Part shown: positions 1 to 64,000 of the stretch, piece by piece
Numbering within the stretch: the first letter of the stretch is position 1
How the letters are laid out: each line of letters begins with the position of its first letter
DNA from: a phage
DNA length: 64,000 nt
Sequence record: NC_135728.1
Reading direction: 5' to 3' (one strand)
Program-made: the position numbers and the translations under genes
The notes under the pieces: model-generated
Database searches by the model: none
What the model was told of the DNA's origin: nothing
Seen by the model: the letters and a program-made list of their open reading frames with translations, nothing else

Positions 1-94
1 TAAAAAGGCAGGCGGTGTTGTCCTTGATTGATCATTGACATAACCACAAGGACGTGGTATTGTTACCTCATAAAATGTTTAGGAGGGCTTAACC

Positions 95-301
95 ATGAAA
101 GATTTTCTGTTGGCAATTTTGTTCATGGCAGCATGTCTGGCCTGTGGTGTCGTGTTTGCAGGTGAAACAGCGTATCTTGTCGATGTATATCGGGACAATG
201 GTAAACGTATTTGCCTTTATGAGACAAGTCAAGGTGAGCTCTACGAGCTTGTGAAACAAGGCGAGGCTGGATCTTGTCCTCGCACCCATTTCTTTGAATG
301 A
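95..301 (+). CDS. small protein with N-terminal signal/TM-like segment
   Basis: 68-aa ORF with RBS-like aggagg upstream; N-terminus LLAILFMAACLACGVVFA is hydrophobic. Confidence 0.4.
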   Translation: MKDFLLAILFMAACLACGVVFAGETAYLVDVYRDNGKRICLYETSQGELYELVKQGEAGSCPRTHFFE

Positions 302-310
302 GGAGAATAC

Positions 311-775
311 GTGGAAGACGGACGTTTAATGAAGTCTGAACGCAGGCTTATTGTGCAACTGATCCCAGAAACAGCTTGGTATAATAACCTCCGAAACGCT
401 GTGAAGAAGAGTGAGTGGGATAAGATCCGTAAGAAGTGCTACAGAGAAGCCAACTACACTTGCGAGGTGTGCGGAGGTAAAGGCAGCAAACATCCAGTGG
501 AGTGTCATGAACTTTACACTTTCGAAGAAGGAGTGATCCGTCTTGTCGGACTGATAGCGTTGTGCCCAGACTGTCACACATCGGTGCATCCTGGGTTAGC
601 AAATATCCGTGGAAAGTATGCTCAGGCAGTTAATCAGTTGGCTAAGGTGAATAAGATCACCAAGGGTATGGCAGAGGCGTATTACCGAGACTGCTTTGCA
701 GAGTGGCGTGAGCTTAGTAAAGTTCCAGAATGGAAGACTGACTTTTCGTGGATAGAGGGTTACCTTGATGGCTAA
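311..775 (+). CDS. HNH/zinc-finger nuclease-like protein
   Basis: GTG start 6 nt after gaggag RBS; CEVCGG...ECHE...LCPDCHTSVH arrangement resembles HNH zinc-binding motif. Confidence 0.45.
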   Translation: MEDGRLMKSERRLIVQLIPETAWYNNLRNAVKKSEWDKIRKKCYREANYTCEVCGGKGSKHPVECHELYTFEEGVIRLVGLIALCPDCHTSVHPGLANIRGKYAQAVNQLAKVNKITKGMAEAYYRDCFAEWRELSKVPEWKTDFSWIEGYLDG

Positions 776-1058
776 GAAACCTGTAAAAGAGAAATTTGAT
801 AAGACAGCTTTTGTATTCGATACACCTTTGGACGATATCATCAGAGGTATGCAAGCCTTGTATCGGAAGTCTGAATCTGAGCAGCTGTCGGAATCAGAGC
901 TTTACTGGTTGGGTTGGTGGGAGCTTAATCTACCTAAAGCTGAAAGCTCTGATCTAAAAACCGTTAAAACGTGTGCCCAAGAAAATGCTGCACTTGGAAT
1001 TTACCACAAAAGAAAAAGATCAACAAAAAGCTCTCCAAGAAAGACTAAAAAGTCTTGA
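765..1058 (+). CDS. hypothetical protein, lysine-rich C-terminus
   Basis: 97-aa ORF overlapping upstream stop (translational coupling). Confidence 0.35.
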   Translation: MMAKKPVKEKFDKTAFVFDTPLDDIIRGMQALYRKSESEQLSESELYWLGWWELNLPKAESSDLKTVKTCAQENAALGIYHKRKRSTKSSPRKTKKS

Positions 1059-1084
1059 CAAATGAGTCTCTGATCTGATATTAT
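1055..1084 (+). promoter_or_regulatory. sigma70-like promoter TTGACA-N18-TATTAT
   Basis: Consensus -35 hexamer and near-consensus -10 read directly, followed by aggag RBS and ATG at 1118. Confidence 0.5.
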
Positions 1085-1117
1085 CAGTTAACTATTTATT
1101 AACTAGGAGAACTAGGT

Positions 1118-1426
1118 ATGCTTAAAATTTTTATTGTTGAAGATAAAGATATCGTCCAGTTGTATGCAAACGAGAATCACAAAGGTATGATTCTGAAGAA
1201 GGCAAAAAACCTTCATGAAAACACAATTCAACCGGGTGATGTAATTAAGATCTGTGGTTATATGATACCAGACTCCTTGATGAAAATAACCCACCACTGG
1301 GGGTCTAATCCGTTCCTTTTTGAAAAGTATTGGGATGTTGAGTCACTTATTGCAGAGAGTGATGATGCATTTCATTACAGCATCCAACCATCTTGCAGAA
1401 TAACTAACAGGAGGGGCTTTGAGTAG
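1118..1426 (+). CDS. hypothetical protein
   Basis: 102-aa ORF with aggag RBS, downstream of promoter. Confidence 0.5.
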   Translation: MLKIFIVEDKDIVQLYANENHKGMILKKAKNLHENTIQPGDVIKICGYMIPDSLMKITHHWGSNPFLFEKYWDVESLIAESDDAFHYSIQPSCRITNRRGFE

Positions 1427-2558
1427 AGAATATCCACTTATTGAATCTGTAGATTGTCTTGCTGATCTTCTCGAACCTGACGCTATAGTTTATTATGACT
1501 TCGACCAGGTTGCATATCAAGCTGCGGCAAGTTGTGAAAAAAGGACAATTGAGGTAACACACAAAGCCTCCGGACGTAAGAAGATGTTTAAAACACGAAC
1601 AGAGTTCTGGGGGCGGCAGAAAAACACCGTTGGTGGTTGGTTAAAAGCTGAGAATACCAACCGTGAAGCCGCATGTAAAAAGGCTGGAAAGGAGTTTATT
1701 CCGTGGACACGCGAAGATTTCGATGTCTTGGATATCCAAACCCCTGATCCTGTAGAGAACTGCTTACACACAATTAAGTGTAAAGCTAATGCAGTTCTTA
1801 ACTATCTTGGTATTCCGGAAGAGCGATGTGTCGGGGTGTTGGGAGGCACAGGTAACTTCAGACTAGATCTTCCAATGCCGGAAAGATACAAAGCCAACCG
1901 TAACAATACTCTTCGACCACTGCTGCTTGGAGATGCAAGACAGTATCTCCAAAAGCAGTATAATGCTCAAGTGATCAACGGTATCGAGGCTGACGACTGG
2001 TTAGCTATCCAGCAATTTGAAGGTTGGAACCACTACCAAAAAACAGGTAAGTTCAACAAGTTTATTATCTCTATTGATAAGGACCAAAGAACACTACCTG
2101 GACTTGTGTTCGATCCCATGCGAAACGATAAGGGAGATTTTGTAAGGGAAACCCCTATGCTGATCGATAACGGCATGGGAAACATCTTCATGAAGCCTAA
2201 TGGAGAGGTTGGTGGTTACGGAATGCTGTTCTTCGGATACCAAATGCTGTGTGGTGACTCTGCTGACAACATCAAGCCGTATCAAGGACTTATCGGTAAG
2301 GGTAAGTTCGGGGATGCCTCAGCATTCTACCTGCTGTCTCAGTGCAGCACTCCAAAGGAGATGTGGGTGGCTATTATTGATCAGTACAAGAAGTGGTTCC
2401 CGAAAGGTGTTGTTAAGTATACTGACTTCAATGGCATTGATCGTAGAATTTCCGTAGGTCAATGGATGAGTATAATTTTTGACTGTTTGTATATGAAGCG
2501 AACATTCAATGATCAAACAAAACTTGTTAACGTTCTTAGAAATGTTGGAGCAATTTGA
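1419..2558 (+). CDS. 5'-3' exonuclease / flap endonuclease (FEN family)
   Basis: Motifs YKANR, GIEADDWLA and H3TH-like GDSADNIKPYQGLIGKGKFG match the 5' nuclease family of Pol I N-domain/phage FEN. Confidence 0.65.
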   Translation: MSREYPLIESVDCLADLLEPDAIVYYDFDQVAYQAAASCEKRTIEVTHKASGRKKMFKTRTEFWGRQKNTVGGWLKAENTNREAACKKAGKEFIPWTREDFDVLDIQTPDPVENCLHTIKCKANAVLNYLGIPEERCVGVLGGTGNFRLDLPMPERYKANRNNTLRPLLLGDARQYLQKQYNAQVINGIEADDWLAIQQFEGWNHYQKTGKFNKFIISIDKDQRTLPGLVFDPMRNDKGDFVRETPMLIDNGMGNIFMKPNGEVGGYGMLFFGYQMLCGDSADNIKPYQGLIGKGKFGDASAFYLLSQCSTPKEMWVAIIDQYKKWFPKGVVKYTDFNGIDRRISVGQWMSIIFDCLYMKRTFNDQTKLVNVLRNVGAI

Positions 2559-2890
2559 TGACTAAAAATGCTGTAGATAATGCAATTATGGAAGCTGTTT
2601 TTGAGGATGATCATACAACAGGGACACTTAAAACAAAAAACACATTTATTGTTGCCACAGGTATGTGGCGGTTGTACGAAGATGACACTATTGCATACAT
2701 CTTGTATACTGATGATTACGCAGATGACCGTGTATGGTCTGCTGTTTTAAAAGAGGATTGTGAGCTGATTGAGGGCGAGCGGTTATGCATGTTCACCAGT
2801 GTGGAAACAGATGTTAAGCTTTGCTCTCTCGTCTTGTTCAAAGATAAGGCTTATGCTCCTGATGAAGGAGAGGAGGATGAGAGAGCATGA
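2555..2890 (+). CDS. hypothetical acidic protein
   Basis: 111-aa ORF, start overlaps upstream stop. Confidence 0.45.
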   Translation: MMTKNAVDNAIMEAVFEDDHTTGTLKTKNTFIVATGMWRLYEDDTIAYILYTDDYADDRVWSAVLKEDCELIEGERLCMFTSVETDVKLCSLVLFKDKAYAPDEGEEDERA

Positions 2891-3516
2891 GAGAGCGTCT
2901 ATTATCCATAGACCAGTCGTTGACACACACAGCTTGCGTTGTATGGGACGATGGAAAGCCTGTTCATAAGGTTGTGTTACGAACTCAAAGCTCATCTGCA
3001 AAAGAGAAGAAACCAGGGACGGTTTCTTTTGCAACAGCTGCTGAGCGCATTGACTGGATCTGCAAACAGGTCAGATATTATATCCACACGCACGGAGTTG
3101 ACACCGTGGTTATGGAAGGGCTTTCCTTTGGATCACGCGGTGATGCCACACGTGAGCTGGCTGGGCTGTTTTACGGTCTTGAAATTATGCTTTGGGATGC
3201 CTTAGCTGATTGTGAAAATGACGGCCTGTTTAAGGTCCACACAGTGACACCAACAACTGCCAAAAAGTTTGCTCGTAGTCATCTTCCTGAAGAACTTGCT
3301 TTTGAGGAGAAGAAAAAGCTTGACAAAAAGACAGGTAAAGAGCATACTGTGAAGAAACCTGTTACAATGGATAAAAAGTTGATGGTTAAGGCCTGCGAAG
3401 TATCTGAACCTGGGTTCCTAGATGGGATCAATTTGGTACAAGGTAAGGCCGATCTCGCAGATGCTTATTGGATAGGCAGGGCTCATCTGGAGGGATTATC
3501 GCAAAGCGTAAAATAA
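2887..3516 (+). CDS. hypothetical protein (possible RNase H-fold nuclease)
   Basis: 209-aa ORF; SIDQS...VVMEGLSFGSRGD loosely resembles RuvC-like acidic motif spacing; weak. Confidence 0.4.
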   Translation: MRERLLSIDQSLTHTACVVWDDGKPVHKVVLRTQSSSAKEKKPGTVSFATAAERIDWICKQVRYYIHTHGVDTVVMEGLSFGSRGDATRELAGLFYGLEIMLWDALADCENDGLFKVHTVTPTTAKKFARSHLPEELAFEEKKKLDKKTGKEHTVKKPVTMDKKLMVKACEVSEPGFLDGINLVQGKADLADAYWIGRAHLEGLSQSVK

Positions 3517-4073
3517 GAAAGAAAGCTGTCAAAGCCCCAGTTCATAACGGGTGGTTAAAAGATTCTAAGGACATAGCCAACTTTCGAAAAGAATTGTCAG
3601 AGGAGCAGGATGGTCTTGATCCGATCTTGTGCGAGCCACTTCGTAAGCCTTGTTTAGATCATGATCATCTGACTGGTCGTTGCAGGGGTGTTTTGTCTCA
3701 ATGCACTAATACCTTTGAGGGATATGTGCTTAAATACTGGATGAAATACTGTAACGAGTATACAGATTGCAGTTTATCAGAGGCGTTGCGCCGGATGGCT
3801 GACTATTTGGAGAAAGACTACAGCGACTTCCCGCTCCACAAAAACTACAGAGATGATATGACAAAGTTCTTGAGGAGATGCTCTAAAGCTACGATTATTG
3901 CACGAGCAGAATCAGATCTAAATCTTGTCATTAATCCGGAGTGCACCAAGCATGAGGCTATTGAGTTCTACATGCAGGAGTTTATAAAGAAAACTGAGGA
4001 GAGAGATTTCTATGGGGATGAAAAAGGTATTCAATCCTTGCGACTCAGTCCTGATCAGGATGAAATACCGTAA
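3468..4073 (+). CDS. endonuclease VII-like (HNH family) junction-resolving nuclease
   Basis: CLDHDHLTGRCRGVLSQCTNTFEG matches the T4 endonuclease VII signature (LDHDH..G..RG.LC..CN..EG); start uncertain, ORF overlaps upstream gene. Confidence 0.6.
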   Translation: MDRQGSSGGIIAKRKIRKKAVKAPVHNGWLKDSKDIANFRKELSEEQDGLDPILCEPLRKPCLDHDHLTGRCRGVLSQCTNTFEGYVLKYWMKYCNEYTDCSLSEALRRMADYLEKDYSDFPLHKNYRDDMTKFLRRCSKATIIARAESDLNLVINPECTKHEAIEFYMQEFIKKTEERDFYGDEKGIQSLRLSPDQDEIP

Positions 4074-4233
4074 CTGGAAAGGTGTTGTTGCAGATCGCTG
4101 CGTTACTGAGCCTAATTTATGGTTTGGATCTACAGAGTATCATAAAGAAGAGCAGTGGTTGATGCGTGCCTTCGATGTAGACAAGGGCGAATATCGTGAC
4201 TTCGCTTTAAAAGACATTCTTCAGTTTTACTAA
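4060..4233 (+). CDS. hypothetical small protein
   Basis: ORF track 4012..4233; an internal ATG overlapping the upstream stop is the likelier start. Confidence 0.3.
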   Translation: MKYRNWKGVVADRCVTEPNLWFGSTEYHKEEQWLMRAFDVDKGEYRDFALKDILQFY

Positions 4234-4245
4234 GGAATCTTAACG

Positions 4246-5229
4246 ATGATGACAAAGTTAACTCTTGAGCAAATTTTAACACTAAAGCAACAGGGATACA
4301 CTAATAGACAAATTGCTCGTGAATTTTTAGGCCGTGAGTCACGTGAGAGCTGGATCCGACTACAGCTTAAACGTGCACAAGAGAATATGTCAGAGATTGT
4401 AGGAGAAGCAACGGAGCGCTTCCTTGAAGAACACAAAGGTGCTAAAGTTTGGGTGTATGATACAGAGACATCCCCAACAAACGGCTGGTTCTTTGGGCAC
4501 TATAAGACCAACATTCAAACCTGTGGTATTGAAGTTATGCCCTATATGCTAACTTTCGCAGGTAAGTGGTTAGACAGCCCTAGTGTGGTTGACTGCGCTC
4601 TTCCAGATTACAAAATGTGGGATGAAGATATTCACAATGATCTCGAATTGATTCAGGATTTGTGGTATTATCTGGATAAATGCGATGTCGCAGTAGCCCA
4701 CAATTCAGGTTTTGACTGCGGGTGGGCCAACCAACGATTTGCATTTCACGGGTTGCCTCCAACAAGCCCCTACAAAGAGGTTGACACCCTTAAAATGATC
4801 AAGAAGGCATTCCGTTTGAATGCAAACACTTTGGAGTATGCATGCAAATACTTCCAACTGGCCAGACAGAAACTGATTGATCACACATTTGAAATGTGGA
4901 TCAAGTGTGTCCATGGCGATCTTGAGGCATTTAAACAGATGCGGGAGTATAATGTTGGTGATATCCTGTCTCTGGAAGGACTGTATTTGCTGGCTCGCCC
5001 GTTTGCTAAGCAGCACCCAAACATGTCATTGTACTACCAGGACGAGGAGCCAAAGGTTCGTTGCCCACGCTGTGGTGGAGAACACTTTCACGAGGAAGAA
5101 GCTTTGGCATATACTCAGCTGAGTGCATTTAAAACATACCGCTGCGAAGGTTGTGGATCTGTTGTTCGTGACCGTAACAACATCCGTACCAGAGAAGAAA
5201 TGAAAAACACCCTGATTCAGATAATCTAA
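4246..5229 (+). CDS. DEDD-family 3'-5' exonuclease with C-terminal zinc ribbon
   Basis: VYDTETS (Exo I), VAHNSGFD (Exo II), VGDILSLEGLY (Exo III-like), then CPRCGG...CEGCG. Confidence 0.5.
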   Translation: MMTKLTLEQILTLKQQGYTNRQIAREFLGRESRESWIRLQLKRAQENMSEIVGEATERFLEEHKGAKVWVYDTETSPTNGWFFGHYKTNIQTCGIEVMPYMLTFAGKWLDSPSVVDCALPDYKMWDEDIHNDLELIQDLWYYLDKCDVAVAHNSGFDCGWANQRFAFHGLPPTSPYKEVDTLKMIKKAFRLNANTLEYACKYFQLARQKLIDHTFEMWIKCVHGDLEAFKQMREYNVGDILSLEGLYLLARPFAKQHPNMSLYYQDEEPKVRCPRCGGEHFHEEEALAYTQLSAFKTYRCEGCGSVVRDRNNIRTREEMKNTLIQII

Positions 5230-5237
5230 CAATTATA

Positions 5238-5265
5238 GGGAGGCTTGCGCCTCCCTTTTCCTTTT
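5238..5265 (+). terminator. rho-independent terminator-like hairpin
   Basis: GGGAGGC-TTGC-GCCTCCC stem-loop followed by TTTTCCTTTT just after stop of 4246..5229. Confidence 0.5.
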
Positions 5266-5274
5266 GGAGGCACT

Positions 5275-6093
5275 TTGAGCAAGAAAGAGTCCAACGACAA
5301 ATATTACACAAACCCTGAGTATGCAGAATATCTTGTTGGTAAAGTAAAAGACAAGTATGGGAATTGTGCATACGTTGAGCCTTCTGCTGGAAGGGGTTCT
5401 TTTTCAAAACTATTTTCAAAGATACTGTCGTACGATCTAGTACCAGATCCTGAATTTGAAGGACCAACACAGTGCATTCAGGCAAACTTCTTGGAGGTGC
5501 ATCCTAAGGCAGATGTCTTCATAGGTAACCCACCATTTGGCAAGAATTCATCTTTAGCTTGCAAATTCTTTAACCATTGTGCATCATTGCTAGAGCTTGG
5601 CGGGGCTATAGCCTTCATCTTGCCACGGACATTTGAAAAAATATTTTTTGCAAACAAACTGGACATGTCTATGCACCTTGTCTACAGCGAAAGGTGCCCT
5701 AAGAACTCGTTTTTACTTAATGGCAAACCTTACGACGTGCCATGTGTTTTCCAAATTTGGGAGAAAAAGGCGTGCAATAGGGATCCTGTAGAGATTGGAG
5801 AGAATAAGTTATTTTCTTTTAGCACTCCGGATGACTACGACTTCTGTGTAAGACGTGTTGGGTATAATGCTGGAAAAGTATTGGGGGATGATGACCCAAA
5901 ATCTGAAGAATCGACATATTTCATAAAATCTTTAGTTGACGGTGTTGACAGAGTGTTTGCCGAATGCTATTCTTCTTTTCAAGAAGAAGCAGGTAAGACT
6001 GCTGGAATGAAGAGTATAGGCAAGAAAGAACTACAATACATTTTGGAGACCCGGTATGATCAAAAGCATAGACTTGACCAAAGAACTTACTGA
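5275..6093 (+). CDS. N6-adenine DNA methyltransferase (NPPF motif)
   Basis: SAM-binding-like EPSAGRGSF and catalytic GNPPFG; likely TTG start at 5275 after ggagg RBS (ORF track starts 5245 inside the terminator hairpin). Confidence 0.55.
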   Translation: MSKKESNDKYYTNPEYAEYLVGKVKDKYGNCAYVEPSAGRGSFSKLFSKILSYDLVPDPEFEGPTQCIQANFLEVHPKADVFIGNPPFGKNSSLACKFFNHCASLLELGGAIAFILPRTFEKIFFANKLDMSMHLVYSERCPKNSFLLNGKPYDVPCVFQIWEKKACNRDPVEIGENKLFSFSTPDDYDFCVRRVGYNAGKVLGDDDPKSEESTYFIKSLVDGVDRVFAECYSSFQEEAGKTAGMKSIGKKELQYILETRYDQKHRLDQRTY

Positions 6094-6514
6094 TGCAAAA
6101 GCTTTTGGTGAGACAGCGGTACAAAGAGGCCAGGCGATGGGACTGGCACTACCTTTCGTCTTAAAAGAGCACTTTACAGATTTTCAACTTATCAAAGGTG
6201 ATAAGGGAATGCTTATCCTGGAGCATAAGTTGAGTAAGAAACGCTACAAAGTTGTTTTTAATTCTAAAGCCCCAACAAAACTTGGATTCAGAACTTACAA
6301 TCTCAACCCATCCTATACTAAGGGTGTTGGAAGGGTAGAACAACAGCATTTCAGTGCTAGAGCTTCTTTAGCCCCTTTGATGCTAAATTTCTCAGGAGTG
6401 GCTTTAGGATACCTTGATAAGAAAAGAGTTCTTCATGTCCGTTTCACAGACTTTGTAACGCTTTTAGCTAACAACGAAGTTGATGAAAAGGGACGTGTAA
6501 AAACAAACTTCTAA
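6056..6514 (+). CDS. hypothetical protein
   Basis: 152-aa ORF; start uncertain, overlaps upstream gene. Confidence 0.4.
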   Translation: MIKSIDLTKELTDAKAFGETAVQRGQAMGLALPFVLKEHFTDFQLIKGDKGMLILEHKLSKKRYKVVFNSKAPTKLGFRTYNLNPSYTKGVGRVEQQHFSARASLAPLMLNFSGVALGYLDKKRVLHVRFTDFVTLLANNEVDEKGRVKTNF

Positions 6515-6529
6515 TAACGCATAGTATGA

Positions 6530-6733
6530 TTGGAGACCGCAATGACACTAAAGTTAACAATTCCAGACAGCTTTTCAGAAAACTTTATCCCAGAAATGAT
6601 GGGTAAGATGCGATCATTGCTTGATCAGATTGAGGAAGCTGTTTGGGAAGACGATGCTGTAGTGGCTAACGAGCTAGTAGATAAGTGTAAAAGTATTATT
6701 GATGCAGTTGAAGAATACTACGGAGGTTTTTGA
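6530..6733 (+). CDS. hypothetical small acidic protein
   Basis: 67-aa ORF with RBS ggagacc; stop overlaps next start. Confidence 0.4.
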   Translation: METAMTLKLTIPDSFSENFIPEMMGKMRSLLDQIEEAVWEDDAVVANELVDKCKSIIDAVEEYYGGF

Positions 6734-7347
6734 TGGATATTATTGTTCTTAACGCCCCACCCAGCAGCGGTAAGGATCACATTGCAGATCTCTTGTTGGA
6801 AGCTATTCCTAACTCACACCATCGTGAGGTTAAGGAGATGCTCTTCAGCGTGGCAATTAAGGCAGCTGGTGTAACTCCTCAACTCTGGAATGCACTTTAT
6901 GACCGCCACTACAAAGAAGAGCCTTGCCCTTTCTTAATGATAGACGGCAAGCATGTTTCTCCGCGAGAGTGGATGATCCATTGTAGTGAAAATCTGATTA
7001 AACCTATCTTTGGTGAAGATGCTTTCGGTAAGGCCGCAGTCACATCCTTGAAGAAAGATTTCCCTAAAGGTAAAGGGGTTGTTGTTTACTCCGATGGTGG
7101 ATTTAAAGAGGAGCTGGCGTGCCTTAGTGAGTACGCATACAGCACAGGTGGAGATCTGTTGTTGTTCCGTATTCACCGTGTCGGATATGACTGGGGAAAT
7201 GATTCCAGAACCTATCTAAGTCTGGAAAAGAACGGAATAAAAGGGATTGAGTTCGATGTTGTAAATCCTGAAGGTGCACCTTGGGAATGTGCATCGGAGA
7301 TTGTGTGCAAGTATATTGATGCTAAAGAGGCCCAAGAAGAATGTTAA
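6730..7347 (+). CDS. deoxynucleoside monophosphate kinase-like
   Basis: N-terminal IIVLNAPPSSGKDHIADLL resembles the P-loop of T4 gp1 dNMP kinase (LSGVKRSGKDTTADFI). Confidence 0.5.
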   Translation: MMDIIVLNAPPSSGKDHIADLLLEAIPNSHHREVKEMLFSVAIKAAGVTPQLWNALYDRHYKEEPCPFLMIDGKHVSPREWMIHCSENLIKPIFGEDAFGKAAVTSLKKDFPKGKGVVVYSDGGFKEELACLSEYAYSTGGDLLLFRIHRVGYDWGNDSRTYLSLEKNGIKGIEFDVVNPEGAPWECASEIVCKYIDAKEAQEEC

Positions 7348-7934
7348 TCGGAATTGATGTAGATTTGACACTGGTAGATTCAGGAACAGCATGGTGGGAG
7401 TGGTTGGAGCGTTTGTATGGTCCAGCCAGTAAGACAGTCGTTAAACCTTCTAATGGGCTGATGTATTACGATCTGTCAAAGTATTGGCCTGATCGCCCCA
7501 AAGAAAACATCATAGGACCTTTTGATTTCTGGAGTGATCCGTTCCTCTACGACTTCCTTAAGCCTGAAGAGGGGGCTATTGAGGTTATGAAAGATTTGGT
7601 GGCTCGCGGTCACAAGCTCGCATTTATCTCGGTATGCAAGAAAGGTCACCTTGCATCTAAATCAAGGTTCTTAAAGCGTTGGACCAGTGATTTTATGGAT
7701 CTGGATGATCACACCCAGGGTCACGGCTTCTACGCCACACATTTCAAAGGTAATGTGGCTGTAGATGTTATAATTGACGACAGGCATGAATACCTGAACC
7801 AATTCGCTTCACGACCTGAAGTTATTAAAATCCTAAAAGACACACCTTATGAGCAATTCGAGGAGTTAAAGGTCAGTGTTGACTATACCACTAATAGCTG
7901 GTATAAAATAGGAAAGTTTTTAGAAGGTATTTGA
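7341..7934 (+). CDS. HAD-superfamily phosphatase (5'-deoxynucleotidase-like)
   Basis: N-terminal GIDVDLTLVD matches HAD motif I (DxDxT/V). Confidence 0.5.
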   Translation: MLIGIDVDLTLVDSGTAWWEWLERLYGPASKTVVKPSNGLMYYDLSKYWPDRPKENIIGPFDFWSDPFLYDFLKPEEGAIEVMKDLVARGHKLAFISVCKKGHLASKSRFLKRWTSDFMDLDDHTQGHGFYATHFKGNVAVDVIIDDRHEYLNQFASRPEVIKILKDTPYEQFEELKVSVDYTTNSWYKIGKFLEGI

Positions 7935-7935
7935 A

Positions 7936-8136
7936 ATGGGCAGATGTTCTAAAGGTGGCGATCCTGTAGTCAGATACGGTGACTGGCTGGAGGTATATGA
8001 TCTGGGGGGCAAGCTAGTGTATGCCTCCAGGATCACCCAAGACATGTGCTCTGATATGTTTAACAGATACCTTGCATTTAAGGCTAACATAAGCCCAGAC
8101 GAAATTTCCAAAATTAAAACAAGGAGAGCTAAATAA
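7936..8136 (+). CDS. hypothetical protein
   Basis: 66-aa ORF abutting neighbours. Confidence 0.35.
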   Translation: MGRCSKGGDPVVRYGDWLEVYDLGGKLVYASRITQDMCSDMFNRYLAFKANISPDEISKIKTRRAK

Positions 8137-9119
8137 TGCTAAAACTGTGCACTGCAAAGATTATTGCTGACAGCATTTCCGAGAAAGGTAAGCGTATCAC
8201 CACTTTTGAGCTAGAGTATCCTCGAATTATTCACTCAGAGCTTATGACGCACCGAGTGTTCAGCCGAAACGCCATGTCTTCCCGTGCAGTACCTGTCGGC
8301 AAGATGCTGCAACAGATTGTGGAGAACCCTGCAATGCCAGTACGCTTCGGTGTAAATAAGCGGGGGATGGAAGATGGTGGAGAACACGATCAAAAGATCC
8401 GTGTAGAGTACACTGACATGGAGTTAACTCCTGAAGAGTTTTGGAAAGAAGCTGCAAAAAACGCAGCTTGGCATGCAGAGAAGTTCGCCCTTGCTGGTTA
8501 CCATAAGCAAGTATGTAACCGCTTAGTGGAGCCGTTTCAGCGCATGAAAACAGTTGTAACAAGCACAGAGTGGAATAATTTCTTCCATCTCCGTTGCTGG
8601 CACGATGCGGACCCTACTATTCAGATGTTGGCTAATTGCATGTGGGAGGCTCTTATGAATAGCACTCCTGAAATCCTTAAACCTGGTCAATGGCACACAC
8701 CATATGTAGAGCACGTTTATTTGGACGGCGAGTTTAACTATGCTGTACGTGACACAGAAGGAAAGCTTTGCATTCTCGATACTGGAGAAGCTCTGTCTAT
8801 TAGTGCTAGTTGCTGTGCACAAGTATCTTATCGAAATATTGACAGCACGTTTGAAAAGGCAGACAGTGTGGCTAAAAAATTGATTGGTGGGGATCGTATT
8901 CATGCAAGCCCTTACGAGCACCAAGCAACACCTATGGATCACGATAACGCAATGGAACGTTTAAACTACTATCTATCTTCATGTGAAATCACACAAGACA
9001 GCTGTGTTTGGCAGGAAGGTGTAACCCATCAAGACCGTGATGGTAAATTCTGGTCTGCCAACTTTTGTGGGTGGGTTCAGCACAGACAACTGCTTAATAA
9101 CCACTTCGTGAAAGGTTAA
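8136..9119 (+). CDS. thyX: flavin-dependent thymidylate synthase ThyX-like
   Basis: THRVFSRNAMSSRAV aligns with the ThyX RHR-x7-S signature; sits in nucleotide-metabolism module; 327 aa is longer than typical ThyX. Confidence 0.5.
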   Translation: MLKLCTAKIIADSISEKGKRITTFELEYPRIIHSELMTHRVFSRNAMSSRAVPVGKMLQQIVENPAMPVRFGVNKRGMEDGGEHDQKIRVEYTDMELTPEEFWKEAAKNAAWHAEKFALAGYHKQVCNRLVEPFQRMKTVVTSTEWNNFFHLRCWHDADPTIQMLANCMWEALMNSTPEILKPGQWHTPYVEHVYLDGEFNYAVRDTEGKLCILDTGEALSISASCCAQVSYRNIDSTFEKADSVAKKLIGGDRIHASPYEHQATPMDHDNAMERLNYYLSSCEITQDSCVWQEGVTHQDRDGKFWSANFCGWVQHRQLLNNHFVKG

Positions 9120-9148
9120 TCCTATCACAGCGATAGGTAACTTTTGTG

Positions 9149-9177
9149 TTGACTAATATTATCAGATAATCTATAAT
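9149..9177 (+). promoter_or_regulatory. sigma70-like promoter TTGACT-N17-TATAAT
   Basis: Hexamers read directly upstream of ORF 9179..9679. Confidence 0.5.
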
Positions 9178-9217
9178 AATGGCTCACTTTGTTGGTGAGC
9201 CAGAAATGGAGACAGAT

Positions 9218-9679
9218 ATGAGTAATGTTATGATTCCTAAAAAGACATTTATTTCAGTTACTTTAGATTTCCTATCTACCGTACCTGGGTTTAACGTTCG
9301 CACACGAAACGGTCTCCGAGCTGCACTCTTCGCCGTAGGCTTTGATTTAAAAAATATTGATGTTCTCCGTGGAAAAAACGTTCGATGCAAAAATAAGCCA
9401 ACCCATTATCGAAAGGCAGATGTGTTTGCTGGTGTCATGCGTGCAGACTTTAGATACCCACAAATGTATAACGGTGTAGATATTTTAGATGTAGATAAAG
9501 CACCTGGTGAGGCAATGCTTGTTCAAGATCTTCCGTATGATATCCCAGTAGAAGATCGTGTTAATGTAAGAAAGTATACAAAACAATCTGAAAAGGCTGA
9601 AGATATTCATATTGTTGATGAACCTTTCAATTTTGAAGATCTGCATCGCCTAGAAAAATTATTCGGTATTGAAAGCTAA
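9218..9679 (+). CDS. hypothetical protein
   Basis: ORF track 9179..9679; ATG at 9218 preceded by ggaga RBS is the likelier start. Confidence 0.45.
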   Translation: MSNVMIPKKTFISVTLDFLSTVPGFNVRTRNGLRAALFAVGFDLKNIDVLRGKNVRCKNKPTHYRKADVFAGVMRADFRYPQMYNGVDILDVDKAPGEAMLVQDLPYDIPVEDRVNVRKYTKQSEKAEDIHIVDEPFNFEDLHRLEKLFGIES

Positions 9680-9920
9680 GGTGGTGAAGATGAGTCATAG
9701 CTCCAAGTGGAAGGATCTTGGTTTTGCAAGTCGGGCAGAGTATGTTGGTTGGCTTTGGTTCAACGGTCTGACAAACGATATTAAAATGTATGATGATGTT
9801 TATTATGACGAGTATACAGGTAAAATTATAAATATCTCTGTAGAAGAGGATACCTTTATCCAGCAAGATACTGATACCTGCCTTGATAAATACGTTAATG
9901 AAGTGGAGGAAGCAAATTGA
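9669..9920 (+). CDS. hypothetical protein
   Basis: 83-aa ORF coupled to neighbours. Confidence 0.4.
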   Translation: MKAKVVKMSHSSKWKDLGFASRAEYVGWLWFNGLTNDIKMYDDVYYDEYTGKIINISVEEDTFIQQDTDTCLDKYVNEVEEAN

Positions 9921-12232
9921 TCACCAAGGTAATTAAAAGCAACGGATGTGAAGTGGCATTCGATCCAGAACGTTTAAATAAGGCAGCTATTTTCGGTGAC
10001 GACGGTAACGGCAATTGGTCACACATTGCACTGGATGCATACAAACGACTGTATGATGGATGTACGACCAAAGAAGTTAACCAAGCTATCATAGACTCCT
10101 GTGTTAGCCGTAAAGACGAAGCACATTCCCGTATGGCTGGTCGTGTTCTTATTGGTCAGATTTATAAAGAGGCTTTTGGAGGGTTTACAAAGATCCCTTC
10201 ATTACCATCATTTTACAATACCATGGTTGAGAAAGGGTATTGGGAGGATATGGGTTATAGCTTTACCGAGCTAAATACTTTAGGCGCTGTTATTGACCAC
10301 AGTAAAGATCTCGGTTACGGCTATGCAGTCCTTAAACAGTTTCGCGACAAATACGGGATCAAGGATACTCTTAAAGACACCCTGTTTGAATCTCCCCAGA
10401 TGATGTTTATGGGGATAGCAATGGCTGTCATGAAGAATATGCCGAAAGAACGTCGTATCAACGATGTTGTAAAATTATACACTTATCTGTCCGACTTAAA
10501 GATCAATGCCCCGACACCGTACTTAAACGGGCTGCGCACAGGTAAGACAGGGTATGCATCTTGTTGTGTAATAAAAGCTGACGATACAGCAAAATCTATT
10601 GGTGTGGCACGTGAAGTTGCGTACACTATGACGGTTAACCAAGCAGGTATCGGCTACTATTTATCATCAAGATCTGCAGGCGATGGTGTTCGTGGTAACA
10701 CTATTAAACACATGGGTAAGATTCCATATTATCGAGGTATTGATGCTGGGGTTAAGGAGAACAGACAACAATCACGTGGCGGTTCTGCAACAGTATCATT
10801 CCTTGCACTGGATCCGCAGATTGATGAGCTAATCCGTTTGAGAAACCCTATGACTGTTGCTTCAAAAAGAATCAACACCATGGACTACTCTATAGGTATT
10901 AACAGGTCGTTTATCAACCGTGTGGCTAAGAATTTAGATTGGATGCTTGTTTCTTATAAGCACGCGCCTCAACTGCATGAGGGTATCTTCACCATGTCTA
11001 TGGAGGAGTTTGATGCAGAGGTTGATCGTATCGCTAAAGATGACAGTATTCCTAAAACATGGATCCGAGCTAGAGATCTTGCTGTTGAGCTGATCACGCA
11101 GCGTACTGAGGTGGGAAGACTGTACGTATACTGGACAGATGAGATGAATAGACATACACCTTTTAAAGATGTGATCTATTCAAGTAACCTGTGTGCAGAA
11201 ATAGCCCTCCCGACAAAAGGCTATTCAGATATGCGTAATATCTTCAAGTACGATGCTGATGATGGCGAGGTTGCATTGTGCTTCCTGTCATCTCTTGTAG
11301 CTGGAAGGGTTACCCCAGAGGAGTATGAGGATGTTGCATATTACACGGTGCTTATGATTGACAATGTTATGGAAATCATGACATATCCGTATGAAAATAT
11401 GGAGAGCACTGTTAAAAAACGCAGATCCATCGGGGTTGGCCTTACCAACGTTGCACATTTTATTGCCAGCCATAAGGTTACTTACGGATCTCCTGAAAGT
11501 AAACAGCTTGTTCACGATCTTGCAGAACTTCACAGCTACAGCTTGCATAAGGCAAGTTTACGGTTGGCAAAAGAGCGTGGTGTCTGCGAGTGGATGCATA
11601 AAACAAAATATCCAGAAGGTTGGTTACCAATCGACACCTATAACAAAGAGGTCGATAGCGTGGTGAAAGATCCTTCTCTTAAACAGGATTGGGAAGGGTT
11701 ACGTAAAGAAATCATTGAAAATGGTGGGCTACGTAATAGCGTTCTTGAAGCATATATGCCTAATGAAAGCTCTTCGCTGGCAACAAACACCACTAACGGG
11801 GTTTATCCTGTCCGTGAGCACATTATCTTTAAAAAATCGCCACAAGGGCAGGTGCTGTTTATCGTTCCTGAATACGATGAGCTGAAAGAGTATTACACTT
11901 CGGCTTGGGACGTTGATACTAACGACATGATCGATATGTATGCTGTGATTCAAAAATTCACAGGCCAGGCAATCAGCGCGGATTTATACATAGACTACAC
12001 CAAGTTGAAAGATGGTAAAATTTCAATGAAGGAGCAGCTAGGGTACCTTATCCGTGCCACTAAATTCGGGATGAAGACATGGTATTATTTAAACTCCAGG
12101 GTTGGTGCTGGTGACTCCTTGGCAGAGGAACTTCATGCCAAGAAACAAGCTGAAGATGAAACCAGAAAGAACTATCCTTTGATTGCAGATAGTTCAGTTG
12201 AAGATCCGTATTGCGAAAGCTGTGCATTGTAA
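9917..12232 (+). CDS. nrdA: ribonucleotide reductase class Ia large subunit
   Basis: 771 aa; N-terminal ATP-cone (VIKSNGCEVAFDPERLNKA); catalytic NLCAEIALPT; TTG start after ggagg RBS; followed by nrdB. Confidence 0.9.
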   Translation: MITKVIKSNGCEVAFDPERLNKAAIFGDDGNGNWSHIALDAYKRLYDGCTTKEVNQAIIDSCVSRKDEAHSRMAGRVLIGQIYKEAFGGFTKIPSLPSFYNTMVEKGYWEDMGYSFTELNTLGAVIDHSKDLGYGYAVLKQFRDKYGIKDTLKDTLFESPQMMFMGIAMAVMKNMPKERRINDVVKLYTYLSDLKINAPTPYLNGLRTGKTGYASCCVIKADDTAKSIGVAREVAYTMTVNQAGIGYYLSSRSAGDGVRGNTIKHMGKIPYYRGIDAGVKENRQQSRGGSATVSFLALDPQIDELIRLRNPMTVASKRINTMDYSIGINRSFINRVAKNLDWMLVSYKHAPQLHEGIFTMSMEEFDAEVDRIAKDDSIPKTWIRARDLAVELITQRTEVGRLYVYWTDEMNRHTPFKDVIYSSNLCAEIALPTKGYSDMRNIFKYDADDGEVALCFLSSLVAGRVTPEEYEDVAYYTVLMIDNVMEIMTYPYENMESTVKKRRSIGVGLTNVAHFIASHKVTYGSPESKQLVHDLAELHSYSLHKASLRLAKERGVCEWMHKTKYPEGWLPIDTYNKEVDSVVKDPSLKQDWEGLRKEIIENGGLRNSVLEAYMPNESSSLATNTTNGVYPVREHIIFKKSPQGQVLFIVPEYDELKEYYTSAWDVDTNDMIDMYAVIQKFTGQAISADLYIDYTKLKDGKISMKEQLGYLIRATKFGMKTWYYLNSRVGAGDSLAEELHAKKQAEDETRKNYPLIADSSVEDPYCESCAL

Positions 12233-12238
12233 TTTTAA

Positions 12239-12254
12239 AGGGGCTTCGGCCCCT
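12239..12254 (+). other. intercistronic stem-loop between nrdA and nrdB
   Basis: GGGGC-TTCG-GCCCC tetraloop hairpin between nrdA stop and nrdB RBS; no strong U-tract. Confidence 0.4.
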
Positions 12255-12271
12255 GTCTTAGAGGTAGAATA

Positions 12272-13360
12272 ATGGCTGTATTTAATGCTGAGAACACTGC
12301 TCATAAAACTGGTGACTATCCGCTGTTTTTAGGACAGCAAATGGGTATGTACGACTCTATTAACAAAAAATATCCACAACTGTTCGAACTGTACAAAAAA
12401 CAAAAAGAACAAGACTGGGCAGAGGATGAAGTGGATTTGTCGCAATCTATTTCAGATTTTGTAACATGCTCCAAGTCAACTTATGACGTGATGGTGCAGA
12501 CCTTGATGTGGCAATGGGAGGCTGATAGCGTTGCGGCAAGATCGATCATCTGCCTCTTTTCACCATTCATCACTAATAGTGAGCTTTTCACTCTATTGAT
12601 GAAACAGTCAGAGATTGAAGTTCTTCACGCACTAACCTACTCAGAGATTGTTAGACAATGCCTTCCTAATGCTCGGGAGATTATAGAAGAGATTCAGGAA
12701 AACCAGAACGTACTGAGCAGATCTGGAGTTATTGTCAAATACATGCAAGAGCTTGAGGTTATTGGTGCAAAATATCGACTGGATCCTTTTAGTGTTGAAG
12801 AAGATACTGTGCGGAAATGCATTCTTAGAGCGCTTTTTGCACTTTTAGCTCTAGAAAGTATTGAGTTTATTGCAAGTTTTGCATGCACTTTCGCAGTAGC
12901 TGAACAGGGTATTTTTGTTCAGGTGGCACAGCTTGTTCAAAAAATCATGCTTGACGAAATGCTACATTCGAAAGGTGATTTTGCCATCATTGATATCCTG
13001 CTTAATGATCCAGCATGGGAGAAAAGCTTCCTTGAGATAAAGGGAGAGTTAAAAGAGATTCTTGATGAAGTACGGACCAAGGAGTACGGTTGGAGTGACT
13101 ATATTTTCAGCGAAGGAAGAGCGATTATAGGTCTTAACTCACCGTTGCTTAAAGAATGGGTTGACTATAACTGCTCACCGATTTATGATTACTACGACAT
13201 CGACAAAGACTTTGTGCCGCCAACAAAGGACCCGCTACCGTTTATGCAGGTGTGGATGAAACCTTCATTGCAACAGACGGCTAACCAGGAAATGTCGAAC
13301 ACCGACTACCGAGTCAACACAACTGTTAACGACGCTGAAGAAGAAATTTGGGAGTTTTAA
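12272..13360 (+). CDS. nrdB: ribonucleotide reductase class Ia small subunit
   Basis: 362 aa directly downstream of nrdA; ferritin-like length and motif spacing (ESIEFIASFACTF..., DEMLH). Confidence 0.8.
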   Translation: MAVFNAENTAHKTGDYPLFLGQQMGMYDSINKKYPQLFELYKKQKEQDWAEDEVDLSQSISDFVTCSKSTYDVMVQTLMWQWEADSVAARSIICLFSPFITNSELFTLLMKQSEIEVLHALTYSEIVRQCLPNAREIIEEIQENQNVLSRSGVIVKYMQELEVIGAKYRLDPFSVEEDTVRKCILRALFALLALESIEFIASFACTFAVAEQGIFVQVAQLVQKIMLDEMLHSKGDFAIIDILLNDPAWEKSFLEIKGELKEILDEVRTKEYGWSDYIFSEGRAIIGLNSPLLKEWVDYNCSPIYDYYDIDKDFVPPTKDPLPFMQVWMKPSLQQTANQEMSNTDYRVNTTVNDAEEEIWEF

Positions 13361-13363
13361 TAT

Positions 13364-13642
13364 ATGAGCTGTGAAAAATCTTTTTTCTTTATTATTTACG
13401 GTAAAGATAACTGCCCACATTGTGTAAGAGCAAAAGAATTTGCAGTCAGTAAAGGTCTGCCTTTTGTATATAAGACACTTGGAGAGGGATACACAAAAGA
13501 AGAGCTTATTGAGAAGTGTAGTCCAATCGTCCCAAGAACGTTACCGCAGATCTTCTTAGAAAGCGATCTTGATAGTGTCCATGTAGGTGGTGCCGACGAT
13601 TTCATCTCTTTTGTTAAGAATGATTTTGGAGAGAAAAAGTGA
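13364..13642 (+). CDS. glutaredoxin/NrdH-like redoxin
   Basis: 92 aa with CPHC active site in thioredoxin-fold context (IIYGKDNCPHCVRAKEF) between RNR genes. Confidence 0.65.
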   Translation: MSCEKSFFFIIYGKDNCPHCVRAKEFAVSKGLPFVYKTLGEGYTKEELIEKCSPIVPRTLPQIFLESDLDSVHVGGADDFISFVKNDFGEKK

Positions 13643-15762
13643 AAGTTGTAAAACGGGACGGTAGAGAAGAGGTCTATAACGGAATTAAGGTGATCAAGGC
13701 GGCAGAGTCCGCCTTACTTGAGTCTGGACATACTGAAGAAGAAGCTTACCGGATCGCCTGCGCGGTTAATGAAGTTGTTGCTAACAATCTACCAACCGAC
13801 CAGTGCACGATCTCTGTAAAAAATATCCATATCCTTGTTGAAGACGCTCTTATGGATATGGGTTTAAAATGTGCAGCCAGAGAATACATCCAGTATAGGC
13901 AGACAAGAGATAATAACAGAGAGGCAGGTGGAAAACTGCTTGCAGATATTAGTGGCTTCTTGGATCGCACTTGTGATGAATTTACAAAAGAAAACGCAAA
14001 TAAGCCTACCAACCATGTACACACTCATCGTGACCTGCTTGCAGGCATCCTTAGCAAACACCTTGCATCAACACAGATCCTGCCAGACCGTGTCTCCGAA
14101 GAGCACAATAAAGGCTTCATCCATGTGCATGATCTTGATTATTTGATCAGTCCGTTAACAAACTGTTGTTTGGTAAATTATCCAGATATGCTGGAAAACG
14201 GATTCAACATTGGTAACGCCCATGTCAGTAAGCCGAAGTCAATAGGGGTTGCAACAACAATCCTTAGCCAAATCTCTAGTGCGGTAGCTAGTGCTCAATA
14301 TGGCGGTCAGACTATGAGCCATATTGATCATTATCTGGCACAGTATGCTGAAGCAACCTATGAGAAGAACCTTAAATTTTGCCAGGAACATTGGTTGCCA
14401 GATGCTGAGACTGTTGCAATGCAAATGACAGATAAAGACGTATTTGACAGCATGCAGACTTTGCTCTATCAAATCAATACGTTAACTTCTGTCAACGGGC
14501 AAACTCCATTCATTACATTAAGTTTGGGTCTGGACACCTCAGTATTTGGTAGAATGATTACCAAAAACTACTTGAAAGTCCACAAAATGGGTCTTGGTGA
14601 AGAACGTATCACACCTGTGTTCCCTAAAGTGCTGTTCTTCCTAGAAGAGGGTGTCAACATGAACCCTGGAGATCCTAACTATGATTTGAAACGATTAGCT
14701 CTGGAATGCTCTGCAGAGCGGATTTATCCTGACTTTGTTTCTGTTCCACTAAATCGTAAAGTGACAGGCTCGACAGATGGCAAAGTAACGAGCATGGGTT
14801 GCCGGAGTTTTCTTAGCAAATACAATGACTTGGAAACAGGTGAGGAGAAATACCTCGGCAGATTCAATTTGGGTGTTGTTAGTCTTAACCTACCAATGAT
14901 TGCGGCAAAAGCTAAGACGGAAGGTGTTGATTTCTTTGCCGTTCTTGACGAATACCTGGATCTTGCATACGAGGCTCACCTTGTAAGGGTTAACCGTCTA
15001 AAAGGAACAAAGGCAGGGCAGAACCCTATCATGTGGTGTGAAGGTGCTCTTGCTCGCCTGGATCCTGAAGAGAGTATTGATAAACTCTTCTATGACGGGT
15101 ACGCTTCCATCAGTATTGGGTATATTGGTGTGTATGAAACCTGTCAGATTTTGGGCAGGGAGGGTGACAAGGCTTTAGCTCTTGGAATACTTCAGCACAT
15201 GAGAGATGCTTGCGAGCGATACAAGAAGGAAAGTAGACTAGCGTTTAGCTTGTACGGCACCCCTTCTGAGAGTCTATGCTATAAAGCTGCAACCTGTCTG
15301 GATCGTGAATATCCTGAAGTGTTGAAGCACGAGCATGAATATCTCACCAACAGTTTCCATCAGCCAGTGTGGATCAATAGCTCTCCTTTTGATAAGTGGG
15401 AATATGAGGAAGGTTTTGCTATGATCTCCTCTGGTGGCAACATCGGGTACGTAGAGACACCAAATCTGAAAAACAACTTAGATGCTTTAGAGGCTCTTGT
15501 TGACTTCGGGTATAAACACATTATGTATTTTGGTATTAACCAACCTGTGGATAAATGTCTCAAGTGTGGTTTCTCTGGTGAGTTCAGTGCAACAGCTAAA
15601 GGCTTTGTATGCCCAGAGTGTGGAAACCATGAAGAGGGAACGATCAGTGTGATCAGACGTGTATCCGGGTACCTGTCTAGTCCAAACTCCCGTCCTTACA
15701 ATAAAGGTAAGCAAGCGGAAGTTATCGAGCGGGTTAAGCACTATGGAAGTTGTAGTTGCTGA
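13639..15762 (+). CDS. nrdD: anaerobic ribonucleotide reductase class III
   Basis: 707 aa; ATP-cone N-terminus; C-terminal zinc ribbon CLKCG...CPECG and glycyl-radical motif RRVSGYL; GTG start. Confidence 0.9.
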   Translation: MKVVKRDGREEVYNGIKVIKAAESALLESGHTEEEAYRIACAVNEVVANNLPTDQCTISVKNIHILVEDALMDMGLKCAAREYIQYRQTRDNNREAGGKLLADISGFLDRTCDEFTKENANKPTNHVHTHRDLLAGILSKHLASTQILPDRVSEEHNKGFIHVHDLDYLISPLTNCCLVNYPDMLENGFNIGNAHVSKPKSIGVATTILSQISSAVASAQYGGQTMSHIDHYLAQYAEATYEKNLKFCQEHWLPDAETVAMQMTDKDVFDSMQTLLYQINTLTSVNGQTPFITLSLGLDTSVFGRMITKNYLKVHKMGLGEERITPVFPKVLFFLEEGVNMNPGDPNYDLKRLALECSAERIYPDFVSVPLNRKVTGSTDGKVTSMGCRSFLSKYNDLETGEEKYLGRFNLGVVSLNLPMIAAKAKTEGVDFFAVLDEYLDLAYEAHLVRVNRLKGTKAGQNPIMWCEGALARLDPEESIDKLFYDGYASISIGYIGVYETCQILGREGDKALALGILQHMRDACERYKKESRLAFSLYGTPSESLCYKAATCLDREYPEVLKHEHEYLTNSFHQPVWINSSPFDKWEYEEGFAMISSGGNIGYVETPNLKNNLDALEALVDFGYKHIMYFGINQPVDKCLKCGFSGEFSATAKGFVCPECGNHEEGTISVIRRVSGYLSSPNSRPYNKGKQAEVIERVKHYGSCSC

Positions 15763-15765
15763 TAC

Positions 15766-15795
15766 TTGACAAAAGCCACAAGGATGTGGCATATT
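15766..15795 (+). promoter_or_regulatory. promoter with palindromic operator in spacer
   Basis: TTGACA then spacer containing palindrome GCCACAAGGATGTGGC then CATATT; precedes small ORF at 15826. Confidence 0.4.
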
Positions 15796-15825
15796 ATTGA
15801 CACACAGTGAGCTAGGAGGTACAGT

Positions 15826-15942
15826 ATGTCTAAAGGTATTTATAAAATTTGCAAGTGTGGTTGTCGTTGCAATCTTCGTTGGTGCAAGGCACTTGATGAT
15901 TTTATTTGGCATTGCCCTGAATGCGATGCGGAGTACTTATAA
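15826..15942 (+). CDS. small zinc-ribbon protein (38 aa)
   Basis: Below ORF-track cutoff; ATG after aggagg RBS; translation MSKGIYKICKCGCRCNLRWCKALDDFIWHCPECDAEYL carries paired Cys motifs. Confidence 0.35.
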   Translation: MSKGIYKICKCGCRCNLRWCKALDDFIWHCPECDAEYL

Positions 15943-16093
15943 GCATAAGGGGTCGAAATGCGGAAATCTATCAAGAAAATCAAGATAAGATTGTTGGTAC
16001 TGAAGCGTAAGTATAAAAAGTTATACGGCTTCATTAAATGGACTTTTATAGGTTTATCTTGAATAGAAGCACACCACAGAAGAGAGGTTCCTT

Positions 16094-16330
16094 ATGATAG
16101 GTGTCTGTGTAAAAGCTAACAGATGGTTTACATTCGGTAAGGATTACGAAATTATCTTTCATTCGGACAGAGCCACAACAGTAGAAAGCGATGATGGGTG
16201 CTACTGGTTCGTTAGTTACCATGGTGATGGGTATTATAGATCTACTGATTCCAGAGGGGAAGAAGCTGTTTTCTTAGATAGAGCTTATTGTGGGCCTGAA
16301 TATCCCTACCTCAAAGAGGATAAGGAATGA
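16094..16330 (+). CDS. hypothetical protein
   Basis: 78-aa ORF, stop overlaps nrdG start. Confidence 0.4.
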   Translation: MIGVCVKANRWFTFGKDYEIIFHSDRATTVESDDGCYWFVSYHGDGYYRSTDSRGEEAVFLDRAYCGPEYPYLKEDKE

Positions 16331-16800
16331 ATGTTGTTAATATTATAGAGTGTAGCATGGTTGACGGCCCAGGCATTAGGACAACGGTGTTCTGTTCTGG
16401 TTGCCCACATCACTGTGTCGGTTGCCAAAACAAAAGTGTTTGGTCACCAGCTAAAGGTGAACCGTTAACAAATGACACTATTGAGAGTATACTTCACTCT
16501 ATAGAGCCGAAACATATTACTGGCGTTACATTATGCGGTGGCGAACCTTTAGCGCCTTACAATATCGATGGTATGTACTCGATCATTCGCGCTATCCGTG
16601 AACGCTTCGGCAACACAAAAACTATCTGGGTGTACACAGGGTATTTGTTTGAAGAGGTTCCCGATCACATTAAAGATAGTGTCGATTACATTATGGATGG
16701 TAAGTACGAAAAAGATAACCCTACCAAAAAAACCTTCAGAGGTAGTGATAACCAAAGAATGTTTAAAAAGGTAGCAGGCGGTTGGGTTCAGGTTGACTAA
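16327..16800 (+). CDS. nrdG: anaerobic RNR activating enzyme (radical SAM)
   Basis: 157 aa; Cys cluster CSGCPHHCVGC near N-terminus; follows nrdD. Confidence 0.8.
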   Translation: MNVVNIIECSMVDGPGIRTTVFCSGCPHHCVGCQNKSVWSPAKGEPLTNDTIESILHSIEPKHITGVTLCGGEPLAPYNIDGMYSIIRAIRERFGNTKTIWVYTGYLFEEVPDHIKDSVDYIMDGKYEKDNPTKKTFRGSDNQRMFKKVAGGWVQVD

Positions 16801-16803
16801 TTG

Positions 16804-16833
16804 TTGACAAAGCTTTGTTAAGTTGGTTATAAT
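16804..16833 (+). promoter_or_regulatory. sigma70-like promoter TTGACA-N18-TATAAT
   Basis: Perfect -35 and -10 hexamers read directly; followed by aggagg RBS. Confidence 0.55.
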
Positions 16834-16856
16834 TAGGAAAGCAGAGGAGGTGCCAA

Positions 16857-16970
16857 ATGGCTAAAAAAGCCTTGAAGAAGGCGTACAAAAAAGAAATTGC
16901 GCTTGAGCTTAAGAAAAAACACAAGCGTGAAAAGAAACATCATGAGGATGAAGAGGGGGTGCAACAGTGA
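16857..16970 (+). CDS. small highly basic protein (37 aa)
   Basis: Below ORF-track cutoff; ATG after gaggagg RBS and consensus promoter; translation MAKKALKKAYKKEIALELKKKHKREKKHHEDEEGVQQ. Confidence 0.3.
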   Translation: MAKKALKKAYKKEIALELKKKHKREKKHHEDEEGVQQ

Positions 16971-17317
16971 CACAAGAACGTATCGATTTGGCTAATAAGT
17001 TTGTAGATCTCATTTTGCCACGGTTAGTTACTCAACATGCAGACGCTATTTCTACTAATCTTGATGGCTTACGCCTAATGCTGAATCGCACAGATGACCC
17101 TCGTATTCGGGCTGATTTAGAAGCCTCTGCCAACAAACTGGAAAAGTTCTTGCAAGTAGACACGCAAGAAGCCTTACACAAGATTATGGTGGAAGGTTTC
17201 TCTAAAGAATTTACCATTAAAGAGCTTAAGGAGCTGATCCACCAAGAAGAGATGAATATCCGAGTTCAGGCTGTTGCAAGCAGCATGGAAGCGGCTATTG
17301 AAAAACTGTTGCAGTAA
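16967..17317 (+). CDS. hypothetical protein
   Basis: 116-aa ORF, GTG start overlapping upstream stop. Confidence 0.4.
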   Translation: MTQERIDLANKFVDLILPRLVTQHADAISTNLDGLRLMLNRTDDPRIRADLEASANKLEKFLQVDTQEALHKIMVEGFSKEFTIKELKELIHQEEMNIRVQAVASSMEAAIEKLLQ

Positions 17318-17355
17318 AAGTACTTGACACATCTCAATCTGAAAGGAGTCCCAAC

Positions 17356-18144
17356 ATGGGTCGAGCTAAAGAAACAAAACGCATGCGTGATGAAGCTAGA
17401 GAGGCTCGCAAATCTGATCGCCTGCGTAAGGCTGCTGAGAAATTTGCTGACGAACGAGAGCACACAGCTCCAGCTCTCCGACCAATGAATAAAAAGCAGC
17501 AAAAGTATCTTGATTATCTAGGGTCACGTAAGATTATTATTGTAAACGGTGTGTTTGGATCCGGTAAGACATTCATGGCATCTGCATATGCAGGTGATCT
17601 TCTGCGTAAGAACGAGATTGATAAGATCATTGTTGCACGTCCTTACGTTCAGACAGGAAAGACTTCAGGATTTAAACCTGGAAATGCAATGCAGAAACTG
17701 TGGCCCTATCTTAGAAGCATGATGGACACGATTTGTCGTCGTGTTGGCAAAGGTGCTTTTGCCGCAATGCTGGGAGACGGTCAGAACAGCCGTATCGAGA
17801 TTTGTGAGGTTGAAAGCATTCGTGGTCGTAGTTTCGATGAGCGATGCTTTGTCCTGATTGACGAGGCACAGCAAACTAACCCTGAAGAAATGTTGTCAAT
17901 TATCACAAGGATCTCTGATCAGGCCACTCTTGTAATTATGGGAGATAATAGTCAACGTGACATCCCTGGTAAATCTGGCCTTGCATGGGTGACAGATTTC
18001 TTTACTCGTCATCCAGATCCTGAGGTTGGAATGATCAGCTTTGATAGTCCAGACGATGTCGTTCGTTCCGGGTTGGGTCGTCAGATTGCACTCAATCTTA
18101 TTGAGGATCGTGCAAATCATATTTGGACCCCTGTTTCCGAGTAA
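17356..18144 (+). CDS. phoH: PhoH-like ATPase
   Basis: Walker A GVFGSGKTF, Walker B-like VLIDEAQ, overall PhoH-like layout. Confidence 0.75.
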   Translation: MGRAKETKRMRDEAREARKSDRLRKAAEKFADEREHTAPALRPMNKKQQKYLDYLGSRKIIIVNGVFGSGKTFMASAYAGDLLRKNEIDKIIVARPYVQTGKTSGFKPGNAMQKLWPYLRSMMDTICRRVGKGAFAAMLGDGQNSRIEICEVESIRGRSFDERCFVLIDEAQQTNPEEMLSIITRISDQATLVIMGDNSQRDIPGKSGLAWVTDFFTRHPDPEVGMISFDSPDDVVRSGLGRQIALNLIEDRANHIWTPVSE

Positions 18145-18151
18145 CACAGAA

Positions 18152-18175
18152 GGGTGGTTATTCCACCCTTAGATA
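18152..18175 (+). terminator. rho-independent terminator-like hairpin
   Basis: GGGTGG-TTATT-CCACCC stem-loop then T-rich tail after phoH stop. Confidence 0.45.
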
Positions 18176-18187
18176 TCTAAAACAGTT

Positions 18188-18216
18188 GTTGACAAATAGG
18201 TAAGCTTTAGATATTA
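18188..18216 (+). promoter_or_regulatory. sigma70-like promoter TTGACA-N17-TATTAT
   Basis: Hexamers read directly; followed by RBS and ATG at 18243. Confidence 0.5.
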
Positions 18217-18242
18217 TTATCGGACAAGGAGAAGGAGATAGT

Positions 18243-18554
18243 ATGGCTACAGTACAAGAGAAACTGAATAAAATATACTGCCTGTTTGTCTATAACGGCG
18301 AGACAATTCTGGCATATAAAGGATCCAAGAATGTATGGATCAAGGACAGTGGTGGTAATATAATCAACTTAGCGTTGCTACGTGAGCGCCGACACAGATT
18401 CTTTATCGAGTCTCGGATTATTGAAAGCAGCACCTGCTACAGAACAGGCGATAAAGTAATTGTTGACAATGATACGTGGTATGTGGTAGACTGGCAATCA
18501 TTGAGCTGTGATGCTTCTGACAATCGTAAGTATTCTATAGTGATTGCTAAATAA
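18243..18554 (+). CDS. hypothetical protein
   Basis: 103-aa ORF downstream of promoter with aggaga RBS. Confidence 0.5.
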   Translation: MATVQEKLNKIYCLFVYNGETILAYKGSKNVWIKDSGGNIINLALLRERRHRFFIESRIIESSTCYRTGDKVIVDNDTWYVVDWQSLSCDASDNRKYSIVIAK

Positions 18555-18613
18555 AGGTAAATGTGAATCAGGTTTAATAAATAGCTTTCAACTTCCAATA
18601 TTAAGGATTTCTC

Positions 18614-19663
18614 ATGAATTTAACACCTCGCAGCACCATGGTACACGGCATGAAAGAAAAACAGAACGGTTTCGAACCTATGAGTAATAAAATGTTTGGT
18701 ATGCCAGGTGGTATTATGGAAACATACAGCTACCCAACACCAGTTGTTGACCACGTTCTTTATATCGACGATTTGGAAGACTTACAAGATCATATGTCTC
18801 GTCTACAGACGATCCGTATGGCTCAGCCGGAAGAAAGCATTCGGGTGATCATCAATAGCCCTGGGGGTTGCGTGCACATTGCAATGGCTTATCTGCAGGC
18901 ATTCCGTGAGTCTCAGGCAAGCGTTGTTGCACATGCTGAAGGGATGTGCTGCTCTGCGGGAACAATCTTATGGCTGGGTTGCAAAGAGCGCACTGTTGCT
19001 CCGGACACAGAGTTTATGTTCCACTACTACCAAGGTGGCACCTATGGTAACGGTGTGAACATGAATACCCAGATCAACTACTGGAAGAAACGTTTTGAAC
19101 GCCTGATCGAAAAATACTACGGTGGGGTGTTAACAGAAGATGAGATCGCATCCATCACAGCTGGCGGTGAAGTGTGGTTAGATGGAGAAGAGCTGGCATC
19201 TAGAACTGGTGCTATCATTCTGGACGATGAAAACATTCAGCGCATTCAGAATGGACAGAAACCGAAAAAGCTTTTGGCAAAAAGTGATGAAGAAGGTGTG
19301 CTAGGCGAAGCAGGCCTGCCAGAGATTCACCAATGCACATCTCTGGACGAGCTGGTTCATGCTGTTGAGTCTGCAAAAGCAAATGGTATGAAAGATGATG
19401 TTCACACTGTGTTCCTGAATCTGCAGATGGAAAGTGGCGAGACAGTCAGGATCGCCCTGGGTGAAATTACTTCAGAAGATCTGCAGCGATTCTCTGTCGT
19501 CGAACTTCAGGATATTCTGTCTCAATTGAAGACTACTCTGAACGGCGGTGAAGAGGTTAAGGTGAAAGACAAGACCCGCAAGCGTCTGATGGACAATATC
19601 ATTAAAACAGCAAAAGAGCTCAATGAAAAAATCCTGGGTTCAGGAATTGTCGAAGAAGCTTAA
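18614..19663 (+). CDS. ClpP-like serine protease-fold protein
   Basis: IINSPGGCVH, GMCCSAGT and MFHYYQGG resemble ClpP motifs (INSPGG, GxAAS, HQP) with substitutions; long acidic C-terminal extension. Confidence 0.45.
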   Translation: MNLTPRSTMVHGMKEKQNGFEPMSNKMFGMPGGIMETYSYPTPVVDHVLYIDDLEDLQDHMSRLQTIRMAQPEESIRVIINSPGGCVHIAMAYLQAFRESQASVVAHAEGMCCSAGTILWLGCKERTVAPDTEFMFHYYQGGTYGNGVNMNTQINYWKKRFERLIEKYYGGVLTEDEIASITAGGEVWLDGEELASRTGAIILDDENIQRIQNGQKPKKLLAKSDEEGVLGEAGLPEIHQCTSLDELVHAVESAKANGMKDDVHTVFLNLQMESGETVRIALGEITSEDLQRFSVVELQDILSQLKTTLNGGEEVKVKDKTRKRLMDNIIKTAKELNEKILGSGIVEEA

Positions 19664-19676
19664 ACATTAATTCTAA

Positions 19677-19700
19677 AGCCCTCTTCGGAGGGCTTTTATG
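19677..19700 (+). terminator. rho-independent terminator
   Basis: GCCCTC-TTCG-GAGGGC hairpin followed by TTTTAT. Confidence 0.55.
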
Positions 19701-19714
19701 ATCTGGAGATTTGC

Positions 19715-20248
19715 ATGACTTGTGCTAGAAAACCTGATGAACAACGTAACGCATACGATGAGTATGTGACACCGGAGTGGTGTGCAGAAGGGCTGTATGA
19801 CCTTATTCCGTTCCCAGAGGACTGGACCTACTTAGAGCCTTGCAGGAATAGTGCCTCAGGTGTGTTCTACTCCCGTATGCCGTTAGGATCTGCATGGGGA
19901 GAAATCCAAGAAGGTGTTGACTATCTGAATACAGAATACAACCATGTTGACTGTATTATCACCAACCCACCATACAGTCTGGCCCGTGAGTTTGTAGACA
20001 AGGCGTTGAAAGATGCTGACGTAGTTATTATGCTTTTGCGTCTTAATTTTCTGGAAAGCAAAGCCAGATTTGAATGGTGGCTTGATAATGCACCTACCAC
20101 TGTGATCACAATATCTAAGCGTCCATCATTTCAATCAAATGGTAGAACTGACGGGCAAGCATATGCATATTTTGTGTGGGATAAGAAAAACCGTTTAGAC
20201 TTGCCGCCATTTATGTGGTTGGCACCCCCAGAGGTAGACCTGAAATGA
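19715..20248 (+). CDS. DNA methyltransferase-like (NPPY motif)
   Basis: 177 aa with catalytic-type motif IITNPPYS; short for a complete methyltransferase. Confidence 0.45.
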   Translation: MTCARKPDEQRNAYDEYVTPEWCAEGLYDLIPFPEDWTYLEPCRNSASGVFYSRMPLGSAWGEIQEGVDYLNTEYNHVDCIITNPPYSLAREFVDKALKDADVVIMLLRLNFLESKARFEWWLDNAPTTVITISKRPSFQSNGRTDGQAYAYFVWDKKNRLDLPPFMWLAPPEVDLK

Positions 20249-20529
20249 AAATGAGTGCTAAGGACAAATTACACCAACTGGCGCTAAAACGTCCTGTAAC
20301 GCTTCCTGACGAGCTTAACTCTATTTATGATGCGATTGTAGGGGAGATACAAAATAAAGCGTTAGCAGGCTTTCTGGGATGCGGATTTTCGATAAATCTA
20401 CCCTCGCATCTCTCAGATTACTTCCCGCATATTGTTGGGGATTTGAGGGCAGGAGGTCTGCAGGTAGATGTTGTTGGCATCTCTCCAGAGAAAAATAACA
20501 CGGTTGCCTACTTGACAGTAACTTGGTAG
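20215..20529 (+). CDS. hypothetical protein
   Basis: 104-aa ORF overlapping upstream gene end. Confidence 0.35.
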   Translation: MVGTPRGRPEMKMSAKDKLHQLALKRPVTLPDELNSIYDAIVGEIQNKALAGFLGCGFSINLPSHLSDYFPHIVGDLRAGGLQVDVVGISPEKNNTVAYLTVTW

Positions 20530-20536
20530 TTGTGTA

Positions 20537-20803
20537 TTGTTGTTATCAACAAGGGGGTCATTTATGTACAAGTCATTTTCAATTTACTCAAGACAGGCGA
20601 AACATTACACAGAGATTCTAATCACTCAGAAAAAATCTGTAGAAGGTGAGTGGGAATATCATCATAAAATGTTGCGTCCAGACTGGGTTTTTGATAGGCT
20701 TATTGCTATGATCCCTCTTGGAGAAGTATACCCTCTGACAGGTCATAGGGATGCTTGGGATTTAATTGATTACATAGATTCATTTAAGGAGCCTAGTGTA
20801 TGA
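20537..20803 (+). CDS. hypothetical protein
   Basis: 88-aa ORF, stop overlaps next start. Confidence 0.4.
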   Translation: MLLSTRGSFMYKSFSIYSRQAKHYTEILITQKKSVEGEWEYHHKMLRPDWVFDRLIAMIPLGEVYPLTGHRDAWDLIDYIDSFKEPSV

Positions 20804-21198
20804 AGATTGAGATCACTAAAGAAGGTAAGAAAGTGTCTGGCGATTATGCAACAGTAATTCGGGATGTAATGTTCGAAGTAACCCAGACTGGTACGTCTAA
20901 GGTTGGTCAAACGGTAAGTGTGCAAGGTAATATTGCCGCAGGTGAAAAGATAATCATCGTGATCAAAGGACAAGACCCTGTGGAAGGAACAGTGGGCCGA
21001 GGAGGCTACCTGTGTATTTCTGAAGAACCTCGTATGCTGGTTGCTGATAACTCCACAGGTAAAAAGCGGGTATGTAACACGGACGAGGTGATGATTATCT
21101 ATCCAGTCAACCCAGATGATCCGGCAACATGGATTGTGGGAAATGAAATCTTCTCTTTAGAAGAGTTATCCTTCCCAGCTCCGCGCTCTGTTCAGTAA
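20800..21198 (+). CDS. hypothetical protein (start of small-gene array)
   Basis: 132-aa ORF with ggag RBS, MKIEIT N-terminus. Confidence 0.45.
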   Translation: MKIEITKEGKKVSGDYATVIRDVMFEVTQTGTSKVGQTVSVQGNIAAGEKIIIVIKGQDPVEGTVGRGGYLCISEEPRMLVADNSTGKKRVCNTDEVMIIYPVNPDDPATWIVGNEIFSLEELSFPAPRSVQ

Positions 21199-21237
21199 TA
21201 ATTTATCTTACCAGGGACGGTAGAAGTAGGAGGTAGC

Positions 21238-21471
21238 ATGAAAGTTAAATTTCTTACAGATTTAGGGTACCCTTCCTTGGTTGACTGTGTTGGTAAAATT
21301 GTGGAAGCAAAACGGCTATCTGCAAACGAGAATGTTGTCATGGTTAAGGGAAAAGATTTATTAGCTGCAGGTGCAGAGTCTGGCAGGGTCTCTCCTGACT
21401 ATACGTATTACCTGTCTTTAAGTAATCTACCAGAACGAGGCGGCAAAGGCCTTGAAGTTGTGGAGGAGTGA
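21238..21471 (+). CDS. small acidic protein, paralog family A
   Basis: MKVKFL N-terminus, GK...VKGKDLLAAGA core, LEVVEE C-terminus; paralogous to 24892 and 25109. Confidence 0.5.
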   Translation: MKVKFLTDLGYPSLVDCVGKIVEAKRLSANENVVMVKGKDLLAAGAESGRVSPDYTYYLSLSNLPERGGKGLEVVEE

Positions 21472-22001
21472 CAGGTATGCTTCTGATTAACTGGGAAGAC
21501 CTCTATGGGGACAAAGACCCTGTTGCGTTTGTTGATCGTAGATGGAGATATACTGAAGAACAACTGGCTGCAAAAAATTTAACTGCAAAACGCAGAAAGA
21601 TCATCCAGTGCAAGTATAAATACGCACAGTTTGCTGCAAAAGTGTCTCCCCAAATCGAGAGCTTTGTGCTTAAATTGTATGACGAGTACCTCAAATTCAA
21701 ACTGGATTTTGTACAGGTATACCGTGCACAGATACGCCCAGATACCAGCATTTGTAGATGGAAGGTTGTTTGTGACGGTAAAGATTTGCCACTCAGCTTG
21801 ACAATTGAGCAGCGTTGGGGGTATCATGAGTGCGGTCTGTATGAGACTTGGGATGTCATTGTAGATCCTGCTAAGTACCTGAACACAGAGGAGCTGGAAT
21901 ATATCAATAAGGTTATTCTCGATATGTTTTTCAGATACACCTGTGAAAACTCTGAGAAAGAACGGGATAATTTTCTTGACACCATCAGCAACCATCTGTA
22001 G
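21468..22001 (+). CDS. hypothetical protein
   Basis: 177-aa ORF coupled to upstream stop. Confidence 0.45.
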   Translation: MTGMLLINWEDLYGDKDPVAFVDRRWRYTEEQLAAKNLTAKRRKIIQCKYKYAQFAAKVSPQIESFVLKLYDEYLKFKLDFVQVYRAQIRPDTSICRWKVVCDGKDLPLSLTIEQRWGYHECGLYETWDVIVDPAKYLNTEELEYINKVILDMFFRYTCENSEKERDNFLDTISNHL

Positions 22002-22031
22002 TATACAATTTAACCTACAAAGGGAGGGCTA

Positions 22032-22268
22032 ATGAGTATAAATGTTGTGCTAATAGGTTACCTGGTAATAGCAGTTATAACAGCGGTATTCTTGACAGGT
22101 ATATGCATCGTGTCTAGACGAAGGGTGAAGTTTGATGATTTTATCACCATCATCACTGCTGCACCTTTTTGGCCTATTGTTATCTTCATCGTAATAATGT
22201 GCCTAGTTGATTACTACAAGAATATCCGTAAGGAGAAAAAGGAGAGTAGGGATGGAGACCGCGCCTAA
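22032..22268 (+). CDS. small membrane protein
   Basis: 78 aa with two hydrophobic segments. Confidence 0.4.
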   Translation: MSINVVLIGYLVIAVITAVFLTGICIVSRRRVKFDDFITIITAAPFWPIVIFIVIMCLVDYYKNIRKEKKESRDGDRA

Positions 22269-22469
22269 AACTGTTTATACTGTTCTTAAAGAGATTGCGT
22301 TCTACGCAGATCTTAGCCAGGCACCTTTATGGGAAAAGAGCATGTATTTAAAATGGTGCGTTAATTTATGGAGACCTTCCAGTGTTTCAAGCCATGTTTA
22401 TTGAGATGCTATCTGGGGTATTGTTACTGGTAGCCATCTTAGGTGGTGCAGTTCTGATGTATAACTATC

Positions 22470-22673
22470 TTGAAAAAGGAGACAGCAATGGCAAAAAATA
22501 AATCTTTAGAGCAGGCTGAAAACCTTCTCCACGAGCTAGTAAAGGAGTGGAAAGTTGAATACTCAGATTTTAATGCACGAGAGGGTGAAGATTATTGGCC
22601 TACGGAGCGCTCAGAGGGCGAATGGTATCAAGATTTTATAGAGTGGTTATATCAGACGTGTGATGAGGGGTGA
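22470..22673 (+). CDS. hypothetical small acidic protein
   Basis: 67-aa ORF with aggaga RBS. Confidence 0.4.
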   Translation: MKKETAMAKNKSLEQAENLLHELVKEWKVEYSDFNAREGEDYWPTERSEGEWYQDFIEWLYQTCDEG

Positions 22674-23131
22674 CGATGTTTGTTAAATATGTAAAAACGT
22701 GCCTCAACAGTCTTGGCAGAGAGCATTGGTACACCTTACTTGAAAAAGGAGAAATTTTAACAAAATCTGGAAAGATAACTTTGATACCCTTGGACGATAA
22801 AGACCCGTCACTCCTTGTCATAGATGATTACGTTACAGGTGTGTCGTACGAGGTCTCTGTGGAGAGGTTAATACGCAGATCTGGAGGTCCTTATGACCGA
22901 AGAGAGTATGTTTTCGATTCTGTTACAGAGAAGGAAGATCCGTCTCTAATGTTCAGGATGGTAATCAGAGATATGAGGTCATCTATAGACAGGATCGTAA
23001 AGGACATTAAGGAGCCTTTTAGGGTAAAAGTTAAGAAGTTTTTTGATTCTAAGATTAACATACTTGCCGTTGTGCTAGGCGTAATTCAACTTCTGTTAAT
23101 TTTGCACTATCTTGAACTGTTGTTTAAGTAG
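22670..23131 (+). CDS. hypothetical protein with C-terminal TM segment
   Basis: 153-aa ORF coupled to upstream gene; hydrophobic C-terminus. Confidence 0.45.
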   Translation: MTMFVKYVKTCLNSLGREHWYTLLEKGEILTKSGKITLIPLDDKDPSLLVIDDYVTGVSYEVSVERLIRRSGGPYDRREYVFDSVTEKEDPSLMFRMVIRDMRSSIDRIVKDIKEPFRVKVKKFFDSKINILAVVLGVIQLLLILHYLELLFK

Positions 23132-23191
23132 TGTGCAATAAGGCACAAAGGATGTGCCATAACTAAATAAACTAAGAAAGAGGTAGAGAGA

Positions 23192-23539
23192 ATGCCAAAG
23201 ATTAAATCGATATTAATGTGGGTAGCTGTTGTGGCTTTTGTAGGATACTGGACTTGGGAAACTGAATTAAAAGATATCGGATATACCAGTCTTGAGAACA
23301 AGGCGTGCATTGGCATAACCGATGCATTCAGGCAAAATGCTATGGATCACGAATGTGTCGATGCAGACATAGATGAGAAACTGTCTAAGGACAAAGACTT
23401 CTACCACGGGTATGCTTTGCTTGATAGTGGAGACACTGTAGAGTTCTGGTCGTGGTTCCGTAAAGATGGAACAATAAAAACAGCAGTAAAGATCTCTAAC
23501 AAAGAGTTAATGCTGTTGCAGCAGAAGGAGGCTCAATGA
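23192..23539 (+). CDS. hypothetical protein with N-terminal TM segment
   Basis: 115 aa; RBS agaggtagag; preceded by palindrome GGCACAAAGGATGTGCC. Confidence 0.45.
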   Translation: MPKIKSILMWVAVVAFVGYWTWETELKDIGYTSLENKACIGITDAFRQNAMDHECVDADIDEKLSKDKDFYHGYALLDSGDTVEFWSWFRKDGTIKTAVKISNKELMLLQQKEAQ

Positions 23540-23823
23540 TCTGGATATCCTATGCTGATGGCACCATGCTGTATACTGCAGGTACCAGATATGAGGTTCA
23601 GGAGAACGATAAAAAATTTATCGTAAGAACATTTGACAAGGACGACAACCTTTTGCTAGAATTAACTTACAAGGTTGGGGATGTATCTAGCATCCAGTTG
23701 GATTGCGGTCATAAAGATAACCCACTCAAGAAACCTGGGGTAGGTAAAGCTTCAGAAAAACGCCTGTCTCGTATTGCAGAAAGCGTTTCTGCACAAAAAT
23801 CTAAGAAGGGGACTAGAAAATGA
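23536..23823 (+). CDS. hypothetical protein
   Basis: 95-aa ORF, coupled. Confidence 0.4.
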   Translation: MIWISYADGTMLYTAGTRYEVQENDKKFIVRTFDKDDNLLLELTYKVGDVSSIQLDCGHKDNPLKKPGVGKASEKRLSRIAESVSAQKSKKGTRK

Positions 23824-24014
23824 AAAACTTACGTTTTAACACTTATTACTACAACACATTGAATGATTTGTATTATATTGTTCGAAGTAAAAGTCCTGAA
23901 ACAGTCCTATTCTGCCGCGAACCTTTCAAAGGGGAGGAAGTAGAGTCTGAGATGAATGTTAGCCATATTACCTCTTTGTTGCTCTCAGGTGCAATGGAAG
24001 AAGCAATATTCTAA
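23820..24014 (+). CDS. hypothetical protein
   Basis: 64-aa ORF, coupled. Confidence 0.35.
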   Translation: MKNLRFNTYYYNTLNDLYYIVRSKSPETVLFCREPFKGEEVESEMNVSHITSLLLSGAMEEAIF

Positions 24015-24033
24015 ACCAGGCGGGAGGGTTTTT

Positions 24034-24219
24034 ATGAAGCACTATTGTCTGTCTGGTAGAATGGGTGCAGATTGTGATTGGGTTTTCTTAAAACTTGTCA
24101 GTATTCGAGAGTTCATCCCAGAGGAAGAGCAAGAAAGTGAGCTGATGTCATGGATCAACCATTACGGTAACACTTTTCGGCATGTTAAGGTGGAAGAGTT
24201 GCCAAGCGAGGCTGATTGA
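24034..24219 (+). CDS. hypothetical protein
   Basis: ORF track 23956..24219; internal ATG at 24034 with RBS gggaggg is the likelier start. Confidence 0.35.
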   Translation: MKHYCLSGRMGADCDWVFLKLVSIREFIPEEEQESELMSWINHYGNTFRHVKVEELPSEAD

Positions 24220-24314
24220 CTATGATTGCATCAATATTAACGTTTATGGGCGGCGTGGCATTCGGATTCATTGTTTGCCTGTTTATAGTGATTATGTCTA
24301 TGCGAGGCTGAATT

Positions 24315-24611
24315 ATGAAACTTTTTGAGTGGTTTAAAAAGTTTAAATATAAAGCTGTAGCCATCGTGCCATGGTCCATTCAATGGGTGGACGATGAGGG
24401 ATTACCAATTCCAGGTGATAAAGACACGGGATACTGGATCATGCTTGAAAACGGGTTTGGAAAGCGAAAATATACGTGCACAAACTCTACTCGATCTGCA
24501 CTTAATAGAGTGCCTGGTTACAAACTTATGGTTGTGTGGAAAATGTCAGGGGTGCCTCCAGCTAATGCTCAATTTCTTACTGACAATCCAACCACGGTGG
24601 AGGGAGATTGA
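24315..24611 (+). CDS. hypothetical protein
   Basis: 98-aa ORF. Confidence 0.4.
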   Translation: MKLFEWFKKFKYKAVAIVPWSIQWVDDEGLPIPGDKDTGYWIMLENGFGKRKYTCTNSTRSALNRVPGYKLMVVWKMSGVPPANAQFLTDNPTTVEGD

Positions 24612-24895
24612 TAATGAAAAAGATTAACAGTGGTGAAGTTGAGTTTAAACTTGTCGGGAAAGGCACTTACTGGGAAGTTCGTCAAAAGGTATATTTGTTC
24701 GGTCTTATTCCCTATTGGTCTAAATTCTACTGGGGAGCTAACGAGTTGGGAAGATACGCCACCAAATCAATGGCACTTATTGGTATAGCAGAGTACATTG
24801 CAGCCAGAGATAGGGTTGGAGACACTTATTACTATACTGCGGACGATATTCGTAACAGTGTTTACGTCCCACAACCACCTGATGGGGACCGTTGA
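24608..24895 (+). CDS. hypothetical protein
   Basis: 95-aa ORF, coupled. Confidence 0.4.
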   Translation: MIMKKINSGEVEFKLVGKGTYWEVRQKVYLFGLIPYWSKFYWGANELGRYATKSMALIGIAEYIAARDRVGDTYYYTADDIRNSVYVPQPPDGDR

Positions 24896-25119
24896 TGAAA
24901 GTTAAAGTTTTAGATTCAAGCTTCTATATTGGTCAGGAGCCTTTAGTAGGGAAAGTGTTTACTGCTGTCCCTAACGAAGATTATCCTGACCTTTTAAAAA
25001 TAAAAGGTGCAGATCTTATTGCCGCTGGTGCATCTCAGGACTGCTTTGACAGTCAGTGGACCTACAACTTTGCCCTAGGTGAGGATGTAGAGGTAGTGGA
25101 GGACGATCATGAAGGTTAA
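24892..25119 (+). CDS. small acidic protein, paralog family A
   Basis: MKVKVL...GK...IKGADLIAAGA...VEVVED; paralog of 21238 and 25109. Confidence 0.5.
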   Translation: MMKVKVLDSSFYIGQEPLVGKVFTAVPNEDYPDLLKIKGADLIAAGASQDCFDSQWTYNFALGEDVEVVEDDHEG

Positions 25120-25363
25120 AATTCTTGATTCTAACGTCTACTTGGGACAATCCTTCCTGAAGGGAAAGGTCGTTCCTGCGGTATACTTTGAAGGGTTGCC
25201 GTGGGATGATCCTGTGCGGCAACATCACAGTTATGTAGGCCACAACGTGGTGTTTATCTTGGGATCAGACCTGATCACCGCTGGTGCACCTGAATATTAT
25301 TTCGGGGAAGAGTCCTATTATGCCTTTGGGGTAGGGTCAGATGCGGATATTGTAGAGCTGTGA
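25109..25363 (+). CDS. small acidic protein, paralog family A
   Basis: MKVKIL...GK...SDLITAGA...IVEL; paralog of 21238 and 24892. Confidence 0.5.
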   Translation: MKVKILDSNVYLGQSFLKGKVVPAVYFEGLPWDDPVRQHHSYVGHNVVFILGSDLITAGAPEYYFGEESYYAFGVGSDADIVEL

Positions 25364-25375
25364 TGGGTAACCGTT

Positions 25376-25774
25376 GTGAAAAATAAACTGTTTAAAGTTA
25401 CAATGAAAATTCGCGGAGCTTGGAGCGTAAAGCAAGGGCGTATTCCGGAATTTGAGAAAGACTTCTACGTAGTCTCCACCTCGGAGGAGGCTGCATGCTG
25501 GCAGGCTGGCTATGCCTATGCAAGAACCTGGTACGAAGGATACCAGACCGGGGGATATGACGGAGAAATTATCAGCAGAGGTGTGGAAGAAATTAATGTG
25601 TTGACAAGTGAAAAAGTTTTTGTTATAGTGCATCCAGATTCCAGAGTGAAGCATTACTGGAACGCCAGAACAAAAACTTGGACACCGTTTGCAGATTCTG
25701 CTACGCCACTTTTAAACCAGAAAGCTCTTGACTCTGCCCCAAGTTATGGGATTGTTGAAGAAAAGCTAAACTGA
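25376..25774 (+). CDS. hypothetical protein, paralog family B
   Basis: C-terminal HPDS...YW...WTP motif shared with 27581..27976. Confidence 0.45.
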   Translation: MKNKLFKVTMKIRGAWSVKQGRIPEFEKDFYVVSTSEEAACWQAGYAYARTWYEGYQTGGYDGEIISRGVEEINVLTSEKVFVIVHPDSRVKHYWNARTKTWTPFADSATPLLNQKALDSAPSYGIVEEKLN

Positions 25775-25791
25775 AACAGTGAGGTACTAAC

Positions 25792-26082
25792 ATGATGGAT
25801 TTAGTTCTGGACACGGATAACACCGGAGAGTTTAAAAAGGATGGTGTAACAAGCGTTGACCAATCCTTCCCTGCCAAGATTGACTCAAAATGGACCTACA
25901 AGTTCGATGGAGAGATCTTCGCAAATGATGAGAAGGTTGTAGATGCTGCAGCCATTTTGAACGCTCTAGGGTACGACCCTGTGAATTCTTTGATCAAGGA
26001 TCCTGTTGAGTTTGCAGAGTATGTTCGAAAAATGGCAGATCTTGCTGTGGATATTTTAAAAACTATCGACGACAAGCTGTAA
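25792..26082 (+). CDS. hypothetical acidic protein
   Basis: 96-aa ORF with gaggtac RBS. Confidence 0.45.
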   Translation: MMDLVLDTDNTGEFKKDGVTSVDQSFPAKIDSKWTYKFDGEIFANDEKVVDAAAILNALGYDPVNSLIKDPVEFAEYVRKMADLAVDILKTIDDKL

Positions 26083-26126
26083 AAACTGTTGACACAACGC
26101 TTCAGATTTAGTATCATTGTTTTCAA

Positions 26127-26152
26127 AGAGGGTTTGGTTCCCTCTTCTTTAA
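26127..26152 (+). terminator. rho-independent terminator-like hairpin
   Basis: GAGGG-TTTGGTT-CCCTC then TTCTTTAAAA. Confidence 0.45.
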
Positions 26153-26164
26153 AAGGAACACGTT

Positions 26165-26482
26165 ATGCAAATTGAAATCACTGGCAACGTAGAAATCACT
26201 GAAGGTATGGTGTCTTTCATTTCCCACAAAATGTCTAAGCTGGAGCGTTTGCACCCATCTGCCAACTATGCACGTGTGAGTGTAAAAGTTGAAAATGATC
26301 ACCAGGAAGTTATGGCGTTCATTTTTGACAATTCTGGAAAAGAAGTTATTGCCAAGGCTAAAGGCAGTGATGCTTACGAGGCAACTGACCGTATGGTAGA
26401 TGTTGCAGCACGTCAGCTGGCTAAATGCGGTGGAAAGAAAGGTAAGGGGAAAGGCAAAGTAAAGATTGACTTTGGAGAATGA
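26165..26482 (+). CDS. hypothetical protein
   Basis: 105-aa ORF; glycine/lysine-rich basic C-terminus. Confidence 0.45.
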   Translation: MQIEITGNVEITEGMVSFISHKMSKLERLHPSANYARVSVKVENDHQEVMAFIFDNSGKEVIAKAKGSDAYEATDRMVDVAARQLAKCGGKKGKGKGKVKIDFGE

Positions 26483-26619
26483 GGTGCTACAATGGGTGTG
26501 ATTAAGAAATTAGTCCCAAATGTAGAGATTGCATGCTTTGAAATTATGTTTGCAATCGCAGTTGTAGTTAATGTGTTAGGTTACGGCTATTAATATCAAA
26601 TAATTGAGGAGACCTCTAA

Positions 26620-26889
26620 ATGAAAATTAAATTATTCAAAACCGAGCTGGCAGACAAAAACTGTGGACTGGTTGAAGGCATGATTGTCGAAGCACAACCA
26701 GTTGACTATATGAAGGTGGTTCGTGATGCCCTGGGTGAAGGTTTTGATCTGATGGAGCCAGCTCTGCGAGAAGATGTTATCGAGATGGCTAAAAAGCACA
26801 CACCTGAAGGCATGGTGGTGTTTGTTGCACCGGGTAACGGAGAAGAGTTGATTGTAACTCCTGATGTGTATGAGATTGTAGAGGAATAA
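26620..26889 (+). CDS. small acidic protein, paralog family (VEE tail)
   Basis: MKIKLF N-terminus, YEIVEE C-terminus; RBS gaggag. Confidence 0.45.
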   Translation: MKIKLFKTELADKNCGLVEGMIVEAQPVDYMKVVRDALGEGFDLMEPALREDVIEMAKKHTPEGMVVFVAPGNGEELIVTPDVYEIVEE

Positions 26890-26980
26890 TCCTGCTTGGA
26901 TTAGCAGGCTTCCTCGATAAGGAAGGTTTGTAATTATTTGTGGGAAAGGAATCCCAATCTCTTACCAGAGGTGATACTAT

Positions 26981-27244
26981 ATGATTGTTTATTTTAAAAC
27001 TTCAGGTGGATACCCTGATTCTCAAAGCTTGATCGGAAAAACGTGCACAGCATACTCACCTCTTGATGAGGAGGTAGGCGATATTCTACGAAATATGTAT
27101 CGGATTGATCCTCAAGAAGCTTTTGATCAAAATCTTGTATTTGTCAAGGGCTCAGACATGAAGTCTTTGGGAGCATTCCCTGAAGCAGATGATGATGCCG
27201 TTTATTCGTTCATGACTCCTTTTGAAGCTATGGTTATTGGGTGA
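26981..27244 (+). CDS. small acidic protein, related to family A
   Basis: GK...VFVKGSDMKSLGA core resembles family A. Confidence 0.4.
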   Translation: MIVYFKTSGGYPDSQSLIGKTCTAYSPLDEEVGDILRNMYRIDPQEAFDQNLVFVKGSDMKSLGAFPEADDDAVYSFMTPFEAMVIG

Positions 27245-27248
27245 TAAT

Positions 27249-27581
27249 ATGAAAGTACGCTTTATTGGTGAAACAATTCCTGTGCATCTCCGGTCGCCTG
27301 AGGATTCTGCAGATCTTGCATCTCAAAAGGCGAGAGGCTATGATAAGAAAGTAATCTCAACCGATGTAGTGCTTGAGGCTACTAGTCTACCTGACCCCGC
27401 TGCATTCTTTAATCATTATGGATACTATTTCAGCAATCTGATGAATATCGGTGAGCTTGTGTTTATTAGTGGTGGAGAAATTGTTAGCAAGCTTGGCGGC
27501 GATCCGGATGTCTTTCATGAAACCTGTCCTTTTGCATTTGTGGTGGGTTCAGATGTGGAAGTTATTGAGGAGGTGCGGTAA
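27249..27581 (+). CDS. small acidic protein (VEVIEE tail)
   Basis: ORF track 27222..27581; MKVRFIG start at 27249 more consistent with family N-termini. Confidence 0.45.
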   Translation: MKVRFIGETIPVHLRSPEDSADLASQKARGYDKKVISTDVVLEATSLPDPAAFFNHYGYYFSNLMNIGELVFISGGEIVSKLGGDPDVFHETCPFAFVVGSDVEVIEEVR

Positions 27582-27976
27582 TGGTAAGCCTATACCGTGT
27601 TGAGTATAGCTCAGATACTGTATACAACGTAAGAAGCAAAGATCGCAGCGACAGAGTGCAAGAAATGTATGTTCTTGCCGACAGTCCGTTATCTGCAGCG
27701 TTCAAGGCAGGGGCTCTTGCATCTCGTTGGAAATTTGAAGGCGGATCTTTCTATGAAGAAACCCTTGAAGATTCTGTTGTTATTTCTTCTGTAGAGGTTT
27801 CAGATGACTACGAAGGGAAAAAGTTCGTAATGCGGCACCCACACAGTAACATTGCGTACTACTGGGATGTTCTGAACAACGAGTGGACCCCAGATCTTCA
27901 GAAGGCTACTGTGCTAACACCGTTTTTGGCAGATAAGTTCCCACCAGAAGGTAATTTATCCGCACTGTTTCAGTAA
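27581..27976 (+). CDS. hypothetical protein, paralog family B
   Basis: RHPHS...YYW...WTP motif shared with 25376..25774. Confidence 0.45.
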   Translation: MVSLYRVEYSSDTVYNVRSKDRSDRVQEMYVLADSPLSAAFKAGALASRWKFEGGSFYEETLEDSVVISSVEVSDDYEGKKFVMRHPHSNIAYYWDVLNNEWTPDLQKATVLTPFLADKFPPEGNLSALFQ

Positions 27977-28052
27977 TTTTCTTGCACACAGGTGTTGACA
28001 ACACCAACCCTGTGTGAAATAATACCTTCATCTTAACAAGACAGGAGACTGA

Positions 28053-28313
28053 TTGATGAAGATTAAATTGAAAAACCTTGAAACGGCAGAGATTCAGGAC
28101 GGTGTAGATTTCCGTTCTAAAGATGGTGACATCTTAGAGGTAAATCTTCCAACCTACGAGCTGATTAAAGGTTTTGGCAACGTTCAGGAAGAGGATATTC
28201 CAGAAATTCTTATGATGTTGATTCTTGACGGAACTGTGTTTGTAGGTGAAGGTGAGAACGCTATTGCAATCCCAGGCCATTTTTATGAAGTAGTTGACGA
28301 AGAGGTGCTGTAA
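28053..28313 (+). CDS. small acidic protein (family with MKIKL N-terminus)
   Basis: 86 aa, aggag RBS, C-terminal EVVDEEVL. Confidence 0.45.
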   Translation: MMKIKLKNLETAEIQDGVDFRSKDGDILEVNLPTYELIKGFGNVQEEDIPEILMMLILDGTVFVGEGENAIAIPGHFYEVVDEEVL

Positions 28314-28664
28314 ATGAAAGTAGAAATTACTGGTTTTGATGTTAGTGTGGTTCCGGAAGATATTTTAGCTAACTTACCGGAAGGTTTTGGTAACGGTGTT
28401 GTGGTGGATGCTGTTCCTCCTACCAAAGACATTCTGCTGCAGTATGGTGTAGCAGAGGAAGATGTCGATAAAGTTCTTACAATGATGGCAATCGATCGTG
28501 TTGTCGTTGTTAAAGGTCTCGATAATTTTGAGAGTGATCCTCTGATTATTCGCGGAGATGACTACAAAATCATCGATAATGAAGGCCAAGAGTTCTATGA
28601 GCCTTGTGCAGAAGATATTCTTAACTTATTACTGGAAGCAGGCACCGAAGAGGAGGACGAATAA
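28314..28664 (+). CDS. small acidic protein
   Basis: 116 aa, MKVEITG N-terminus, acidic tail. Confidence 0.45.
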   Translation: MKVEITGFDVSVVPEDILANLPEGFGNGVVVDAVPPTKDILLQYGVAEEDVDKVLTMMAIDRVVVVKGLDNFESDPLIIRGDDYKIIDNEGQEFYEPCAEDILNLLLEAGTEEEDE

Positions 28665-28993
28665 TGAAGATTGACCCGTTACTGAAGGCTCGTGCAGAAA
28701 AAGCGTACACCATTAAGTTGACCAACTTGGTTCCTACTTGTCATCCGGATGTAGGTTGGCCAGAAGGTTTGGTGGAGGGAACTGTAACAGCTGCATACCT
28801 TCCTAACATCAAATACCTCATGGAAATCTTGGAGCTGGATGAGGAAACGGCAGAAGAGTTCCAGTTGGACATGAAACAAAGTGGGACTCTGGTTATTCAC
28901 GGGTGGTACAATACTAAAGATGCAGAAGATCCTCTGGTAACTTCTAATCTGGCATATGAAATCTTAGGACCTTTGAACCTGGAGGAAGACTAA
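28664..28993 (+). CDS. small acidic protein
   Basis: 109 aa, coupled (ATG overlaps upstream stop). Confidence 0.45.
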   Translation: MKIDPLLKARAEKAYTIKLTNLVPTCHPDVGWPEGLVEGTVTAAYLPNIKYLMEILELDEETAEEFQLDMKQSGTLVIHGWYNTKDAEDPLVTSNLAYEILGPLNLEED

Positions 28994-29280
28994 TGAAAGA
29001 TCTGGTTAAGATTAAGATTAAAGATACCAATGGAGAACTCAGCCATTTTGGAATTAATGATGGTGACGAGCTGATCGCACACCTGCCTACCAAGGAGGTT
29101 GTAAGCAAAGCAGTTGCCGGAGAAGAAGCTGCAATGCAGGCTGCAGGTGTGGATGAAAACTATGTAGCTATGTGCATGTGCCGAGATCAGGTTGTTCTGT
29201 ATAAAGCGTATCGACCAAACGGAGCCACGGAGTGGCTTGTATTCCGACCCGAAGGATATGAAATCTTAGAGGCACTGTGA
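28993..29280 (+). CDS. small acidic protein
   Basis: 95 aa, coupled. Confidence 0.45.
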   Translation: MKDLVKIKIKDTNGELSHFGINDGDELIAHLPTKEVVSKAVAGEEAAMQAAGVDENYVAMCMCRDQVVLYKAYRPNGATEWLVFRPEGYEILEAL

Positions 29281-29369
29281 TAAATCTTGCCAAGGTTGCA
29301 ACGGCACTGTTAATTATTTGCTGGTCAGTAACCTTAACACTGTGTCTTGTATTTCAGTGAGGTGCTTGT

Positions 29370-29633
29370 ATGAACATCCTGATGTGGGTTATAGCAGTGG
29401 CGTTTGTTGCATGTTTTTGCTGCTGGGTTGCGGTGAGGATTTCTGTAGCTACCCTTCGGAAGTTGGGGTTCTCAGAATGGGATATTAATATCCTTTCTTT
29501 TCGCAATGAAACAATCTCAGCCGCCCTGCTTTGTAAGAAATTCAAGTGGGAACCTTGTGAGGTCATGAACTATCTAAGAACAGGTGATATTCCTGAAAGA
29601 TTTAAAAAAGTTCTTGACGGCAAGGATAAATGA
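29370..29633 (+). CDS. small membrane protein
   Basis: 87 aa, N-terminal TM (ILMWVIAVAFVACFCCWVAV). Confidence 0.4.
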   Translation: MNILMWVIAVAFVACFCCWVAVRISVATLRKLGFSEWDINILSFRNETISAALLCKKFKWEPCEVMNYLRTGDIPERFKKVLDGKDK

Positions 29634-29788
29634 CAGTATAGTGACTAACAAGAGGTGAGGAGTGACTGATTTTACTGAAGCTTTAATGATGGCCTTGTCT
29701 GTTTTAGCGCTATCGGTGTGTTTTGGGGCGTTATTCACATCTCTGGTTAAAGTTTTACATACAGTATTATTACCCAAGGAGCGCAGTA

Positions 29789-30040
29789 ATGACGAAGATT
29801 GACTTGAATGCTGGCGACCATGTTGTTGTCAAATGCATCGGAGATTATCTTGGATTCACAATCGGCAATACTTATGAGGCGGTAGTGGCGAAGGTTTATC
29901 ATGATAAAGTCCTCAGTCTTGTATTTGACTGCGATGATGATGGGGATGACCGATACGTCTGTGAGGTGCTGGCACGAGACGATAGTGAAGACCAGAAATT
30001 CCTGGTTATTGAACTGAACGGTATTTTTGTAGAACGTTAA
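29789..30040 (+). CDS. hypothetical acidic protein
   Basis: ORF track 29723..30040; ATG at 29789 after aggagcg RBS is the likelier start. Confidence 0.4.
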   Translation: MTKIDLNAGDHVVVKCIGDYLGFTIGNTYEAVVAKVYHDKVLSLVFDCDDDGDDRYVCEVLARDDSEDQKFLVIELNGIFVER

Positions 30041-30068
30041 TTTAAAACAACATAAGGAGACTCTTACT

Positions 30069-30374
30069 ATGGCTAAATCTAAAGTTGAACTGTTCACCTC
30101 TCTTCCTTCTGACACTGCAGAACGTGATCGCCTTCGCAAAACAATCGAAGAACTGGTGGAACTCCAGCTTCAGATTAAAGATCTGAAAGATGCCATCAAG
30201 GATATCATTCTTGTTGAGAAGCAGGATCATCTGTATTCTCCTAAATTCATCAAATCTTTGGTGGCTACAGAGTTTGATATCCGCTACGAAGCTGAAAAAC
30301 GTCGCGCTAAGATTGAAGAAGAGGTTGAGCACATGTCTGAGGCAGACATTCTGTTCAAACGCTCTGTAGAATAA
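30069..30374 (+). CDS. hypothetical coiled-coil protein
   Basis: 101 aa, aggaga RBS. Confidence 0.45.
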   Translation: MAKSKVELFTSLPSDTAERDRLRKTIEELVELQLQIKDLKDAIKDIILVEKQDHLYSPKFIKSLVATEFDIRYEAEKRRAKIEEEVEHMSEADILFKRSVE

Positions 30375-30381
30375 TATGGCA

Positions 30382-30410
30382 GAGGGGCTACGGCCCCTCT
30401 TTCACTATTT
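30382..30410 (+). terminator. rho-independent terminator
   Basis: GAGGGGC-TACG-GCCCCTC hairpin then TTTCACTATTT after stop of 30069..30374. Confidence 0.5.
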
Positions 30411-30426
30411 GCAAAAGGAACCAGCT

Positions 30427-30753
30427 ATGAGAATGCCAATCACTGTGAAAGAGCTAAATGAACGTGATGCAGGTGGTCTATGGCCTGCACGAAAAATCCG
30501 CTGCGTCTATATGAAAGAGAATCTTGAACATCTTGATCAACAGATCAAGGTCGGTGATATTTTCGAGGTCTTCTACTCCAATCGTCGCAACTGGGAAACC
30601 ATTCAGCCTTCTGGTTTTGTTCTTGCCAAACTTGACACTGGAGAAGTGATTATCCCTGGGTTGGATATTGTCTTCGAAATTATCCAGGAGTGGGATCCAG
30701 ATAAGATTAGATACGAAGAATTATTCGGTAAAGGTATTATCAAACCTGTGTGA
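30427..30753 (+). CDS. hypothetical protein
   Basis: ORF track 30376..30753 starts inside terminator hairpin; ATG at 30427 after aaggaa RBS is the likelier start. Confidence 0.45.
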   Translation: MRMPITVKELNERDAGGLWPARKIRCVYMKENLEHLDQQIKVGDIFEVFYSNRRNWETIQPSGFVLAKLDTGEVIIPGLDIVFEIIQEWDPDKIRYEELFGKGIIKPV

Positions 30754-31061
30754 GGTGGATTATGTCTACAAAGGCGGCTAAATACTCCTATATGCCATCA
30801 ACCTCTGCAGAGGTAGACTTTAGTTTCGATGTATTTCCACTGTTTGAGGTGGTTCTGGCATACCCTACAATACTATCTACTCCTGAATCACTTGTGCCTG
30901 TTAAGTTGCAGAACGCTATGCATTCCATGCACTACAACAATAAATGTAGGCACAGATGGTGTCAGGACGAGGAAAAAGATTTGGATAGTTTGAGGGATTT
31001 TGACAGTCACCTTTTGACACCTTTCAGCTACTCCAACCTTGATAAGCCCTCATGGGTATAG
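30750..31061 (+). CDS. hypothetical protein
   Basis: 103-aa ORF, coupled. Confidence 0.4.
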   Translation: MRWIMSTKAAKYSYMPSTSAEVDFSFDVFPLFEVVLAYPTILSTPESLVPVKLQNAMHSMHYNNKCRHRWCQDEEKDLDSLRDFDSHLLTPFSYSNLDKPSWV

Positions 31062-31085
31062 CAAAATATCAAATTTAAGACACCT

Positions 31086-31112
31086 AGGACGCTCTGTGGC
31101 GTCCTTTTCTTT
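31086..31112 (+). terminator. rho-independent terminator
   Basis: GGACGC-TCTGT-GGCGTCC hairpin followed by TTTTCTTT. Confidence 0.6.
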
Positions 31113-31275
31113 ATCTGGTGCACGATTGCATACCTTGGGTAGTTAATCTCATTACAGAGCGTTTAAGAGCTTCCTACAAACAACTCCATATTTCGAGCGT
31201 AGCGAGAACGCACGTCCGTTTTGACCCAAATCACCATACGCTCGGATTTTAACCAAACCCTCGCGGCGTTTCTGT

Positions 31276-31305
31276 TGACACATTGCCGCTCCAGTGATAG
31301 TATCC
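31276..31305 (+). promoter_or_regulatory. sigma70-like promoter TTGACA-N17-TAGTAT
   Basis: Hexamers read directly upstream of small ORFs at about 31324. Confidence 0.45.
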
Positions 31306-31323
31306 ACACATAGTCTGGAGAAT

Positions 31324-31425
31324 ATGGAGTGCACAATGAAAACATTGTCCGAAGTTTTGGTGGTGATCCTGATGATCATTACGTCCATAGCGGCTGTTGC
31401 CGGAATACTCACGGGTGGAACATGA
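31324..31425 (+). CDS. small hydrophobic peptide (about 33 aa)
   Basis: Below ORF-track cutoff; ATG after ggag RBS; translation MECTMKTLSEVLVVILMIITSIAAVAGILTGGT; stop overlaps next ATG. Confidence 0.3.
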   Translation: MECTMKTLSEVLVVILMIITSIAAVAGILTGGT

Positions 31426-31634
31426 TAAACACACATGCATCTGAAGAGACATCCAAAGGAGTGACTATATGTCCCTTGACTGAGCCAGTGCAAGAGGAAA
31501 ACTTCGATTCTGAAGATTCTCCATCTTTGCTCCAGGTAGATCCTGAGGCTGATGACCTAACGTGGGAAGACATCGTAGATATCTGGTTCTCTATTATGCC
31601 TGAGCACGAAGAGTTCAGGGGTGGTAGACTATGA
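31422..31634 (+). CDS. hypothetical acidic protein
   Basis: Internal ATG of ORF 31329..31634 overlapping upstream stop (ATGA); acidic C-terminus. Confidence 0.35.
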   Translation: MINTHASEETSKGVTICPLTEPVQEENFDSEDSPSLLQVDPEADDLTWEDIVDIWFSIMPEHEEFRGGRL

Positions 31635-31755
31635 AGCACCGAGCCCACACAGGTTCCTCATGCTAAAGCATGGCCTGAAGAGGCAAACGTGTATAATTCC
31701 AGCGTATTGGGACGTATAAAACCCAGTTCACACTCTCATTTCCAGAGGAGATTTC

Positions 31756-31971
31756 ATGAAGATAGAAATATTTGGTGGGGCTGACAACACTCGTGGCCTG
31801 ATTTACCTTGAATTCGATGAATCATACCTGCCAGAGGTGTTAAATATGGACTCTGTTGCTGAGGCTTTGGGAGTAAGTCCTAAAGATCTCCACTCTGGTG
31901 CTGAGATTGATGGTTGGGAGGAGACCATGAACATCGATTTCAGTGAAGTAGGGGATGAACCACTGGACTGA
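31756..31971 (+). CDS. small acidic protein (MKIEIF N-terminus)
   Basis: 71 aa, RBS gaggag; last plus-strand gene before the non-coding region. Confidence 0.45.
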   Translation: MKIEIFGGADNTRGLIYLEFDESYLPEVLNMDSVAEALGVSPKDLHSGAEIDGWEETMNIDFSEVGDEPLD

Positions 31972-32199
31972 CACACAATTAGTTGCCCGGCTAAAGTGCT
32001 GGGAGCACCCATAACACATCTTTCAACTAAATTTCCTACCACCACAATCACTTACCTCCCACACATGACTGTTTGCTTGTTTAGTGAGCAGTCATGCCTT
32101 GACATTCTTGCCTATCCTGATAAAATTAAGTTCTTCTCTTTTCTTTTACCGAGTAATTCGGGTTTTCTGTTCTCTTCGGTTTGAAGGGGTATGGAGATA

Positions 32200-32840
32200 C
32201 ACCTGAGTGAACAGGGTGAACAACCGAACCATTGGCTATGGCATTAGCATGGCGAAGCGGACGGGTGACGAAAGAGGGGCCGGAGGACACCAGTCACTGC
32301 CATATGATATATGGGTGATAACCTGAAGAGTCTGAATAAGTGTTTAAGTACCAGTCAGAGGAAAAGGTGAATGGTAGCCGAAGGGGGAGGGGGGTTACCT
32401 GCTTCTGTAAACATGCATCTGAAATACTACTTTAGATAACCTGAACCTGCCTTTCTGACAAATATTCCCTATTAAACTTGAATTATTTATAGAAAATACC
32501 ACAACACCACTTAAGTCTTTGATTTTACACACAAATCTTACAGATATTAAACCTCTCTATTTAACATACCTGTAACATATACTATACTCCACCTGTCTGA
32601 TCAATTTCCCCAACTACATCCCCATATTTTCCCTGTCTGTACTACCCCTGCCCCGCCGGGAGTCCCGTCATATCTGGCTTTCCAGCAAATATCACACCCA
32701 CAAATATCATCACCTGAAGAGGGTTTCATCCCATAATACATGCCTTACCTGAAGAGCGCTTCATATACCCCGTAAATTTTTTAATTGACCCCCTCCCCGC
32801 CGCCGGAGGGGTTGGCTTTTCCCACACAAACCTGAAGAGT
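32200..32840. repeat. dispersed ACCTGAAGAG repeats in non-coding region
   Basis: ACCTGAAGAG read at about 32322, 32712, 32750 and 32830, with ACCTGA half-sites at about 32205 and 32440. Confidence 0.5.
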
Positions 32841-33394
32841 CAGCCAGAAATATCTGAACAGCCAGTTATACCACGATTTTGTGCTTGTCCTACAGGAGTG
32901 CTTCCCTGTCAGGAGCCGGTAGCGACTGGAGTGCTGCCAGGCGGACGAAATGGGAATACTTCTCATTCTTATAACAATTCTCAAATATCGAGGCAGTGAG
33001 GCAAATTAATAGGTGAGGCCGTTCACACAGTGGCACAACATTTGCAACCTATCTTGTGGGATTGAATGAGAATACCTATCATTGTGAGAACTGTTATCAT
33101 TACGGGCAATTTAACATAATACCCATTATGCGCACCACTGGCGATACATACAGGGATTTATAACATGAGTTACTGTTTACGTATATAACAATTATATTTC
33201 TTACTATTTGTGTGGGATATAGTTAGCAGCCGATAGATTAGATATTGACCTGCAGACTTCCAACCGTCTAGACGTCTAAACGCCCACACAACAAGGTTTA
33301 TACATACATTACTGAATGTAAACAGGGCCGCAAAAATGCTACCATACAAGATTGTAAATTTTTCATGCAGCACTTGACAAAGAGGAGAAAAACT

Positions 33395-33476
33395 TGTCTG
33401 ACACTTTAGACACAATAGTGACATAATATGACACCTTTGACACACTGGACACATTAAACATAATTGACATGCCTGA
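33395..33476. repeat. array of (T/A/G)GACA(C/T) hexamers at about 10-bp spacing
   Basis: tgacac, agacac, tgacat, tgacac, tgacac, ggacac, tgacat read in series in AT-rich context. Confidence 0.5.
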
Positions 33477-33509
33477 CTGTTTACATAGCTAACTATTTAC
33501 TAAAAAATG

Positions 33510-33850
33510 ATAAGCCATGCCATTCGTTTGCATGATAAAGATTAGCAAGTTAATAATCTTTCGCTGGCTATGCCAGGTGACCTTTGGTCACCCCTTCGGG
33601 TGTTTCTATGACATAATATAAAAGCAGGGCAACTATTAGCAGATCATAGTTGCCTTGCTTGTTAACACCCTTGAGACGAAGGCTTTGCCTGAGTTTATGT
33701 CATGATTAACTAAATACAAGGCAACTATGATCTGATTAATAGTTTGCAGACAAACTATCACGGGGGTGATGGTTACTGCTTTTATATTATGTCGCGACTC
33801 CGTCGCGCCATGCCATTCGTTTGCATAGTTGCCTTATTGTTACGAATAAA
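33510..33850. repeat. inverted and direct repeat complex
   Basis: 18-bp perfect inverted repeat GACATAATATAAAAGCAG / CTGCTTTTATATTATGTC (about 33611 and 33777); direct repeat GCCATGCCATTCGTTTGCAT (about 33515 and 33808); palindromes GGTGACCTTTGGTCACC and GGCAACTAT...ATAGTTGCC. Confidence 0.55.
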
Positions 33851-34452
33851 ACAATTGCATTGTTAATGATTTCTTATCTTTCTCTTAGTCATCTAATGAT
33901 TCCAGTCAGTCTAGTAATGTACAGTAAACATTAGACGACTAAAGATTTCCCTGTTTATGATAACTCACCGTGATAATTTCAGGCTGTTTACTAAAAATGT
34001 TGACACCTAAGCTGATTTATGTTATGCAGTTTACACGAATAATTATTTTATGCAGGTATTGACTATTCCGTTATTCTATGGTTGGAATAAATACTTAGCA
34101 GACTATAGAATGGTGAGCGTACGTAAATTCTGAGATCTGGCGGCTATAGTTATACTCGATTTTTCACGTAGAACACGCTTTTGTGAGTGTGTAAGTGTAT
34201 GACTTATAAAGATTTTTAGTTGTTGACAAGATATTGAAGATGTGCATCAGGTTAAATTTTGTGCAATAGCGGCATTACGTGCAATTCTGAGAGAGAAAAC
34301 GGGTAAAAATGGCCCTGCTACCACAAGATGAAAGATTATGCAATAGTTATTTTTATATGTATATTTGTACAGTAGGGTTAATTGCTGGCTTGTTGATTAT
34401 TCCACTTGCCAGGTGGGGCCGTTTGTGGTAGGAGAAATACAGACAAAAAGAA

Positions 34453-34480
34453 AGGGGCCTTTTAAAGCCCCTGATAGTTT
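34453..34480 (-). terminator. rho-independent terminator (minus strand)
   Basis: Minus-strand hairpin AGGGGC-TTTAAAA-GGCCCCT followed by TTCTTTTTGTCT after stop of 34491..34910. Confidence 0.5.
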
Positions 34481-34490
34481 AGTTAAGAAA

Positions 34491-34910
34491 TTATAATGAT
34501 TCGTATATTTCAAAAATCCGATTTGCCAGGTCGTTACGGTAGCGGAATTTTTCCTCACGTTTGATCATCAGATCTTTAAAGCCATATTCTTTAAGCACTT
34601 CATTAACTTTATGGCGGCATACCTTCATATTATCTTGTGCGTCACCAATAAACTTGTTGCTATGGTGCATGGCTTTAATTTCTTCTTCCAGGACCAGGGC
34701 AACTATGCGGACCGGATCAAGCTGATAGGCGGTAACATCAATGCGGCATTGTAAACGGCTTTTTACGTCTGCCACCGGATATACTGCAACCTCTTCCCCG
34801 TCAACATTGACAATAATTAGTTTACCATCGATTTCGAATCCTTTCGCCGCCGGACCGTGACAAAAAGCGTTATCAAAGCTATATGCCGGATTATTAGATT
34901 TAATGTTCAT
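34491..34910 (-). CDS. hypothetical protein
   Basis: 139-aa ORF with agagg RBS and upstream promoter. Confidence 0.5.
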   Translation of the reverse strand: MNIKSNNPAYSFDNAFCHGPAAKGFEIDGKLIIVNVDGEEVAVYPVADVKSRLQCRIDVTAYQLDPVRIVALVLEEEIKAMHHSNKFIGDAQDNMKVCRHKVNEVLKEYGFKDLMIKREEKFRYRNDLANRIFEIYESL

Positions 34911-34959
34911 GGTGTTTTTACCTCTTAGTTAATTTTCTTACAACTTCCCTTCAAAAAAG

Positions 34960-34988
34960 AATATAGCAAAACTGCCGATCCTTGTCAA
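34960..34988 (-). promoter_or_regulatory. sigma70-like promoter TTGACA-N17-TATATT with palindrome over -35
   Basis: Minus-strand hexamers read directly; ATCCTTGGTTGACAAGGAT palindrome spans the -35. Confidence 0.5.
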
Positions 34989-35055
34989 CCAAGGATAGCA
35001 TAATTTTTATGTGATCAAGGGGCTTTATTGCCCCCTGATCGTGCAACTTGTTGTA

Positions 35056-35319
35056 TTATTTGTTACTCATCCAGTTTTCCCAGGCTGCCTGATAATCTGC
35101 CTCACTGCGGCGGATCTCTTCTTGCTCTTCAAGTCGGATCTCTTCTTCCAGGTACCCCAAGATATCGGCTTTCTTGGTCTGGCGTAACATCCAATCATCT
35201 TTTTTACGGGTAAAGATCTTATATGCTTTCTCGCAAACCTCTTTTTTGCTACCTTTTTGGACTTCAAGAACTTTGTAGGCCATGTACTGAACTAGTTTAA
35301 GCTGATCAAGACGTTTCAT
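35056..35319 (-). CDS. hypothetical protein
   Basis: 87-aa ORF with agagg RBS. Confidence 0.45.
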   Translation of the reverse strand: MKRLDQLKLVQYMAYKVLEVQKGSKKEVCEKAYKIFTRKKDDWMLRQTKKADILGYLEEEIRLEEQEEIRRSEADYQAAWENWMSNK

Positions 35320-35379
35320 GATGTTTACCTCTTTGTGTGGTTCTGATTAGTGGGCCTCCCGGCCCGTGTCATTATCTTA

Positions 35380-35652
35380 TTACTTACGGCGGCAGAATTC
35401 AAGCGTTTTTAATTGATAATCTTCCTCAGCCTGGAGTACAACCGCCTCGATCATTTCGTTGGCATTGTTGAAGCCATACCCTTTAGCGAACTCGTCCGCA
35501 CCACCTTCGTGATCATGTTCTGCGTTCATCGCTTCCACAAAATGGAATTCCAAATTGTTGAGGTAGGGGCTTGATGTGCCGTCTTCTTTTTCGATGAGAT
35601 CCCAAATAGCATTAAAACGTGATTCGACTTCTTGATTAATCCAGCTTGACAT
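35380..35652 (-). CDS. hypothetical acidic protein
   Basis: 90-aa ORF; upstream promoter and UTR hairpin. Confidence 0.45.
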   Translation of the reverse strand: MSSWINQEVESRFNAIWDLIEKEDGTSSPYLNNLEFHFVEAMNAEHDHEGGADEFAKGYGFNNANEMIEAVVLQAEEDYQLKTLEFCRRK

Positions 35653-35694
35653 AGTGTTTTCCTCTCTTCTGGTTGTTGTGTGGGCACCTTTGCC

Positions 35695-35730
35695 CCTTCA
35701 AGATAAATGTTACCCCACCCCCTGGCAGAT
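35695..35730 (-). promoter_or_regulatory. promoter TTGACA-N17-TAACAT plus 5' UTR hairpin
   Basis: Minus-strand TTGACATCTGCCAGGGGGTGGGGTAACAT followed by GGGCA-AAGG-TGCCC hairpin and RBS. Confidence 0.4.
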
Positions 35731-35870
35731 GTCAACGGTTTTTATAGTTCTTATATGACAGGCAGGCCTGGTGATTGTCTCCCCCTGTTCCCAAGTGCCG
35801 CCCGTTTAATAAGAATAGCAAAAGGGGCCGAACAAGTCAACCCCAAAATCAGTACCAAAACACTTTTTAT

Positions 35871-36182
35871 TTATACGGTCCGGTCATTGGCCTTTGTCCA
35901 GGACCTGGCGATCCGTTTCCCAGTCACCTGGAACGGAGACTGCATTGTGTGTAGTGAATCCAGCGTAAGGGAGGACCGTTTACGGCGTATCTTCAGGATC
36001 GCCAATGTATTGTCCATCTCACGGCCAGGTCCTGGGCGGTATGGTGTGCCTCCAGCGTTAAGGTTGATGATCTCATGTATTGAGATCCGGCGTTGTTTTG
36101 CTTCCGCATCTTTGAAGATAGCCAGTGGAGGCGCTATGCGTTGCCGATACCAATCTAAAACGGTTGGCGTAATAGCGATCAT
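35871..36182 (-). CDS. hypothetical protein
   Basis: 103-aa ORF whose start overlaps the stop of 36179..36370 (ATGA), consistent with the minus-strand cluster. Confidence 0.4.
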   Translation of the reverse strand: MIAITPTVLDWYRQRIAPPLAIFKDAEAKQRRISIHEIINLNAGGTPYRPGPGREMDNTLAILKIRRKRSSLTLDSLHTMQSPFQVTGKRIARSWTKANDRTV

Positions 36183-36370
36183 ATTTTACCCCCTATGTAG
36201 TCCGGTCGGTTTTTCTCTGTCATGCGTTTAAGCAATTCTTGCATATGGCCTATAGCTTGTAGCGTGTCTTCTTCCAGGCTTGAATCTACATAATCAGGAT
36301 CGTCTATCACCTTTTTATGATTATGATAACGCAGTACCGCCAATACCTTTCTAACTTGTTCAGTATTCAT
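36179..36370 (-). CDS. hypothetical protein
   Basis: 63-aa ORF. Confidence 0.4.
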   Translation of the reverse strand: MNTEQVRKVLAVLRYHNHKKVIDDPDYVDSSLEEDTLQAIGHMQELLKRMTEKNRPDYIGGKI

Positions 36371-36386
36371 TTTACATCGCCCTTAC

Positions 36387-36677
36387 TTATTGTTGGCGGT
36401 TTACGTAAGCTTTACCGTTTACCGTCATCGGCAAATCTTCCAGGCCTGGATCTTCCTTAAGGTCGCGAGCAAGTTCACCGCACCGGATACCCTCGAATCC
36501 GTAGTACTCTGTTGTACCGTCATTAAAAGTTTTAGTGGCAAGGCATAAGCGATAAGTAACCCCGATTCGATTGACGGCATGAATATCCGTTAGATTAACC
36601 TCTTTTGCCAGCTCATTAGCCATTGCAGGCGCACTAAGTCCAACAACCAGGGCAACCACTGCGATCATCTTTTTCAT
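36387..36677 (-). CDS. secreted protein with signal peptide
   Basis: N-terminus MKKMIAVVALVVGLSAPAMA is a classical signal peptide. Confidence 0.5.
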   Translation of the reverse strand: MKKMIAVVALVVGLSAPAMANELAKEVNLTDIHAVNRIGVTYRLCLATKTFNDGTTEYYGFEGIRCGELARDLKEDPGLEDLPMTVNGKAYVNRQQ

Positions 36678-36768
36678 TGTGTCTATCCTCTTTCTGCTAC
36701 GTTTAAGGCGGCGGTAACCGCCTGTTTATGATTTGTTGGTTAATTTTCGGGTATCGGTATAAATTAAA

Positions 36769-36984
36769 CTATGCTGTACGCTCAACTATAACAACGGTTT
36801 GGGGGATCTCCCCTTCCACCACTAGTAAGGCCTTTTTCTGCGTGATAGATATCTTTACCCGTTGCAGCGTGGCGGTGAAGTCTTTCATTTCGTCACGCGG
36901 TGTTTTAGTGCAGTACCAGATCTCAGGCTTGCCGATCTGTAAGTTGCGTAAAAATTCTGTTTTGCCCGTTTTGTTAGTGATCAT
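36769..36984 (-). CDS. hypothetical protein
   Basis: 71-aa ORF. Confidence 0.4.
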   Translation of the reverse strand: MITNKTGKTEFLRNLQIGKPEIWYCTKTPRDEMKDFTATLQRVKISITQKKALLVVEGEIPQTVVIVERTA

Positions 36985-36996
36985 TTGCCAACCTCA

Positions 36997-37098
36997 CCCG
37001 ATACCGTTGGAAGACAAGATCATATTAGACATGGTTGCAATCAGGCCAATACCCAGGGCAATAATCAAGATCACTGCATCGATTAATTTCTGTTTCAT
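36997..37098 (-). CDS. small hydrophobic peptide (about 33 aa)
   Basis: Below ORF-track cutoff; translation MKQKLIDAVILIIALGIGLIATMSNMILSSNGIG; coordinates approximate. Confidence 0.3.
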
Positions 37099-37175
37099 GG
37101 TGTTTATTCTCTTCTGTTAGTAACCTTATTCATGGGGCCGCTACCACAGCCCCAGGGTAAGGCGGCTATGTGCTT

Positions 37176-37421
37176 TTAGTGTTTCATTCCAACCATCGCG
37201 GCACGGATCGCCGTAGTGCTGTACTTGAAGCCGTCCGGGGTCTTATCTTGTCCGGTTAGCTCCAGAAAAAGCATCATATCCCGCGCCGCATCATTACGAT
37301 TAGCATTAGCGTTAATAAAGCCTTGGGCCAACCGGTACAATGACTCATCGTTATTAATCCAAAGGCTTACATTCCAATGAGTTTTGTTTTTGTAACCGTT
37401 ATAACCTTTATTGCTTTTCAT
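37176..37421 (-). CDS. hypothetical protein
   Basis: 81-aa ORF with agaggtaaaca RBS. Confidence 0.45.
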   Translation of the reverse strand: MKSNKGYNGYKNKTHWNVSLWINNDESLYRLAQGFINANANRNDAARDMMLFLELTGQDKTPDGFKYSTTAIRAAMVGMKH

Positions 37422-37513
37422 GGTGTTTACCTCTTCTTTGTTCCGGGGTGGCGGATCATTCTACCACCTTATGTATTATGCTTTGTTAGATGGTTGTTTG
37501 TTGTCAAACTATT

Positions 37514-37693
37514 TTAACGATAATCATCGTACGCTTTATTAACCTGGCGAATATAACATTCAAAAGCTAGATCAATAGATTCATATTCACGGATATACTC
37601 ACCATAGGAAACCACATACATTTCTATAGCTTCCTCATATGCGAGGAGAATAGAATCTAAGCCTACGATCTCGGTCTTTGCAATAATAGCCAT
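37514..37693 (-). CDS. hypothetical protein (59 aa)
   Basis: Just below ORF-track cutoff; ATG after agagga RBS; translation begins MAIIAKTEIVGLDSILLAYEE; coordinates approximate. Confidence 0.4.
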   Translation of the reverse strand: MAIIAKTEIVGLDSILLAYEEAIEMYVVSYGEYIREYESIDLAFECYIRQVNKAYDDYR

Positions 37694-37768
37694 GATTTTT
37701 ATCCTCTTTGTGGTTGGTGGGGCTTGTTGCTCCCTTTGATTTATATATTACAGTTTTATATGGTCATG

Positions 37769-38002
37769 TCAACTATTTTCAAAAAATTTTTCTGCTGTGA
37801 TATTCTTCCCGGTAGGGTTCGCTACTTTCAAAATTCTATCATGCACCGGACGCCCGAAAGAATAAGATCCGTATACAGTAAACCAATAATCACCGTCAGG
37901 CTGTACTATTACCGCCGCATATGGTACGCCTTTTTCGTTTTTGCTGACAAAATAGATCACATTGCCATTAATAGCCTCAGCGCGTTTAATTTGTTCCATC
38001 AT
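37769..38002 (-). CDS. hypothetical protein
   Basis: 77-aa ORF with agagg RBS. Confidence 0.45.
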   Translation of the reverse strand: MMEQIKRAEAINGNVIYFVSKNEKGVPYAAVIVQPDGDYWFTVYGSYSFGRPVHDRILKVANPTGKNITAEKFFENS

Positions 38003-38056
38003 GATGATTTACCTCTCTTTATTTTCATAATTGGGGCCTTTTCGGCCCCGCCAGGT

Positions 38057-38341
38057 TTATTTATTGATAGCGTGCAGCGGGAAAGCTACGCCAGGTTGAT
38101 AAATAACCTTTACAACCTCATCAGGACAAAAGAAGTTGCAGAACTCACCGCAGTAGGCCTCATCCTCTTTCAACTCTTCATTAACATACTCAAAAAAGTA
38201 GTCGATGCTTGGATAATCCTGGCCGGGATTATAGTCAACCATCGTTAATAATAACTCTTGATCATTCCGTAGGATATGCATACCCGCTTTTAAGTATTTT
38301 GCTTCCATTTCTACTACATCGCCAGCGGTAACAATAGCCAT
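38057..38341 (-). CDS. hypothetical protein
   Basis: 94-aa ORF; MAIVTAGDV N-terminus resembles 37514..37693. Confidence 0.45.
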   Translation of the reverse strand: MAIVTAGDVVEMEAKYLKAGMHILRNDQELLLTMVDYNPGQDYPSIDYFFEYVNEELKEDEAYCGEFCNFFCPDEVVKVIYQPGVAFPLHAINK

Positions 38342-38543
38342 GATTTTAACTCCTATCTATCTGGTCAATGATTGGGGGCCTCCCCCCTCGACAACTCTTA
38401 TTATCCATATTGTCGGGAATGATGCAAGTACTTCTTTAAAAATTTTTTAAGCGCCTTAGGGCCGTTGTAACGTCAAAACAATAAAGGCTATGCGATTGCA
38501 TAGCCTGCTAGTGTTTAGGTCGCTGTAGGCCCTGCCTGGGGCC

Positions 38544-38894
38544 TTATTTTGCATTCTTGCCTGTATTGCCGCCACGGTACCAGCGTTTGCGGTGAAAATG
38601 GTAATAATCCCCCTCGGCATTAAACATCAGATGATTTTCAATAACCAGCTTACGAAGGTGGGCCGGATCTTGTTCCATTCTTGCCAGATTCCGGCGGCTG
38701 TTACGTAAACGGATAAATTCCATATTCAGGCCGTTGATTGCAGCATGGATGTTAAAGTAACCACCTTTGAGACGTTCACGCATGGCGTTAAGCTCAACAC
38801 AATATACAGATTTCTCACAAATCAAGGTATTAGCTAGGGCGCGGACCTGGGCAAGGGGGTTAAGCTCATTAAGGTAATATAATTTAACTTTCAT
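38544..38894 (-). CDS. hypothetical protein
   Basis: 116-aa ORF. Confidence 0.45.
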   Translation of the reverse strand: MKVKLYYLNELNPLAQVRALANTLICEKSVYCVELNAMRERLKGGYFNIHAAINGLNMEFIRLRNSRRNLARMEQDPAHLRKLVIENHLMFNAEGDYYHFHRKRWYRGGNTGKNAK

Positions 38895-38911
38895 AAAATC
38901 ACCTGTTGAAA

Positions 38912-39220
38912 TTAGTTTGAGAAAACATCGTTCACAATAGCGATCACAATGCCGCTCACCTTGTCACGGTCAACAATGCACAAATCACCATAGATCATGT
39001 GGTAGTCTGGATGATCTTTCACAGAATAGTCAATAAGTGTTTTCTTGTCATCCAGCTTCGTAACTTCCATTCTCATAACGATATGAGAATCATCAAAGGC
39101 ATTATTCCGAAAAGTCATAGCCTGACCGCCAGGGCACCCAGTGATCTCCACTTCCACACCATCTACGATCTGACCATCAAAGAAATAAAGATTATTAGCC
39201 TGGATAAACATGTCTATCAC
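38912..39220 (-). CDS. hypothetical protein
   Basis: 102-aa ORF downstream of copy 1 of the repeated promoter element. Confidence 0.45.
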   Translation of the reverse strand: MIDMFIQANNLYFFDGQIVDGVEVEITGCPGGQAMTFRNNAFDDSHIVMRMEVTKLDDKKTLIDYSVKDHPDYHMIYGDLCIVDRDKVSGIVIAIVNDVFSN

Positions 39221-39257
39221 TCCTTGTTAACTGCGTGGTATTTTAACAGGGTTTAAA

Positions 39258-39303
39258 TTTACTTTATTGATGGCCCTGGAGTCAAGGCCATCTAAAAATA
39301 AAT
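39258..39303 (-). promoter_or_regulatory. repeated palindromic promoter element, copy 1
   Basis: Minus strand AGATGGCCTTGACTCCAGGGCCATCAATAAAGTAAAT: TTGACT-N18-TAAATT with GATGGCC...GGCCATC palindrome. Confidence 0.45.
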
Positions 39304-39304
39304 T

Positions 39305-39505
39305 TTACAGGCCTACAATCTCTTTGATTCGTTTAACCGCTGCCTCAGCGCCTTGGGGGTAAAAATTATGGTAACCAATCACGCGAGTGATACTAATCGC
39401 CGTTTGATGATCTTCATAGTCGCCCTTGAAGATTTCTTGACCGTCAATCAGCACGGCAATTTTTTCTTCTTTTTTGAAGTTAATAACGCGGATATTGTTG
39501 CTCAT
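39305..39505 (-). CDS. hypothetical protein
   Basis: 66-aa ORF with aggaga RBS. Confidence 0.45.
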   Translation of the reverse strand: MSNNIRVINFKKEEKIAVLIDGQEIFKGDYEDHQTAISITRVIGYHNFYPQGAEAAVKRIKEIVGL

Positions 39506-39654
39506 TTTGTTTCTCCTTTCTGGTTTTTGTGGTGGTGGGGATTAGCTCCCCCCGTTGATTGTTATTATCCACATTCCGGACCGGATTGCAACACCCCGGA
39601 AGAAAATTTTTTTTTTTTTTTAAAGATAGGCCCCCATGATCGGGGGCCGTTATC

Positions 39655-39771
39655 AGTTACTTACAGCGATAAAATACATCCCTACGCCTAACAATATTTC
39701 AAGGGCGATGATCTCAAGCCATACCATAGCACGGCGCGCCTTATCGGTGCGGGGCTTATCCTTGGTTGTCA
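39655..39771 (-). CDS. small hydrophobic peptide (about 38 aa)
   Basis: Below ORF-track cutoff; strong RBS ggagggaagggggag; translation MTTKDKPRTDKARRAMVWLEIIALEILLGVGMYFIAVSN; coordinates approximate. Confidence 0.3.
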
Positions 39772-39792
39772 TCGTCTCCCCCTTCCCTCCTG

Positions 39793-40014
39793 TTAGCAGT
39801 TACGTGGTTTGCAATGGCCCCCAGGAGTATTATCACCACGCACATTGCAAGAAAAATTATCTCTGTCGTTGTTCGATCCATTGTTATAAAATTCCTCAAG
39901 ATCAGGCCTGAAAATAAAGCGTTCGTTATTGAATCCGTCACGCCAGGCGGCTGGCTTCAAATCTTCACTAAAGGGATTAATTAACGTGGCATTATTTAAA
40001 CGGTTGGCCCACAT
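39793..40014 (-). CDS. hypothetical protein
   Basis: ORF track 39793..40032; ATG at 40014 after gagaggaa RBS is the likelier start. Confidence 0.4.
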   Translation of the reverse strand: MWANRLNNATLINPFSEDLKPAAWRDGFNNERFIFRPDLEEFYNNGSNNDRDNFSCNVRGDNTPGGHCKPRNC

Positions 40015-40396
40015 ATTTTCTATTCCTCTCAAATAGGCGATCCGCCTCAGTTAAACATATCTCATGGGCTTGATCTCTGGTTTTAGCCTCATCAAAAACC
40101 TGTTGTGCCAGGCTGCAGCGTAGGGAGACTGGAAGATCGCTATAATAGGCGTTGACAAACGTTTGAGCGTCGTACAGGTCTGAAAATACTTTACCCTTTC
40201 TATTATTCCCCTTGTCAACAATTGCAAGGATAACCAATACAATAGTTGCGACTACCCCCAGGAAAATAGATATAATAAACCATAAAAAGGCGGATCTTCC
40301 CATCTTGCCAGCGATCCAGGCGTTAAACAAGGCAACCAATACAGCCAAAATAATAAATTCCATTCTATGTACCTCTTTTACAGTTCTGATTAACAA
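39992..40396 (-). CDS. membrane protein
   Basis: 134 aa with two TM-like segments (FIILAVLVALFNAWIAG, FLWFIISIFLGVVATIVLVILAIV). Confidence 0.5.
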   Translation of the reverse strand: MLIRTVKEVHRMEFIILAVLVALFNAWIAGKMGRSAFLWFIISIFLGVVATIVLVILAIVDKGNNRKGKVFSDLYDAQTFVNAYYSDLPVSLRCSLAQQVFDEAKTRDQAHEICLTEADRLFERNRKYVGQPFK

Positions 40397-40427
40397 TAAG
40401 GCGGCAAATATGCCGCCTGTTACCTGA

Positions 40428-40808
40428 TTAAAAATTATCGCCGTAAATCTTTCCGCTTTCTACCCATACCACCACGCGAGGCATACTATCCCACACGTCT
40501 TGTTTTAGATTGAGCGCGTGCAATTCTTCGGTGGTGCTCATACCGGGCACGGGCTGATTGTATACTGCAAAACGACCGCCTGCATAATCATAGGCCAGGG
40601 TTAAATCACACTGGATCATCTTTTTGATCATGGCATTAAGCATGGCGTTAGCCGCATATTGATCACGTTTTAAAGGCAACTCTTTGATTAGTTTGCGATA
40701 GTTTTCGATATGGTCGCACACTGTTTCACGTGGAAGATCTTTCATATCCTCGCGAAAGGTAACCAGGTTAAACATAACGGTGTCAATGGCTTTAGTGGTG
40801 CTTTTCAT
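40428..40808 (-). CDS. hypothetical protein
   Basis: 126-aa ORF with agagga RBS. Confidence 0.5.
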   Translation of the reverse strand: MKSTTKAIDTVMFNLVTFREDMKDLPRETVCDHIENYRKLIKELPLKRDQYAANAMLNAMIKKMIQCDLTLAYDYAGGRFAVYNQPVPGMSTTEELHALNLKQDVWDSMPRVVVWVESGKIYGDNF

Positions 40809-40896
40809 GATGTTTTCCTCTTTGTTTTGTGTGGGGCAAACGTCTTGCCCCTTGAGTTTTAATATAGCAGGTTTTTAGGTTATTGCAACACTTTAT

Positions 40897-41520
40897 TTAT
40901 GAAAAAGTCATCTCGCCATATTCATCCACATCAAACCGCCAATCATTGGCCTCGATAAGGCCGATCAGGTTTTCGGTAGTAAATTGTTCAAGATAAGCTT
41001 GCTCCAGGTCTACGTAAACCTTGCGGGATAGCTCCCGTACCGTCTCGGTGATCAGCTCTTCCAGCTCTTCAACTTTGTCCTCTTGCTTGGTGGTCAGGTC
41101 TAGCCAATTAGTATCGATGCACCCTCCTATTGTGTTTTCGTGGTGATAATGGCTAAACGGGATACGTTCAACACTGGCTGATAGTTCGCCATCGTGCATT
41201 GTGCCGAACAAGTGACGAATTGATCGGAACTTGGTCAGGGCCTTTACTTTACGCAAGAATTTTTCTAAATCCACGTTTTCCGCACTGATTGACGCGCCGT
41301 CACCCTGGCACCAAAAGCCTGACCAATGTACTTCGGTATCTTCAAGGCCATACTCTGGAAAAACATATTCTTTATAGTATTCAATTACACTTTCTGCAAA
41401 AAAGTTATCCCCGCTGTGTTCTTCTCTTTCGCGTACCATTTCAATGGCTTTTTCTTTTTGTTCGTCGGTCAGCACGTCGAAAGATAAATTGTAACCTGTG
41501 GTAATGTTAACGGTGGTCAT
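40897..41520 (-). CDS. hypothetical acidic protein
   Basis: 207-aa ORF with aggag RBS, downstream of promoter and UTR hairpin. Confidence 0.5.
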   Translation of the reverse strand: MTTVNITTGYNLSFDVLTDEQKEKAIEMVREREEHSGDNFFAESVIEYYKEYVFPEYGLEDTEVHWSGFWCQGDGASISAENVDLEKFLRKVKALTKFRSIRHLFGTMHDGELSASVERIPFSHYHHENTIGGCIDTNWLDLTTKQEDKVEELEELITETVRELSRKVYVDLEQAYLEQFTTENLIGLIEANDWRFDVDEYGEMTFS

Positions 41521-41578
41521 GATATTTTCTCCTGTTTTCTTTGTTAGTGGCGGGAAGTTTTCCCGCCTATGTTTTTTA

Positions 41579-41606
41579 ATTATACTTATTGAGATTTACT
41601 TGTCAA
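41579..41606 (-). promoter_or_regulatory. sigma70-like promoter TTGACA-N16-TATAAT
   Basis: Minus-strand consensus hexamers; transcript leader contains GGCGGGAAAACTTCCCGCC hairpin (plus coords about 41548-41566). Confidence 0.55.
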
Positions 41607-41856
41607 CACTATTTTTTAAATTATTGTGGCGCAAAATGTTTAAAATCTTCTCAACGTCATCAACACGGCGGCAATTTTTAAACGCTACCAATTGCCCCAT
41701 GATTTTAATCACTGGGCGGCCTTGCCAGTGCCCCTGAAGAAAGCGCGCCTTGACTTTATCGGTGGAACTATCACGCCACCAAATAGCCTTGTTGTTGCAG
41801 TAGTAAAAATTATTCAGGATAACATCAACTTTATCAAAATTTTTTAATTTACGCAT
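41596..41856 (-). CDS. hypothetical protein
   Basis: 86-aa ORF. Confidence 0.45.
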   Translation of the reverse strand: MRKLKNFDKVDVILNNFYYCNNKAIWWRDSSTDKVKARFLQGHWQGRPVIKIMGQLVAFKNCRRVDDVEKILNILRHNNLKNSVDK

Positions 41857-41894
41857 GGCGTTTACTCCTTTCTCTCTTTGATGTGGTTAGTATA

Positions 41895-41925
41895 GCTAAC
41901 CTGTTGACGATGTCAATGATATTTT
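41895..41925 (-). promoter_or_regulatory. sigma70-like promoter TTGACA-N16-TATACT
   Basis: Minus-strand hexamers read directly upstream of 41596..41856. Confidence 0.45.
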
Positions 41926-42035
41926 TAACGCCACAAAACGGCCCTGGGCGATGTTTTCAGGTTAAAGGGGGCGATTGCATAGGTGGGGGGCCTTTTTGGC
42001 ACTTATAGGGCCAACCAGGGGCGCTATTCGTAGGG

Positions 42036-42068
42036 TAGAAATAAAAAGCCCCGCACGATGGCGGGGCG
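42036..42068 (-). terminator. rho-independent terminator (minus strand)
   Basis: Minus-strand GCCCCGCC-ATCGT-GCGGGGC hairpin then TTTTTATTTCT after stop of 42076..42297. Confidence 0.6.
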
Positions 42069-42075
42069 TTGGTTG

Positions 42076-42297
42076 TTAGTTGCCTTTGTGGCGGTATCGT
42101 TCCGCCTGCCGTTCACGTTCCAAAAGGAGGCCCGGCAATTTACGATCATAATGATTTCGCCAGATCTTCCCAAATCTTTTTGGCTTATTCAGTTTATTGT
42201 TACGCTGGCGGCGTTCCGGCAGCTCTTCGGAATCATGAGATCGCTTTACAATTTTCTCAAAATTAATCTTCATATATTCCCCCCTTGCTAACTTCAA
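42076..42297 (-). CDS. hypothetical basic protein
   Basis: 73-aa ORF. Confidence 0.4.
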   Translation of the reverse strand: MKLARGEYMKINFEKIVKRSHDSEELPERRQRNNKLNKPKRFGKIWRNHYDRKLPGLLLERERQAERYRHKGN

Positions 42298-42616
42298 TAT
42301 TGGCCTGAATAGCCCGGATACGGCGCTTTATAACTTCCTGATCTGTGTGATCGTATCCCCAAAAGTCCACAATTTTTGCGCCCCCTGCCTCCAAGCGGTA
42401 TAGTGTTTCCTGCATCTTGTAAGCCGGGATCGGTCGCGGTGTTACTTGGTCACCTTCTTTATTTTTATACTTTATAATATAATCTTCGTTATCGTTGAAT
42501 GTCCAAAATGGATATTCTGCAAGGGCGGTACTTCCTCTTTCCTTTTTATCCTGGATCTTGTTTACAATTAAAGCCGTAGCAATAGCGCCAATAATAAAAC
42601 TAGCCCCGCTGATCAT
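42263..42616 (-). CDS. membrane-anchored protein
   Basis: 117 aa with N-terminal TM (ISGASFIIGAIATALIV). Confidence 0.45.
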   Translation of the reverse strand: MISGASFIIGAIATALIVNKIQDKKERGSTALAEYPFWTFNDNEDYIIKYKNKEGDQVTPRPIPAYKMQETLYRLEAGGAKIVDFWGYDHTDQEVIKRRIRAIQANIEVSKGGIYED

Positions 42617-42690
42617 GTACTTTCTCCTTTCAAGGTGTTAATAAATTATCTTTATAGATGGCCCTGCAGCCAGGACCACCGAAAAAATAA

Positions 42691-42936
42691 CTATTTCACA
42701 ATGCCTACAAAACAGATCCCGCCTTCACCTATATAAGCAATATCGGTCACTTTGTAGTTGGTCAAGATCTGTTTATTTAGATCATTAATAAAATCGGTCA
42801 TTGCGTTGGTGTAGTTGTCTTCCGTATCTAAGGCATAATCCCAGGTGTAAACCTTTTTACGTCCGAAGCCTTTTACCATGATACGGGCGCTTTTGGTGTT
42901 GGTAGGGGCATAATATTTGGTGATTAGTGCTGCCAT
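42691..42936 (-). CDS. hypothetical protein
   Basis: 81-aa ORF downstream of copy 2 of the repeated promoter element. Confidence 0.45.
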   Translation of the reverse strand: MAALITKYYAPTNTKSARIMVKGFGRKKVYTWDYALDTEDNYTNAMTDFINDLNKQILTNYKVTDIAYIGEGGICFVGIVK

Positions 42937-42979
42937 GGTTTTAACTCCTATGCATTAGTTCAGTGTTAACAGTATAAAG

Positions 42980-43026
42980 TTTACTTTATTGATGGCCCTG
43001 GTGTCAAGGCCATCTAAAAATAAACT
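42980..43026 (-). promoter_or_regulatory. repeated palindromic promoter element, copy 2
   Basis: Minus strand AGATGGCCTTGACACCAGGGCCATCAATAAAGTAAACT: TTGACA-N18-TAAACT; identical to copy 3. Confidence 0.45.
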
Positions 43027-43367
43027 TACTCGTTTTCTTCCAGCTCCGCAAGCTCTTCTTTTGCTTCTTCCAACTCTGTCTGCAATTCCTGATATTCTTC
43101 ATCGTCCTCAATATCCAGGCTGTCGATGTAGTCGCTAAATCCGCAGCGGTAAGCGATAGGATCTAGCTCCTTGAGGATACGCGACGGAAGAAAAGAAATG
43201 TTTCCGATCATAATTTCGCCGTAGATCTCGTCCAACCATTCATCATAGTTTTCGTCGTACTTGTCCTCGTCGATTTCAAAGTTATCGATCTTATTCTCAA
43301 GGTCTGCGATCTGTTTTTTCAGGGCAGCGATCTGAATAGCTTTTTCTGCGGCGGTCATAGTAGTCAT
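43026..43367 (-). CDS. hypothetical acidic coiled-coil protein
   Basis: 113-aa ORF with aggaga RBS, downstream of promoter and UTR hairpin. Confidence 0.5.
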   Translation of the reverse strand: MTTMTAAEKAIQIAALKKQIADLENKIDNFEIDEDKYDENYDEWLDEIYGEIMIGNISFLPSRILKELDPIAYRCGFSDYIDSLDIEDDEEYQELQTELEEAKEELAELEENE

Positions 43368-43418
43368 GGTGTTTTTCTCCTTTTGTGTGTTCTGGGAAGT
43401 TTTCCCGTTTATGTGTTT

Positions 43419-43446
43419 AGTATACTGATCTAAGTTAGCTTGTCAA
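43419..43446 (-). promoter_or_regulatory. sigma70-like promoter TTGACA-N16-TATACT
   Basis: Minus-strand hexamers; leader contains CGGGAAAACTTCCCAG hairpin. Confidence 0.5.
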
Positions 43447-43566
43447 TTAAAAGTTTAAGAAAAATTTTGCGACACTGTTGGCGCTACCCATCAACATTTG
43501 CGCCAGGATGTAACCAATGATGCAAACGATAATAGTTACCTTTGTGTGCTGGCGTGTAGTACTCAT
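43447..43566 (-). CDS. small hydrophobic peptide (about 39 aa)
   Basis: Below ORF-track cutoff; RBS aaggggg; translation MSTTRQHTKVTIIVCIIGYILAQMLMGSANSVAKFFLNF; coordinates approximate. Confidence 0.3.
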   Translation of the reverse strand: MSTTRQHTKVTIIVCIIGYILAQMLMGSANSVAKFFLNF

Positions 43567-43600
43567 CTTCAAGCCCCCTTTTTAGCTTAACTGGGATTAG

Positions 43601-43647
43601 TTTACTTTATTGATGGCCCTGGTGTCAAGGCCATCTAAAAATAAACT
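43601..43647 (-). promoter_or_regulatory. repeated palindromic promoter element, copy 3
   Basis: Same 47-bp sequence as copy 2. Confidence 0.45.
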
Positions 43648-44042
43648 TAGTAAGTTTTCAGTACTTTCCCGTCCAGTCTGTCAAGCTGGATCTCGATAGC
43701 TGCAGAAAACCTATTATAAACCACATCGCCCATGGAGTCCAGCCAATCTATGACGTTATACACCTGCTCTTTATTCTTGCAAGTCCGGATCCGTTTCATT
43801 ACGTAAGACGGATCAATATTAGTGCTCTCGTTGTTGTGGTCATGCGCCTGGCCTGCTGCATTAGTTATAGATTTTACAACCACCTGAAAGGGCTTTAAGG
43901 TGCCTTTTGCGTTCATCTCACGCGCTTTTGCGGCGCGGTTGTTATATGTTACACAACGGCGGCAAATGTTGACCAAATGCATATCAATAATTTTTTCATC
44001 GTTTGCCAGTTCGTTCATGATGCGGCGTACGTTCTTATTCAT
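43647..44042 (-). CDS. hypothetical protein
   Basis: 131-aa ORF with aggaaa RBS. Confidence 0.5.
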   Translation of the reverse strand: MNKNVRRIMNELANDEKIIDMHLVNICRRCVTYNNRAAKAREMNAKGTLKPFQVVVKSITNAAGQAHDHNNESTNIDPSYVMKRIRTCKNKEQVYNVIDWLDSMGDVVYNRFSAAIEIQLDRLDGKVLKTY

Positions 44043-44090
44043 GATCTTTTTCCTTTGTGTTGGCGGGAAACATTCCCGCCTTTTGTGCCT

Positions 44091-44118
44091 AGTTTACTTG
44101 AATTTTGCAGCGTGTCAA
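44091..44118 (-). promoter_or_regulatory. sigma70-like promoter TTGACA-N16-TAAACT
   Basis: Minus-strand hexamers; leader contains GGCGGGAATGTTTCCCGCC hairpin (about 44062-44080). Confidence 0.5.
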
Positions 44119-44124
44119 TGATTT

Positions 44125-44523
44125 TTATTCGTGGGCGCATGTTACAATGTGCTTTTTATAGCCTAGATGATCAGCAAGTGCCGACAAAAACTCTTCTTCA
44201 TAGATCCAGCCGTTGGCAGTGATCCCCATAGCATTTAATGCGCTCTCAAGTGCTGCGTTAGCTTTATCATAACCGTATCCGCTGGCCTTGCCGCCAGTAT
44301 AACCGTACTTATTGTTCTTGCTGTCGTGCATCCAAAAGACGCAATAATGAGTATTACCGCTGGAGGCGGCATAATACCGGATCTCAGCTACTTCGTGCAA
44401 ATTATTGTCATCGTCCAGGCCCACCAGATTATAAGCCTTATAAAATCCACGATCACGGCGGCAGTTCTTGACATCAGAAAAAGAAAAGTCCGCATTATCA
44501 AAATTAAAGGTGGTGGTTTTCAT
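44125..44523 (-). CDS. hypothetical protein
   Basis: 132-aa ORF with agagga RBS. Confidence 0.5.
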   Translation of the reverse strand: MKTTTFNFDNADFSFSDVKNCRRDRGFYKAYNLVGLDDDNNLHEVAEIRYYAASSGNTHYCVFWMHDSKNNKYGYTGGKASGYGYDKANAALESALNAMGITANGWIYEEEFLSALADHLGYKKHIVTCAHE

Positions 44524-44587
44524 GATTTTATCCTCTTAGTGTCTTTTGTGCTTTTAGTGTATTTGGTGTCGTACTATATGTCAATAC

Positions 44588-44785
44588 TTATTTTTTATTA
44601 AACCAGTGGTTGATCTGGCCTTTTGTCAGGGCGCAACGATTAAGCTGTTGCCGGGTATAGCTCTGACCACGACGGAATTTATAAAGGCCTTGCCCGTTGT
44701 TGATGGTTACATCCACCCGGCAAATCACTTGATCCGTGACCACCTGGCGAGTGTTGCGACGTACTTTGATTCCGTAGGCGTTCAT
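44588..44785 (-). CDS. hypothetical basic protein
   Basis: 65-aa ORF with agagga RBS. Confidence 0.45.
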   Translation of the reverse strand: MNAYGIKVRRNTRQVVTDQVICRVDVTINNGQGLYKFRRGQSYTRQQLNRCALTKGQINHWFNKK

Positions 44786-44849
44786 GATTTTTTATCCTCT
44801 TTGTTAATTAGTGCGGTGTTGTTCACCTTGCGATAATAAGAATAACAAG

Positions 44850-44885
44850 AACTGCCCGAGCTGTCAACCATTATGTAAAATTATT
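44850..44885 (-). promoter_or_regulatory. sigma70-like promoter TTGACA-N17-TATTCT
   Basis: Minus-strand hexamers upstream of 44588..44785 with AT-rich upstream tract. Confidence 0.4.
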
Positions 44886-45014
44886 TTTTGGGTAGAATTC
44901 TCCAGCCGCCACCCCTGCCAGGTTTGCAAGCTTTCACTCTCCCACCTGGTCAGTTAGGTCCTGCTAGGGCTGGCCCCGCCAGGTTGCAGCAGTTGACGCA
45001 CTATGTTAGAAAAA

Positions 45015-45145
45015 TTTTTTGAAAAGTGTTGACAACGGCCCCACCAGGTGGCACAATATACATATCGAAAGGACGGCAGGCACCGGTGACGGGGGAGACA
45101 ACCACCGGGGATGGGCGCTGCATAAAATGAGAACGGTTATCATTA
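45015..45145 (+). ncRNA. candidate small RNA 1 (promoter plus structured region)
   Basis: AT-rich UP-like tract then TTGACA-N17-CACAAT; downstream GC-rich palindromic segment CACCGGTGACGGGGGAGACAACCACCGGGG and 3' motif GAGAACGGTTATCATT; no ORF. Confidence 0.3.
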
Positions 45146-45174
45146 TCATTTAAAAATTTATGCAAAAAGTCCTT

Positions 45175-45285
45175 GCTTTCTTTGTCCTGTGTGATACTAT
45201 AATAACAAGCCGGGGCAGCAGGGGCCGGGAGACAATCACCGGGCCTGCCCGTTATTCTGCAAACGAGAATGATTATCATTCAAAA
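45175..45285 (+). ncRNA. candidate small RNA 2 (promoter plus structured region)
   Basis: TTGCTT-N16-TACTAT with TG extension; downstream GC-rich segment GGGGCAGCAGGGGCCGGGAGACAATCACCGGGCCTGCCCG and 3' motif GAGAATGATTATCATT parallel to candidate 1. Confidence 0.3.
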
Positions 45286-45394
45286 TTCTAAATGAGAACT
45301 CCTCGCATTTAATAAATTTAATTAGCATGCTAATTACCATCCGTAACAATTTCCTATAAAACAGTATCCACTAAAATATTCCCATATAGAAATT

Positions 45395-45800
45395 TTAAAA
45401 ATCCATTTCTGAAAACGAAAAATCGATTTCGTCCCCAAAAATTTCAGGTCGAGAGCCGGAACGATTTCCAGAAAATCCGATTCAGAAAACGAAAAACAGA
45501 TCGAGTACTGAGAAATTTATCGAGAAAAATTTTCAGAAAATTCAATCTTTGAAATGAAAAACAGATCGAGTACCTGGAAAGCTGCACCGCAACTTCAAGA
45601 TAGTGGTTAGATTGTTACCATAGAAGGTCAAGGGTAAGTGGAGGGAGTTATAGTAGAAGGATGTGAGTATGTGCAGGAAATCTGTAATGGTGGTCTGGAA
45701 TATGGTGCAAACGATAGGATGGGTGATTCAGCTTGTCGCGCCCACTCTGAAAAAATCCATTTTAGTTTTCGATCCATTTTCTGATTTTCTAAGGATTTTA
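45395..45800. repeat. degenerate TTC(A/T)GAAAA repeat array
   Basis: At least 7 copies of TTCAGAAAA/TTCTGAAAA/TCCAGAAAA plus longer repeats GAAAACGAAAAA(T/C)(C/A)GAT and AAATCCATTTTAG x2. Confidence 0.5.
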
Positions 45801-45886
45801 AAATATCCAGCCCGGTGAAATATCAAAAGGAGGAAATCCATTTTAGAAATCCTCCTTACACTTGATATGCCAGGAATTTTCAAGTA

Positions 45887-46216
45887 TCAGCTGTCTTTGT
45901 TTTTAGGTTTGTACATGCGCAGAGGTATGGTCTTTGTAACATTCCATTTCCTCAACCCTTCCCAGCTCCAGTTGTGGGCGTGATACCCGGTTATGCATGC
46001 ACTGCTGGCGTGATCATAGGCATAAGAGAACGCTATGCGTAACAGGTGGGGCCAGTCTCTCCACGGCTGTGGTCCGTAAGCCTTTCTCCAACACCGACAT
46101 AAACTAAATGTCTCAAGAATAGGCAGGATAACAAATCCATACACCACCACCAAGATGATCAGCGCAATGATTGTCAGGAATACATACCCTGCAGTTGAAA
46201 TGATGATCTCTGTCAT
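45887..46216 (-). CDS. membrane protein
   Basis: 109 aa with N-terminal TM segments. Confidence 0.5.
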   Translation of the reverse strand: MTEIIISTAGYVFLTIIALIILVVVYGFVILPILETFSLCRCWRKAYGPQPWRDWPHLLRIAFSYAYDHASSACITGYHAHNWSWEGLRKWNVTKTIPLRMYKPKNKDS

Positions 46217-46413
46217 TTGTCATCCCCTTTACGAATATAGATGTGTGAGCCTGCCTGTATATAAATTTCTCGACCATCTTCTGCAAAGATGTGGAATACA
46301 CGGTCACCTTCGTATTCAACACGAGATATCTTCATAACGGTCTTCCCACCAGGAATGCGGATCTCATCCCCCACAGCAATGTTCCATGCAGATTTAAGCT
46401 TAAACATCGACAC
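46213..46413 (-). CDS. hypothetical protein
   Basis: 66-aa ORF, coupled. Confidence 0.4.
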   Translation of the reverse strand: MSMFKLKSAWNIAVGDEIRIPGGKTVMKISRVEYEGDRVFHIFAEDGREIYIQAGSHIYIRKGDDK

Positions 46414-46645
46414 CCTCCTTTGGGAACTTGAACTCTGGCATAGCCATATACGCTACAACAGGGTTGTGATCAAAGTAGAACTGACCATTAATTATCCCAG
46501 TTTTTTGCACATAGTCACCAGATCCTGCAAGAACAACCTCGCAAGCTCCGAAATCTACATTGCCATCCTCATCAGCCATGGCTACGATATACTTTCCAAG
46601 AGGCATGTTTTTAACGCCGTCTACAAATGTCCACTCTGTGTTCAT
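46400..46645 (-). CDS. hypothetical protein
   Basis: 81-aa ORF, coupled. Confidence 0.4.
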   Translation of the reverse strand: MNTEWTFVDGVKNMPLGKYIVAMADEDGNVDFGACEVVLAGSGDYVQKTGIINGQFYFDHNPVVAYMAMPEFKFPKEGVDV

Positions 46646-46654
46646 ACTTTACCC

Positions 46655-46987
46655 TTAAGGTAGCCAGTAAACAATCTCGCCTTTCAGCTTCATGTCGTTT
46701 CCAACATAAATTTGCCAGCCATCCATTTTAGCAACTGTAGGCCCAAAGTCATCCGCACCCCTTACCTCTTTCCAGGCTCCGTAGTCAGGTTGCCAGATAT
46801 AGAATCCACCTTCTTTGTCCCATGCTCCGTACACTACGTTCAACAGGTTTCCCATTGCAACAATGGTGGGCCGTGGGAATAATACATCTACAGATGCGCC
46901 ACAATTTCGAGTATCTTTTAAGTTGCAATCCCAAAAGATGTCTGCCAGTGTGGCGGCGATAGCTTTACGTCTTTCTAGTGTTACCAT
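46655..46987 (-). CDS. hypothetical protein
   Basis: 110-aa ORF. Confidence 0.45.
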   Translation of the reverse strand: MVTLERRKAIAATLADIFWDCNLKDTRNCGASVDVLFPRPTIVAMGNLLNVVYGAWDKEGGFYIWQPDYGAWKEVRGADDFGPTVAKMDGWQIYVGNDMKLKGEIVYWLP

Positions 46988-46996
46988 ATATCATAC

Positions 46997-47188
46997 TCAC
47001 TTGTTGTTAATAAGTTCTAAAACTTTCTGTCTTACTTTGTCAAGGTCTGTTGATTCAAAAACTGTGCGATATCCCCAACTTTGCCCATAGGAGTGACTGC
47101 AATCACCGTAGCACCATTGCTCAATTTGATAGTATTCAAGGAACGGGTGCTGTCTAACTATGATACCATCCCGGTTAAAAATTACCAT
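46997..47188 (-). CDS. hypothetical protein
   Basis: 63-aa ORF. Confidence 0.4.
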   Translation of the reverse strand: MVIFNRDGIIVRQHPFLEYYQIEQWCYGDCSHSYGQSWGYRTVFESTDLDKVRQKVLELINNK

Positions 47189-47251
47189 AATACATCGCTC
47201 TCTTTTAGTTTATGCGTATACTATACACTGCAGTTTTCAGATGTCAACCTC

Positions 47252-47446
47252 TTATAGATTGCTCCAGTACAATCGGCATTTACATTTTGGGCAATGAGGT
47301 TCTTTTATGTAATAACCATCAGTCTTTGGAACACTTTTTGGTGCAGTTTTAAGATTGTACCGAGTAAAACACCGGAAGCAGGTTACCTCTCCGACTTGTT
47401 GATCGTTGATCCACTCACCAGAGTAAAGCTCTTTCTTGTTTCTCAT
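47252..47446 (-). CDS. small zinc-ribbon protein
   Basis: ORF track 47252..47503; ATG at 47446 after gggagag RBS; CFRC...CPKCKC paired Cys motifs. Confidence 0.4.
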   Translation of the reverse strand: MRNKKELYSGEWINDQQVGEVTCFRCFTRYNLKTAPKSVPKTDGYYIKEPHCPKCKCRLYWSNL

Positions 47447-47643
47447 AATTCTCTCCCTAATCCTCTGCAATCTTCTACCAGAATCTCCAGCCAGAAAGCA
47501 CAAGGGAACACTTTAAGGATTGAATCTTTACTCGGTTCGGAAGTTCTTTTTCCGTAGGGCAGGTAGAAATACCCTCCTGCAGATTCGAACACGGCCCCTT
47601 CGGTCGTATCTATCACAGCCAGAATTAAGATTTTAGTCTCCAT
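47443..47643 (-). CDS. hypothetical protein
   Basis: 66-aa ORF, stop overlaps next start. Confidence 0.4.
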   Translation of the reverse strand: METKILILAVIDTTEGAVFESAGGYFYLPYGKRTSEPSKDSILKVFPCAFWLEILVEDCRGLGREL

Positions 47644-47696
47644 AGTGCTCCCTCTCTCAATCGTTGTGGTGACTATACCATCTCAAAAGTCAGCTG

Positions 47697-48254
47697 TCAA
47701 CACTCTTTGTATTCCACCACGATAATATCTATATCAAAAGTGGCAAGGTTAATAACGTCCTCTACATGCTCCCACTTCAAACCGCCTATGCCGCACCCGA
47801 TTTTGGGGATGTAGAATGGTAAAGTCGATCCACTGAATACCTCATTGACCAGCTCAAAGCCTTTCAGGATTGAGAAATATTCAGCATTAGGCCCTGGGTA
47901 GAACTGAGTATACAGATTGATTCCGTAGACAATACCTCTCGGAGATGAGTGCTCCCATCGGGAGAACGCACCCAGTTTACTTAGGCAACCGTGTCTGGTC
48001 TCTTTGTCGGCTGACAATGCTTGAGGAAACTCACGGGCAATCTGTTTTGCTATGCCCTTACCCATCGTGTGGAAGCAGTTACAACCGTGGATCAGGTGAC
48101 CAGCACCGCTCTTAAAAAGGGAGATTAAATCTCCCTCTACAGTATCAATAATCACGGTATGCCAGCTCCTCTTCCGCAATTTCAAAAAACTCATCCCAAC
48201 CTTGTGGCATATTTGAGTTGCCGAAGTGGCTTTCATAGTAAAGGTTCTCACCAC
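47697..48254 (-). CDS. macro domain (ADP-ribose binding/hydrolase-like) protein
   Basis: VIIDTVEGDLISLFKSGAGHLIHGCNCFHTMGKGIAKQI matches the macro-domain N-terminal signature; true start probably internal because ORF overlaps upstream gene. Confidence 0.55.
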   Translation of the reverse strand: MVRTFTMKATSATQICHKVGMSFLKLRKRSWHTVIIDTVEGDLISLFKSGAGHLIHGCNCFHTMGKGIAKQIAREFPQALSADKETRHGCLSKLGAFSRWEHSSPRGIVYGINLYTQFYPGPNAEYFSILKGFELVNEVFSGSTLPFYIPKIGCGIGGLKWEHVEDVINLATFDIDIIVVEYKEC

Positions 48255-48570
48255 TTGGAAGATAGAAATCTGTTACCTCGTAGAATCCACAATCGTCGCA
48301 CTCGCCTTCTTCAAACTTGGCCTCAACCTTAATACCGAGGAAGGTGAAAAGTTTATGTATATCTTCAGTTTCGAACTCCCAGTGAATGTTGTTTTCCGCA
48401 TCGGTGTAGAACTGGATCAGCAGACCATTGTCCAGTTTACCAAAATACTCTGTGAAGTAACTCCCTTCCCAGAAATCTTTATGACAAATAATATCCATGC
48501 GCTTACCCATAATAATGGTGTGAGCGTTTTGGGCATCGTCATGAATCAGTTTTGGCATTTCATAGATCAT
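48145..48570 (-). CDS. hypothetical acidic protein
   Basis: 141-aa ORF. Confidence 0.45.
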   Translation of the reverse strand: MIYEMPKLIHDDAQNAHTIIMGKRMDIICHKDFWEGSYFTEYFGKLDNGLLIQFYTDAENNIHWEFETEDIHKLFTFLGIKVEAKFEEGECDDCGFYEVTDFYLPSGENLYYESHFGNSNMPQGWDEFFEIAEEELAYRDY

Positions 48571-48638
48571 CTTAGTTCTCCGGGTTCAACAGGTGGTGGT
48601 GCTACAGGAAGATCATAAAACATAGCTATCACAGTCTC

Positions 48639-48836
48639 TTACACAGGAATTGCTTCAAACAGGCCGTTATCTATACCGTCCTTCAGATAGAGATTATATT
48701 CTATGTCGGTATCTGTATAAAAGGCAGCATCCAGCATTCTATCTGTGAGTCCATCCATTGGGTGGAGAAACCACCACCCACGCCAGTCAAAGTAACAGCC
48801 TGGTGCATCTTCTCTTACACGGATTCGATAAATCAT
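48639..48836 (-). CDS. hypothetical protein
   Basis: 65-aa ORF. Confidence 0.4.
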   Translation of the reverse strand: MIYRIRVREDAPGCYFDWRGWWFLHPMDGLTDRMLDAAFYTDTDIEYNLYLKDGIDNGLFEAIPV

Positions 48837-48931
48837 GGGCAGTGGCCTCCTGTTAGTTATACATCCCAGTTTTCTTCGTTCATCACGTCCTCCAGTCTAT
48901 GAAGTTATAATTGCACACCTTTCAACCTGTG

Positions 48932-49348
48932 TCAACAGAAAACTTCAACAAACTCTTCCACAGTTTTAATGTCGTGGGAAAAAGGTTTACGGCTATAACG
49001 GGCAATAGCACTATCAACCACCGCCCGGTACTCCAAATCTTCAGAATATTTCATGAAGCATTGCAGTGTTTCTGGACAGATAGCTAGATAGCTCCACCAC
49101 CCTTCATCAGATTGATAGTCAAAGCCCATGCTCTCCAACCATGAAGCATATACTCCAGCACCCTCAAGCCAGTGGGTATTTTCATCCAGAAACTTGTTAA
49201 CAGACATGTGAGCTTCTAAGCACTTGTCCAGCTCTTTTCCGTTAACCAGCCACGCACTGACTGTGGCACATCCAAGGTCTACAGATTGAGTTGACAGGTT
49301 GTATTGGTCATAGTTCTCAGGTTTAACAATGATATCTTCTAATGTCAT
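48932..49348 (-). CDS. hypothetical acidic protein
   Basis: 138-aa ORF. Confidence 0.45.
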   Translation of the reverse strand: MTLEDIIVKPENYDQYNLSTQSVDLGCATVSAWLVNGKELDKCLEAHMSVNKFLDENTHWLEGAGVYASWLESMGFDYQSDEGWWSYLAICPETLQCFMKYSEDLEYRAVVDSAIARYSRKPFSHDIKTVEEFVEVFC

Positions 49349-49410
49349 TTTTCAGATCTCCTTATACAAAAATGCCCCACCCTTTCGGGCAGGGCTATGT
49401 TAACTAGATG

Positions 49411-50637
49411 TTAGAAGGGGATGTCATCATCAAAGGCGTACTGTGCTGGATTCTGATCCATCGGGTCGTCTTCCCCATCATTTACAGGAGGAGCGTCTAC
49501 AGTGTTTTGCTGTGGAGCTGCTTCCTGTTTGGCAGCCTGAGGTTCTTGATGGTCAGTTGACCCAGCACCGTTCTTGATCCAATCGTACAACGGCTCAGCC
49601 AGATTAGTCAACACATCTTTTGCTTCTGCAGTAATTGCCGCTGCAAAATCATCAACTTTCGTTTTCTTGTCAATACGGCGACAAGCGTTCAACACCGCAT
49701 TACCGACACTGGCACCTACTTCATCTTCAGTTCGGTTGGTGGCTTGAGCATACTCTTTCTTAAGCTCAATGGTGACTACGTGCAGTGCTTTAGCCACACC
49801 TAGTGGGTCGTCTACCTTAAACCCGCGATCCAGGATGATTTGCAACGCATTGATGCTATGCCCAGTCTCCACACCAATAGGGTCGTAAGAGGATTTACGC
49901 TTGCCACCAGAGCCTTGAGTGCCGTTCTCTGCCTTAGGTGGGTAGGCTTTGAAACCACTGATAATGTTTCCGGTGTCTTTGTCAACAATGGCTGCAACAC
50001 GACCACCTACCACCAGGTCTTTAAGCTGCTCATCAGTGACAACCATAGCACCTTCGCCAATCTTGTGGTCATTAACAGTAACCACGTTGCCAACAATCTG
50101 AGCCACATCGCCATAGATGCGTAAAACGTCCTGATTGGCATTCTGCTGAGGTTTCTGCTTCTGACCTTGTGATTGTGCACCTTGTTGCTGTTTTTGCTGC
50201 TGAGTCGCTGCTGGAGCCTCTCCTGCACCCAGCTTAACCATCTTAGCCAGTGAGCCTTTGTAGTAGGTCTTACCGTTATGCTCGTTTGCCTTCAAAGGAA
50301 TATTTACGATCCATCCTGTCGTTACGGTTTCCCACTTGTCATCAATCTTAACAGAGACAGAGTCTTGATGACCCGGTTTAAGCAGCTTATCACCCATGCT
50401 GATCCAGACTTCTTCACCACCTTGAAGCAGGTTATCAGAGGAATCCAGTTCAGAAATCAGTAAAGAGATGGTGTGGCTGGACTCAATTTTCTTACCTTGC
50501 CACACGGTGGTTTTAATACCTGTTGCAGGATCAGCCCCTTTAATAGGTTTGATGCTAACACGTTTGATCATACCGTGAGCCAGTAAAACAGTTTCACGCG
50601 GATTCATCGGGTTAGCAAATTGTTGAATAACGCTCAT
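49411..50637 (-). CDS. ssb: single-stranded DNA-binding protein-like (DDDIPF tail)
   Basis: C-terminus ends AQYAFDDDIPF, the acidic SSB tail; preceded by Q/P-rich low-complexity linker; 408 aa. Confidence 0.6.
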   Translation of the reverse strand: MSVIQQFANPMNPRETVLLAHGMIKRVSIKPIKGADPATGIKTTVWQGKKIESSHTISLLISELDSSDNLLQGGEEVWISMGDKLLKPGHQDSVSVKIDDKWETVTTGWIVNIPLKANEHNGKTYYKGSLAKMVKLGAGEAPAATQQQKQQQGAQSQGQKQKPQQNANQDVLRIYGDVAQIVGNVVTVNDHKIGEGAMVVTDEQLKDLVVGGRVAAIVDKDTGNIISGFKAYPPKAENGTQGSGGKRKSSYDPIGVETGHSINALQIILDRGFKVDDPLGVAKALHVVTIELKKEYAQATNRTEDEVGASVGNAVLNACRRIDKKTKVDDFAAAITAEAKDVLTNLAEPLYDWIKNGAGSTDHQEPQAAKQEAAPQQNTVDAPPVNDGEDDPMDQNPAQYAFDDDIPF

Positions 50638-51002
50638 TATTTATCTCCTTGTTCTTCGTTAGTGTTTGCCGTGTGTGCAAACCCTGCTTGAATTAATTTG
50701 TCCTGAACTTGAGCCAATAGGCCCATTGCAAAACTTGTGGTCCCAGAGAGGGCCATTAGCATATCTCGTTGTTGAGCTACCCAACCTAAGGCATAGTCCA
50801 AACGACGATATTTTTCTTCTTCGCGCAGAGCCTGAAATAATTGTTCAGCCTCCGGTTGTTGTGTGAGCTCCTGAAGTCTTCCCATGAAAGAAGAAAGCAC
50901 TAGCAAAAGAGACACTTGATCTTTACTTAACCCTAAGAAAAATTCTTGAGGTTGTTCTTGCTCGTTCATCGCAACCGACTCTTGATCGTTCATTTGTTCC
51001 AT
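50637..51002 (-). CDS. hypothetical protein
   Basis: 121-aa ORF, coupled to ssb-like gene. Confidence 0.45.
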   Translation of the reverse strand: MEQMNDQESVAMNEQEQPQEFFLGLSKDQVSLLLVLSSFMGRLQELTQQPEAEQLFQALREEEKYRRLDYALGWVAQQRDMLMALSGTTSFAMGLLAQVQDKLIQAGFAHTANTNEEQGDK

Positions 51003-51085
51003 TATGGAATCTCCGATTTTATTTGAACAACATAGAAGGAGACACTATTTTAGCATCCCCTTCTGTAAATTACAATATGTATTTG

Positions 51086-51331
51086 TTAGCCAATCACTTC
51101 AAAAGTTCCCCAATTCCCGTCCAGCAGGCAGGTGATCGGATCCCCATCGTCGTCAAAGATTTCAAAGTTCTCAGCATCCAGGATGTGGCCCTCGAACACA
51201 ATACTTTCGTCGCCACCACCAGAAATAACAGCGTATTCCTTACCTTGAGTCAAGTTTTGACATCCTTTGCCACCAAAACCTACTTCAACACAACGTACTT
51301 TCTGTCCTGCGCGAGCAACTGCTTCAGTCAT
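51086..51331 (-). CDS. small acidic protein
   Basis: 81-aa ORF. Confidence 0.4.
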   Translation of the reverse strand: MTEAVARAGQKVRCVEVGFGGKGCQNLTQGKEYAVISGGGDESIVFEGHILDAENFEIFDDDGDPITCLLDGNWGTFEVIG

Positions 51332-51348
51332 CTTAAGGTCTCCTGATA

Positions 51349-51669
51349 TTAATCGTCAAGTTCAAAATAGATTTTAACAGCTTCATCAAAGATTGGAATC
51401 TCGATGTTGTTGATAAGCTGCCAAACTACCATATCTTTACCTGGGTCTGGGAGAATGTCAACCTTTCTCCATGCGCTGTATACCCAGTTCGGACCGCCTT
51501 CTGCACTAACTGGCAGATTTTCACCAGCTTCTTGTAGATACTTATACAGCAAAAGATATTCTGGATACTCTAGAACACTGTCCTCTGTGGTATATAGCAG
51601 TTCACGGTATACTTTTAAGAACCCTGCTGGGGTGATGTTTTCAGTCTTCATTTGCTGCTTCTCCTGCAT
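51349..51669 (-). CDS. hypothetical protein
   Basis: 106-aa ORF. Confidence 0.4.
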   Translation of the reverse strand: MQEKQQMKTENITPAGFLKVYRELLYTTEDSVLEYPEYLLLYKYLQEAGENLPVSAEGGPNWVYSAWRKVDILPDPGKDMVVWQLINNIEIPIFDEAVKIYFELDD

Positions 51670-52033
51670 TCATCAGATCTGCCATAGCGTCGCCCACGAA
51701 GAGAACAACCCCATCGTTCACCGCGTCAGCATCATCTTTGTTGACGTTGCTGAATTTAGGACACACAGCAATAATCATATAGACACCGTTACCCATCTGA
51801 ACTGTCCGTGTGGTGCACATCATGGCTGTATTTGTACCTTCTTTGAAGGCGAAGCCTTGAAGACGCTCCTCTAGAGTGTTACCGGTAGATTTCAGAAGCG
51901 CCAGCTCGTCCAAGGCATAGATGATATCTCCGGAAGTTAGTGTTGCCTTGCCATCAGATACCATAATCACTCCATCAGCACCATCAAGCTTAGAGGCTTC
52001 AAAGATATTGATATCCCAAATATTTTTCATCAC
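51641..52033 (-). CDS. hypothetical protein
   Basis: 130-aa ORF. Confidence 0.45.
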   Translation of the reverse strand: MMKNIWDINIFEASKLDGADGVIMVSDGKATLTSGDIIYALDELALLKSTGNTLEERLQGFAFKEGTNTAMMCTTRTVQMGNGVYMIIAVCPKFSNVNKDDADAVNDGVVLFVGDAMADLMNAGEAANED

Positions 52034-52362
52034 GCTTCCTCATCATCTAAGTAATCATCAAGAGAGGTGAAGATTTCACCGAAGTATTCTAAGATTTCTA
52101 GCTCACGTGTGGTGCAGCAAACATAATCGCCTTGGTCGTCCTTAATAGTGGCCTCTTTACCCAGAATATCTACTTCAAGTTCATCGTTCAACAGGACGGC
52201 CCCTGTGTAAACTTTGTCGGCTGTGCAGTCCCGAAAAGCAGAGTCTTTCTCCAGATAGTCTGGCTTAACCTTGGCTTTAATTCGTTGATATTGTTTGGTC
52301 ATTGCTGTGGTCCCCTTTCGTTTTGATAGGGCCATTATATTAGGCCCTATCACTGTTGTCAA
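52030..52362 (-). CDS. small acidic protein, paralog family C
   Basis: KPDYLEKDSAFRDCTADKVY parallels KPECVANDRAFKDCTIGAIY of 52366..52620. Confidence 0.45.
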   Translation of the reverse strand: MTTVIGPNIMALSKRKGTTAMTKQYQRIKAKVKPDYLEKDSAFRDCTADKVYTGAVLLNDELEVDILGKEATIKDDQGDYVCCTTRELEILEYFGEIFTSLDDYLDDEEA

Positions 52363-52365
52363 GTA

Positions 52366-52620
52366 TTAATGTTCAGGTTTTACAAAAACTACCTCATTAA
52401 CAGTGCACCAGACAGAGTCTCCTTCATCATCTTTAAAGGTAAGGCACTGTGCTGAGTTTTCCAGCTCATCAATCTCTTCTTGTGATAAAGGGGCCCCTTC
52501 TTCCAGAAGGGCTTTTACCAGAGGGTTCTCACAAAACTCTGCTTCATAGATTGCACCGATTGTGCAATCTTTAAAAGCTCGGTCATTTGCAACGCATTCT
52601 GGCTTCAAAGTAATTTTCAT
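52366..52620 (-). CDS. small acidic protein, paralog family C
   Basis: 84 aa; paralog of 52030..52362. Confidence 0.45.
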   Translation of the reverse strand: MKITLKPECVANDRAFKDCTIGAIYEAEFCENPLVKALLEEGAPLSQEEIDELENSAQCLTFKDDEGDSVWCTVNEVVFVKPEH

Positions 52621-52696
52621 CTTGGCAGTCTCCTTAGTTATTTAAAAATCAACGCTTTGTTTGTGTGAAGCATCTTATATCTAATCTTACTTCTTG

Positions 52697-53095
52697 TCAA
52701 TGGCTATTTTCAATCAGCCACACAGGGTCTAGGTAAATTTGTTGGCGTGTTGCCCAATGACAAACTTCATTGTACATCTGAATCTCTTTGTCCGTCAGTT
52801 CACGAATAGGCTCATCTATGCCCTCATTTTTGTGGTAATCCCAGTCGGCATCGATTTCCCACAACCATGACTTGTTGTCACCACGCTTACGCACACAAAA
52901 GTCACCTGGACGGCCTGCCAATGCATTTAAGAACTCGTTCTCCGCTCGCTCCTGAAGAATACTAAGGAGCAAAACGTTGGAGCATGACCGTAAAATATGC
53001 TTCAGCTCACAATCATCAATCTCAACTTCAATACGTTGTTTGACTGTGTGGGTACCTTTTACTAACATCCTACCTCCTCTAAACGAACTCTGCAA
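52697..53095 (-). CDS. hypothetical protein
   Basis: 132-aa ORF. Confidence 0.45.
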   Translation of the reverse strand: MQSSFRGGRMLVKGTHTVKQRIEVEIDDCELKHILRSCSNVLLLSILQERAENEFLNALAGRPGDFCVRKRGDNKSWLWEIDADWDYHKNEGIDEPIRELTDKEIQMYNEVCHWATRQQIYLDPVWLIENSH

Positions 53096-53273
53096 GAGTT
53101 GTGTTGTTCACTGCACCGCAGTAAATGGAGTATCCCAGCCCATTAGAGTGCAGAAACCACGGCGTGCCGAAATTATCTTTCACGTAGACATCGCCGTTGT
53201 TTGTAAAGGGCCAATATTCTTCACCAAGGGTAAAATACCTATTCATACCTTCAGCAAGATACTTTACTTTCAT
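53079..53273 (-). CDS. small protein (MKVKYL N-terminus)
   Basis: 64-aa ORF. Confidence 0.4.
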   Translation of the reverse strand: MKVKYLAEGMNRYFTLGEEYWPFTNNGDVYVKDNFGTPWFLHSNGLGYSIYCGAVNNTTLAEFV

Positions 53274-53497
53274 AGGTCCTCTTCAACAACTACAAACTTG
53301 GCAAGCAAAGTGGTTCCGTAGATATGATACTCACCGTTTGCGAGGTGAGAGATATACCAGGCAACCCCTTCCTCGTCTTTAATCATTTTGTTTGCACGAG
53401 CTTTATCGTAATAAACCTCGTAGGTCTTTCCTTCTTTAAAGAATGACAGGTCTGTCATCTTTTCTTCTACAAAGGTAGCTTTAACCAAAGTCGTCAT
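53270..53497 (-). CDS. small acidic protein (VVVEEDL tail)
   Basis: 75-aa ORF. Confidence 0.4.
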   Translation of the reverse strand: MTTLVKATFVEEKMTDLSFFKEGKTYEVYYDKARANKMIKDEEGVAWYISHLANGEYHIYGTTLLAKFVVVEEDL

Positions 53498-53868
53498 TGA
53501 TCGGTCTCCTTCTTGTTAAGTCTGAATACTGCAATAATAGTATTCCCAAGGTGCAGTGTCAAGTCATTTCCAAGGTACCACAGCATCCCACGGTCATCTT
53601 TAATGAAAGGGTAACAATCTGGTGCCTTCCAGACATTGTACACTTTCCCAACCTGAAAGAAATCAGGCCCTGTTGGTATTTTGGTGCCAGGCCACACTTG
53701 AGATACCTGAACACACTCCACCTGCATAATAACAGGAATGGTCATGGATGTAAATGTTTTTGTTGGCTCTACTACCATAAAAGTCTCCTCTTTGCTCAAC
53801 AGCACCTCCCTGTGCTGATAGTTTACATTAGTGACAATCCCCCCAGTTACGACCACACAAGTATTCAC
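53494..53868 (-). CDS. hypothetical protein
   Basis: 124-aa ORF; its 5' end overlaps polymerase exon 2 so the true start may be internal. Confidence 0.35.
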   Translation of the reverse strand: MNTCVVVTGGIVTNVNYQHREVLLSKEETFMVVEPTKTFTSMTIPVIMQVECVQVSQVWPGTKIPTGPDFFQVGKVYNVWKAPDCYPFIKDDRGMLWYLGNDLTLHLGNTIIAVFRLNKKETDQ

Positions 53869-54181
53869 CTGTGATCTGGAACGGGACTCCCATCATTTTA
53901 GAAGCTTGCCAGAAGCAATGCACCACCATTTCACCCACAGGGCTCCAGATAAGTTCAAGCTTTCCGTCATCGTTCAGGATAGGATCGTACACCGTGTTTC
54001 CGTCTCTGTCAACCACTTCGTTTCCGTCCTCATCCTTGCGTGCCTTTTTGTACTTATGACCGTCGAACACATGAAGTTTGGCTTCCTGCTCTGCCTTAAA
54101 TGCCTCCAGTTGCTCAATTGTGTCGAAGGTGTACACAGTCTTATACTTAGGCGTGTCAGGCACTTGAAGTTGGTACTCATC
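53828..54181 (-). CDS. DNA polymerase (family A), exon 2
   Basis: Begins DEYQLQV, completing motif C (YHDE) when joined to exon 1; C-terminus VPFQITGEYLCGRNWGDCH parallels Pol I C-terminus VPLLVEVGSGENWDQAH. Confidence 0.7.
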   Translation of the reverse strand, partial: DEYQLQVPDTPKYKTVYTFDTIEQLEAFKAEQEAKLHVFDGHKYKKARKDEDGNEVVDRDGNTVYDPILNDDGKLELIWSPVGEMVVHCFWQASKMMGVPFQITGEYLCGRNWGDCH

Positions 54182-54457
54182 CAATAGTTCAGGTAGGTCG
54201 TTAAGCTACCCCGCACCATTACGTGCATAGCCATACGTTTTCACGTAGGATCGGACCATCTCATATTCCTATGATAAGCAACCACAGGAATCCTCCCATT
54301 TCGACCGCACTTGCTGGTCTACTTCCTTTCGGAATGGCCTCTGAGCGTTCGCTCTTTTGAGCGCTTCGTTGCGGATTACCTTGCCATAAGGTTTAGGCTT
54401 CCCGCAGTTAAAGAGGTTATTCGACATAGATTACTCTATGAAGCCACAATGTTATTT
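54182..54457 (-). other. group I self-splicing intron in DNA polymerase gene
   Basis: 5' exon ends in U with U-G pair to guide sequence GUGG; intron ends in G; P10 pairing CAUU with exon-2 GAUG; core elements P AACUGCGGGAAG, Q AAUCCGCAAC, R CUCAGAGGCC, S GAGAUGGUCC in canonical order. Confidence 0.75.
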
Positions 54458-56881
54458 ATGGTAATAAATAATACGACGAACACCTTCATCGTACCACCCA
54501 CGCTTCACCATTTGGTGGTGCATGAGTATCCCAACTAAGTCACACAGCGATGCACCACCATTTTGTTGGTATGCATTAAGTAAAGAGTGTTTAGATCTGG
54601 TCCAGATAGCATGACCATCGAAAGAGTAGATAAACTTCTTACCTGTTGCTTCCCAGAATTTCTCCAGATCCTCTTTGCGCCCCTTAAGACCGGGGTTGGC
54701 ATCCCAAAGTGCATCTATTACCCTTTGCCCCAACTCTGGAGAGATGTCCAACATATCTGCAACTTTATCTTTTTGTGCCCCGTACATAACACCATACGTG
54801 ATAGGTTTACCGTCGTTACGGGACACCTCTCTGCCTGCTACTTTTGTATATGCCTCGGCATTGTTTTGGTGTGCGTCTCCGTTACTTACAACATCATAAT
54901 ACAGGCCGTTGTCGAACTCAAAGGCACCCCAAGCCCCGATAAGCTGCTCTAAGTTGGACCCGTCAATACCGATCTGAAAGTATCCGGGAGGAACACCCCA
55001 TAGACTACGCATCTCTTTACCCATAACCACTTTAGGAGATGGTTTAGGCATGTTTGCACAAATACTGTGTTTCTGTCTGGAAGTGTTTGTTAGCCCAGAA
55101 CTTTTAGCAGGAAGCTTATGGTCAATCTTCAAACGTGGGTGATTAAGAAGACCAGTATCAACCTTATCCTCCTTGATTGGGTCAAGGACCGATCTGCGGT
55201 TTCGCAATGATAACCACAAGACGATATCTTTAGCCATCTCTCCGTTCAATTTTTCAAGATTCGGACACAGGTGTCCAAACGTATCTTTCAGTTGCGGAGA
55301 AGTAATAAGTGCCCTGGCTTTTCTACGTATTTTCCCGAACACTTCCTTTTTAATCCTTTCGGAGTTAGGAAAGCTTCGGAACTTGTGCACGGTTGTCTGG
55401 AACTTAGCATCAGTTTTGTTCCAGAAGTTGATAATTAGGTCACAATACTCTGACTCTAAAAGCTCGTCCATATAAGCATATACTCGTGCATCAACATCTG
55501 CATCAGGTAGAGCTTTCTTCTTGCTGTCTTTAGTTACATCCTTAGTTCTCCACATTGTCGGGAGCCAGCCAGCGCTGATCAGATACCGCTTAATGTCGTC
55601 CTGATTGCTGATTTTCATAGGTATCTTGCAGTCCGGCATTCGCTTCTGCTGTAGATCACTTATTGCCTGATCCATCAGCTCTTTAGGCAAAGGGTGTGGT
55701 GTGGAAGTTCCCTTAATATAGCCTCTCAAGAAATCAGCCATCTTATCGGGGTCTTTGCAGCCCATCTCTTCACACCATTTTATCCCCATCTTGCTGACAT
55801 CCCCTGTAGAGGTAAATGCTCTCTTAGGCGGGGCTTTGAACTCTAAAGCGCTCATGTCTACAGGATAGCCAAGCTTATCTTTTAACCATTTCCAACCATT
55901 ATTAGAGATTGTCCCGTCTTGGTTAAACGGCTTTTCAGGGAACTTGGGCCGCTGAGACATTGACAGCTCTTTTAAAGGCAGTTGTGGTTCAACACGATCA
56001 GCTATTTCTTTCATCCACGCATCGCAACGGTCACGTAAAGCAATAGCTCCATCTATGTCGAAGTATACACCCTGACGGGCCTGCAGCTCCATCAGGAAGT
56101 GCTGCAGCATGCCTCGACGTAATGCGTTCTTCCAGGTGATCTTCTTGAACCCTTTCGGCTTCTCTTTGGCAGGATCGTACATAAAGTTCTGCATGTCAGA
56201 TTTGCCGTAGAATACACCTTTTGATTCCGCTACCAGCTCTTTCCAGAGCAGCTCCTGGATGATAACGTCCTCGAATACACGATCCACATACTTCCACAAC
56301 GGGAGATCGCGCCAGTCATCAATTTGAACTTTCTGGTTACCAAGGGCGTAGCCCCATGCCATAAGACCGTGAGGTCCAACAGGCTGCATTTTCTTAGTAA
56401 CCGGGTTAAATACTGAGTCTGGACAACCTTTTGGCAAAGGTCGGTCAGGCCACAAAATTCGGCTCATAGCCAATGTATCAAACAGATTAACCTGGTGGTC
56501 GTTGATAGTCCCCATACACTTAGGATCACGGAACATATCAAAATGAATACCGGACAATCTCTCCATCAGCATAAAGTCGTAGCTGTAGCAGTTGTGGCAG
56601 TTCAAAGCTGTGGGTGACCAGTCAGAATTGCCTGTAAGCCAACCTTCCAACTCTGAAAAATCTGCTATGCGAACTTCAAAATCTTTATAAAGAGTTTTCT
56701 TTGCCAGAATAAAGTTCTTAGCCTTCTCTATATCCTCTTCAGAGTAGTGTGTGCGGTCATTTAGAGGAAGGAACAGCATAAAACGGTTCTTATTCAGCTC
56801 TTTAAACAAGCCGCAGTGATAATAAAGATCTAGGTCTTCTAGTAAACCAGAGGCCTCCAGGTCGAAAGACCACATACTCAT
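54458..56881 (-). CDS. DNA polymerase (family A), exon 1
   Basis: 3'-5' exo motif FDLEASGL; polymerase motif A-like QIGIDGSNLEQ; motif B KPITYGVMYGA; ORF stops one codon after YYH, just before the expected HDE. Confidence 0.8.
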
Positions 56882-56939
56882 ATACAGTTCTCCTTAAAGG
56901 GGAGGCGGTTGTACTACCCCTCCCACTCTTGGTTAAACA

Positions 56940-59018
56940 TTAAAAAGGTGTTTCATCGTCTTCAAAACCGGGAACAGGGTCAGAGGACGGATCATCATAC
57001 GGAAGGTCTTCTTGTGTGTCAACAGGGTTAACAGTAGGAGTTACAACCTTATCAGCCACAACCCTACCTACAGGTGTTTCTACAACTGCGTGCTCTTGAT
57101 CCTCAAACATAGCTTGAGGTCTCCAAACAACCTCCCCACCTTCTCCGTCTGTGAACATCTGCATTTCTTTGTCCCAGTACCAGTTGCTGGCATCATGGAA
57201 CTTACCTGTGTGGGGATCCATAACTAAGGTATCCGCAATGCCTAACGTTTTTGCTGGGCGGTTTTTAAGACCTACCAGTCGGACACGTCCACGGGAACGA
57301 TCCACCATCTCTTCTGCCTCCACCCCAACAACTACCCAGCTAAGTTGCTCCAATCCGGCACTACCCCGAAGGTTCTCTTTTCGTACAGGATACCAGAAAG
57401 GTAACGGATTCCCATCCTTGTCCTTTGGAGGCACAATCTCTGTGCGTTTCAGGTGAGCGATCACCAAGATAAATACATTAAACTGCTTACAGAACGCGGC
57501 TAGTTGGGTCATAGCCATGTCCAGCTCTTTTCGCTCATCCTTAACATTAAGCCCTGAAATTACCATGGACAGGTGATCCAGCACAATATAACGGCAGTGA
57601 TACAGACACACCATTTGTTTAAGCTTAGTGATCAACTCATCTACAGGAATAGACCCAAAATGCTTGAACACTTTGATTTTTCCCGCCTTGGCCCAAGATT
57701 GGTGAATCTCAGCATGCTCCTGATCAGTCAGGAACTGACTAGGGTCTTCAACAAACTCTTTAACATCAAACCCCAACTGGTTGGCGTATAGAGAGTTAAT
57801 TGCTTCCTCAGGGTCCTCTTCAAGGTGAATCAGACACAGGCGATCATCCTCTTCATAATCATCGGCTTTAGGGCATGTAGGATCCATCAAGTATTTTGCA
57901 ATGCAGTGTTCTAGTTTCTTGGCTACAGTTGTTTTACCACCGCCAGATGGGCCTGTCAGCATCATCAAGGTGCCTTTGTGAAGTCCTTTCAGCATCTTCT
58001 GCAATTTAGGGAACTCCGCGCTGATATCTACGCCATTAGAAGTCTTCTTACGAAGAGATTCAATGGAGAAGTCTTCTAAATCAGATACAGCATCAGGCAC
58101 ATATTTGACTGGGTGACGGAACATGTTGACAATATCTTCCAGCTTTTTAGCCTTCAGCATGTCACGGATATCTTTTACACCGTCAGGGTCGTTTACCTCA
58201 CTGGGGTATTCCACGTGGTAAACGTTATCAGCCATCAAAAATGCCGCGATATTATGTGTGGCTTCAACACCTTTGATAACGTGTTTTTGCTTCTCTACCT
58301 CGTTAGCTGCATCGTTGTCCATTGCAAGGACCACTGTTCCGTAGCTACGGATAAATTTCTCATTGTTTGCAAAAGTATCTACTGCGTTTGCACATCCACA
58401 GTTAATTCCAACAAAAGGCAGGCAGGGTTTTCCTGCCAGATCACCCCCGTTGATAACTGCATCGATCCCGTCCTGGACCTCTTTAGCCCACTGTTTCACC
58501 TTTGCCGGGGCTTTAGCGTTGGTGAGAATCCCTTTTACTTGTATCTGATATGCAGCCTGCCATGCTGCAATAACATCGCCTTCCCCCTCACAAACGTTAA
58601 TCTGCTTACGGTTGTTAGAAGATGCACACAGCTTTTGCCCAAACATTTGGGAGTTAGCCTTTACGATCCCAACCGTCGTAAAGTGCCCACGTTGCTCTTT
58701 GGGGATCGTCCAGTCACGCTTTTTGAAACCGGACAGATTCCCGTAGCGGTCGTAATATGGAAAATATGTTGCAGTAACTGTCACACCGTCTTCTTGGGAC
58801 AATGCTGATCGCACACCAAAATATTGTGCAGCCATCAGACCGATATTTTGTTGTGGGACAGGGACGATTTTAGTATTTTCTAAAACAGTCTCTACAGTTT
58901 CAACCTCTTTTTCATCACGATAGTCTCGTTTCACACTTCCCCCACTTTTATACTTAGTTGCTTTCGGGTTTGGCTCACCGAAACGGTTATATGCAGATGC
59001 CATAAATTTACTTCCCAT
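56940..59018 (-). CDS. primase-helicase (TOPRIM primase plus DnaB-like helicase)
   Basis: TOPRIM-like CEGEGDVIAAW in N-terminal half; Walker A MLTGPSGGGKTT and Walker B-like LIHLEED in C-terminal half. Confidence 0.75.
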   Translation of the reverse strand: MGSKFMASAYNRFGEPNPKATKYKSGGSVKRDYRDEKEVETVETVLENTKIVPVPQQNIGLMAAQYFGVRSALSQEDGVTVTATYFPYYDRYGNLSGFKKRDWTIPKEQRGHFTTVGIVKANSQMFGQKLCASSNNRKQINVCEGEGDVIAAWQAAYQIQVKGILTNAKAPAKVKQWAKEVQDGIDAVINGGDLAGKPCLPFVGINCGCANAVDTFANNEKFIRSYGTVVLAMDNDAANEVEKQKHVIKGVEATHNIAAFLMADNVYHVEYPSEVNDPDGVKDIRDMLKAKKLEDIVNMFRHPVKYVPDAVSDLEDFSIESLRKKTSNGVDISAEFPKLQKMLKGLHKGTLMMLTGPSGGGKTTVAKKLEHCIAKYLMDPTCPKADDYEEDDRLCLIHLEEDPEEAINSLYANQLGFDVKEFVEDPSQFLTDQEHAEIHQSWAKAGKIKVFKHFGSIPVDELITKLKQMVCLYHCRYIVLDHLSMVISGLNVKDERKELDMAMTQLAAFCKQFNVFILVIAHLKRTEIVPPKDKDGNPLPFWYPVRKENLRGSAGLEQLSWVVVGVEAEEMVDRSRGRVRLVGLKNRPAKTLGIADTLVMDPHTGKFHDASNWYWDKEMQMFTDGEGGEVVWRPQAMFEDQEHAVVETPVGRVVADKVVTPTVNPVDTQEDLPYDDPSSDPVPGFEDDETPF

Positions 59019-59802
59019 TAATTCTGCTCCTTACCACAGGCTCGTTTGCTAAGAATACGGCTTTTGCCCAGCCACGGGGCGTGAGGCTTCGAATCATCTT
59101 CGTCCTTGCACTTTTTCCACCTAGCTTAGCGTGTTGCATGGAATACCCGCTAACCGCGTCAACTATTTGCGGGACAGGTTTTGTGGCCGGGATTATAAAT
59201 CCATTACCTATCCAGCCGCAAGTTATTTTTGGATAGGCATCGCGTGGAGCTATAAATTCAGGAAACCAAGGGTTTACATCATCCTCCGGTAAATACCCGC
59301 CATAGTCAGAAGGATGAAAACGGTAATCAGGTTTGCGCCACAGTGTGGACATAACACCTACAGGATTCTCTACATGCCACGGGCAATCGTAAATCTCTCC
59401 CAGCTCTTCCGCAACCCGAGCATCCTTTACAGCATTAATTTGGATCATAGGGTCCTTAGCCAGCTTTTTCTTAAAATGTGCAGCACCTGATACCGCTAAA
59501 TGCGTGCACGGAGGAAATGCAAGAATAAAGTCTGGAGCTGGGTACATGCAAAAAGTTTCCTGAGGGAACCATGGGTCAATCCAATAATCCACATAGTGAA
59601 TGTTGGGATGATCGGTTATCACCTCTGCATAACTGCCGTGATCAGCACCTTCTGCATTAAAGCACAGGCACAGGTACCCAGCTTTTGCCCAGTCAATGAC
59701 TGCACCACCAGACCCGTCAAATAGACTCCACACAACACCTTTGTGGTAGTGTTCTTTGTAGATAAATTTCAATTTGCTGTCTCCTAATGCAAAAAGCCCC
59801 AC
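59008..59802 (-). CDS. C5-cytosine methyltransferase-like protein (PCT variant)
   Basis: Motif I SLFDGSGGAV, motif IV AFPPCTHLAVSGA with Thr replacing the usual Gln, motif VI HVENPVG; 264 aa with no obvious target-recognition domain. Confidence 0.5.
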   Translation of the reverse strand: MGLFALGDSKLKFIYKEHYHKGVVWSLFDGSGGAVIDWAKAGYLCLCFNAEGADHGSYAEVITDHPNIHYVDYWIDPWFPQETFCMYPAPDFILAFPPCTHLAVSGAAHFKKKLAKDPMIQINAVKDARVAEELGEIYDCPWHVENPVGVMSTLWRKPDYRFHPSDYGGYLPEDDVNPWFPEFIAPRDAYPKITCGWIGNGFIIPATKPVPQIVDAVSGYSMQHAKLGGKSARTKMIRSLTPRGWAKAVFLANEPVVRSRINGK

Positions 59803-59823
59803 CCTTTCGGGCAGGGCCTAGTG

Positions 59824-60306
59824 TTAAACCCGGATACCTATTGTATACTCGGTGGATACCAATGTCAAATCTAAATTTAAAATTTCTTGCATCTCATAGT
59901 ATGCGTCCAGGGTGAGATACATTTCCCCATCCTTTTCTACATACTTGTCCAAGTGCTTGAGGCATTTCGGATAACTATCGAGTGCAGCTTTCAGACACTC
60001 AAACTCTGTGCTGTTGATGAGTCCTTCCATCTTGGCTACCCGTTCTGGGGTAACGATAGCACTGTAGTGAGATTTAGCTTCCTGAATGCAATGGGTCCAA
60101 GCATCAACTTTCTCTTCGAAAAGTCCGAAGAATTTCTTTTTGGTGAGCTTCAGATTCTTTAAGTGCTTAAGCACTCGGTTGCCGATCACAGCCACATCAC
60201 GAAACTTAAGGATCACTTTGTCGATATCTTCGCGACCTATTTTCACAAAACAGGCCTTACACATTTCAGGGGAGGAATAACCAACTTTCCACATAAAATC
60301 TGACAT
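59824..60306 (-). CDS. hypothetical protein
   Basis: 160-aa ORF with aggaga RBS. Confidence 0.5.
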   Translation of the reverse strand: MSDFMWKVGYSSPEMCKACFVKIGREDIDKVILKFRDVAVIGNRVLKHLKNLKLTKKKFFGLFEEKVDAWTHCIQEAKSHYSAIVTPERVAKMEGLINSTEFECLKAALDSYPKCLKHLDKYVEKDGEMYLTLDAYYEMQEILNLDLTLVSTEYTIGIRV

Positions 60307-60318
60307 ACCACCTTCTCC

Positions 60319-60714
60319 TTATTCCTGAAAAGCAACGATATCATATGAACTTGCAGACGATCCTAGTGAAGAATGACTCCAGTCTAGGTTATCAGAGTAG
60401 TCAGCGTACTGTGCACCACTACGTAGTTTATATTTTACCCACTTACCTGGTGCAGGGTTTTCACCACCTTCCCATACTTCCCAGTCTTCTGACAGGCCGT
60501 CCTGAGGGTAGTCATCCACCTCACTAATAATCTTAGGGTTTGGCACCAAGACCCATGCAGGCTCTTCCTTCCGGGTAAGTGTCCACACAGCGTAGGTATC
60601 TGAGCAGGCGCATGATAGCAAAGTATATCCACTATTCAGAACTTCTGCAAGCTCTTTTTCAGCATCTTCCAATTTGGTTAAGTGGTATTGGATAATCTTT
60701 ACACCTGTAATCAT
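60319..60714 (-). CDS. hypothetical protein
   Basis: 131-aa ORF. Confidence 0.45.
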   Translation of the reverse strand: MITGVKIIQYHLTKLEDAEKELAEVLNSGYTLLSCACSDTYAVWTLTRKEEPAWVLVPNPKIISEVDDYPQDGLSEDWEVWEGGENPAPGKWVKYKLRSGAQYADYSDNLDWSHSSLGSSASSYDIVAFQE

Positions 60715-61016
60715 CAGAAACCTCCAACTTCTTCAGCAAATGCAGCTGCTGTCGTCGCTGCATCCAGATAGGACTCTAGTTCACGGGCTGCACGTTTGTA
60801 AATTGAGTGGCGCATATCGTTTGGTAGTTGGTGGAAGTCCACCTCTTCACCGTTGTGGTAAACACGCACATCGGTAATTTGTCTAAATCCGTAATAGTCA
60901 ACATCAGAGTCACGGCACTCCGAGTCTGGCAACTGGACAACTGCTTGAGCTTCCACAGTAAACATATCGTCAAGTTCGAAATCGATTTCAAAAGTGTATG
61001 GTTTATAACGTTTCAT
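60714..61016 (-). CDS. hypothetical protein
   Basis: 100-aa ORF, coupled. Confidence 0.45.
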   Translation of the reverse strand: MKRYKPYTFEIDFELDDMFTVEAQAVVQLPDSECRDSDVDYYGFRQITDVRVYHNGEEVDFHQLPNDMRHSIYKRAARELESYLDAATTAAAFAEEVGGF

Positions 61017-61076
61017 CGTTTAGTGCTTCCTTAGTTTTTGTGGGGAGGAGTGCCTCCCCTTTAGACTAACATCTTA

Positions 61077-61418
61077 CTACTGAAGGTCTTCAGAGTCAAG
61101 CTCAAAAAGAATCAAACTGTGCATTCCTGCAGAGAGATCAACGCACCCTGCAATAATAAGGGTCTGATAGTAAGGTTCAGCACCCTCAATGTCTTCGTTA
61201 AAATCTACAACAAGATAGTCACCTTTGTTAAAGGTGTATTTGTCCGATGTAAACGCAAAACCTGCCCAGTCCCCGACTGCAGGATCTTTATCAACCACCT
61301 TTGTTAGCAGCAGGTCTTTTTCACGAGATCTTTTAGTAAAATCGTGAATCACAACATCCTTCTCTTCAGGAGTTGGATTGCCACACACGTAGTTAACTAT
61401 ATTTCTCCACAAACTCAT
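61077..61418 (-). CDS. hypothetical protein
   Basis: 113-aa ORF, start overlaps helicase stop. Confidence 0.45.
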   Translation of the reverse strand: MSLWRNIVNYVCGNPTPEEKDVVIHDFTKRSREKDLLLTKVVDKDPAVGDWAGFAFTSDKYTFNKGDYLVVDFNEDIEGAEPYYQTLIIAGCVDLSAGMHSLILFELDSEDLQ

Positions 61419-62785
61419 ACGTCCCCCTCTTCTGCTCTGGTTTCAAAATCTTTCCTGACAATTTTGTCTAAGTCAGGGAATGTTGTATTGTAAAACTCTA
61501 CGACTCGCGGGTCAACAATAATGTCAACTTCTCTTAGTGGACGCAACAAGTTTATTCCTTGTATTGTCTTAACTCTACTCAAAGCAACATACGTCATCCC
61601 AGGAGAGAAAGCTCCGTTCTTTCCAAGGTCCAGGTTGTAACAATCTAGCGTAAGTCCTTGACTTTTATGAGATGTTACGGCGTACCCAGATTTCAGAGGA
61701 AGTTGCCTGTATGATCCAATCACTACCCTCTCTATAAACTTCTCCATCTTCCTTTCTGCAATGTTGTATCTTTGAGATGGCTTATACTCGTTATTCTCCC
61801 ACAACCTTTGCTCTATGTCAACCTGTGTTCCATCTTCAAGCTCCACCACCACCGCCTTGTTCTTAAATTTAACAATCGTGGCACGTGTTCCGTTAACATA
61901 ATAAGGTACTTTGTGCGTCGGGTCAACATCGTTGGCGGTTATCATAACCTTCATGCCAATTTTCAACTTCATCTCCTGCTCAACTGGCAGGGTGGAGGGA
62001 AACTTACCCTTCATTTCACCAGTGTATACCTTTTCTGGGGCGTTGATGGCATCATAGAACCTTCTGTTCACTTCCTCCGCTTGTTTGTTGGTGGCGCAAA
62101 TTGTGAGAGCGTCTGTTGGTACACCGCCTTTGTAACAACGAGCATTAAGTTCTGCTACAACCTCTTTTATGCGACGACCCTCACGAACACAGTTGAGCAT
62201 TGTGGCAAATCGAATAGACTCCTGTCGGAACTGATCTACTAGGGCTATGTTGTGGAGGTCAAGCTCTTTCCAAGATTCGGTATAGCAACACAGGTCCGTA
62301 TGGTAGAAGTTGAAGTAGGCTTCCTTCTCCATAGAAGAGACAACAGGAGGTGCTTGGTAAAAATCACCAAACAATATGACCTGTATGCCTCCGAAAGGTT
62401 TGTCATTTTTTCGAAGGAAGCGGAGTTTCCTATCCATCTCTATAAACTTATCAGCACGGATCATAGAGATTTCATCGATAATTAGGATGGTAAATGCCTT
62501 GCTTTTCAAAGGCTTTGCTGTTTTTGCCCTTATTGCAGTCCAGTCCGACTCCATGCTCACACCTGCTGCAAGATCGAATGTTCGGTGTGCTGTTGCTCCA
62601 TTAACGTTTAATGCGGCTACCCCTGTCGGGGCAACCGTTATGCAAGAGTCTCCATACATGGACTGGATCATGTTGATGAGATACGTCTTCCCACAACCTG
62701 CGGGTCCTGAAACGAAGACATTCTCACCGCTCATGATTGCAATGAGGGCAGCATCTGTGCCTACGTCATACTGCCCTTTTTCCAT
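61415..62785 (-). CDS. Pif1/RecD-like (Dda-type) SF1 helicase
   Basis: Walker A VSGPAGCGKTYL, Walker B ILIIDEISM, C-terminal GMTYVALSRVKT motif typical of RecD/Pif1 family. Confidence 0.75.
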   Translation of the reverse strand: MEKGQYDVGTDAALIAIMSGENVFVSGPAGCGKTYLINMIQSMYGDSCITVAPTGVAALNVNGATAHRTFDLAAGVSMESDWTAIRAKTAKPLKSKAFTILIIDEISMIRADKFIEMDRKLRFLRKNDKPFGGIQVILFGDFYQAPPVVSSMEKEAYFNFYHTDLCCYTESWKELDLHNIALVDQFRQESIRFATMLNCVREGRRIKEVVAELNARCYKGGVPTDALTICATNKQAEEVNRRFYDAINAPEKVYTGEMKGKFPSTLPVEQEMKLKIGMKVMITANDVDPTHKVPYYVNGTRATIVKFKNKAVVVELEDGTQVDIEQRLWENNEYKPSQRYNIAERKMEKFIERVVIGSYRQLPLKSGYAVTSHKSQGLTLDCYNLDLGKNGAFSPGMTYVALSRVKTIQGINLLRPLREVDIIVDPRVVEFYNTTFPDLDKIVRKDFETRAEEGDV

Positions 62786-63990
62786 TACGCCTCCTCGTAG
62801 ATAATGTCGATGATGTTACCATCACGGTCAACTACGTATTCAATCGGATCGCCATCTTTGCGCGATTCCGGTGCTGCTACGATTTCGTAGCGGCATGCAC
62901 GGCACTTAGCACTGTTGTGTTGGTATGGCACACTAACCACATCCGCAGGGTCAACCATAACCATCATTACGGTGCCATAGCCAGCTGCATACTCTTTGCT
63001 GGCGCAGTGCAGGCCATAAGAACACGCAGCTTCCGGATCATCTTCTACAAAGTTACGAGGCATGGATACAAAAGCACCCTGGTATTGTGGAACTTTACCG
63101 CTGTGCCAATCCACCCACTTGCCTCCGTTAAACTGAACCCCTTTATAGCAAATGATTCGACCATCTTCTGCAACCTGGATGTCATTAGCCTGCATGAAAT
63201 CGTAGAGCATGTTCACAGATTTTGCAGACGGGTTGCGTAGCAGACGGACAAGGAATTTAACATATCGGTCGTCCAGTGTTCCATCTACATAATCTTCCTC
63301 AATTTTCTTTGCAATGGTAGATTGCATCTCTACACCGTAGTAATAGAGCTTACCATCTTTCATAATCAGGTTGTCTGCAAGTGTAGTGAACTCATTCTTG
63401 CGTTCCAACCAGACAAGGATTTCACCAATTGCCTCGTCATATTTCTGAACAGAGATATGGTCGAAGACTTTCTGGTAAACTTCTTCACTTTCACTGCGGC
63501 GAATTTCAAAAATACCTTCGTTGCAGGTGATTTGGAGAAGTTCTCCACAAATAACTACTAAAGGCTCTATGCTTCGAGTCTGTTGTTGAGAAACACTGCT
63601 TACCACCTCCAGCACCGGATCTTTGACTTCTACTGAAGGTTCTTCTGACTTGATTGCTACTCCAGTGAACCCCACACCGTGAACAACGCACAGTGGGTAT
63701 ACCACACTCCAACGTTTAACGGAACCTTCTCCTGAATCTAAGATCATGGCGTACTTACCGTTGTCTTCCAGTCCGTAGCGGAATAAACGGGCCTCTTCGC
63801 GGGTTTCAAAATCCTCACGGGTATAGCAGACACTGTCTCGGTCAGGATCAAACAGCTCTGGGGCACCTACTGCCAGTGTCCATGTTGTAGTACCTTTCTC
63901 AATAGCACATGTGAAACCCTTCTTCTCAAGTTCTGCACGGCGGTCGCGTGCTTCTTTACGAGTTTTGAAATGTTCGTAGATGAAAATCAT
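62785..63990 (-). CDS. hypothetical protein with tandem N-terminal repeat
   Basis: 401 aa; N-terminus carries two copies of an approximately 25-aa motif (FKTRKEARDRRAELEKKGF / FETREEARLFRYGLEDNGK). Confidence 0.5.
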   Translation of the reverse strand: MIFIYEHFKTRKEARDRRAELEKKGFTCAIEKGTTTWTLAVGAPELFDPDRDSVCYTREDFETREEARLFRYGLEDNGKYAMILDSGEGSVKRWSVVYPLCVVHGVGFTGVAIKSEEPSVEVKDPVLEVVSSVSQQQTRSIEPLVVICGELLQITCNEGIFEIRRSESEEVYQKVFDHISVQKYDEAIGEILVWLERKNEFTTLADNLIMKDGKLYYYGVEMQSTIAKKIEEDYVDGTLDDRYVKFLVRLLRNPSAKSVNMLYDFMQANDIQVAEDGRIICYKGVQFNGGKWVDWHSGKVPQYQGAFVSMPRNFVEDDPEAACSYGLHCASKEYAAGYGTVMMVMVDPADVVSVPYQHNSAKCRACRYEIVAAPESRKDGDPIEYVVDRDGNIIDIIYEEA

Positions 63991-64000
63991 AGCTGTCTCC

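What the first reader, a model, noticed from the sequence alone, without database searches (positions are those of the whole stretch)
1419..5229. Cluster of four nucleases at the left end
An HNH-like protein, a FEN-type 5'-3' exonuclease, an endonuclease VII-like resolvase and a DEDD exonuclease lie within 5 kb, followed by an N6-adenine methyltransferase. This suggests a recombination, host-DNA degradation and self-protection module.
Basis: partly seen in the sequence, partly recalled or inferred. Interest (0 to 1): 0.35.

Follow-up and report, generated by a model that had tools for sequence, protein, structure and literature searches.

The report
Vequintavirus replication-recombination nuclease operon plus methylase
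This is the ordinary, already annotated block of DNA replication and recombination nucleases of an rV5-like E. coli phage, followed by a separately transcribed adenine methylase that probably marks GTAC sites.

Summary
The window is a Vequintavirus (rV5-like E. coli myovirus), 97-99% identical to more than 100 GenBank phage genomes that already label these genes.

**What is there**
- The stated range holds four nuclease genes:
  - a FEN-type 5'-3' exonuclease (1419-2558);
  - a T4 endonuclease VII homologue (3468-4073);
  - a DEDDy 3'-5' exonuclease with an HTH and a zinc ribbon (4246-5229).
- The HNH protein lies outside the range, at 311-775.
- A sigma-70-like promoter (1055-1084) and a strong terminator (5237-5256) bracket the four nuclease genes as one predicted unit.
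- The N6-adenine methyltransferase (true start 5275, end 6093) lies behind that terminator. It is missing from the two distant relatives checked, which keep the nuclease order.

**Reading**
- This is a replication, recombination and DNA-debranching toolkit.
- I found no evidence for host-DNA degradation.
- None of the nucleases is a restriction-type partner for the methylase.

**One new inference**
- Published Bas51 methylome data show 6mA at GATC, made by the other 177-aa methylase, and at GTAC, whose maker is unassigned.
- This enzyme is the only other amino-methyltransferase candidate in the MaxTheCat genome, so it is probably the GTAC methylase.

Novelty and interest are low.

The parts
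311..775 (+). HNH endonuclease-like protein (154 aa). It lies in the upstream transcription unit and outside the finding's coordinates.
   Evidence: PHROG 5200 'HNH endonuclease' at 2.4e-72, plus seven other HNH PHROGs. PADLOC ZorE HNH at 6e-6. Weak PDB match to the HNH domain of a group II intron maturase, aligning CxxC...H...CHxxH. Pfam HNH is below its threshold.
1055..1084 (+). Sigma-70-like promoter: TTGACA, 18-nt spacer, TATTAT with an extended TG. It sits 34 nt upstream of the first ORF of the unit.
   Evidence: 11 of 12 consensus matches; sequence read. This is a consensus match only, with no expression data.
1118..1426 (+). 102-aa protein of unknown function, first gene of the unit.
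   Evidence: PHROG 14449 at 8.7e-72 carries the label 'transposase'. Pfam, NCBIfam and PADLOC give no support for that label.
1419..2558 (+). FEN-type (PIN-like) 5'-3' exonuclease / flap endonuclease, 379 aa.
   Evidence: PHROG 107 'exonuclease' at 2.8e-71. Distant homologues carry PF02739 and PF01367. Invariant D27 D29 K158 R161 E190 D192 D193 D220 K221 D222 D280 D283. The family profile hits the solved 5'-3' exonuclease 9l56 at 3.3e-5 and the Taq 5' nuclease domain across the YKxxR, EADD, DKD and GDxxDN motifs. The protein itself has no direct Pfam or NCBIfam hit.
2555..2890 (+). 111-aa protein of unknown function.
   Evidence: PHROG 7583 (unknown function) at 1.2e-56.
2887..3516 (+). RuvC-family Holliday junction resolvase, 209 aa, with an insertion of about 30 residues relative to the shorter (157-161 aa) homologues.
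   Evidence: PHROG 159 at 5.4e-39. Distant homologues carry PF02075. D9, E77, D189 and D192 are conserved. AlphaFold2 model with pLDDT 92. The top 12 Foldseek PDB hits are all RuvC chains (4ld0 at 4e-8, target TM-score 0.72-0.79), and phage bIL67 RuvC also matches.
3468..4073 (+). T4 gp49-type recombination endonuclease VII, 201 aa. It overlaps the end of the RuvC-like gene by 49 nt.
   Evidence: PF02945 at 31.6 bits, above the 23.6-bit cutoff. PHROG 423 at 6.4e-37. Direct hit to T4 endonuclease VII 1e7d at 3.3e-4 over residues 61-167, aligning LDHDH and RGxL...N..EG. TTG 3468 is the only canonical start upstream of the conserved N-terminal region.
4012..4233 (+). 73-aa protein of unknown function. 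GenBank annotators start it at the ATG at 4018.
   Evidence: PHROG 3715 at 2.6e-26. It is kept next to the DEDD exonuclease in the distant relative L012.
4246..5229 (+). DEDDy-type 3'-5' exonuclease, 327 aa, with an N-terminal helix-turn-helix and a C-terminal CxxC...CxxC zinc ribbon.
   Evidence: PHROG 403 at 5.6e-110. Homologues carry PF00929 or PF13482. D72, E74, N153 and D157 are invariant, and Y235-x3-D239 is conserved in full-length members. The family profile hits Pol III epsilon at 8e-5 and, for the N-terminus, weakly the NarL HTH. Zinc-ribbon families match weakly. The structure model is weak (pLDDT 65), and the fold matches to DnaQ, RNase T and PolB exonuclease domains are only E of about 1e-3.
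5237..5256 (+). Intrinsic terminator: 8-bp stem with 6 G-C pairs, followed by TTTCCTTTTG. It ends the nuclease unit.
   Evidence: sequence. Phage Murica carries a terminator annotation at the same place.
5275..6093 (+). Gamma-class N6-adenine DNA methyltransferase, 272 aa, with motif I EPSAGRG followed by motif IV NPPF. Its target is probably GTAC.
   Evidence: PADLOC type II methyltransferase model PDLC03255 at 1.7e-34 over its full length. PHROG 5172 at 6.8e-129 and PHROG 799 'DNA methyltransferase' at 3.9e-13. The family profile hits METTL5 and M.TaqI across motifs I and IV. 2214 representative clusters match. The GTAC assignment is by elimination from published Bas51 data.

Best explanation
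This is the conserved replication and recombination nuclease operon of a Vequintavirus (rV5-like E. coli myovirus).

**The unit.** One predicted transcription unit runs from the promoter at about 1055 to the terminator at 5237-5256. It encodes:
- a FEN-type 5'-3' exonuclease. By analogy with T5 D15, T4 RNase H and T7 gp6, it would remove Okazaki primers and flaps and resect 5' ends;
- a RuvC-family resolvase and a T4-type endonuclease VII. Both would cut Holliday junctions and other branches in the replicating concatemer so that DNA can be packaged;
- a stand-alone DEDDy 3'-5' exonuclease with DNA-binding-type accessory domains, which would trim 3' ends. Its exact role is open.

The HNH protein belongs to the unit upstream.

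**The methylase.** The adenine methyltransferase is a separate, less conserved gene behind the terminator. It most likely makes GT(6mA)C on phage DNA.

**Shown and inferred.** Shown here are the family and fold assignments, the conserved catalytic residues, the conserved gene order, and the promoter and terminator consensus matches. The substrates, the division of labour between the two resolvases, the operon structure in vivo and the GTAC specificity are all inferred.
For: **Identity of the window.** It is 97-99% identical over 8 kb to 122 phage records, nearly all Vequintavirus. Their annotations carry the same labels.

**Family assignments.**
- FEN.
- RuvC.
- Endonuclease VII.
- DEDDy exonuclease.
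- Methyltransferase.

**Signals and context.**
- The promoter and terminator consensus matches bracket 1118-5229.
- Neighbouring genes are ATP-dependent ligase, an NT5C-type nucleotidase, ThyX and ribonucleotide reductases, which make up a DNA synthesis arm.
- The order FEN, x, RuvC, (endonuclease VII), small ORF, DEDD exonuclease, then ThyX further on, is kept in two relatives whose proteins are only 30-50% identical. Neither shows a match to the methylase.

**GTAC inference.**
- In Bas51, the T83P mutation in the 177-aa methylase drops GATC 6mA from 1405 to 35. GTAC 6mA stays at 509 against 511 (PMC12548924, Fig 4f data).
- Residues D69, D79 and T83 match the window ORF 19715-20248, not this gene.
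- Only these two genes in the whole MaxTheCat genome carry a (D/N/S)PP(Y/F/W/H) motif in a real gene. The third annotated methylase is a C5-cytosine type.
- The window's GATC:GTAC site ratio is 357:126, or 2.83. The methylome ratio is 1405:509, or 2.76.
Against: - No biochemical or genetic data on any of these proteins turned up in the paper searches.
- The FEN and RuvC-like proteins have no direct hit in Pfam or NCBIfam. Their assignment rests on PHROGs, transitive homology and, for RuvC, a predicted structure.
- The DEDD model is of low confidence.
- The promoter and terminator are consensus matches only.
- Two resolvases side by side is redundant on its face, and nothing here explains it.
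- The GTAC assignment is by elimination. I did not open the Bas51 record itself: Bas51 was identified as WalterGehring from the run of taxonomy ids, and all 12 records with host E. coli K-12 carry the gene.
- The best solved-structure match of the methylase profile is an rRNA methylase, METTL5.
Confidence: 0.8

Rival explanations
1. The nucleases degrade host DNA, and the adjacent methylase marks phage DNA so that it escapes them. That would make the region a coupled attack and self-protection module.
For: T7 uses a FEN-family exonuclease (gp6) together with an endonuclease to break down host DNA (established knowledge). The phage DNA does carry 6mA at GTAC and GATC. The nuclease genes and the methylase gene are adjacent.
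Against: - The four nucleases of the operon belong to structure-specific or end-specific families, so base methylation would not block them.
- A terminator separates the methylase from the nuclease unit.
- The methylase is not co-conserved with the nucleases in two distant relatives.
- No DenB or A1 homologues were found in most Vequintavirinae.
- The surrounding genes are for DNA synthesis.
Confidence: 0.08
2. The DEDD exonuclease is the proofreading subunit of the phage DNA polymerase, as the PHROG and RefSeq label 'DNA polymerase exonuclease subunit' says.
For: PHROG 403 carries that label. There are weak matches to Pol III epsilon and to the PolC exonuclease.
Against: - The phage PolA (54452-56881, minus strand) is T7-like. 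Its N-terminus, FDLEA, aligns with the T7 Exo I motif SDIEA, so it appears to carry its own exonuclease domain.
- The two genes lie about 50 kb apart.
- The HTH and zinc-ribbon additions are not features of known proofreading subunits (my own knowledge).
Confidence: 0.15
3. The 272-aa methyltransferase acts on RNA (METTL5-like) or on a DNA motif other than GTAC. In that case GTAC methylation in Vequintaviruses comes from another source.
For: The best solved-structure match of the family profile is the rRNA m6A methylase METTL5, at 3e-5. Phage BP9 annotates its homologue as 'RNA methylase'.
Against: - There is a full-length match to a PADLOC type II DNA methyltransferase model at 1.7e-34.
- No other amino-methyltransferase candidate exists in the MaxTheCat genome.
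- E. coli K-12 has no known GTAC methylase (my own knowledge).
- GTAC 6mA persists when the other phage methylase is inactivated.
Confidence: 0.2
4. The HNH protein (311-775) and the methylase form a phage-borne restriction-modification-like pair that cuts unmethylated host DNA.
For: Some type II restriction enzymes use the HNH fold; KpnI, which cuts GGTACC, is one (my own knowledge). Both genes are core to Vequintaviruses.
Against: - The two genes lie 4.5 kb apart, in different predicted transcription units.
- The HNH protein is small, and BASEL annotators call it a putative homing endonuclease.
- Nothing indicates sequence specificity.
Confidence: 0.03

Closest known systems
Annotated homologous region of Vequintavirus genomes (rV5, Murica NC_041871 gp187-gp196, MaxTheCat/Bas57 bas57_0196-0205)
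   Same: Same genes in the same order at 97-99% nucleotide identity. Existing labels include exonuclease, RNaseH or Holliday junction resolvase, endonuclease VII, DnaQ-like exonuclease and N6-adenine methyltransferase.
   Different: Nothing material. This work adds fold-level confirmation of the RuvC assignment, the predicted operon boundaries and the proposed GTAC specificity.
T4 endonuclease VII (gp49), PDB 1e7d
   Same: Direct sequence match over most of the protein. The LDHDH, N and E catalytic positions are kept. The expected role is debranching before headful packaging.
   Different: The N-terminus is about 25-30 residues longer. Two of the four T4 zinc-ligand cysteine positions read S and T here, though four cysteines (C55, C62, C72, C79) lie nearby. 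It is encoded next to a second resolvase, which T4 lacks (my own knowledge).
Bacterial RuvC and Lactococcus phage bIL67 RuvC (PDB 4ld0, 7w8d, 1hjr, 4ktw)
   Same: Same RNase H-like fold, with target TM-score 0.72-0.79, and the D-E-D-D catalytic tetrad.
   Different: Sequence identity is only 11-17%. An insertion of about 30 residues (roughly 135-162) forms a beta hairpin in the model. There is no direct hit to Pfam RuvC.
Phage and bacterial FEN-type 5' nucleases (T5 D15, T4 RNase H, T7 gp6, the Pol I 5' nuclease domain)
   Same: All the acidic clusters are kept, along with the YKxxR, EADD, DKD and GDxxDN motifs.
   Different: The protein is longer (379 aa), with extra sequence between the first acidic cluster and the YKxxR motif. 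It is too diverged for the Pfam models to detect directly.
Dam-like 177-aa methyltransferase of Bas51 (retron Asa1/Squ1 trigger; PMC12548924)
   Same: Both are orphan N6-adenine methyltransferases of the same phage genus that methylate the phage genome at a 4-bp palindrome.
   Different: It is a different gene (window 19715-20248), with a different size and family. Its target, GATC, was shown by experiment. For the gene in this finding the GTAC target is only inferred.

Membership tests
FEN / 5'-3' exonuclease (PF02739 + PF01367) | Conserved acidic metal-binding clusters and the catalytic Lys/Arg | tested here: met
   D27 D29 E190 D192 D193 D220 D222 D280 D283, K158 and R161 are invariant in 26 homologues.
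FEN / 5'-3' exonuclease (PF02739 + PF01367) | Significant match to the curated family model or to a solved family member | tested here: inconclusive
   The protein itself has no Pfam or NCBIfam hit. The family profile hits 9l56 at 3.3e-5 and Taq at 0.06. Distant homologues carry PF02739 and PF01367.
FEN / 5'-3' exonuclease (PF02739 + PF01367) | Flap and 5' exonuclease activity | not testable with these tools
   This needs enzyme assays.
RuvC Holliday junction resolvase (PF02075) | D-E-D-D catalytic tetrad | tested here: met
   E77, D189 and D192 are invariant. D9 is present in every member that is not truncated.
RuvC Holliday junction resolvase (PF02075) | RuvC fold | tested here: met
   Model with pLDDT 92. 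The top 12 PDB fold hits are all RuvC chains, with E from 4e-8 to 1e-4.
RuvC Holliday junction resolvase (PF02075) | Match to the curated sequence model | tested here: not met
   No Pfam hit for this protein. Only the distant homologues P0100 and P0102 carry PF02075. The family profile against PDB RuvC gives E 0.36.
RuvC Holliday junction resolvase (PF02075) | Dimeric, junction-specific cleavage | not testable with these tools
   This needs biochemistry.
Recombination endonuclease VII (PF02945) | Score above the Pfam gathering threshold | tested here: met
   31.6 bits against a cutoff of 23.6.
Recombination endonuclease VII (PF02945) | Catalytic D/H...N...E positions of T4 gp49 | tested here: met
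   L63-D-H-D-H67, N81 and E84 align with T4 D40-H43, N62 and E65.
Recombination endonuclease VII (PF02945) | Four-cysteine zinc site | tested here: inconclusive
   T4 positions C58 and C61 align with S77 and T80. Four cysteines (C55, C62, C72, C79) are present at shifted positions (and the sequence).
DEDD (DnaQ-like) 3'-5' exonuclease | Exo I (DxE), Exo II (NxxxD) and Exo III (Yx3D) motifs | tested here: met
   D72, E74, N153 and D157 are invariant. Y235 and D239 are kept in full-length members.
DEDD (DnaQ-like) 3'-5' exonuclease | Curated model threshold | tested here: not met
   RNase_T scores 21.8 bits against 24. The NCBIfam epsilon models score far below their cutoffs.
DEDD (DnaQ-like) 3'-5' exonuclease | RNase H-like exonuclease fold | tested here: inconclusive
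   Model pLDDT is 65. DnaQ, RNase T and PolB exonuclease hits reach only E of about 1e-3.
Gamma-class N6-adenine DNA methyltransferase | AdoMet motif I followed by catalytic (D/N/S)PP(Y/F), in that order | tested here: met
   EPSAGRG comes first and NPPF second. G39, G41 and N85-P-P-F88 are invariant in 31 homologues.
Gamma-class N6-adenine DNA methyltransferase | Match to DNA methyltransferase models | tested here: met
   PADLOC type II methyltransferase model at 1.7e-34 over its full length. The Pfam Eco57I match is only 0.01, below threshold.
Gamma-class N6-adenine DNA methyltransferase | Target sequence (proposed GTAC) | not testable with these tools
   Inferred by elimination from published Bas51 methylome data. 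A knockout methylome is needed.
Restriction-modification or self-protection module | A sequence-specific nuclease functionally paired with the methylase | tested here: not met
   The four nucleases of the operon belong to structure-specific or end-specific families, and nothing indicates sequence specificity for the HNH protein. The methylase lies behind a terminator and is not co-conserved in two distant relatives.
HNH endonuclease | HNH/zinc-finger motif and a family model match | tested here: inconclusive
   PHROG 5200 at 2.4e-72. The CxxC...H...CxxCHxxH pattern aligns with a maturase HNH domain. Pfam HNH scores 13.9 against 21.4 bits, and the central Asn position aligns to Gly.

The most novel reading that the evidence does not exclude
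The 272-aa enzyme is the unassigned orphan GT(6mA)C methyltransferase of Vequintaviruses. It would be a member of a large family (more than 2000 representative clusters) that Pfam does not cover. It would shield these otherwise restriction-sensitive phages specifically from GTAC-cutting host enzymes. A bolder extension is that GTAC methylation also serves as a self mark for a phage nuclease such as the upstream HNH protein. I put that extension alone at 0.05 or less.
Probability: 0.6. Interest if true: 0.3.

Novelty: already known. Interest (0 to 1): 0.15.

Why it matters
The finding matters little beyond annotation hygiene. It corrects the gene inventory by adding the missed RuvC-family resolvase and placing the HNH protein outside the range. 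It fixes the methylase start codon. It shows that the PHROG labels 'transposase' and 'DNA polymerase exonuclease subunit' are unsupported or doubtful. Two points could be useful to phage biologists. First, it gives a testable assignment of the unexplained GTAC 6mA seen in Bas51 to this methylase. Second, rV5-like phages keep two different junction resolvases in overlapping adjacent genes, which invites a simple genetic test of redundancy against division of labour.

Tried and rejected
- **Direct Pfam and NCBIfam scans of the FEN-like and RuvC-like proteins.** They found nothing, even at E up to 10 (Pfam) or up to 1 (NCBIfam). Single-sequence PDB searches also failed. I had to go through homologue profiles and a structure model.
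- **DEDD exonuclease structure.** The prediction from a 9-sequence alignment was weak (pLDDT 65), and its fold search was not decisive.
- **'Transposase' label on the 102-aa ORF.** Rejected, because only the PHROG label says so.
- **Proofreading-subunit reading of the DEDD exonuclease.** Downgraded, because the T7-like PolA appears to keep its own Exo I motif.
- **Literature on RsaI or KpnI resistance of rV5-like DNA.** Nothing found.
- **Link between the Bas51 retron-trigger methylase and this gene.** Rejected. The mutated residues D69, D79 and T83 fit the other, 177-aa methylase.
- **GTAC under-representation.** Observed/expected is 0.52. I did not use it as evidence, because E. coli-like tetranucleotide bias could explain it (CTAG is also at 0.30).

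Full report
**Identity of the window.** Positions 1-8000 match 122 phage records by megablast, and 117 of them cover at least 80% of the query at 90-99% identity. Nearly all are Escherichia phages of the genus Vequintavirus (rV5-like myoviruses), among them phiWec193, Murica and MaxTheCat/Bas57. In those records the same genes already carry these labels: HNH endonuclease; exonuclease or putative 5'-exonuclease; RNaseH or Holliday junction resolvase; endonuclease VII; DNA polymerase exonuclease subunit or DnaQ-like 3'-5' exonuclease; and N6-adenine methyltransferase. Genome papers on the subfamily also routinely list the endonuclease VII homologue, an exodeoxyribonuclease, HNH endonucleases and adenine and cytosine methylases (PMC7344957; PMC11370258; PMC8879037). 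At the annotation level the finding is therefore already known.

**Checking the observation.** All the genes are on the + strand.
- The HNH protein is at 311-775, outside the stated range. PHROG 5200 matches it at 2.4e-72. Its CxxC...H...CxxCHxxH pattern aligns with the HNH domain of a group II intron maturase. The Pfam HNH model is below threshold.

*FEN-type exonuclease, 1419-2558 (379 aa).* Pfam and NCBIfam do not detect it. PHROG 107 matches at 2.8e-71. Its distant homologues carry PF02739 and PF01367. A 26-sequence alignment shows the full set of FEN acidic clusters and the catalytic Lys/Arg as invariant. The profile of that alignment hits a solved 5'-3' exonuclease (9l56, 3.3e-5) and the Taq 5' nuclease domain across the YKxxR, EADD, DKD and GDxxDN motifs.

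*RuvC-family resolvase, 2887-3516 (209 aa).* PHROG 159 matches at 5.4e-39, and distant homologues carry PF02075. D9, E77, D189 and D192 are conserved. The AlphaFold2 model has pLDDT 92. Its top 12 PDB fold matches are all RuvC chains, with E as low as 4e-8 and target TM-scores of 0.72-0.79, and the RuvC of Lactococcus phage bIL67 also matches. An insertion of about 30 residues separates it from the shorter (157-161 aa) homologues.

*Endonuclease VII, 3468-4073 (201 aa).* It scores above the Pfam gathering threshold. It also matches T4 endonuclease VII directly, with the LDHDH, Asn and Glu catalytic positions aligned. Two of the T4 zinc-ligand positions are substituted, but four cysteines lie nearby.

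*DEDD exonuclease, 4246-5229 (327 aa).* PHROG 403 matches at 5.6e-110. The Exo I and Exo II residues are invariant, and a Y-x3-D Exo III motif makes it a DEDDy type. Its profile hits Pol III epsilon at 8e-5. It has an N-terminal HTH (weak NarL match) and a C-terminal zinc ribbon. The structure model was weak.

*Methyltransferase.* It follows the nucleases as stated, but its true start is TTG 5275. The mechanically listed start at 5245 sits inside a terminator hairpin.

**Organisation.**
- A near-consensus sigma-70 promoter (TTGACA, 18-nt spacer, TATTAT) lies at 1055-1084.
- A strong intrinsic terminator lies at 5237-5256. Together they bracket the genes from 1118 to 5229. Murica carries a terminator annotation at the same spot.
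- The genes within the unit abut or overlap, and the RuvC-like and endonuclease VII genes overlap by 49 nt.
- The HNH gene sits in the upstream unit and the methylase in the downstream one.
- Two distant relatives, with proteins 30-50% identical, keep the order FEN, x, RuvC, (endonuclease VII), small ORF, DEDD exonuclease, then ThyX further on. One of them lacks endonuclease VII, and neither has a detectable homologue of the methylase.
- Flanking genes are an ATP-dependent DNA ligase, a P-loop protein, an NT5C nucleotidase, ThyX and class I and class III ribonucleotide reductases.
- The polymerase, primase-helicase and a Pif1-type helicase lie about 50 kb away on the other strand.

**Most likely function.** This is the replication and recombination processing toolkit of the phage.
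- The FEN enzyme would remove primers and flaps and resect 5' ends.
- The two resolvases would cut junctions and branches in the replicating concatemer before packaging. Related phages appear circularly permuted (PMC7344957).
- The DEDDy exonuclease would trim 3' ends.

These roles are inferred from the families. No experiment on these proteins turned up in the paper searches. The label 'DNA polymerase exonuclease subunit' is doubtful. The PolA is T7-like, and its N-terminal FDLEA aligns with the T7 Exo I motif, so it appears to have its own proofreading domain.

- Recombination is supported.
- I found nothing for host-DNA degradation. The nucleases of the operon are structure-specific or end-specific by family, and no DenB or A1 homologues were found in most Vequintavirinae (PMC12916289).
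- A coupled self-protection module is not supported. The methylase is in a separate transcription unit and is not co-conserved in the two relatives examined. Methylation cannot protect DNA from flap, junction or end nucleases.
- The BASEL study reports Vequintavirinae as exceptionally susceptible to restriction-modification systems (PMC8594841).

**A modest new inference about the methylase.**
- The enzyme has gamma-class motif order (EPSAGRG, then NPPF).
- It matches a type II DNA methyltransferase model over its full length at 1.7e-34.
- It belongs to a large family that Pfam does not cover: 2214 representative clusters match at E up to 0.001.
- A 2025 study of retron triggers showed that a Bas51 N6-adenine methylase makes G(6mA)TC. 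The escape mutations D69G, D79G and T83P fit the 177-aa ORF at window 19715-20248, not this gene.
- That paper's source data for Fig 4f give 1405 methylated adenines at GATC in wild type and 35 in the T83P mutant. GTAC stays at 509 and 511. A second activity therefore methylates GTAC, and the main text does not assign it to a gene.
- Across the whole MaxTheCat genome, only the 177-aa and 272-aa genes carry an amino-methyltransferase catalytic motif in a real gene. The third annotated methylase is a Dcm-like C5 enzyme.
- The window has 357 GATC and 126 GTAC sites, a ratio of 2.83 against 2.76 in the methylome. Scaled to about 137 kb and two strands, the site counts approach the published numbers.
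- All 12 Vequintavirus records with host 'Escherichia coli K-12' carry this gene. The locus tags bas48, bas53, bas54 and bas56 were checked on four of them, and bas57 on MaxTheCat.
- I did not open the Bas51 record itself. I identified Bas51 as WalterGehring from the run of taxonomy ids.

I put the GTAC assignment at about 0.6.

**Verdict.** The cluster is real but ordinary, and it is already annotated in more than 100 genomes.

Noticed in passing
window 54232-54467 (-): A group I intron (Rfam RF00028, 64.7 bits, E 4e-14) lies inside the T7-like family A DNA polymerase gene. The upstream exon is the ORF 54452-56881 (-). MaxTheCat annotates its polymerase CDS as a two-piece join.
   Followed up: partly
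window 19715-20248 (+): A second, 177-aa N6-adenine methyltransferase (NPPY). Its residues D69, D79 and T83 match the published Bas51 escape mutations. It is therefore the GATC methylase that triggers retrons Asa1 and Squ1 (PMC12548924).
   Followed up: yes
window 59008-59802 (-): This ORF corresponds to the 'Dcm-like C5 cytosine methyltransferase' of MaxTheCat (bas57_0072). It gave no Pfam hit at 1e-3 here, so that label is unverified.
   Followed up: no
window 1-8000 compared with GenBank MG0656xx records: Twenty unannotated records named 'Campylobacter phage' (host C. jejuni) are 97-98% identical to E. coli Vequintaviruses over this region. The host attribution looks doubtful.
   Followed up: no
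whole window: Counts of 4-bp palindromes are skewed. Observed/expected is 0.52 for GTAC, 0.30 for CTAG and 1.48 for GATC. The GTAC depletion may be restriction avoidance or simply host-like bias.
   Followed up: partly
window 2887-4073 (+); loci L011 and L012: Two different junction-resolvase families (RuvC-like and endonuclease VII) sit in adjacent genes that overlap by 49 nt. The distant relative L011 has only the RuvC-like gene. In L012 the match to the RuvC-like protein covers only its first 130 or so residues, while endonuclease VII is intact. The two may partly substitute for each other.
   Followed up: partly
window 1118-1426 (+): The 102-aa protein's PHROG (14449) is labelled 'transposase', and RefSeq Murica copies that label. 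No Pfam, NCBIfam or PADLOC model supports it.
   Followed up: partly
locus L012 4724-5347: In a distant relative, an extra Rv2179c-like (DEDD-type) exonuclease gene sits between endonuclease VII and the DEDDy exonuclease. So the nuclease content of this block varies between relatives.
   Followed up: no

Follow-up and report, generated by a model that had tools for sequence, protein, structure and literature searches.

A region within a 64,000-nucleotide window of phage DNA (sequence record NC_135728.1) is probably the deoxynucleotide-supply cluster of an rV5-like E. coli phage, with dTMP synthesis by a ThyX-like protein included. The window belongs to a Vequintavirus (an rV5-like myophage) and is 95-99% identical to >100 GenBank phages. 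As a module the cluster is ordinary and offers nothing new, because the same nucleotide-metabolism set was published for rV5 in 2013: gp106 was described as a thymidylate synthase and gp109-112 and gp117 as ribonucleotide reductase (RNR) subunits, and the description already covers the cluster of thymidylate synthase, NrdAB, glutaredoxin and NrdDG genes. Its sole unusual member is the ThyX-like thymidylate synthase itself, in which the segments are reordered and two supposedly essential active-site residues are gone.

The ThyX-like protein (8136..9119, + strand; Thy1, E 2.2e-9; phrog_85, E 1e-112) is a putative flavin-dependent thymidylate synthase. With 327 aa against 208-250 aa in four solved ThyX, it is about 100 aa longer than typical, as the initial annotation had it. 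That annotation would have given up its reading had the ThyX fold been missing; the alpha/beta fold of the Thy1 superfamily (PF02511) is present. The protein scores 37.8 bits against Pfam Thy1 (gathering threshold 24.8), with only residues 23-179 matching profile positions 60-191, and 39.1 bits against the NCBIfam thyX equivalog TIGR02170, under the curated cutoff of 87.9. Pairwise comparison was insufficient to detect the homology, which required a 131-sequence family alignment set against the four solved proteins: T. maritima TM0449 (1KQ4/1O26), M. tuberculosis 2AF6, PBCV-1 A674R 2CFA and H. pylori 3AH5. Searched against PDB sequences, the protein returned nothing with phmmer and a best E of 0.78 with a profile; a BFVD search matched only other phage 'thymidylate synthase' entries. 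With the family alignment, the N-terminal half matched the four solved ThyX at E 1.3e-13 and 98% probability (local hhalign). The core, residues 19-180 (8190..8675, + strand), corresponds to approximately residues 59-203 of T. maritima ThyX.

Canonical ThyX proteins are colinear, running from strand 1 through helix 1, helix 2 and strand 2 into the core. The phage protein shares the order of the core, from strand 2 to the last helix, whereas helix 1, helix 2 and the HxxPxEH stretch, which lie between strands 1 and 2 in canonical ThyX, are found after it. Judged from profile alignments, the canonical N-terminal module (helix 1, folate loop, helix 2 and HxxPxEH) thus appears to be placed behind the catalytic core. 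The relocated module, residues 222-270 (8799..8945, + strand), is homologous to residues 21-67 of T. maritima ThyX (hhalign E 2.1e-5, score 36.9) and contains helix 1, the folate loop with Ser30, helix 2, the H53-E-T-P-F-E-H stretch and strand 2. Control scores were much lower, at most 18.5 in 60 column shuffles and 12.0 with the reversed control. The C-terminal halves of two of six family members also match Pfam Thy1, at positions 2-56 and 12-66 (E 0.004 and 0.008). Single sequences carried little of this signal: a raw pairwise comparison of the T. maritima N-terminus with the C-half was not significant (66 of 1000 shuffles did equally well) and aligned only HETPFEH with HASPYEH, and a narrow alignment, A1, reached 3.6% probability against the single T. 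maritima sequence (hhalign).

Beyond these shared segments, canonical ThyX lacks two parts of the phage protein, an additional linker (GxWHxPY) and a tail at the C terminus. The tail, residues 295-319 (9018..9092, + strand), carries the invariant or near-invariant N309, Q315 and R317 and has no reliable canonical counterpart, its alignment to T. maritima residues 157-176 being of low confidence only. In the full model, residues 221-260 reach a pLDDT of just 58-70. Modelled alone, the C-half has a pLDDT of 61 and no confident fold, which suggests that it is integral to the domain. A tandem duplication or pseudo-dimer was rejected (N-half against C-half, mutual hhalign E 0.23). Relatives of 520-680 aa were likewise rejected as tandem ThyX; they are single copies with intein interruptions.

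The active site is altered as well. The mapping of residues to canonical ThyX rests on profile alignments instead of superposed structures, and family counts refer to 131 representatives with <=50% mutual identity. The initial annotation had read the signature as THR, and sequence and T. maritima ThyX alignments agree: where canonical ThyX has RHRxxSxxxxSxR, the phage protein has T38-H39-R40...S43...S48-S-R50 (THRVFSRNAMSSR; 8247..8285, + strand), with T38 replacing the first Arg. THR marks a huge phage family and is no one-off substitution, with T38 in 126/131 members, H39 in 131/131, S48 in 130/131 and R50 in 131/131. A second change, unseen in the initial annotation, lies directly after the motif, where Tyr91 is replaced by an invariant Ala (A51, 131/131); of the active-site loop residues Ser88 and Tyr91, the Ser is retained as S48 and the Tyr is lost. 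In canonical ThyX, the first motif Arg (Arg78) contacts flavin N1/C2=O and dUMP and has been described as stabilising the anionic reduced flavin. It is listed together with Arg174 among the residues that hold dUMP. Tyr91 is considered strictly conserved, and when it is mutated in T. maritima ThyX, the flavin is oxidised ~1000-fold more slowly; both Arg78 and Tyr91 have been tied to the reductive and methylene-transfer steps.

Much of the remaining site is shared with canonical ThyX. The dUMP-binding arginines are all present, M. tuberculosis Arg87 as R30 (128/131), Arg90 as R50 (131/131), Arg147 as R129 (130/131) and Arg174 as R153 (131/131). Of these, Arg174 reads uracil O4 in canonical ThyX. 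Ser88 (S48, 130/131), Asn85 (N45) and Asn169 (N148) are kept, as are the motif residues His79 and Arg80, which in canonical ThyX bind the phosphate and ribityl groups of the flavin. The folate and flavin contacts are found in the relocated segment: Ser30 as S231 (131/131), His53 as H256 (131/131), Thr55 as S258 and Glu58 as E261, with H262 also occupying its place in the canonical HETPFEH stretch. Further canonical flavin-binding positions have changed, namely Arg165 (T144), His178 (D157) and Glu86 (A46); in the T. maritima structure, Arg165 and His178 bind FAD. The family has also gained invariant or near-invariant residues, H187, N309, Q315 and R317. The roles of Arg78 and Tyr91 have presumably been taken over by such family-specific residues, with H187 and R317 as candidates. 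R233 was downgraded as a substitute for Arg78, as it is not invariant (Leu in phiST, Asn in an N4-like phage). 'Divergent', the term used in the initial annotation, therefore suits a protein that falls below the equivalog cutoff, has rearranged segments, and carries a family-wide THR and an invariant Tyr91-to-Ala change.

These features define a distinct, almost exclusively viral and very large ThyX clade, PHROG 85. The window protein is 100% identical to a protein of phage phita32 and 36-54% identical to members from distant lineages, which have the same invariant residues. rV5 gp106 and genes annotated as 'putative/FAD-dependent thymidylate synthase' belong to this family, whose carriers include Vequintavirinae, Phapecoctavirus, ICP1, Pakpunavirus, N4-like and phiCbK-like phages. 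The gene is kept in >1000 phage isolates and carried by 1035 phage records, and ~25 positions show little or no variation among the 131 representatives, from Caulobacter siphophages to E. coli myophages. A scan of cellular genomes with two exact peptide patterns found only 17 loci, mostly on MAG contigs; as evidence that the clade is confined to viruses, this is weak. In relatives, three of the best-conserved motifs, HxSPxEH among them, are interrupted by inteins, which typically occupy functionally critical sites. In distant lineages, too, the gene has dTTP-pathway neighbours: one Caulobacter phage has the order dNMP kinase, ThyX-like, RNR; in an N4-like phage, a dCTP deaminase gene is found 1 kb upstream of the ThyX-like gene; and the ICP1 and Pakpunavirus genes are close to RNR. 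N4-like roseophages carry thyX, with a dN/dS of 0.18, together with a dCMP deaminase. The searchable literature, a limited library, yielded nothing relevant on a permuted ThyX, a characterised phage ThyX of this type or Vequintavirus DNA modification, and no biochemical or genetic test of any clade member.

The genes around the ThyX-like protein were largely as first annotated. Pfam and PHROG profile matches show that all eight named genes are real, on the + strand and in the order given. The assigned span of 8136-16800 holds for six of them, the dNMP kinase and HAD genes lying upstream of 8136, and the claim of contiguity holds for gene order but not strictly, five small ORFs being interspersed (7936-8136, 9179/9218-9679, 9669-9920, 15826-15942 and 16094-16330). 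The T4 gp1-like deoxynucleoside monophosphate (dNMP) kinase (6730..7347, + strand; phrog_139, E 2.6e-44) combines a match to the gp1-type profile with a GKD P-loop (NAPPSSGKD), and was without a match in Pfam and NCBIfam profile searches. Its start is likely the ATG at 6733; the homologue in the related phage JES2013 (RefSeq) is shorter by 3 nt. The HAD-superfamily NT5C-type 5'-deoxyribonucleotidase-like gene (7341..7934, + strand; PF06941, E 6.9e-6, 26.5 bits against a cutoff of 24.8; phrog_420, E 1.2e-46) is split into two ORFs in JES2013. A conserved 66-aa ORF with no assigned function (7936..8136, + strand; phrog_4903, E 1.2e-34) separates it from the ThyX-like gene. Two more conserved ORFs with no assigned function follow, one at 9179..9679 (+ strand; phrog_5557, E 7.2e-75) and a small one at 9669..9920 (+ strand; phrog_5488, E 2.1e-41). 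The first probably starts at the ATG at 9218; its profile alignment begins at residue 14 and its JES2013 homologue has 153 aa. A promoter-like site lies ahead of it at 9149-9177.

Both aerobic and anaerobic RNRs are present, as first reported. NrdA, the class I large subunit (9917..12232, + strand), has matches to PF02867 (Ribonuc_red_lgC, E 1.8e-100) and PF00317 (E 7.2e-14), covering the large-subunit barrel and all-alpha domains. Its TTG start at 9917, already proposed in the initial annotation, has GGAGG 7 nt upstream and overlaps the stop of the preceding ORF (ATTGA). NrdB, the ferritin-like small subunit (12272..13360, + strand; PF00268, E 7.8e-30), is followed by a glutaredoxin with a CPHC motif (13364..13642, + strand; PF00462, E 1.4e-7) that is likely the NrdAB reductant. 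NrdD, the class III anaerobic enzyme (13639..15762, + strand; PF13597 (NRDD), E 4.7e-161; Gly_radical, E 2.9e-23; ATP-cone, E 1.6e-13), has the glycyl-radical motif RVSGYL close to its C terminus. The GTG start given for it is also borne out, at 13639 after GGAGAG and overlapping the glutaredoxin stop (GTGA), and the lengths of NrdA and NrdD equal the RefSeq calls in JES2013. A Cys-rich 38-aa ORF (MSKGIYKICKCGCRCNLRWCKALDDFIWHCPECDAEYL; 15826..15942, + strand), preceded by AGGAGG, is kept in JES2013 as ORF108. A 78-aa ORF with no assigned function (16094..16330, + strand; phrog_3249, E 1.3e-26) is missing from JES2013, relative to which the alignment shows a ~390 bp insertion. NrdG, the radical-SAM activase of NrdD (16327..16800, + strand; PF13353 (Fer4_12), E 7.4e-39; PF04055 (Radical_SAM), E 9.7e-10), carries the CxxxCxxC motif as CPHHCVGC. 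To call the module complete was an overstatement, as JES2013 is without annotated dCMP/dCTP deaminase, dUTPase, DHFR or ThyA; neither local tblastn nor annotation revealed ThyA, DHFR or dUTPase in the window and 118 kb of the 137-kb JES2013 genome.

We favour ordinary dTMP synthesis, to which the retained contacts, the neighbouring genes, the failure to find ThyA or DHFR in the sequence covered and sensitivity to restriction-modification (RM) all point. As for canonical ThyX, a role in thymidylate synthesis fits the genomic context. Vequintavirinae have been reported to be exceptionally sensitive to RM systems, which speaks against their DNA containing a modified pyrimidine. Against ordinary dTMP synthesis stand the loss of Arg78 and Tyr91, the changes at other flavin-binding positions and the score under the equivalog cutoff. 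That the protein makes dTMP, which cofactor it uses and whether other residues make up for the absent ones is what we infer from these patterns. In such a pathway, NrdAB and the phage glutaredoxin would reduce ribonucleotides in oxygen, and NrdD, activated by NrdG, would take over this step in the anoxic gut. The ThyX-like protein would methylate dUMP to dTMP with carbon from methylene-tetrahydrofolate and reducing equivalents from reduced flavin, and a phage DHFR would for that reason not be needed. The gp1-like kinase would phosphorylate the products, and the NT5C-like nucleotidase may trim pools. The cluster resembles that of T4 (td, frd, nrdAB, nrdDG, gene 1 and nrdC/nrdH) in that both belong to large virulent coliphages and join a dNMP kinase, a thymidylate synthase and a redoxin to RNRs of the aerobic and the anaerobic kind. 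T4, however, relies on ThyA (td) and DHFR (frd), whereas the enzyme of the window phage is of the ThyX type and no DHFR was found; T4 additionally has dCMP hydroxymethylase, dCTPase and dCMP deaminase.

Alternatively, the canonical dTMP reaction could run with a different cofactor arrangement, the flavin being bound otherwise (for example, FMN in place of FAD) or in another oligomeric state. This is suggested by the changes in residues that hold the flavin, including its phosphates and ribityl chain, and by the new C-terminal tail: Arg78, Arg165 and His178 have become T38, T144 and D157, H187, N309, Q315 and R317 are newly invariant, and the C-half seems integral to the domain. We nevertheless think it unlikely, as the argument is purely inferential and the flavin phosphate and ribityl binders His79 and Arg80 are retained. 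It is also improbable that the protein has been neofunctionalised, making another C5-modified pyrimidine nucleotide (for example, 5-hydroxymethyl-dUMP via water capture of the exocyclic methylene) or acting on another substrate such as UMP, as PolB does, or dCMP. Loss of two residues linked to the reductive and methylene-transfer steps, and a score under the thyX equivalog cutoff, would fit such a shift. Yet R153 is invariant and the nucleotide-binding R30, S48, R50 and R129 nearly or fully so (128-131/131), no downstream hypermodification genes adjoin the gene, genes nearby encode dNMP kinase, RNR and dCTP/dCMP deaminase, the window and 118 kb of JES2013 yielded no other thymidylate synthase, and the RM sensitivity of Vequintavirinae misfits bulk base modification. 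PolB (PDB 4P5A), the UMP/dUMP methylase of polyoxin biosynthesis from a Streptomyces antibiotic cluster, retains the canonical segment order and RHR motif, and nothing in the window phage points to a ribonucleotide substrate. The 'alternative function' of the initial annotation is thus unsupported, given the kept dUMP-binding arginines and serine, the flavin and folate contacts, the dTTP-pathway neighbours and the RM sensitivity. Least probable is a catalytically dead or regulatory relic that binds only dUMP or flavin, since the absence of two supposedly critical residues is outweighed by ~25 near-invariant positions across distant lineages, retention in >1000 isolates, inteins at three motifs and a dN/dS of 0.18 in roseophages.

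For the clade as a whole, we hold it rather improbable that ordinary dTMP is not the product, and that other flavin/folate C5 chemistry or another pyrimidine nucleotide takes its place; the same low estimate jointly covers a milder version, in which dTMP is kept as the product and the active site is re-wired, possibly with another flavin form. >1000 phage genomes label genes of this clade 'FAD-dependent thymidylate synthase', a putative label for which no experimentally tested member was found. The clade is present in phages that have been used or suggested for therapy and biocontrol, where the source of dTTP is of practical relevance. If dTMP were not the product, this would concern >1000 phages, including the therapy-relevant rV5-like, PAK_P1-like, ICP1 and N4-like phages. 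If the site is merely re-wired, ThyX catalytic residues supposed to be indispensable would prove replaceable. ThyX serves as a target for antibacterials and also as a model for mechanism, and Arg78 and Tyr91 are regarded as essential to it. A reordered clade of this size in nature, with neither residue, would show how their roles can be supplied from elsewhere, or that the chemistry is different.

The ThyX-like gene (window 8136-9119, + strand; 327 aa) was matched by megablast in 120 GenBank phage records, 118 of them over ≥80% of its length. Identities were 95-99% for nearly all, with vB_EcoM-Pr121LW the best match (99.1%). Escherichia phages of the rV5-like myophage genus Vequintavirus account for almost all the records. 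About 20 unannotated 'Campylobacter phage' records (MG0656xx series) are 96-98% identical to the gene; these are probably mislabelled, or coliphage contaminants of those preparations.

All eight genes named in the initial annotation were recovered by profile matches, each on the + strand: a dNMP kinase (6730/6733-7347; phrog_139, E 2.6e-44), an NT5C-type HAD protein (7341-7934; Pfam score 26.5 bits, cutoff 24.8), the ThyX-like protein (Pfam Thy1; phrog_85), NrdA (9917-12232; E 1.8e-100), NrdB (12272-13360; E 7.8e-30), glutaredoxin (13364-13642), NrdD (13639-15762; E 4.7e-161, plus glycyl-radical and ATP-cone domains) and NrdG (16327-16800; E 7.4e-39). The unusual starts proposed for two of them hold. 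The TTG of NrdA lies 7 nt downstream of GGAGG and overlaps the stop of the upstream ORF, the GTG of NrdD is preceded by GGAGAG and shares bases with the glutaredoxin stop codon, and both lengths equal the RefSeq calls in JES2013, a related phage genome with the same gene order around the ThyX-like gene. The proposed extent of 8136-16800 leaves out the dNMP kinase and HAD genes, which lie upstream, and the supposedly contiguous genes are interspersed with five small ORFs. Nor does the label 'complete' fit: dCMP/dCTP deaminase, dUTPase, DHFR and ThyA are all missing from the JES2013 annotation, and local tblastn of the window and 118 kb of JES2013 gave no match below E = 1 to provisional query sequences for E. 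coli ThyA, FolA and Dut. The HAD gene, intact here, is split into ORF98 and ORF99 in JES2013 (9205-9799 of that genome); it may be dispensable, or frameshifted there.

The ThyX-like protein belongs to the Thy1/ThyX superfamily: it has the ThyX fold, whose absence had been considered, and scores above the Pfam threshold. The suspected divergence was borne out. The Pfam Thy1 match is confined to residues 23-179 (profile positions 60-191 of 191), the score against the curated thyX equivalog TIGR02170 is 39.1 bits (cutoff 87.9), phmmer found no match among PDB sequences, and a family profile reached T. maritima ThyX in the PDB at E 0.78 only. The protein lacks four canonical thyX features (equivalog score, RHR motif, Tyr91 and colinear order), and we therefore describe it as a variant clade.

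The change of order emerged when an alignment of four solved ThyX sequences, checked against the PDB, was run in hhalign against the two parts, divided at residue 182, of a 131-sequence family alignment. Residues 9-182, the N-half, aligned with T. maritima residues 48-203 (E 1.3e-13, probability 98%), and C-half residues 222-270 aligned with T. maritima 21-67 (E 2.1e-5, score 36.9), a segment containing helix 1, the folate loop (Ser30), helix 2, the H53-E-T-P-F-E-H59 motif and strand 2. The controls scored lower, 18.5 for the best of 60 column-shuffled alignments and 12.0 for the reversed one. Independent evidence came from divergent relatives, two of six having a C-terminal half that matched the start of Pfam Thy1 (positions 2-56 and 12-66; E 0.004 and 0.008). 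A fused pseudo-dimer is rejected because there is no similarity between the two halves (E 0.23) and the C-half modelled alone gives no confident fold (pLDDT 61). Taken together, these results lead us to read the protein, at profile level, as a single domain whose canonical N-terminal module would have been relocated behind the core; residues 221-260 reach only pLDDT 58-70 in the full model.

Most of the active-site residues compared are retained. Given as T. maritima residue, window equivalent and count among 131 family representatives, those kept are His79 (H39, 131), Arg80 (R40, 109, plus 8 Lys), Asn85 (N45, 123), Ser88 (S48, 130), Arg90 (R50, 131), Arg147 (R129, 130), Asn169 (N148, 130) and Arg174 (R153, 131), M. 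tuberculosis Arg87 (R30, 128) and, in the relocated segment, Ser30 (S231, 131), His53 (H256, 131), Thr55 (S258, 126) and Glu58 (E261, 127). Changed are Arg78 (T38, 126), Tyr91 (A51, 131), Glu86 (A46/S), Arg165 (T144, 128) and His178 (D157/A). The pattern is identical in six lineages of only 36-54% mutual identity. In canonical enzymes the first Arg of RHR hydrogen-bonds to the isoalloxazine and dUMP (PMC6514825), its guanidinium directed at flavin N1/C2=O and stabilising FADH- (PMC11940539). Tyr91 and Ser88 are termed strictly conserved and critical, Tyr91 mutation slows flavin oxidation ~1000-fold, His53 stacks on folate and flavin, and Ser30 hydrogen-bonds to flavin C4=O (PMC11940539). H187, P189 and R317 (131/131), and nearly so N309 and Q315, are family-specific invariants with no canonical counterpart; we infer that some of these may substitute for Arg78 and Tyr91.

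Inteins are usually located in catalytically important motifs. Relatives of 520-680 aa (P0134, P0136, P0157, P0165, P0236 and P0256) are not tandem ThyX copies; they carry inteins, insertions of ~300 aa that start with Cys and end in SGN then Cys or Ser, with a LAGLIDADG_3 domain in two of three examined. The three insertion sites, in window numbering, are H33|S34 just before THR, H156|D157 after L152-R153, and H256|A257 inside HASPxEH, the last of which fits a relocated HxSPxEH motif that is part of the active site.

The family is very large: clustering at 90% identity leaves >7500 clusters, and at 50% identity there are 5028 representatives, of which 1982 have E below 1e-30. Its members occur in 1035 phage records spanning many lineages, including Vequintavirinae, Phapecoctavirus, ICP1, Pakpunavirus, N4-like, phiCbK-like Caulobacter, Flavobacterium and Cellulophaga phages. 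A crude pattern-based scan of 185,579 cellular species genomes gave 17 loci only, mostly MAG contigs. In a literature search of incomplete coverage we found no paper on the rearrangement or on a test of any family member.

We consider the protein a putative and probably genuine flavin-dependent synthase, which would convert dUMP to dTMP in a re-wired active site. This reading draws on the invariant R153 (Arg174), the kept nucleotide-binding residues and gene context: a Caulobacter siphophage shares the window's order of dNMP kinase, ThyX-like gene and RNR, an N4-like coliphage has dCTP deaminase 1 kb upstream, and ICP1 and Pakpunavirus have an RNR gene within 1.5-3 kb. ThyX chemistry yields tetrahydrofolate rather than dihydrofolate, which fits the lack of detected ThyA and DHFR. 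In N4-like roseophages, thyX co-occurs with dcd and has a dN/dS of 0.18 (PMC11934525; PMC2784036). That the enzyme makes dTMP with its cofactor arranged differently is unlikely. An altered chemistry or substrate is about as unlikely; the BASEL study describes the Vequintavirinae as phages that 'are exceptionally susceptible' to RM systems (PMC8594841), which speaks against a modified base taking the place of thymine in bulk. A non-catalytic relic is very improbable.

Several smaller features surround these genes. Two conserved ORFs (phrog_5557 and phrog_5488; 9179-9920), kept in JES2013, separate the ThyX-like gene from NrdA; they have no Pfam and no significant NCBIfam match. Between NrdD and NrdG, a 38-aa Cys-rich ORF with a strong AGGAGG RBS (MSKGIYKICKCGCRCNLRWCKALDDFIWHCPECDAEYL; 15826-15942, +), absent from an ORF list with a 50-aa minimum, is kept in JES2013 as ORF108, labelled 'ribonucleotide reductase', and may act with the anaerobic RNR as a zinc-ribbon-like partner. 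The whole NrdD-NrdG spacer exceeds that of JES2013 by ~390 bp, and its part at 15943-16330 holds a 78-aa ORF (16094-16330; phrog_3249) absent there. The rV5 numbering passes from gp112 to gp117, which implies further ORFs between its RNR genes, so this spot looks variable. Consensus-like sigma-70 sites at 9149-9177 (11/12; just past the hairpin after the ThyX stop, region 9121-9177), 15766-15795 (overlapping the hairpin at 15775-15790, just after NrdD) and 16804-16833 (12/12; just after NrdG) suggest that the cluster may form several transcription units, the regional total of promoter-like sites being no higher than in shuffled sequence. Directly downstream is a PhoH-like ATPase gene (17356-18144), annotated likewise in JES2013.

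The nucleotide-synthesis module as such is already known: it was described in 2013 for rV5, with gp106 as thymidylate synthase and gp109-112 and gp117 as RNR subunits. It is ordinary and previously annotated, and contains one under-examined enzyme variant. The cluster would work like the deoxynucleotide genes of T4, with a ThyX-type enzyme replacing T4 Td plus Frd.

Follow-up and report, generated by a model that had tools for sequence, protein, structure and literature searches.

Conserved GGA-loop hairpins between the genes of an rV5-like coliphage: probable RNA elements and candidate CsrA sites

Introduction

Does a short palindrome lodged between the −35 and −10 hexamers of a phage promoter serve as an operator for a DNA-binding protein, or does it act once transcribed, as a hairpin in the mRNA? 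The question is raised by phage sequence record NC_135728.1, of which a stretch of 64,000 nucleotides (hereafter the window) was analysed. An earlier note, made from the sequence alone, reported a palindrome in the spacer of a promoter at about 15766 and a second copy upstream of the gene at 23192, and took the pair for the operator of a repressor or activator. Comparison of the copies with each other, with their orthologues and with hairpins elsewhere indicates that the flagged palindromes are real, conserved hairpins and probably not DNA operators for a repressor.

The phage and the sequences compared

Over positions 14000-18000 the window shares 96-97% identity with rV5-like myophages of E. 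coli (genus Vequintavirus, with genomes of about 138 kb), and the whole window is assigned to an rV5-like Vequintavirus, a lytic E. coli myophage. Its first position corresponds to position ~72015 of rV5. Genes run on the + strand to ~32 kb and are followed by a non-coding gap and then by genes on the − strand. The regions around the three sites described below were aligned across rV5, seven unannotated Vequintavirus genomes, one IMG/VR contig and five metagenome contigs; only a few extra haplotypes were gained from IMG/VR and the metagenomes, and no orthologues of ORF134 and the site 3 region were found outside Vequintavirus. An Rfam scan of the window returned a group I intron as its sole match, with none at the hairpins, and a literature search found no Vequintavirus transcriptome or transcript-start map.

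Three similar hairpins between genes

The two palindromes had been read and placed correctly, as GCCACA-AGGA-TGTGGC at 15775-15790 and GGCACA-AAGGA-TGTGCC at 23142-23158. The repeat is real, and a hairpin scan added a third, closer copy at 43-58 that the earlier note had missed. The copies are referred to here as site 1 (43-58), site 2 (15775-15790) and site 3 (23142-23158), and these are the only tight copies in the entire rV5 genome. All three are intergenic and lie on the sense strand, 10-40 nt after a stop codon (that of the endolysin gene, nrdD and ORF133, respectively), and 33-36 nt separate the end of each from the next ATG (95, 15826 and 23192).

Site 1 comprises the following features:

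35..40, + strand: −35 hexamer TTGACA, from a consensus scan, invariant in 10 relatives despite a variable upstream flank
43..58, + strand: hairpin ACCAC-AAGGAC-GTGGT, a 5-bp stem with a hexaloop, from a hairpin scan
58..63, + strand: −10-like hexamer TATTGT, starting at the last hairpin base; the extended −10 TG comes from the right arm
81..97, + strand: Shine-Dalgarno sequence AGGAGG and ATG (95) of the rV5 ORF90 homologue

The ORF90 homologue adjoins the endolysin gene and encodes 68 aa with a hydrophobic N-terminus. The promoter-like site upstream of it (TTGACA-17-TATTGT, 10/12 in the consensus scan, with TG before the −10) is a predicted one and coincides with the predicted rV5 promoter P90 (Kropinski et al. 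2013). In the alignment of relatives its −35, stem and −10 are invariant and its loop is variable, with AAGGAC in this window only, ACGGAC in most relatives and ACAGAC, which has no GGA, in A141. Since the site 1 loops of relatives differ, sites 1 and 2 have a 12-mer in common in this phage lineage only. The site 1 hairpin is absent from the minimum-energy fold of its 94-nt context, where GUGGU can pair with the start-codon sequence AACCAUG instead. In A141, C12 and C2 an HNH-AP2 gene is inserted directly upstream.

Site 2 follows nrdD:

15766..15771, + strand: −35 hexamer TTGACA, beginning 4 nt after the nrdD stop codon (15760-15762)
15775..15790, + strand: hairpin GCCAC(A)-AGGA-(T)GTGGC, the palindrome of the earlier note
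15790..15795, + strand: −10-like hexamer CATATT, after TGTGG (extended −10), from a consensus scan
15814..15828, + strand: Shine-Dalgarno sequence AGGAGG and ATG (15826) of the rV5 ORF114 homologue, a Cys-rich ORF of 38 aa

Here the promoter claimed at 15766 holds at the level of the consensus: the scan predicts TTGACA-18-CATATT with TG before the −10 (10/12), and the hairpin lies between the two hexamers within the 18-nt spacer. It is not among the predicted promoters of Kropinski et al. 2013. Eight relatives keep the −35, as does the divergent IMG/VR contig L027, which also keeps the rest of site 2 (its NrdG is just 52% identical). Among the closer relatives the whole region is nearly invariant, so conservation of site 2 says little. 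The minimum-energy RNA fold includes the hairpin, and the site passes a loose terminator pattern, with the tail ATATTATT. In D1 and A141 site 2 is replaced by a T5orf172-like endonuclease cassette.

Site 3 has fewer promoter features:

23142..23158, + strand: hairpin GGCAC(A)-AAGGA-(T)GTGCC, starting 10 nt beyond the ORF133-homologue stop codon and ending 33 nt before ATG 23192
23158..23163, + strand: weak −10-like hexamer CATAAC, after TGTGC, with no −35 in the window

The promoter proposed at 23142 therefore stands in part: an extended −10-like TGTGC-CATAAC is present, but the consensus scan called no promoter there and the −35 is not conserved. The −35 position reads GTGCAA in the window and TTGAGA, in the same register, in one other clade, while the −10-like hexamer is CATAAC in the window, CATAAT in rV5 and CATGAT or CATAGT in other relatives. 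The loop, AAAGGAU, is 7 nt long, i.e. it has one extra A. The hairpin is the sole structure of the RNA fold (−9.2 kcal/mol, z = −2.0). The 17 nt of the hairpin and the next AT are invariant in 13 sequences representing at least 7 haplotypes (one of them 77% identical), while about half of the alignment columns vary on either side. The downstream Shine-Dalgarno sequence has no GGA.

At sites 1 and 2 the hairpin thus fills the promoter spacer, its right arm (T/C)GTG(G/C) provides the extended −10 TG, and the −10 starts at the last base of the stem. The sequence of site 3 suggests, weakly, that its hairpin is likewise packed into a σ70-type promoter.

A small class of intergenic hairpins

The repetition exceeds chance expectation at several levels. 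The 12-mer CACAAGGAYGTG has 2 exact matches in the window against 0.02 expected, a count reached in none of 100 shuffles, whereas the loose pattern CACA-N4-5-TGTG is unremarkable (6 against 2.7 expected). A.GGA. hexaloops on stems of 5 bp or more number 5 in the window against 0.44, again a count that 0 of 100 shuffles reach, and of these 5 hairpins 4 lie between genes (P = 0.002, from crude gene calling). When only intergenic hexaloop hairpins of the sense strand are considered, 4 of the 32 in the window have the A.GGA. loop, against 0.07 expected under a Markov null (0 of 1000 simulations reach 4). Throughout the rV5 genome, six such hairpins are found on the sense strand and none on the antisense strand, and A.GGA. 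is the commonest of 256 loop patterns. Looser members are as follows:

21209..21222, + strand: TACC-AGGGAC-GGTA, intergenic, 15 nt before an ATG, followed by the Shine-Dalgarno sequence AGGAGG
26941..26956, + strand: TGGGA-AAGGAA-TCCCA, intergenic, with no surrounding promoter
53800..53817, − strand: CAGCAC-AGGGAG-GTGCTG, ~22 nt before an ATG with the Shine-Dalgarno sequence GAGGAG
rV5 22317-22338, − strand: a further member

These further members are conserved among relatives, and their loops vary at an N position. In the 21209 hairpin an A-to-G change in one relative retains a G.U pair, and the loop of the 26941 hairpin is AAGGAA or AAGGAG in relatives, varying at the last (N) position only; loop substitutions at site 1 and in the 26941 hairpin fall mostly on N positions. 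The Shine-Dalgarno sequence downstream of 26941 is without GGA. The 53800 hairpin lies on the sense strand of the minus-strand gene block and has an AAGGAG loop in rV5.

The class appears to be restricted in its distribution. None of these hairpins was found at 15 unrelated NrdG loci (~51 kb), and none was found on the intergenic sense strand of a phi92-like 40-kb region or of a syntenic 38-kb region from a Salmonella phage (Seunavirus-like; the record stands under Demerecviridae). Fold z-scores are not significant for hairpins as short as these (16 nt). Covariation in an alignment of the paralogues (100% pairing) was discarded as circular, the sequences having been collected as hairpins. On these comparisons, the palindromes are most likely members of a small class of intergenic sense-strand RNA hairpins with stems of 5-6 bp and an A(N)GGA(N) loop, of which CAC-AAGGAY-GUG would be the tightest form.

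The same loop after nrdD in other lineages

Immediately 3′ of nrdD's stop codon, the hexaloop A(N)GGA(N) (AAGGAU or AGGGAC) is found in four lineages, each with its own stem. One of these lineages carries a second cassette with the AAGGAU loop:

Window, rV5 and L027: GCCAC-AAGGAU-GUGGC
D1 and A141: GAGAGC-AAGGAU-GCUCUC with a U-run, upstream of the −35
L025: GCCU-AAGGAU-GGGC, with a U.G closing pair and no promoter
L026 (position 478): AUGUGC-AGGGAC-GCACAU, promoterless, with the start codon (ATG) of an HNH gene 19 nt downstream
L026, second cassette: ATAAGCTC-AAGGAT-GGGCTTAT, with one G.U pair, then a T-run, then a TTGACA-N17-TACTAT promoter

In D1 and A141 the hairpin precedes the TTGACT promoter of the inserted T5orf172-like endonuclease gene, and the D1 regulatory region has no paralogous copies elsewhere among the genomes compared. 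The G.U pairs and the strand bias of the class point to RNA, and it is fairly likely that the hairpins act at that level. The transcripts would contain them, judging from the upstream genes on the same strand and the lack of a strong terminator between.

A possible site for CsrA

The loop recalls a well-characterized RNA motif. The SELEX consensus of CsrA is RUACARGGAUGU, in which ACA and GGA are invariant and GU is nearly so; the GGA of the ligands is presented in a hairpin loop, usually a hexaloop, with AC pairing with GU, on stems mostly of 4 bp or fewer (PMC7652899). NMR of RsmE likewise describes an ANGGAN hexaloop (PMC7652899). Site 2 agrees with the consensus at 10 of 12 positions, including the entire core ACAAGGAUGU, and in the same fold (CAC-AAGGAU-GUG). 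Set against the consensus, site 1 gives ACAAGGACGU, and site 3 has one extra A. The loops are thus CsrA-type hexaloops at sites 1 and 2 (AAGGAC and AAGGAU, both on 5-bp stems), with AAAGGAU at site 3. A tblastn search of rV5 and the window with an E. coli CsrA query gave no CsrA homologue with a match better than E = 4, so the partner of a phage lacking its own homologue would be host CsrA. The likeliest of the explanations considered, although short of probable, is that these are RNA hairpins within compact promoter/terminator cassettes that are bound by host CsrA and selected for that function.

A mechanism can be proposed along these lines. Read-through transcripts from the upstream gene (endolysin, nrdD or ORF133) would carry the hairpin, whose loop would offer a near-optimal site to the host RNA-binding protein. 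A single CsrA dimer could, at sites 1 and 2, span the distance from the loop to the Shine-Dalgarno GGA 32-33 nt downstream, and this bridging would repress translation of the next cistron, as for glgC and ColE7 T1-cel. Transcripts that start at the embedded promoter would be without the hairpin and may therefore escape CsrA control.

The second GGA of this scheme lies at 82-84 for site 1, 32 nt 3′ of the loop GGA, and at 15815-15817 for site 2, 33 nt 3′ of it; site 3 has none. GGA occurs within 20 nt of the ATG in 65% of genes, and its presence at sites 1 and 2 consequently carries little information. For the same reason, joint loss of GGA from the loop and from the Shine-Dalgarno sequence of site 1 was set aside as uninformative: A141 has lost both and C12 the Shine-Dalgarno GGA alone. 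A CsrB-like sponge in the 2.4-kb non-coding gap was also rejected, as GGA occurs there 20 and 18 times on the two strands against ~29 expected on each. A literature search found no paper on cis-acting CsrA sites in the mRNAs of lytic coliphages.

The resemblance to known CsrA/RsmA hairpins lies in the GGA of an A(N)GGA(N) hexaloop on a short hairpin with AC/GU closing, the ACARGGAUGU core being exact at site 2, and in the intercistronic position of sites 1 and 2, tens of nucleotides upstream of a Shine-Dalgarno sequence that contains GGA. It differs in that the present hairpins are candidate sites only, belong to a virulent phage, sit in promoter spacers and have stems of 5-6 bp; site 3 departs further, with its 7-nt loop and a Shine-Dalgarno sequence without GGA. 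A parallel in arrangement is ColE7, where CsrA, bound to the GGA of the intercistronic T1 stem-loop and to a site at the Shine-Dalgarno sequence of cel, represses this lysis lipoprotein gene (PMC2896534). There, too, a terminator-like intercistronic hairpin on a mobile element stands upstream of the gene for a small lysis protein.

Several observations count against CsrA. Should the downstream genes be transcribed mainly from the embedded promoters, their mRNAs will not contain the hairpin. The site 1 loop is ACGGAC in most relatives and ACAGAC in A141, and neither site 3 nor the 26941 hairpin is followed by a GGA-containing Shine-Dalgarno sequence. The stems, of 5-6 bp, exceed those of most SELEX ligands. 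Finally, the register between hairpin and −10 is the same in all three tight copies, which a model based on RNA only does not require.

Alternative explanations

The hairpins could instead be purely structural, as terminators or attenuators coupled to promoters in the manner of the promoter early stem-loop elements (PeSLs) of T4-like phages, which combine a terminator with a promoter, flank insertions and deletions, and have stem-loops with phage-specific consensus stems (PMC2839356, PMC4122927). In such a cassette the hairpin would damp read-through at the point where a σ70 promoter restarts transcription, the T-rich −10 would double as a weak U-tract, and the loop would have no partner in trans, the likeness between copies stemming from common descent or from recombination of cassettes. 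The compact layout of hairpin and promoter is indeed shared with the PeSLs of RB49/phi1, PST and nt-1, whose stems are phage-specific as well, and next to both kinds of element close relatives differ by the gain or loss of small or mobile genes. Sites 1 and 2 have a predicted near-consensus σ70 promoter in an intergenic region (10/12, plus TG), and homing-endonuclease insertions abut both of them in relatives, much as PeSLs flank indels, although such genes insert in intergenic regions anyway. Site 2 is flagged as terminator-like, and the versions in D1/A141 and L026 are clear successions of hairpin, T-run and promoter.

The remaining properties fit this explanation less well. PeSLs occur in dozens of copies, are ~100 bp long and form effective terminators with G/C-rich stems and no described conserved loop, whereas the present elements, from a different phage family, are two or three in number, and have short stems, in most cases without a U-tract, and a GGA loop that is conserved. 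Many copies in hyperplastic regions are not seen; rV5 has three tight ones. Promoter-like sites of the form TTGAC[AT] with a spacer hairpin of at least 5 bp number 4 of 47 in the window against 0.8 under the null, and with only this many, spacer hairpins were rejected as a general habit of this phage's promoters. As for termination, the G/C-containing stem and T-rich tail of site 2 and the T-runs of the D1/A141 and L026 versions resemble Rho-independent terminators, while sites 1 and 3 have no U-tract and the stems (about −9 kcal/mol) do not reach the stability of the published rV5 terminators, −11.5 to −24.7 kcal/mol (Kropinski et al. 2013). The loop is better conserved than the stem between copies, the opposite of what structure alone predicts, and the loop of site 3 is invariant among orthologues between variable flanks. 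The members at 21209 and 26941, in L025 and at position 478 of L026 have no promoter at all. A purely structural role is therefore unlikely, and membership of the PeSL family is not claimed, given the few copies, the short stems, the U-tracts that are mostly absent and the conserved loop.

Another partner might recognize the same RNA. Such a partner could be a phage RNA-binding protein or nuclease, or the 30S subunit through AAGGA, which is complementary to the 3′ end of 16S rRNA; the hairpins would then be translational operators, RegB-like processing sites, or 30S standby or decoy sites. All of the evidence for an RNA element with a constrained loop applies equally here. A lineage-specific phage factor would also fit the confinement of the class to Vequintavirus-like phages and its absence from a phi92-like phage and the related Salmonella phage, whose hosts have CsrA too. 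No candidate protein was identified, however, and with tblastn values of E = 4 or more a phage-encoded CsrA homologue does not offer itself. The loops mostly lack GGAG, the target of RegB, and a 5-nt Shine-Dalgarno-like sequence within a 6-nt loop is poorly placed for pairing with 16S rRNA. The match to the CsrA consensus extends past GGA to ACA...UGU. A partner other than CsrA is accordingly rather improbable.

The operator with which the question began would be double-stranded DNA in a promoter spacer, bound by a dimeric phage or host repressor or activator that switches the promoters during infection. Part of that reading stands: the motif is real, repeated and conserved, and it occupies the spacer of a σ70-like promoter in two of its three copies, centred between the hexamers of two good TTGACA promoters, with spacers of 17-19 bp and a fixed register. 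The arms of site 1 are invariant while its loop varies, and those of site 3 are fully invariant, which is more than pairing alone requires. The operators of the MerR family lie in promoter spacers of 19-20 bp, and the spacer lengths seen here are similar.

What disfavours an operator is the way in which the copies differ. Their arms (GCCAC/GTGGC, GGCAC/GTGCC and ACCAC/GTGGT) each form a perfect palindrome, the outer two stem pairs differing as G-C, C-G and A-T, so that every difference is symmetric and preserves pairing. Symmetric, compensatory changes of this kind argue for selection on base pairing and not for recognition of half-sites. Nor is the spacing of the half-sites constant: CACA and TGTG are separated by 4 nt at sites 1 and 2 and by 5 nt at site 3. 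Conserved half-sites around a free centre would be expected of an operator; here the outer arms vary, and the non-palindromic centre A(A)AGGAY is the part best conserved between copies, always on the mRNA-sense strand. Stems of unrelated sequence carry the same loop away from promoter spacers, and G.U pairs occur that at the DNA level would count as mismatches; the looser members at 21209 and 26941 are not in promoters, and site 3 has no recognizable promoter in the window.

A scan of ORF158 and five neighbouring ORFs found no candidate sequence-specific regulator: ORF158, annotated as a 'transcriptional regulator', gives a weak GapR-like match below the cut-off. No MerR-like protein was identified among them, and covarying arms, variable spacing and use of the loop outside promoters set these elements further apart from MerR-type spacer operators. 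The motif is not known to fit the sites of CRP, FNR or NrdR, the DnaA box, GntR-type, 434 or lambda operators, or lambda boxB. A DNA operator is thus quite improbable. That the palindromes arose by chance and have no function is hardly credible, for although the motif is short, with three tight copies only and no enrichment of CACA-N4-5-TGTG, the exact 12-mer is found twice against 0.02 expected, the hairpin class is enriched and strand-biased, site 3 is invariant amid variable flanks, and the element recurs after nrdD on different stems.

Implications for rV5-like phages

The reading in which host CsrA binds these hairpins carries a broader and more doubtful corollary, namely that a virulent E. 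coli phage has evolved near-optimal CsrA hairpins between its genes, part of them within promoter spacers, through which host CsrA gates selected cistrons or by which the transcripts titrate CsrA. If this tentative proposal is right, CsrA, as a read-out of metabolic state, would gate cistrons that include the gene following nrdD and, beside the endolysin gene, the small one with a membrane- or lipoprotein-like product, and transcripts initiated at the embedded promoters would bypass that control. Alternatively, abundant phage transcripts may titrate CsrA in the manner of CsrB.

Post-transcriptional control in large virulent coliphages beyond T4 is almost unexplored, and rV5-like phages are widely used in therapeutic and biocontrol cocktails. 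Binding by CsrA would mean that these phages couple the expression of lysis-associated and nucleotide-metabolism genes to host physiology, and would provide a testable case of a lytic phage that exploits a global bacterial RNA regulator in cis. A practical lesson is that a short palindrome between the hexamers of a phage promoter should not automatically be taken for an operator; where the phage genome is compact, it may be an RNA element overlapping the promoter.

Predicted alternative fold at the ORF90 start

The right arm of hairpin 1, the GGA-loop hairpin in the predicted P90 promoter spacer at site 1, reads GUGGU (window 54-58) and has an alternative partner, AACCAUG, at the ORF90 start codon (window 91-97). 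In RNA fold prediction, this pairing forms the minimum-energy fold of the 94-nt RNA around site 1. Such an alternative could constitute a switch between open and blocked states of the ORF90 start codon.

Other elements in promoter spacers

A published promoter of the relative rV5, P51, shares the layout of site 1 with a different loop, and its extended -10 TGG is supplied by the hairpin right arm.

rV5 48319 (locus L002, outside the window), - strand: published promoter P51, TTGACA-ATGC-ACCAT-AATC-ATGGT-AAAAT
rV5 NC_011041.1 65722 (locus L003, outside the window), - strand: promoter-like site TTGACA-GCAGGGAGTAATCCCTGC-TATTTT, upstream of ORF79
Window 39285, 43007 and 43628, - strand: three promoter-like sites, TTGAC[AT]-CCAGGGCCATCAATAAAG-TAAA[CT]T, with an identical 18-nt spacer

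The spacer upstream of ORF79 is filled by a 7-bp palindrome, and ORF79 encodes a small GntR-like winged-helix protein; the site resembles a classical operator for autoregulation, with no relationship to the GGA hairpins. The three sites with the CCAGGGCCATCAATAAAG spacer, whose rV5 counterparts lie at 110848, 114592 and 115223, are a repeated promoter cassette of the early-gene block.

Mobile genes, a small ORF and an intron

In some relatives, the GGA-hairpin sites are the exact insertion points of mobile endonuclease genes. The T5orf172-like ORF of D1 and A141 takes the place of site 2, the hairpin just 3′ of nrdD, together with the last ~20 nrdD codons.

L009 20588-21520 and L010 (D1, A141): T5orf172-like ORF, 310 aa, 3′ of nrdD
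L010 3210-3971: HNH-AP2 ORF, 253 aa, between the endolysin gene and site 1
Window 15826-15942, + strand: 38-aa ORF between nrdD and nrdG
Window 54232-54467, - strand: group I intron (Rfam RF00028, 64.7 bits, E = 4e-14)

The 38-aa ORF, missing or substituted in some relatives, has two pairs of Cys residues (CKCGC...CPEC), a pattern suggestive of a zinc ribbon; a Pfam search with it returned no match. The group I intron is located in the DNA polymerase region.

Repeats in the non-coding gap

The gap at window ~32150-34500, termed 'non-coding' by the rV5 authors, holds clustered repeats, both direct and perfectly inverted.

Window 33610-33842: repeat cluster built on GGCAACTAT/ATAGTTGCC

Its repeats include 18-nt arms with 100% complementarity, and the cluster may represent an origin or another protein-binding array.
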